A DNA stretch of 13,687 bases, from assembly GCA_964645535.1 (NCBI GenBank), contig CAZYCQ010000069.1:941-14627 (forward strand). The letters run 5' to 3'. How positions within the stretch are numbered: the first letter of the stretch is position 1; each line of letters starts with the position of its first letter. The position numbers were made by a program, and so were the translations under genes. The notes below the pieces were generated by a model. The model was not told the DNA's origin, ran no database searches, and saw nothing but the letters and a program-made list of their open reading frames with translations. Shown piece by piece: positions 1 to 13,687 of the stretch. Origin of the DNA: an uncultured archaeon (GTDB taxonomy: Archaea > Asgardarchaeota > Heimdallarchaeia > Heimdallarchaeales > Kariarchaeaceae).

Positions 1-30
1 AATTCTCCCCTTTCATGGCTTTCCTGTGTC

Positions 31-804
31 GTCTCATTGACTGAGAATCCTAGAAATAGGTTGAAACATTCCAATTGATAAGCTTTTCTTACATTTATAA
101 TATCGTCTCATTGACTGAGAATCCTAGAAATAGGTTGAAACATACTGATCGCCCATGCGTCCTCACCCCATATGTATGTCTCATTGACTGAGAATCCTAG
201 AAATAGGTTGAAACTCCAAGGAAGAGGAGAGTGACACGGCTTCGGTGGAGCGTCTCATTGACTGAGAATCCTAGAAATAGGTTGAAACTGCCCCATTTGG
301 GATAGGGGGGTGGGAGACATATCCCGTCTCATTGACTGAGAATCCTAGAAATAGGTTGAAACTACATCCACCTATAAAATTGATGAATGTTGTTCTTTTG
401 TCTCATTGACTGAGAATCCTAGAAATAGGTTGAAACCAGTATGCATAGCTCACGTAGTACTCGTCCATTGGCGTCTCATTGACTGAGAATCCTAGAAATA
501 GGTTGAAACTATCGATATTCTGTGGGAGACTGCGGCGTGAAGTAGCGTCTCATTGACTGAGAATCCTAGAAATAGGTTGAAACTATCTGTCCAAGGCAGC
601 CACCACAAATCTGATAGAAGTCTCATTGACTGAGAATCCTAGAAATAGGTTGAAACGCTACAGTCTTTACCACGTTGGACACGCTTGCGTTGCGTCTCAT
701 TGACTGAGAATCCTAGAAATAGGTTGAAACGCAACACTTCCCAAATAATCAACATCAATCCAGTCATGTCTCATTGACTGAGAATCCTAGCAATTGGTAG
801 GAAC
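31..804 (+). CRISPR. CRISPR array 1 (trailer end): 10 identical 37-bp repeats plus 1 degenerate terminal repeat, 10 complete spacers of 36-37 bp; probably continues beyond the left edge
   Basis: Repeat GTCTCATTGACTGAGAATCCTAGAAATAGGTTGAAAC starts at 31, 105, 178, 252, 326, 400, 473, 547, 620 and 694. The copy at 768-804 (..CCTAGCAATTGGTAGGAAC) has 4 mismatches. The 3' GAAAC end and the degenerate right-hand copy indicate + orientation. Bases 1-30 look like a partial spacer. Confidence 0.99.
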
Positions 805-828
805 TGGAATTCTTCAGGTATCATCCGA

Positions 829-852
829 CCTTTTCCACCATAGGGAAAGAGG
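829..852. terminator. Possible imperfect stem-loop between convergent array 1 and cas6
   Basis: CCTTTTCC-accatag-GGAAAGAGG pairs only with a bulge and a G-U pair. It lies in the 107-bp convergent gap and has no clear U-tail. Confidence 0.2.
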
Positions 853-911
853 GTACTATTGTCATTTGCGAAAAAATATGTTCACGCTTAGGGATCCCTT
901 GGAAAGATATT

Positions 912-1667
912 CTAATTCCTGAAATATTTAACCTTGACCTTGCCGAAGCCCATTGCCCTTTTGCCTCCGATGCCCCAATGCTCCATGGTCTGGACAAGTC
1001 GATTGAGATGTTCGAGTCCGTCATTTTCCTCCACGACGAACTTCAGGTAGCCCATGGTTGCAAACACCTTTGCGGTCTTGGTGAGGCTCACTTTGGCGGA
1101 CTTTATTTCGAAATTTGTAATTGCAACCTGCTTTTCGATCCTCTGCGGAAGATCCTCATCGAGTGCCTCACCAGTTAGCATCTCATAGGTTTTTTGTGTG
1201 GTGTACCAAAGCTTTTGAAGGTTGAGGAACGGGTCTACTTTGCGCTTGCGATTGGGATCGGGAAAGATGGCAGGCGTCTGGAACCTGAGGGCGAACCCGG
1301 ATCCAACTTTCGGAGGTTCTGCAGGAACGGGATTTACCTTGCTGAACTGTACCTGATAGACCGGGAATTCATTTTTCACAAGTTTGATGGTACCATAGTC
1401 ATCCTCCACAATGATTCTGAGGATGGTCTGGGAAAGTTCCTCGTCAGTGGTGGCAACGCCTATGGTCGCTCCGTTGGAAATCTTGGTGAAAGGGAATATT
1501 GAATAGGGTCTTTGATGGTTTCCCTCATGCAACTTTTCCCATAGGTTGGGATTTTTCTGCTTGAGATAGGTGAGCAAGGCCCCCTGTGACACCTTTCCGG
1601 TGAACCCCCCGATGCTGAAGTCGCGGGGAACGTCAATGAAGAACTGAAAACGCTGGATGAACTTCAA
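912..1667 (-). CDS. cas6: CRISPR RNA processing endoribonuclease Cas6
   Basis: 251 aa. C-terminal Gly-rich loop WGIGGKRAMGFGKV, plus RPYSI and LRFQTP RAMP motifs. The TTG start overlaps the cas3 stop (TTGA), with AGGAGG upstream. Confidence 0.93.
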   Translation of the reverse strand: MKFIQRFQFFIDVPRDFSIGGFTGKVSQGALLTYLKQKNPNLWEKLHEGNHQRPYSIFPFTKISNGATIGVATTDEELSQTILRIIVEDDYGTIKLVKNEFPVYQVQFSKVNPVPAEPPKVGSGFALRFQTPAIFPDPNRKRKVDPFLNLQKLWYTTQKTYEMLTGEALDEDLPQRIEKQVAITNFEIKSAKVSLTKTAKVFATMGYLKFVVEENDGLEHLNRLVQTMEHWGIGGKRAMGFGKVKVKYFRN

Positions 1668-4279
1668 CGAACTTCCTCCTCTTCTGTGGTTTTAAGGATT
1701 AGCCCGAATTCATAGGAATAATCATGCTTTTTGCAGTTGAGCAGCAAAGGGGGATTACGGATCCTCGGTTGACCTGGAGGGCTGACAATGTCATCCTTTT
1801 TGACGTAGGCTGGAATGAGCAGGTCGGCTGCCTTGAGGGATCCTTGCCTAGTGTACTTGGCATAGTCCTCCCAATCTGTTTCCAGCAGGACATCGACAGT
1901 GGTTCTTTCCCTATTTTCAATGATTTGATCGATCCAAGGTCTATAGGTTCCCGGAAGAATGACATCCTTGAAATTGGCTATTCTGTTATGGTTGATGGCA
2001 TTGTTGAAGGTAGTCTCACCTGTTTTCTTCCAGAAATCCTCATCATAAAGTTCGTTTATGAGATCGATCAGGTCGCCTTCGGTGAGTTCCCTTTCATCTA
2101 GCCTTTTGAGGAGTTCCTTGGATCTGCTGAGAAGTTCATTGTCATAGACAAGATGTGCGAATTTCCCTTGGTGTGCGATATGTACGTTGGTTTTTTGCAA
2201 AGGTCTTTTACCCGCCCGGTTAATTCTACCTAGACGCTGGACAAGTGCGTCCAAAGGTGCAAGTGCTATAATTCCCAATTCATAATCAATGTCGAGGCTT
2301 ACCTCCACCACCTGGGTGGCAACCAGTACTTTACCGTTTGAGGGTTCGTCTATGATTTTTTTCTCCTTTTGCTGTCTGTCACCGTATTTGAACCTTGAAT
2401 GCAGAAGAAGTGCATCTTTGTTTGGGAACAGCTCTTTTACGATTCTGTATGCATTCTGTGCATCACGGACAGTGTTGCAGATTATAAGGGTACTTTCAGC
2501 CCTTTCAATTTCTGCTGAAAGTTTCTTAATGAGGTTTTGCACAGTTTCCTCATGGATCTTGATCTTATGTCGTATCCGTTCCAGAAATTCTTTGTCTGCT
2601 TGGTCATTTTCATCGGGAGAAATATATGGGATGTGCTCGCCGAAATGTTTGTAAATAAGATTTTTGAGCAAGTCCGGAAAGGTTGCCGACATGAAGAGCA
2701 CTTTGGCGTCAAATTGTTCGGTTAGGGTTTTTGCGAGGTTAAGGATCAGTCCGGTCAGGTTACTGTCATACGAGTGGATCTCATCGAAAACCACAAGACA
2801 TTTCGTAAAGTCACAGACCATTGGCTCCCATCCTTGACCCTGCATAAGCACCTTGAGCAATTGATGGGGTGTGGTGACCTTGATCGGATAGAAAATTTCC
2901 TGTGCAAGCCTTGCCATGTCCCTTGCTGCATAGGAGATGATGTGATCCACCTTTCTGCCGTGAAGGGTCTTCCAGTTGGGACTGTCCAAAACAAATGATG
3001 AAAAGGTTTCCGGATCGACATTCTCAATGGTTGTGGGCGGTTCATTGACCTGTTTTTCCAAGGATCGGATTTTTTCCTTTTTTGTCGTTTCAGGGTCAAT
3101 GGTGGTCATGTCCTCCTCCAACAGATGGAAATAGACATTTGCTGCTCGTGAATGGTGAAGTGCCACTACTCGGTAGCCCTTGTCCAGTTCGAGAAATTTG
3201 GACCATCTTTTGTACATGGCATTGATGGATGCCTGAACAGGTAACACGTAAAAGATGCGGGAGAGTCCCACTTCATTTTTTTGGTTACATGTCAGCCAGT
3301 TGAAGGCGGCCTCTGTCTTTCCAGATCCGGTCGGTGCACGCAACATCACTGTTCCAAACTGACCAACCTTTTCTTGAAAGGGTCTAAGGGAGTATTGTTC
3401 CGGAACTATTCTGTACTTGCTGAGATCGGGTGTGGGTGGTACAAAGTTGTTGTTTCCGCTGGAGAGGTGGTCCCCAACCGTGACAAGGGATCTTACCAAG
3501 CTGACGAAGAACCGATCAAACCCCTGCGGGAAATTGTCCTCGACAACTCCTCTTCCATATTTATGGTTTGGCAATCTTCTTTCAGTTCCTTTTTCAATTA
3601 CTGTTAGTTCTCCTTCTACGAACTTACGGAAGCATTCCACGTTCTCGGGAAGGTCTATGCATTCCGGCAGCCACTTTTCTTCCAGAAGCTGATTTGCCCA
3701 TTCATCCTCTTTCAAAATATTGACGATACGTTTCCAATCACTTTGGAGTAGTTCCTTGTTGCAGACCAGTTCATTCCACATGATCTTGAATTGCCCGTAT
3801 GTAGGCCACTGATTCTCTGGAATTGATTTCGGCCATGTTGTTCCTTTTTCCCGGTACGGCTTGTGGTGAGTGACTATCGAGAGATAGATGGCAAGGAACA
3901 GTTTGGGATTTTTCCGCAAGGGTGGCAAGGTATGGAAGTTATGCACGAAAATTGCGGCAGACAGGATTTCATGCCTTCTTCCCTCCCAACTGGGATGGTC
4001 TTCAAGCTTTATCATTTCCTGAAAGCCAGCAGCTGCTTTTCCCAAATCGTGTAATAACCCGCCAATGAAGGAGCAACGGTAAACGTCTTCCTTGTGGTTA
4101 GGATCCAACAATATCCTTGTGGCGGCGGTCAATGCGGCAGCGGCAGCCTCAATGGAATGCTGAACAAGGTCTGTTCCACCTCTGTCCTTGCTTTTTGCCA
4201 TCAGGGGTTCTTTTGTTCCCTCTTCAAAGTTGCAGTTTGAATTCGTAACCTCTGGTTTAAAGATTTCCCCGCCGAACAT
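1664..4279 (-). CDS. cas3: Cas3, fused HD nuclease and SF2 helicase
   Basis: 871 aa. HD-domain motifs: QHS, HDLGKA, RHEILS, THH, GDHLSS. Helicase motifs: APTGSGKT, DEIH, SAT, LLHSRF, ATQVVEVSLDID, QRLGRINR. Confidence 0.97.
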   Translation of the reverse strand: MFGGEIFKPEVTNSNCNFEEGTKEPLMAKSKDRGGTDLVQHSIEAAAAALTAATRILLDPNHKEDVYRCSFIGGLLHDLGKAAAGFQEMIKLEDHPSWEGRRHEILSAAIFVHNFHTLPPLRKNPKLFLAIYLSIVTHHKPYREKGTTWPKSIPENQWPTYGQFKIMWNELVCNKELLQSDWKRIVNILKEDEWANQLLEEKWLPECIDLPENVECFRKFVEGELTVIEKGTERRLPNHKYGRGVVEDNFPQGFDRFFVSLVRSLVTVGDHLSSGNNNFVPPTPDLSKYRIVPEQYSLRPFQEKVGQFGTVMLRAPTGSGKTEAAFNWLTCNQKNEVGLSRIFYVLPVQASINAMYKRWSKFLELDKGYRVVALHHSRAANVYFHLLEEDMTTIDPETTKKEKIRSLEKQVNEPPTTIENVDPETFSSFVLDSPNWKTLHGRKVDHIISYAARDMARLAQEIFYPIKVTTPHQLLKVLMQGQGWEPMVCDFTKCLVVFDEIHSYDSNLTGLILNLAKTLTEQFDAKVLFMSATFPDLLKNLIYKHFGEHIPYISPDENDQADKEFLERIRHKIKIHEETVQNLIKKLSAEIERAESTLIICNTVRDAQNAYRIVKELFPNKDALLLHSRFKYGDRQQKEKKIIDEPSNGKVLVATQVVEVSLDIDYELGIIALAPLDALVQRLGRINRAGKRPLQKTNVHIAHQGKFAHLVYDNELLSRSKELLKRLDERELTEGDLIDLINELYDEDFWKKTGETTFNNAINHNRIANFKDVILPGTYRPWIDQIIENRERTTVDVLLETDWEDYAKYTRQGSLKAADLLIPAYVKKDDIVSPPGQPRIRNPPLLLNCKKHDYSYEFGLILKTTEEEEVR

Positions 4280-4280
4280 C

Positions 4281-4946
4281 TCACTTCCACCTGTGGACGT
4301 AAAACACTCGGTGGCCTAACTCGGGAAGACAATACAGGTCGGGGAACTGTACCTCTTGTTCCTCTTGGGGGAGTGCCAAAAAGGTGCGGATGTTCTGGGG
4401 TCTCCGAACCCTACCTTCCTGATAATCAAAATGTTCGGGCAGGTTATGAATCATGCCATTTGCCGGCAATGGCTGACCTAGCTCAATCGGAAGCAAAGTC
4501 CCGCGCAACTTGCCCTTTTCCACTGGAACTGCATCAGTAACCTTGAGTTCCTCCACAGCAACTAGGTCTTGTGACCTTCCCAAGAATAGGGGTCTTCGCG
4601 GTCGGTCGACAATTTCCTTGAACTCAAGATTCGTGAGGACGAGCTCCAATTCCGGGAAGATATGCATCTCTCTCTTCCTGATATTGGTCTTATTGTAGCC
4701 GTACCTACCGCTGTCGTTTCGTTTCCATCTATGGAACTTTTCTAGATCGCGGGAGATTCCCTGGTACGTATATCTCATTCCAATTCGTGTTTGATCCGGG
4801 GTAATTTCTTCATCCTTTGCCGAGGTGAGCATGCCTAGGATTGTACTATATGGGGGGACTGTCAGCGAGAGCTGGTCACCGGAAATGGTATAGGCAATCC
4901 TGAAAGATGCGCTGATTCCTGTCAGCCTCGCATAGACAACCTTCAT
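4281..4946 (-). CDS. cas5: Cas5 (Cas5b/Cas5t-like)
   Basis: 221 aa. N-terminal ASFR...VPPYSTILGML and LFLGRSQDL motifs. Lies between cas7 and cas3, with a GGGGAG RBS. Confidence 0.93.
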   Translation of the reverse strand: MKVVYARLTGISASFRIAYTISGDQLSLTVPPYSTILGMLTSAKDEEITPDQTRIGMRYTYQGISRDLEKFHRWKRNDSGRYGYNKTNIRKREMHIFPELELVLTNLEFKEIVDRPRRPLFLGRSQDLVAVEELKVTDAVPVEKGKLRGTLLPIELGQPLPANGMIHNLPEHFDYQEGRVRRPQNIRTFLALPQEEQEVQFPDLYCLPELGHRVFYVHRWK

Positions 4947-4956
4947 GCAATCTCCC

Positions 4957-6051
4957 CTAGTTCAATGCAGCCGCCAGCTTTTCAGCGACCTGAATTGGCG
5001 TGTCAACTACCACTTCAACTCCTTCAACCTCTGAGAGGTCTCTGACTTCCTCTTCATTGCCGAGGTAACCACTCAGCATTCCAATGTAGAATGGGGTGGT
5101 AAACCTGTCTTTATAGTCCTTAATAAGTTCTTTAAGGCCCTGCATGTTAAGTACCGGCTTTCCGTCCTTGTTGCCGATGAGGTGCTCAAACGGAACAATT
5201 CCTACAGTCATTCCCGCAACCAAAATTAGTGACGGGTTTAGGCTGGTTCCAAACTGAGCCATCTTCGCCCCTCCATTCAGTCTTGCAATTGACTTGATCA
5301 AGGCACCGGCAACCTCTGTTTGATAGTCTGTCAGACCGTCTTTACGTTTGACAATTTCCCCATTTCTATAGACTGGGTGATCCAAAACCTCGATCAGGTT
5401 TGAATGCCTCTCCTTCAAGAAGGGATCTAGCTCTTGGGAGACATTTCCCTTCTTTTCAAAAACGCCAAGCCTATAGATTTCCAATGAGAATAGTGCCATG
5501 AGTTCAGCCGCATAAAATTCAGTTGTGTAGGGAAGTGGGGTGTCGTCATTTAGGTGGACAAACCCTTGATCCTCATTCATTGAGATCAATCCGTCTATTC
5601 CTCTCAGAAGGGATGATTTAAAGGTTGATGGACGAACAAGCTGTTCTTCCGGAATGTGATCCCTTTTGATTCTTTCATCCCGAGGATTGACATCCCTTCC
5701 CGATGCAAACATGTATCCGAAAATATCGTCTTCAGGATAGGTGATAGGATCAAGCTGTCCTGCAACTTTGTTTGTGCTTCCGTCATTGTTCCAGCCAATA
5801 GCCTCAATTTCACTCTTTGGCCAGCCCGTCTCCTCAATGAGAGTGTTTCGAAGCCACCTTCTCCAAGCCTGTGAAGAGACATAGGGTACTTTCTTTCCAT
5901 TCTGCCAAAAAGATTTGACAGTAGATGTGTTCTTGTCCTCCCCCGAGCCGAGTCCTGCTCCATTTAGGAACGATCCCGGTGCGTGGATGAGGAATGCGCC
6001 GTTAATATGCGTGGTCTTACGACCAACTATTTCTTTGATGCTTTTTGTCAT
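4957..6051 (-). CDS. cas7: Cas7 backbone subunit (Cst2/DevR-like), canonical copy
   Basis: 364 aa. Motifs FLNGAG, PYVSSQAWRRWLR, DPITYPEDDIFGYM, RPS and GGAK. ATG start with GGAGG. Canonical cas8-cas7-cas5-cas3 position. Confidence 0.93.
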   Translation of the reverse strand: MTKSIKEIVGRKTTHINGAFLIHAPGSFLNGAGLGSGEDKNTSTVKSFWQNGKKVPYVSSQAWRRWLRNTLIEETGWPKSEIEAIGWNNDGSTNKVAGQLDPITYPEDDIFGYMFASGRDVNPRDERIKRDHIPEEQLVRPSTFKSSLLRGIDGLISMNEDQGFVHLNDDTPLPYTTEFYAAELMALFSLEIYRLGVFEKKGNVSQELDPFLKERHSNLIEVLDHPVYRNGEIVKRKDGLTDYQTEVAGALIKSIARLNGGAKMAQFGTSLNPSLILVAGMTVGIVPFEHLIGNKDGKPVLNMQGLKELIKDYKDRFTTPFYIGMLSGYLGNEEEVRDLSEVEGVEVVVDTPIQVAEKLAAALN

Positions 6052-6052
6052 C

Positions 6053-8230
6053 TTATTCCTCCTTTGTTTGGTTTGTTTCAGTCCATATTCTGAACTGATA
6101 GAAGAAAATCCTGAGCTTGAACTTCAGGAGCTTCCAAGAAAAGGTTCGTGACTCGAATCCCGCCTCAAACCAGTCTGCTTCTGGTATCTGTACGGGTTGT
6201 TCGAGTTCAGTACGTAATCTTTCGTTAATCTGGTTAAGCAGGTAATTTGAACTAATTTTCCCCCTCTTCAACCCATCGTCAAACTCCCTGAAAAAGCGGT
6301 CCTTACCTATTTTATTGATTCTGACCTCTGAATATCTTATCAAGGCATTGCAGAGCTGGTCAGACATGCCGCTTGACCGAACCAAGTCTGCAAGATCCTT
6401 GACTTTGGGAAGTGCATGATTCCTTCCAACCTTGTGGCCATTCAAGATGGCCGTTGTCAAAATCCTGAAAAGATACAGGAGCTCCCTTCTAGTGATGCCC
6501 TCTGGAAGTTCTCGAAATTGCTCGTAGGTTAGGCCCTGCATCGTATTCGAGATTGAAAGGTAAAGGTTTCTAATATTGTCTAGGTCATATCGATCCACCT
6601 CTTTCAGAAATTTTTCCTTTTCTGCTCGGTTGTTCAGGTCAATTTTTTTCCTGTAAATGTGGGATTCCATGAGCAGGGCAACCAATTCAATCCTGTTCTG
6701 TAGGTTTTCGGAGATAAACCTCCGTTGGGTGGACACCGGGACTAACTTGCTTTTTGGGTTGCCGTCTTGCTTCGGATGGAAGTAGAACCTGAACAAATTA
6801 ATTGAGTTGTTTCCCCCTTCATGAGGACTTTCAGAAAAAAACAGCTCCAAGATAATTTGGTAATTTATTTCCCCTTCAAATTGAAGCTTTATGGCTTGCG
6901 GAAATATCAAGTCAAGAACATCCTTCGTTTTCCAGTTTGTATAGAACCTACTGATAATCTTCTCTGTCATTCGACTTTTGAGCTCCTCAACGATTACCCT
7001 AACAGCCTTCAGATGGTCAGGCGTCCATCCAAGGAAATACATCTGGTAAAAGTTGTAGAAATCAACATTTGGGGGTTCAACCGTGGATTTGACATAGAAG
7101 CCTTCATAGTCTTCGGCTCTGATGATCCGGTTAAGAAGGAACCTGTCCGGGTGTCTCAATTCTCTTTTCTCATTTTGGACAAATCTTGTGATTTGCTGCT
7201 CTGCATTAAAATCCGCATTCAGACTCAAAAGCCTGAGAAAGTTCAAGGTACGGTCTGGAAGGAAATAGGTTTCACATTCTGACCCATGAGCCGAATTCGT
7301 GAATTGCCAGATGATGAGTGTAGATCCGATTAAATCTTCATTGAATTGACCGAGAATGTCAAGAAGTTTTAGGATCATGTGACTAGGAGGGTCATTCTTC
7401 CCAACTATTTCAATTGTCCTTTCCAAACTTGAAGCACTGAAAACATCCTCAAAGCGATGTAAATTAGACTCGATCAGTTTCTTTGTAATTGCAAAGTTGT
7501 CTGACTGATAAACAACAAGCTTGCCTTGCATTAGATGGGTGATTTGCGGAAGGAAATGAACAAGAAAGAGACATCTTGCGCAAATCATTTGGGGTTCAGA
7601 GAAGGCGGGGAGGGCTTGTGCCTCATTTCCAATGGTTCCAATCAGTGGGAACCAAGATTTGGTAATTCCTTTTCCGAATCTTCTTGTGGGGGTTTCTCCT
7701 GTCCGAACTTCCTCCAACCTGAGTTCAAGCTCATTGAAATCAAAAGTGGTTTCCCTTCCGCAGCTAATGCATCTATGTTCCGAATTTGCCTCCTTGGGTA
7801 TCTGATGAATAAATTCGGCTAGATAAGCCCTGTAAACGTTCCGTTGAAGAGGTGAAGGGCGTCCCCCACTCGGTTTCTTCAGACATTGATTGGTCGTGTT
7901 TGTCCTTCCATAAGCGGGTTGGGTCAAGGGATTGTTCGGAAAGATCATGAAGGAAGACTTTGTTGCAGCATTTCGCTCGGCAAAATCCTTCCCCAAGGTA
8001 TCGCTTCCACCAATTGACCTGAATACGTCGATCAGGTCTCCAAGAGTTGCTTCATGCACTCCTTTGTTTTTGATCACCGAAATGGCAATGAGGCCTGCGT
8101 CCACAAATGGGTTCCCGGAGTAGCCTATCGTCAAGGATCGGTGGTCATTGAGGGCATCCAATCGTTCTCTGATTTGCTCATCAAAAATTTGATCGTTGCA
8201 AAACTCATAATCTGGTATGTCTCCACTCAC
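6053..8230 (-). CDS. cas8: Cas8 large subunit (Cst1-like, CxxC-CxxC type) with long helical C-terminus
   Basis: 725 aa. Motifs GNPFVDAG, FPNNPL, CISC (aa154-157), FPLIG, CARC (aa217-220) and FTNS. The GTG start overlaps the upstream stop (GTGA). Confidence 0.85.
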   Translation of the reverse strand: MSGDIPDYEFCNDQIFDEQIRERLDALNDHRSLTIGYSGNPFVDAGLIAISVIKNKGVHEATLGDLIDVFRSIGGSDTLGKDFAERNAATKSSFMIFPNNPLTQPAYGRTNTTNQCLKKPSGGRPSPLQRNVYRAYLAEFIHQIPKEANSEHRCISCGRETTFDFNELELRLEEVRTGETPTRRFGKGITKSWFPLIGTIGNEAQALPAFSEPQMICARCLFLVHFLPQITHLMQGKLVVYQSDNFAITKKLIESNLHRFEDVFSASSLERTIEIVGKNDPPSHMILKLLDILGQFNEDLIGSTLIIWQFTNSAHGSECETYFLPDRTLNFLRLLSLNADFNAEQQITRFVQNEKRELRHPDRFLLNRIIRAEDYEGFYVKSTVEPPNVDFYNFYQMYFLGWTPDHLKAVRVIVEELKSRMTEKIISRFYTNWKTKDVLDLIFPQAIKLQFEGEINYQIILELFFSESPHEGGNNSINLFRFYFHPKQDGNPKSKLVPVSTQRRFISENLQNRIELVALLMESHIYRKKIDLNNRAEKEKFLKEVDRYDLDNIRNLYLSISNTMQGLTYEQFRELPEGITRRELLYLFRILTTAILNGHKVGRNHALPKVKDLADLVRSSGMSDQLCNALIRYSEVRINKIGKDRFFREFDDGLKRGKISSNYLLNQINERLRTELEQPVQIPEADWFEAGFESRTFSWKLLKFKLRIFFYQFRIWTETNQTKEE

Positions 8231-9234
8231 AGGACTCCCTCCAAAAATCCCAAAAGTTCGTTCTTTATAAGACCTGGACTTGTCACCATTATTTTGACTG
8301 GTTCCAACTTGGTTTGTTCTTCCTGCATTTTCTTAAGGCTTTCTGTATCAATAATTGGAGTTCCTGATCTATACCCCAAAAAAACTGGACTTTTGAAAGT
8401 ATGGCCCCTTTCGGAAACAAGAGCAATAAACTTCTGCACGTCCAGACCAACACTGCCTTCACCAAAAAAAAGGGAGGGGCCAAAAGGTGCCACTCCATCA
8501 GAGACGGTGCATAATAGCAATTTGGGACTGAAATCAACCAAAAACTGGCTTGCCTTCGGGGGATAGGTCAGTCCCATAATCGAATCGAACAGGATATCCA
8601 CCGCATCCTTCACCCGTTCCACCCGATTGGTAACCATAAACTTTCCTGGACCCACCTCTGAAATCTTTGTCTTATTTTTCTTAAGCAGCTCCTCTGGCAT
8701 CTCAATTATGTCTCCCCAATTCCTGAATGTCCCAATCCTGTCTAGATCCAACACCATATTTCCCAAAAACCAACCCGAAGAGAATTGAGTGGAGTAAGGA
8801 AGTGGGGTATCATCTTCAAGGTGAAGGAATCCTTTTTCCGTTGAGATGTTACTCTCCAACGACACCAAGTTTGTAAGAAGGAGTGGGGCAACCCTGTTGG
8901 CACTGGCCACCCGAAACCTAAGGGGATCATCCTGCTCTGGAGGATTTCTGAAGGGATGGCTGTATCCGAAAATATCATCCTCTAGAAAGGTTATTGGGTC
9001 TAGCACATTGGTTCCTCTTCCATTGAGCCTGTCGTAATAGGAGGGTTCATCCCTCAAAAATGCAAAGGTATCTCTTAGAAGCTTCTTCCATGATTGAACA
9101 GACATGTATGGAAATTGACTTCCCTTGTATACAAATCGTTTGATTTCTGTTACAGGATAATTTCCCGCAGAGGTTCCCGACCCATTCAAGAACCCCCCTT
9201 GCAGGTTGTACAAGACTGTGCAACTCAGTATCAC
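8227..9234 (-). CDS. cas7: Second, diverged Cas7 paralogue (cas7b), about 335 aa
   Basis: Colinear with 4957..6051: FLNGSG, PYMSVQSWKKLLR, LDPITFLEDDIFGY, GFLHLEDDTPLPYSTQF. Start moved from the track TTG at 9321 to GTG at 9234, because homology begins there and it is preceded by AGGGAG-tatt (cas8 has GGGAG-tcct-GTG). Confidence 0.88.
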   Translation of the reverse strand: MILSCTVLYNLQGGFLNGSGTSAGNYPVTEIKRFVYKGSQFPYMSVQSWKKLLRDTFAFLRDEPSYYDRLNGRGTNVLDPITFLEDDIFGYSHPFRNPPEQDDPLRFRVASANRVAPLLLTNLVSLESNISTEKGFLHLEDDTPLPYSTQFSSGWFLGNMVLDLDRIGTFRNWGDIIEMPEELLKKNKTKISEVGPGKFMVTNRVERVKDAVDILFDSIMGLTYPPKASQFLVDFSPKLLLCTVSDGVAPFGPSLFFGEGSVGLDVQKFIALVSERGHTFKSPVFLGYRSGTPIIDTESLKKMQEEQTKLEPVKIMVTSPGLIKNELLGFLEGVL

Positions 9235-9378
9235 AATACTCCCTGAAATGGGTTGGAAGGCATCCAATTTAAGGTTTTTGCAGACCGGCTTGAAAGTGAA
9301 GCCGAAGGAAACGTGAAACAAAAAATTTTTTTAGTTGAGATGAGTAGAACATTGTAACCACTTTTGTGGGGGGATGGA
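9235..9378. promoter_or_regulatory. Divergent promoter region between the interference and adaptation operons
   Basis: It is the only gap between divergently oriented operons. Contains an A6T7 tract (9320-9332) and inverted repeats at 9253-9267 and 9286-9304. Promoter elements cannot be placed exactly. Confidence 0.6.
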
Positions 9379-10287
9379 ATGGAAAAATTCGTCAAGACAC
9401 TACGAGGATATTCCTATTTTGTTGAAAAATCCAACCTCAAGCTTGTCCTCTGGCTTGAAACATTTTGGGGAGCATACAGGCCGGTAGATGCTCTCTCAAT
9501 CAAAAGGATCGAGGTTGGTGAATATATCTGCAAGGTCTGCAACAACTATTCGGATCACCTTGAGCAAGGTTATTGCCAAGATTGCTTTCAAACTGATGAA
9601 ACTCATCAGATTTGGTTGAACTGCCTATACAACAGACCAGATTCCTTCATCAACACCATTGGATGCTCAAAAAAAGACCCTTCCTGCGGTATTCCTGAAC
9701 ATGTCCCTAAATGCTTCACTCGTTATCTCCTTTATTTGGGACGTATAGGCGACATCATCAAGGTCGGCATCACCCGTAAAAACAGACTCGGTGGCCTCTG
9801 GGGAAGATTCATTGAGCAGGGGCTGAATGAGGCATTGGTTGTGGACTCCCTCGAAAACCTTCCTGTAGCCAGTGATGCAGAAAGGTGGTTTAAGGAACTG
9901 GGGTTCGGAGATTCAATACGATACGCTGAAAAAGTCGAACAACTTTCTCGACAGGGAAAACCATTGGAAATCGGAAACCTAATCCCTGTTGCATTTGAGA
10001 ATGGCCTCTCCACTTCGTTGTTCGATACTGGACTGTATGTTCCTCGACTGCTTGACAGCTTTCCACTTCACCTATGGAATGAGCGGTTTCCCAACAGCGA
10101 TCTGAAACATCTCCTTGTCTTTCCAGATGCTGGCTTCCCGGATCTTGACCTTTCCGAATTTTCAGTTCGGGGAAAAATTGTTTGGTTTCAGGGATCCATG
10201 CTCGTCTCCTCCCTTAAAGGCAGAAATTACATCACAAACATGGAAGACCTTCTCCATCGCGAAATCATTGACTTTAGGAGGTTCTAA
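9379..10287 (+). CDS. DUF2797-like protein: Cys-rich Zn-binding region plus GIY-YIG-like putative nuclease core, about 302 aa
   Basis: CKVC..QGYCQDCF..C..C..C..C followed by YLLYL..IKVGITR..RFIEQG..ALVV..AE, and C-terminal GKIVWFQGSMLV, match my recollection of the DUF2797 pattern. ATG at 9379 follows GGGGGGA and is preferred over the track TTG at 9364. Confidence 0.75.
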   Translation: MEKFVKTLRGYSYFVEKSNLKLVLWLETFWGAYRPVDALSIKRIEVGEYICKVCNNYSDHLEQGYCQDCFQTDETHQIWLNCLYNRPDSFINTIGCSKKDPSCGIPEHVPKCFTRYLLYLGRIGDIIKVGITRKNRLGGLWGRFIEQGLNEALVVDSLENLPVASDAERWFKELGFGDSIRYAEKVEQLSRQGKPLEIGNLIPVAFENGLSTSLFDTGLYVPRLLDSFPLHLWNERFPNSDLKHLLVFPDAGFPDLDLSEFSVRGKIVWFQGSMLVSSLKGRNYITNMEDLLHREIIDFRRF

Positions 10288-10289
10288 AA

Positions 10290-11297
10290 CTGGTTACCAT
10301 AATCATCACAGAAATTGGTTCAAAGTTGCAAATCAAGAAAAACCGATTCTTGATCACCCATGGTTTTTCAAAAAAACCTGTTTCCGAAATCCCAATCGAC
10401 ATTGTTGATCAGATAATTTCGGAAACCAGTTGTACGATCACAGGACAGGCCATGGCTGCCCTTTCCACTCACGCCATCCCCTTTGTGTGGGTTGGTCCTG
10501 AGAACAGACCGCTCTACATCCTTCCTTCCTATCAAAACGGATTGGCTGCCCTTCGCAGACGACAATACGAGGCCCTGGACAATAACAAAGGGTTGCATAT
10601 CGCCCAGCAGATCGTCCTGAAAAACATAAAGAACAGGATAACCTCTCTGTCGAAATGGGAGAGGCAATATTCCATAGGACTTCAAGCTCATATCACGCAA
10701 ATAAAGAGCTTCCTCAAAAAGCCTCCCGAACTCAAATCTCCACTGGAGGAATGCAGAAACCAATTGATGGCGTTCGAAGCCAAGGCTGCAAAGGAGTACT
10801 GGCAAGGTTTTGCACTGGTTGCTGAGTTTCATTACTGGCCATTCAAGGGACGCACCAAGCGTCCGGCAAAGGATGGTACAAATTCACTGCTCAATTACGG
10901 CTATGCAATCCTTGAAGGCCAGGTCCTAGCTGCCGTGACCATCACAGGATTGGATATCTATGCGGGGTTTCTCCATGCAGATCGATCCGGACGCACTTCG
11001 CTTCTTCAGGATATCAAAGAGGAGTTTCGACAGGTTCTGGTTGATGAGGCATTGGTACAACTCATGTCACAAATTCCGTACGATGCAACCCAATTTGAAA
11101 AGGAAGGATCTGATATTCGCATTGGTGCTGAAATTAAAAAACAATGGGTCCAGCTTCTTTTCTCGAGACTAGACCTAGAGTTCGGACAACACACCCTTCG
11201 TCGACATATTGTCCTGCAGGGTAGAAAACTCTCCAGTTACCTCATGGGCAAGAGGAAAACCTACACTCCATTTTCTAATAAGGTGAAATTTCCATGA
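10290..11297 (+). CDS. cas1: Cas1 integrase (probable CTG start at 10290; track start 10326)
   Basis: Motifs FEAKAAKEYW, NSLLNYGYAIL, GFLH and DIKEEFR. The frame extends upstream as (M)VTIIITEIGSKLQIKKNRFLI, a typical Cas1 first strand. AGGAGG at 10276-10281. Confidence 0.95.
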   Translation: MVTIIITEIGSKLQIKKNRFLITHGFSKKPVSEIPIDIVDQIISETSCTITGQAMAALSTHAIPFVWVGPENRPLYILPSYQNGLAALRRRQYEALDNNKGLHIAQQIVLKNIKNRITSLSKWERQYSIGLQAHITQIKSFLKKPPELKSPLEECRNQLMAFEAKAAKEYWQGFALVAEFHYWPFKGRTKRPAKDGTNSLLNYGYAILEGQVLAAVTITGLDIYAGFLHADRSGRTSLLQDIKEEFRQVLVDEALVQLMSQIPYDATQFEKEGSDIRIGAEIKKQWVQLLFSRLDLEFGQHTLRRHIVLQGRKLSSYLMGKRKTYTPFSNKVKFP

Positions 11298-11653
11298 AGC
11301 TACAAGTAATCTCCTATGACATCCCCGACGATAGTATCAGGCAAAAGGTTGCTGAGGTTCTGAAAAATTATGGCCTTATCAGAATTCAATACTCCGTCTT
11401 CAATGGATTGTTGCCGAAGGCAAAGATGAAAGACCTTTTTCGTGAACTAGAGGATATTCTCAGAGATGACGTGGGCGATATCGCAGTTTTCGAACTGTGT
11501 GAATCCTGCCAAAAACATACGACTACAATTTACTCCGTTCCGGATGAGCAGCCCCCTGAAAAAGAGGAGCCTACCAAACCAGAAAATCCAAAAAAGAGAA
11601 CTGCCAAGAAGGAAGATCCACCAGAAAAAGGAAAGGGGGTGCTGATTTTCTGA
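11294..11653 (+). CDS. cas2: Cas2 with a charged, Pro-rich C-terminal extension
   Basis: Motifs VISYDIPDD, LKNYGLIRIQYSVF and LCESC. ATGA overlap with the cas1 stop; AGGTGA RBS. Confidence 0.95.
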   Translation: MKLQVISYDIPDDSIRQKVAEVLKNYGLIRIQYSVFNGLLPKAKMKDLFRELEDILRDDVGDIAVFELCESCQKHTTTIYSVPDEQPPEKEEPTKPENPKKRTAKKEDPPEKGKGVLIF

Positions 11654-12195
11654 GGGTTTTTGCCGAAGAGCTGCGTCAGTTCATTTATTGCCCGCGCATC
11701 CCTTTCCTCCGGTTAAATTTCGGTTACCGGGGAACCACCTACAGCATGAAAAAAGGATCTACCTACCACGCGAAAAAGGCAGCAAGAAACTACGGTTTCA
11801 AGAACTGCGAGACATACTATCAACTTTATGTCGAATCAAAAAAACATGATATCGTATCCGTTCCCGATGTCATTTTAAAATTTCATGACTACATTGTCAT
11901 CCTGGAAAACAAAAGGTTCATCCAAGGCAGGCCACCGTTTTCTGTCATCGCCCAAGCGGTAGCTGGTGGAATCTGTGCAGAAGAACATTTCAACCTACCT
12001 CTCCGTGAAGTCCGAGTGGTTGGCTTCAATGGTGCCACCACAAAAATCCTCGTCACCCAAAGGTTAAGGGATCAAGTCCTCCAAGCTATTGGCCGACTCA
12101 AGGCAACCCTACGTGAATTGGAGGCTCCAGATCCAACACCTGACACAGGAAAATGTGACGCTTGTGAATATCGCAATGTTTGTGGAACAATTTAA
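11650..12195 (+). CDS. cas4: Cas4 nuclease (probable CTG start at 11650; track start 11746), about 181 aa
   Basis: The in-frame upstream sequence RVFAEELRQFIYCPR supplies the first Fe-S cysteine. RecB-like PDV..LENK motif; C-terminal CDACEYRNVC. Confidence 0.92.
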   Translation: MRVFAEELRQFIYCPRIPFLRLNFGYRGTTYSMKKGSTYHAKKAARNYGFKNCETYYQLYVESKKHDIVSVPDVILKFHDYIVILENKRFIQGRPPFSVIAQAVAGGICAEEHFNLPLREVRVVGFNGATTKILVTQRLRDQVLQAIGRLKATLRELEAPDPTPDTGKCDACEYRNVCGTI

Positions 12196-12675
12196 TAAAT
12201 TAACTAGAACAATTAAAACATTTGTCTAATTCAATACTTTAGTGCAAGTGCGCAGGCCAATTTGTATTCTTGGTCCCGAGCAAAGCAATTTGTTTCCAAA
12301 AAAACTGAAAATTTATTTTAAATAATAAAACTATCTGAAACATTGTCTAAAAATACGAAGGTCGAATTTCCTGTGGAACTCATTTACTCTACAAATATTT
12401 TTAAACTCAATCTTCAGATTTTTTCAAATATGAACAAATGATTCTCTAGACAAAATGCGAGATTTAGGTTTCTGTGGTCTGAAAGTATATCTGGTTCAGA
12501 AATTGATATGATTTGCCAACTTCAAAGGCTGAAGTTCCCGAATTTTTGGTGCGATTCTGAAAGTGCAAAATTTTGCATCTCCACTTCGGGAAAATGCTCT
12601 GTACAATCTCGGATTCGCGCACGTGCGTTTTCAGAAATGCTTATTAGAGAGGCTGAGAATGGAGAAAACATAACG
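12196..12675 (+). promoter_or_regulatory. AT-rich non-coding region containing the leader of array 2
   Basis: 480 bp between the cas4 stop and the first perfect repeat. AT-rich tracts (e.g. 12301-12332) and several palindromes. Confidence 0.8.
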
Positions 12676-13670
12676 GTCTCATTGACTGAGAATCCTAGTA
12701 ATAGGTTGAAACTGACAAGATCAACGGGAATGAAATTATCATCAGAATCGTCTCATTGACTGAGAATCCTAGTAATAGGTTGAAACGATCCATATCAGAT
12801 AATATTCATATCAGCAAGAAGATGTCTCATTGACTGAGAATCCTAGTAATAGGTTGAAACTACTGCAAGACGTGCAGATCGCACAGCAGGCCGAGCTGTC
12901 TCATTGACTGAGAATCCTAGTAATAGGTTGAAACTGCCGTGATGGATGTGTCTGTGGCATACTTGATACTCGTCTCATTGACTGAGAATCCTAGTAATAG
13001 GTTGAAACGTTATCAAAAGTAATATAATCCCTTCTTTGTTCTATAGTCTCATTGACTGAGAATCCTAGTAATAGGTTGAAACGTATGAGATGCCTCCCCA
13101 TTCCTTTGCAAGGGTTCTGTCTCATTGACTGAGAATCCTAGTAATAGGTTGAAACGTAATTCAGGCAATCGAAAGAAGCGTTTCAATGAAAGGTCTCATT
13201 GACTGAGAATCCTAGTAATAGGTTGAAACCTATGAAGCATGGCCAGCATATCCTGCGGCACGTTCGTCTCATTGACTGAGAATCCTAGTAATAGGTTGAA
13301 ACCTACTGATCCAGAAGAAGGTGACATGATCCATTTTCTTGTCTCATTGACTGAGAATCCTAGTAATAGGTTGAAACCCTCTTGTGATGACGGTTATGCT
13401 GGTGTATGCCTCCAGTCTCATTGACTGAGAATCCTAGTAATAGGTTGAAACATCCTGATCCGCCTTGCTGAGTCCCTTGCTTTCAAGTCTCATTGACTGA
13501 GAATCCTAGTAATAGGTTGAAACTATCATCTGAAACTGGAGAATACCAATAATCAGCAGTCTCATTGACTGAGAATCCTAGTAATAGGTTGAAACGTTCT
13601 TTGTTCATGTTAACACCTACACAACATTATGTTGTCTCATTGACTGAGAATCCTAGTAATAGGTTGAAAC
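12676..13670 (+). CRISPR. CRISPR array 2 (leader end): 14 identical 37-bp repeats, 13 complete spacers of 35-38 bp; probably continues beyond the right edge
   Basis: Repeat GTCTCATTGACTGAGAATCCTAGTAATAGGTTGAAAC starts at 12676, 12750, 12824, 12898, 12972, 13046, 13119, 13193, 13266, 13341, 13415, 13487, 13559 and 13634. Confidence 0.99.
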
Positions 13671-13687
13671 GACTGAAGAGAGCAGCA

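Follow-up and report, generated by a model that had tools for sequence, protein, structure and literature searches.

In current descriptions, a type I Cascade has a uniform backbone built from the product of one Cas7 gene, and the presence of Cas7 paralogues is characteristic of type III complexes. The defence systems of Asgard archaea have been counted by automatic tools and rarely read gene by gene. The solved subtype I-B Cascade contains seven identical Cas7 subunits (PMC11096372), together with three Cas11 subunits made from an internal start. Cas7 paralogues have been described for type III (PMC3973734), where a repeated Cas7 is combined with position-specific Cas7 subunits (Csm3 with Csm5; Cmr4 with Cmr6 and Cmr1; PMC3973734, PMC5965380). 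The nearest loci to the one analysed here are the I-B Cst2/DevR (Tneap-like) loci of Bathyarchaeia, Nitrososphaeria, Bacteroidota and Acidobacteriota, with the gene order cas8-cas7-cas5-cas3; the best sequence and fold matches of both Cas7 proteins and of Cas8 are in the solved I-B Cascades of Synechocystis PCC 6714 (8H67, PMC11096372) and of an I-B CAST (8FCJ), which have the same subunit set. Like the nearest I-B loci, ours has a Cas7 of family TIGR02585, Cas5b, Cas8b, Cas3, Cas6, cas1-cas2-cas4, a repeat ending in TTGAAAC and spacers in the range of 35-39 nt. Unlike these loci, which have one cas7, it carries a second, remodelled cas7 before cas8, so that two Cas7 genes stand, judged from the genes alone, against the seven identical subunits of the solved complex.

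The window, i.e. the whole stretch of 13,687 nt that was analysed, is a complete CRISPR-Cas locus, which presumably targets DNA through Cas3. The effector operon runs on the minus strand in the order cas7-2 (8227..9234, 335 aa), cas8b (6053..8230, 725 aa), cas7-1 (4957..6051, 364 aa), cas5b (4281..4946, 221 aa), cas3 (1664..4279, 871 aa) and cas6 (912..1667, 251 aa). Hereafter Cas7-2 denotes the upstream paralogue and Cas7-1 the ordinary Cas7; the name Cas7b in standard nomenclature means any subtype I-B Cas7. Cas8b is a large subunit of the CxxC-CxxC type (PADLOC Cas8b, E=7e-26), Cas5b is likewise recognised by PADLOC (E=5.5e-66) and Cas6 scores above the cut-off of PF10040. Cas3 comprises an HD nuclease and an SF2 helicase, both above cut-off (TIGR01587, 248 bits; TIGR01596, 64.9 bits) and with motifs intact by inspection, which makes the system type I. 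The divergent adaptation operon on the plus strand is headed by a DUF2797 gene (9379..10287; PF10977, E=6e-11), which holds the same position in relatives, followed by cas1 (10326..11297, start possibly at 10290; PF01867, TIGR00287), cas2 (11294..11653; PF09827) and cas4 (11650..12195, start codon uncertain; TIGR00372 above cut-off). CRISPR array 1 (31..804, plus strand) has a 37-nt repeat and spacers of 36-37 nt; its final repeat is degenerate and it extends to the left beyond the window. Array 2 (12676..13670, plus strand) is preceded by an AT-rich leader and has the repeat of array 1 with one loop change and spacers of 35-38 nt. No mini-array with repeat-like units was found between the two arrays. 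Own-genome matches of the spacers did not exceed chance, and viral contigs contained no exact match to either of two spacer cores; with no protospacer found in either place, no PAM could be derived. At gene level the locus is thus I-B (Cas8b, I-B-type Cas7 and Cas5, Cas6, cas1, cas2, cas4), except for the single cas7, since two cas7 genes occur in the window and on 14 further contigs. In contrast to the I-B CAST (I-B2), cas3 is intact in all complete loci and no tns or tniQ is present among the called genes. In contrast to type III, the window has neither Cas10 nor a Csm/Cmr homologue, its large subunit is Cas8b and Cas7-2 does not match Csm/Cmr profiles. By its sequence, Cas7-2 is a recent-family paralogue of the type I-B Cas7, independent of the type III paralogues.

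The first-pass annotation had taken the upstream gene to be intact and alignable with the canonical cas7, and this is borne out by the 335-aa reading frame, which aligns with Cas7-1 over 314 columns at 29% identity (E=3e-32). The motif pairs it quoted, as well as two patches of DNA similarity, are present in both genes, and the 4-nt overlap with the start of cas8 (GTGA) is confirmed. Both proteins pass the profile check it had proposed, with 73.7 bits for Cas7-2 and 106.2 bits for Cas7-1 at a curated TIGR02585 (Cas7/Cst2/DevR) cut-off of 72.75 bits; the profile matches 25 of the 25 Cas7-2 members, and both paralogues also match the PADLOC I-B Cas7. An AlphaFold2 model of Cas7-2 (pLDDT 82, pTM 0.84) finds its best matches among type I Cas7 chains (I-B 8FCJ, Z=19.2, rmsd 4.1, 262 residues aligned); the predicted protein is a complete Cas7 of type I and resembles I-B and I-A/I-E chains most. 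Profile score, RRM palm with RNA-binding motifs and thumb all place Cas7-2 in the Cas7 (Cst2/DevR) family. A complex prediction of Cas7-1, Cas5 and Cas7-2 speaks neither for nor against their association, with a score of 0.87 compared to 0.70 for a control in which Cas7-1 was replaced. Gene callers shorten the cas7-2 reading frame or label its product as hypothetical. A third cas7 copy is absent from the window's genome.

Some details of that annotation have to be corrected. It regarded the GTG start of cas7-2 as weak, in contrast to the ATG with GGAGG that cas7-1 indeed has, and took this to fit a low copy number of the protein. The start is not obviously weak, as it is preceded by an SD-like AGGGAG (9239..9244, minus strand; read from the sequence), which is kept in the relatives L210 and L035; together with a stop in the same frame, 8 codons before the GTG, in a sister species, this motif supports the GTG at 9234 as start. 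The step from start codon to copy number does not generalise, since most orthologues start with ATG (L034, L200, L202, L204, L208) and cas8 starts with ATG in a close relative. As for the missing N-terminus of about 12 residues, some 13 residues are indeed absent; the difference is mainly a gain of Cas7-1, because single-copy relatives likewise begin at about residue 11-15. The three motif changes listed as marks of divergence (RPS to RVA, GGAK to YPPK, WRRWLR to WKKLLR) are minor, being conservative or genus-specific: YPPK is confined to the window's genus, and most orthologues have GGAK or a close variant.

The order cas7-2, cas8, cas7-1 is found on 15 contigs (the window, L035, L021, L022, L023, L025, L034, L200, L202, L203, L204, L208, L237, L238 and L247). 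L207 shows the same gene order in a frameshifted form, and on G001, G016, L206 and L210 the locus is interrupted by contig ends in a manner compatible with this order. Wherever the contig extends far enough, cas7-2 adjoins cas8, with gaps of -4, -4, -8, -4, +4 and +12 nt, and these short gaps or overlaps suggest that translation of the two genes is coupled. Each locus has a single cas5, cas8, cas3 and cas6, and the position of cas6 varies. Both cas7 copies are present in 11 of 400 genomes of the phylum, nine of them belonging to three families within the order of the window and two lying outside its class, one of the latter being a single-contig genome of 4.36 Mb; close relatives carry the database name Candidatus Heimdallarchaeota, from which the host is taken to be an Asgard archaeon. 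Some Asgard genomes hold single-cas7 I-B systems of other subgroups, e.g. G043, whose Cas7 groups with Nitrososphaeria. In a sample of related loci from further archaea, from bacteria and from metagenomes, made up of the best-scoring matches, 132 of 132 have a single cas7, and for 93 of these (64 clusters at 90%) the sequence extends more than 1.5 kb upstream of cas8 and contains no second copy; a single-sequence scan of genome contigs gave no match. The two-cas7 arrangement is restricted so far to Asgard-type genomes.

In a mixture-model tree the Cas7-2 proteins form one clade (93/98) and the Cas7-1 proteins another (98/97), and the two clades split in mirrored topology, their patristic distances being strongly correlated (r=0.91, Mantel p=1e-4). 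Cas7-2 falls among I-B Cas7 in the trees; its branches are 2.6 times longer than those of Cas7-1 and its members share a mean identity of 31%. The divergence of Cas7-2 follows that of Cas8 (70/66% and 64/61%) rather than that of Cas7-1 (86% and 83%). Compared with a 95%-identical relative (L210), cas7-2 has a dN/dS of 0.157 (CI 0.08-0.27), comparable to that of cas1 (0.19); at genus level, where dS is near saturation, the values are 0.09-0.15. The gene is under purifying selection. Its own clade, the co-divergence and the low dN/dS show cas7-2 to be an old gene that has been passed on together with its partner and preserved, in agreement with the suggestion that a second, specialised Cas7 is maintained in a type I operon. 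The outcomes that would have spoken against it, confinement to one genome and a dN/dS near 1, are not what we find, given 15 contigs and a value of 0.16. A decaying duplicate or an assembly artefact without function is hence a very improbable account. While Cas7-2 does evolve faster than Cas7-1, as a decaying copy would, it is intact across all short-read and complete genomes and has new conserved motifs. The protein sequences of the locus recur identically in the independent assembly GCA_003696825.1 (L209), with the same order, and the locus is therefore no assembly artefact. As regards its origin, the tree test neither establishes nor rejects a joint clade of Cas7-1 and Cas7-2 (AU p=0.50), so that a duplication in place is rated as likely, with acquisition of a closely related gene as the alternative.

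What distinguishes the paralogues was read from a comparison of 14 Cas7-1, 24 Cas7-2 and 24 single-copy sequences, with residues numbered as in Cas7-1. The three groups have 37 positions in common. A crRNA-gripping set (N17, K32, S45, Q47, R54, D86-D87, G90, R114 and K227) and the thumb residues H138, T143-Y147 and F151 are kept throughout, as are the FLNG motif, the PYxSxQ helix, DDxFGY and the TPLPY thumb. At 26 positions Cas7-2 lacks a residue that is conserved in Cas7-1 and in the single-copy proteins, and the reverse holds for only one. This one-sidedness marks Cas7-1, which is 40-46% identical to single-copy relatives, as the conservative backbone protein. None of 25 Cas7-2 proteins has E38, W77, S80, G91 or M114, and the losses concern the N-terminal loop, the entry to the fingers and the methionine of a GYM motif; further losses are K95, D161 at the thumb base, D312, Y313 and Y329. 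In turn, the core clade of Cas7-2 has gained YYxR, GY(S/T)HP and SxNR motifs. In a weak motif alignment (E=0.07) that spans the N-terminal 70 residues and crosses subtypes, the lost loop and the segment W77-K95 correspond roughly to residues 6-68 of E. coli Cas7, its N-terminal loop and the start of its fingers. By motif likeness, M114 is plausibly the counterpart of the intercalating M166 of E. coli.

These residues bear on two readings in which Cas7-2 would not be a specialised part of the filament. According to the first, it forms an alternative or mixed backbone, either as a filament of its own or in several copies scattered among Cas7-1, giving two forms of Cascade, e.g. for escape from anti-CRISPRs; this would suit a full-length protein with complete fold, palm and thumb, its fast evolution and its first position in the operon. 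A second backbone would be expected to keep both faces, and the one-sided losses affect residues invariant in every homopolymer-forming relative. Moreover, dN/dS values of 0.09-0.16 give no sign of positive selection and the other effector genes are present once per locus, which makes two forms of Cascade improbable. According to the second, Cas7-2 acts outside the mature complex as chaperone, crRNA carrier, regulator or anti-CRISPR decoy. Its low overall conservation and leading place in the operon would allow this, and the evidence for Cas7-2 in Cascade all comes from the locus itself. In a decoy one would expect the outer surface to be retained and the RNA contacts to be gone, and Cas7-2 shows the reverse. 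That it co-diverges strictly with Cas7-1 and is strictly linked to cas8 across classes points to an obligate structural tie, and no homologues were found in viral contigs or phage genomes. We consider a role outside the complex unlikely. With crRNA grip and thumb kept and homopolymer-invariant residues lost, a position-specific subunit fits better than either a second backbone or a decoy, and Cas7-2 is probably an end subunit, at one or the other end of the filament.

Which end it would occupy is a matter of finer balance. In E. coli Cascade, the Cas7 next to Cas5 grips the 5' handle with its web and receives the Cas5 thumb with its fingers, and the distal Cas7 differs in its use of the thumb (PMC5965380). 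The Cas5 of two-cas7 loci has a clade-specific H-R-W/Y/F motif in its thumb, which is confounded with ancestry, as all double loci belong to one lineage. Taken together, the E. coli analogy, the link to cas8, the divergence in step with Cas8 and the Cas5 thumb motif favour the Cas5/Cas8 end, and we tentatively assign Cas7-2 there as a low-copy, probably single subunit, a placement held at somewhat less than an even chance. The losses of M114, D161, D312, Y313 and Y329 fit a duplex-free distal cap equally well, and the mean identity within Cas7-2 is low for a subunit that would hold the seed.

[quoted passage not shown] For such a cap there is precedent in type III (PMC5965380). The lost M114, K95 and E38 are plausible target or duplex contacts, needless in a last subunit, and D161, D312, Y313 and Y329 could form the face that receives the next one; with seven Cas7 in I-B (PMC11096372) and 37-nt spacers, the seventh would lie mostly over repeat-derived RNA. 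Against this, the thumb is the best-kept part of Cas7-2 (H138 in 24 of 25 members, P146 in 25 of 25), even though the E. coli distal subunit uses its thumb differently, and cas7-2 is tied to cas8 rather than to cas6, which varies in position. Spacer and repeat lengths match those of single-cas7 relatives, and the idea of a crRNA ruler put forward by the first-pass annotation finds no support in spacer medians of 37-38 nt, compared to 35-39 nt in single-cas7 systems. We regard the distal position as possible, with a rather low probability.

At the Cas5/Cas8 end, the position we favour, the following mechanism can be envisaged. An early, single duplication of cas7 within an Asgard lineage would have produced two copies, of which Cas7-1 would have retained the ancestral sequence and would form the filament along the spacer. 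Cas7-2 would occupy position one of the filament, where 5' handle, Cas5 thumb and Cas8 meet; its palm would still grip the crRNA and a normal thumb would be passed to the next Cas7-1, with the N-terminal loop and finger entry rebuilt for contacts unique to the first subunit. Incorporation into Cascade, copy number and position are here predictions from sequence.

Cas8, the presumed neighbour, has its best structural match in the Cas8 of 8H67 (Z=7.1) and a weak match to Cas_CXXC_CXXC. Its C-terminus consists of two tandem helical repeats (94% in a repeat-versus-repeat hhalign comparison), which had no clear match in a whole-protein fold search and which we label Cas11-like by analogy, on account of where they lie, of their size and helical content, and of the internal starts seen in relatives. 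An internal SD with start is present in cas8 of four out of five one-repeat relatives, and no conserved SD and start precedes either repeat in 12 double-cas7 loci; archaeal starts may do without an SD.

The literature searched, in its freely accessible text, describes no subtype variant or other type I system with two cas7 genes, Asgard defence papers and PMC13700489, PMC8813620 and PMC13477220 included, and the available part of the 2025 classification text (PMC12669027) does not contain one. The two-cas7 I-B variant is apparently undescribed, absence from the literature being no proof. On balance we think that the locus represents an Asgard-restricted I-B variant with an obligatory heteromeric backbone, in which a dedicated Cas7-2 would sit at one end of the Cas7-1 filament. 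A conserved exception to the single-Cas7 rule would need a variant name of its own. If the reading is true, position-specific Cas7 paralogues, familiar from type III, would have arisen independently in type I, and type I tools would gain a backbone position that can be engineered or tagged separately, as a fixed filament end with one site for fusions. The variant would also offer a natural model of how specialised Cas5/Cas7/Csm5-like subunits arise via duplication, with two proteins of one family, at 29% identity, young enough for the change from homopolymer to terminal subunit to be followed residue by residue.

In the C-terminal third of cas8 (window 6053-6750 (-)), a helical repeat is present twice in tandem at the end of the encoded protein (hhalign 94%, E = 1e-7). 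In relatives with only one such repeat (loci L060, L098, L103 and L114), a Shine-Dalgarno sequence and a start codon lie immediately 5' of the repeat, as is the case for an internal Cas11. Among the two-repeat Cas8 proteins, no conserved Shine-Dalgarno sequence and start codon were seen before the repeats. Since two-repeat Cas8 is found as well in loci with a single cas7, from Bathyarchaeia, Nitrososphaeria and Bacteroidota, the two-repeat state is independent of the cas7 duplication.

The repeats of the two CRISPR arrays (31-804 and 12676-13670) differ by a single base, located in the 3' hairpin loop; this loop reads GAAA in one array and GUAA in the other, both of the GNRA type. The fold of the repeat comprises two short hairpins and is no better than that of shuffled sequences. 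A third array with the repeat of the window arrays is located on contig C33 of the same genome.

Across the whole genus and in a further genome (G006), cas1 is immediately preceded by a DUF2797 gene (window 9379-10287 (+)) that carries a CxxC-CxxC motif. In the genome of the window, another DUF2797 gene on contig C129 adjoins a separate cas1-cas2-cas4 set. The DUF2797 gene is a possible ancillary adaptation gene. Contig C92 of this genome additionally harbors a Cas3-like gene and a distant cas1.

Regarding related loci, a type III-like RAMP operon apparently starts divergently beside cas7-2 in the double-cas7 locus L237 (15106-20000; genome G134), and a Csm6/Cas02710-type gene adjoins cas6 in the double-cas7 locus L208 (430-1773). 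The Nitrososphaerota locus L110 (2306-8123) shows the rearranged gene order cas7-cas5-cas3-cas8, and its single Cas7 is deep-branching.

The public gene call for the diverged paralogue cas7-2 (P0008) covers window 8227-9105 (-), starting at an internal ATG, and the resulting 292-aa product lacks the FLNG motif. Other Cas7-2 members are publicly named "hypothetical protein". This truncated call, together with the hypothetical names, may be the cause for the cas7 duplication having been overlooked.

Follow-up and report, generated by a model that had tools for sequence, protein, structure and literature searches.

Gene content of the locus

In the window, by which we mean the whole stretch of 13,687 nucleotides that was analysed, a CRISPR array is followed by a type I-B-like effector operon on the minus strand. 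The plus strand then carries a gene for a DUF2797 protein, the genes cas1, cas2 and cas4, a leader and the second of the two arrays. The effector operon (912–9321, minus strand; second cas7, cas8b, cas7, cas5, cas3 and cas6) is context outside the adaptation module, and its cas7-like gene stands head-to-head with the DUF2797 gene. Two full-length cas7 paralogues (4957–6051 and 8227–9321) are found in this single operon, as is also the case in L001, L003 and L008. The arrays (30–804 and 12,676–13,670, both plus strand) have the same orientation and flank the locus, with 37-nt repeats that are one base apart; the right-hand array, with spacers of 35–38 nt, comes after a leader of about 480 nt, and the final repeat of the left-hand array is degenerate. 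No match of the array spacers was found in the rest of the genome assembly.

The DUF2797 gene (9379–10,287, plus strand), a candidate adaptation factor recognised by its open reading frame, a Pfam match and its position in a tree, starts with ATG at 9379, ends with TAA at 10,285–10,287 and encodes 302 amino acids. The cas1 gene (10,290–11,297, plus strand; 335 amino acids), supported by profile matches and an alignment of homologues, begins 2 nt after this stop with an apparent CTG (10,290–10,292); we set the start there because the nearest homologues have ATG at this position and the Pfam match of Cas1 then runs from residue 5. The cas1 ribosome-binding site, AGGAGG (10,276–10,281, plus strand), lies within the final DUF2797 codons. 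The stop, its distance from cas1 and the place of the ribosome-binding site, as well as the eight Cys residues and the motifs described below, are just as they were given in the original prediction, which was made from the sequence of the window. cas2 (11,294–11,653, plus strand; profile matches) is followed by cas4 (11,650–12,195, plus strand; 181 amino acids), of which the probable CTG start (11,650–11,652) overlaps the cas2 stop. The two CTG starts may reduce the expression of the adaptation genes.

A branch of DUF2797 at cas1

Against the Pfam family DUF2797 (PF10977), the window protein gave an E-value of 5.7e-11 and 43.1 bits, with a cut-off of 25, and the family assignment made in the original prediction was thereby confirmed. 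A profile was initially built on matches to the window protein, the gene contexts being read later, and a profile search of 400 Asgard genomes gave strong and weak matches, with contexts taken from fetched flanks of up to 6 kb. In a quick-search tree with SH-aLRT support only, 94 sequences fell into branches of 43 and 51 (support 95, or 91 with four outside sequences). While 42 of the 43 members of the former, the cas branch, adjoin cas1 and the remaining one runs off its contig, cas genes were present in the fetched flanks of none of the 51 paralogues; the adjacency to cas1 is thus not a matter of chance, and the cas1-linked clade that had been suggested does exist. The nearest five homologues (62% down to 33% identity) are all located directly upstream of cas1-cas2, as are two homologues checked later; close homologues are in Heimdallarchaeota records. 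Overall, the cas branch was present in 38 genomes, including Freyarchaeum deiterrae, Heimdallarchaeum endolithica and Thorarchaeota, and at least 10 of its genomes also have a housekeeping copy of DUF2797. The PF10977 profile matches 48 of 50 cas-branch members. A metagenome scan with a narrower DUF2797 alignment gave four loci, and no relative was found in viral contigs and PHROGs.

The order DUF2797-cas1-cas2-cas4 is fixed in these loci, while the effector genes are divergent, convergent, arranged in tandem following cas6 or not visible in the flank. In most of the homologous loci, the DUF2797 stop and the cas1 start overlap or nearly touch, as expected of a single transcript, and DUF2797 would hence be co-expressed with Cas1. 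When the DUF2797 and Cas1 trees were compared for 37 pairs, 18 of 22 supported splits were common and none was conflicting (Mantel rho, 0.83); since vertical descent alone also gives such agreement, this is a sign of long co-inheritance and not of contact. The dN/dS of cas-linked DUF2797 (0.12–0.25) indicates purifying selection. A dedicated branch confined to cas1, co-divergence with Cas1 and purifying selection, namely our operational marks of an adaptation gene, were thus all found, and cas-linked DUF2797 very likely belongs to the adaptation module. The co-occurrence with cas7b that had been proposed as a check, on the other hand, did not hold: both cas7 genes were seen only in close relatives of the window, and a dependence of DUF2797 on the second cas7 was hence rejected.

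Several features were noticed around these genes. In L211 (5451–12,823), an SMC-like gene and a Piwi/Argonaute gene immediately precede cas6-DUF2797-cas1-cas2-cas4 and have the same orientation. Several non-Heimdall lineages (L029, L033, L037, L051 and L057) carry a 14-bp palindrome (GGAAATATATTTCC or near variants) upstream of DUF2797, just before an AT-rich promoter region. This palindrome is likely an operator and was not found in the window; a sigma-70 promoter scan is uninformative for archaea. The genus of the window also has a variant module (contig C129 of the same genome; L049, 2235–6004; L050, 330–4226; L116, 2179–8952) in which DUF2797 is followed by a highly degenerate Cas1-like gene (300–950 amino acids; weak or no Pfam match), cas2 and cas4, and a second cas1 without the usual N-terminus stands head-to-head with the DUF2797 gene. 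This arrangement possibly represents a two-gene (heterodimeric) Cas1. Two neighbouring cas1-like genes were also seen in other Asgard families (L203, L204 and L205).

For the converse test, 80 additional cas1 loci were fetched. DUF2797 was never found in modules of the order cas4-cas1-cas2 (33 Cas1 sequences). In other cas1-cas2-cas4 modules, the slot before cas1 contains either Csa1 (eight loci), an array or unrelated DNA, or a Lokiarchaeia protein of 430–570 amino acids; in several Thorarchaeia-family modules of a sister group, DUF2797 and Csa1 are both absent and an array or unrelated DNA is found there. The Csa1 proteins (PF06023) in the slot of a sister Cas1 group were matched with E-values of about 1e-72 to 1e-77 and more than 240 bits, and the window DUF2797 matched neither PF06023 nor the Cas4 profiles. 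Among the loci examined, DUF2797 and Csa1 were never found together before cas1. In the Cas1 tree, furthermore, one branch of 43 (support 92) is made up, apart from two broken contigs of this type, solely of modules with an active or an inactive DUF2797, the window Cas1 falls in a second DUF2797-linked branch, and the Csa1-bearing and empty modules make up a third.

Cas4 also differs among these modules. In the window, Cas4 retains its four Cys, His, Asp and ExK, but the Tyr of QxxxY is replaced with Gly. This Tyr is lost in 30 of 33 Cas4 proteins beside an active DUF2797, in all 11 beside the inactive form and in 9 of 11 modules scored as lacking DUF2797 (two of the latter 11 being Lokiarchaeia loci of the inactive kind), whereas it is retained in 31 of 31 Cas4 proteins of cas4-cas1-cas2 modules. 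Because the loss is also seen beside the inactive form and in the modules scored as lacking DUF2797, we regard it as a lineage trait. The idea that DUF2797 substitutes for a dead Cas4 was rejected, since Cas4 keeps the Cys, His, Asp and E/D-x-K metal ligands.

Domains and putative active site

The AF2 model of the window DUF2797 was confident (pLDDT 88.9). N-terminal beta strands (residues 1–50; 9379–9528, plus strand) probably pair with C-terminal strands (residues 255–302; 10,141–10,284, plus strand), and the two ends aligned jointly in a structure search to S1/OB domains (Dis3L2, RNase R and Rrp44), albeit with weak Z-scores of 2.5–3.4; they are therefore likely to be the halves of a split OB/S1-like barrel. 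The Cys cluster and the core described below sit inside this probable barrel. The eight Cys residues (51, 54, 66, 69, 82, 96, 103 and 112; 9529–9714, plus strand) are arranged as a CxxC..CxxC ribbon and four spaced Cys, and each position is kept in 42 of the 43 sequences of the cas-branch alignment. With weak matches of this region to Rep_fac-A_C and double-zinc-ribbon profiles, the eight Cys probably constitute two Zn sites.

The GIY-YIG-type core (9721–9948, plus strand) comprises Y119, K128-V-G130, R143, Q147-G148, E168 and K185, within the motifs YLLYL-x7-KVGITR, GRFIEQG (R143) and DAERW (E168). In the AF2 model, a beta-hairpin of strands 116–123 and 126–133 bears Y119, K128 and G130, and is followed by helix 139–147 (R143), strand 151–158 and helix 161–173 (E168), that is, an Arg helix, a linker strand and a Glu helix. 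All of the core residues are invariant in the cas branch (43/43) except for G148 (42/43), and Y119, K128, G130, R143 and E168 are also invariant in the 51 paralogues save one Lys-to-Arg change. As regards the Y..Y / G-x-T / Arg / Glu layout that had been recognised in the sequence, Y119, G130, R143 and E168 stand, but the presumed first Tyr, Y116, is variable across the cas branch (His in 21, Tyr in 18, Trp in 3 and Phe in 1), and it is Y119 and K128 that form the conserved pair. Indeed, Hpy188I has Lys in place of the YIG Tyr, and its site consists of a general base, phosphate ligands and a metal ligand, with a second proton-shuttle residue at Arg+4 (PMC3045582). Y119, K128, G130, R143 and E168 of DUF2797 map onto the general base, the phosphate ligands and the metal ligand, while Arg+4 is an invariant Gln (Q147), where other GIY-YIG enzymes have Tyr or His; the aromatic or His residue at position 116 might stand in for this second proton shuttle.

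In line with the GIY-YIG fold that the original prediction called for, ranks 1–5 of the structure search among 48,161 chains were all GIY-YIG nucleases (HIGLE, two Slx1, UvrC-N and I-TevI; Z 3.5–4.9), with the catalytic roles filled by invariant residues. The core domain searched alone gave the same leading matches (Z 4.4–4.5). The leading fold matches had Z of 4.4–4.9 across 79–91 residues, with rmsd of 2.8–3.9 and 10–18% identity, and Z below 5 is under the trust level of the tool itself. Foldseek against the PDB gave nothing significant (E > 0.5), a profile search of PDB sequences gave no sequence-level match, and a feature search of the ESM Atlas recovered only DUF2797. The case for GIY-YIG thus rests on the consistent ranking of GIY-YIG chains together with the conserved residues. 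A cryptic GIY-YIG fold in DUF2797 has also been reported independently in a 2026 preprint (10.64898/2026.10.10.758204), which makes no mention of CRISPR. We consider it quite probable that the window DUF2797 is an active nuclease.

The Lokiarchaeia gene before cas1 gives no informative Pfam match and is tied strictly to one Cas1 type, but by HHalign its product is related to the cas branch (98.8%, E 1e-15) as opposed to the housekeeping branch (0.6%). It retains the Cys residues and both ends, whereas Y119 is replaced with Gly, K128 with hydrophobic residues or Thr, and E168 with Leu or Ile, and the position of R143 is variable. This form is found in exactly 11 of 135 genomes of its family, namely all carriers of that Cas1 type, and a 12th, divergent copy is in a neighbouring family (L157; the others are L156, L160, L165, L166, L170, L177, L180, L181, L186, L190 and L221). 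Since Y119, K128 and E168 are all missing from the cas1-coupled homologue of these 12 genomes, cutting appears to be dispensable in this group, and a part of the DUF2797 role may therefore be non-catalytic; judging from the residues of the Lokiarchaeia form, at least one lineage has a role for the protein that does not involve cutting.

Proposed role and relation to known systems

DUF2797 at cas1 has a fixed position, coupling signals with cas1, co-inheritance with Cas1, a history of purifying selection and a conserved catalytic set. Being fixed before cas1-cas2-cas4 and inherited with them, it probably helps to form CRISPR memory, a part that has so far gone unrecognised. Neither PADLOC nor the NCBIfam cas models matched the protein, which bears out the earlier remark that DUF2797 is not a standard cas gene, and neither DUF2797 nor GIY was found in the text and two supplements of the 2025 CRISPR classification (PMC12669027). 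No link of DUF2797 to CRISPR was found in the literature searched, including Asgard papers and papers naming DUF2797, nor did this literature contain a GIY-YIG adaptation factor; as far as it shows, cas1-linked DUF2797 is undescribed.

We propose that, in one Asgard Cas1 lineage, a DUF2797 paralogue joined the cas1-cas2-cas4 operon on a single occasion and that the two have been passed on together from then on; single recruitment is supported, albeit not proven. The protein would be produced together with Cas1, as the stop-start coupling suggests, and its Zn sites and OB-like barrel would hold a single-stranded or splayed prespacer end. The one-metal GIY-YIG site would then nick the prespacer at the junction between single and double strands, with Y119 serving as the base, E168 binding the metal and both K128 and R143 contacting the phosphate. 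By analogy with Csa1, DUF2797 would thereby take the job of a second nuclease and determine, with Cas4, where new spacers end, how long they are and how they are oriented. We infer DNA binding and cutting from the features above, and prespacer-end processing is favoured as the role because DUF2797 exchanges with Csa1 in the slot and its nearest folds are cutters of flaps and junctions. We give about an even chance to the reading that the protein is dedicated to adaptation, binding prespacer ends and trimming them alongside Cas4. Slightly more doubtful is the full proposal, in which a Zn/OB/GIY-YIG protein displaced Csa1 non-orthologously as a fourth Asgard adaptation subunit with a fold new to spacer acquisition, defines prespacer ends with Cas1-Cas2-Cas4 and serves as a non-cutting scaffold in Lokiarchaeia. 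The ancillary adaptation factor of the original prediction is supported by the fold matches with their invariant residues, by the closest homologues all lying at cas1 and by the stop-start coupling, while its specific step could be trimming or generation of prespacers, or resolution of integration intermediates. A predicted complex of two Cas1 copies with DUF2797 gave a score of 0.13 (mark, 0.32) and was counted neither way.

The main role could instead be non-catalytic, as a DNA-binding scaffold, a prespacer chaperone or a leader-recognition factor guiding Cas1-Cas2 to the first repeat, in which case the nuclease site would be secondary and Lokiarchaeia would have lost it. The homologue there, which keeps the Cys residues and both ends without the catalytic residues in all 11 carriers of its Cas1 type among 135 genomes, would be consistent with this, but the catalytic residues are invariant in 43 of 43 sequences despite only about 20–60% identity to the window protein, which calls for selection acting directly on the site in the lineages concerned. 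We regard a mainly non-catalytic role as unlikely, albeit the likeliest of the alternatives. The match to Slx1 and HIGLE also suggests an Slx1-like flap or junction nuclease acting after integration, which would resolve the gapped branched product or clear half-site intermediates for host repair, and a housekeeping paralogue before mutS-mutL in seven genomes of the window's family hints at an ancestry in repair. This link to mutS is, however, limited to one family, the same genome often has a housekeeping paralogue as well, and the exchange with Csa1 points to prespacer processing, so that a post-integration role is rather improbable.

An endonuclease of relaxed specificity that fragments invader DNA before capture, co-expressed with Cas1 but outside the capture complex, would suit the first gene of the operon with an intact catalytic site, and the HIGLE catalytic domain also nicks single-stranded DNA. 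Such an enzyme seems improbable, as it explains neither why the inactive Lokiarchaeia form is kept nor why the gene has diverged so closely in step with one Cas1 lineage. It is more improbable that DUF2797 is a hitch-hiker, or a separate gene for defence or regulation that merely shares a promoter: CRISPR loci do sit among defence genes, such as Argonaute in L211, and vertical co-inheritance alone also yields agreeing trees, but members of the cas branch were never seen away from cas1, and the order and the stop-start coupling stay constant across about 13 Asgard families while all other neighbours vary.

Under the preferred reading, namely prespacer-end processing, spacer acquisition would gain a nuclease family that is new to it; few helpers of the adaptation module are known. 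Of the 101 Asgard genomes with a cas1 match, among 400, about half have DUF2797 in front of cas1 (38 with the intact and 12 with the inactive form). The widespread and uncharacterised DUF2797 family would also gain its first testable activity, and active orthologues, naturally inactive ones and Csa1-bearing sister modules offer a comparative set for reconstitution.

The housekeeping DUF2797 proteins of bacteria and archaea share with the cas branch the match to PF10977, the invariant Y, K, G, R, Q, E and K, and the Cys residues, and a bacterial DUF2797 cluster has a similar overall predicted shape (TM 0.66). Unlike them, the cas branch lacks the N-terminal Trp, has a Gly-containing insert before R143 and has Leu161 in place of Gly; the paralogues are in stable non-cas contexts, whereas the cas branch is always at cas1. 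The copies directly upstream of mutS-mutL in the seven genomes of the window's family (L006, 7401–11,544; also L064, L071, L095, L098, L099 and L108) encode a nuclease that is a candidate partner for mismatch repair in that family. A general link of DUF2797 to mismatch repair was rejected, since this adjacency is confined to one family. L084 (2147–3685) encodes a 513-amino-acid protein, part of which resembles DUF2797 but is divergent and sits on a long branch; a gene for 841 amino acids comes after it. The L084 protein is neither a cas-linked nor a typical housekeeping copy.

Slx1, At-HIGLE, the UvrC N-domain and Hpy188I share with DUF2797 the hairpin, the Arg helix, the linker strand and the Glu helix, and Hpy188I also has KxG in place of YIG. 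Unlike these GIY-YIG endonucleases, DUF2797 has Gln at Arg+4, and its core and Zn sites are inserted into the probable OB-like barrel. Cas4 and DnaQ/DEDDh fused to Cas2 are other accessory trimming nucleases of adaptation; they are likewise co-encoded with cas1-cas2 but belong to superfamilies other than that of DUF2797. HIGLE and Slx1 cut branches and flaps, and the HIGLE catalytic domain can nick single-stranded DNA as well (PMC9071465).

The closest known parallel is Csa1, the second Cas4-family nuclease of csa1-cas1-cas2-cas4 operons in type I-A systems of Sulfolobales and also in some Asgard loci. In Sulfolobus, both Csa1 and Cas4 are required and set the spacer motif, length and orientation (10.1101/486738). 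Like DUF2797, a putative nuclease, Csa1 is a Cys-rich nuclease of about 300 amino acids encoded by the first gene before cas1-cas2-cas4, alongside an ordinary Cas4, and it fills the same slot in a sister Asgard Cas1 group; it has, however, a PD-(D/E)XK/RecB-like fold, whereas the core of DUF2797 is of the GIY-YIG type.
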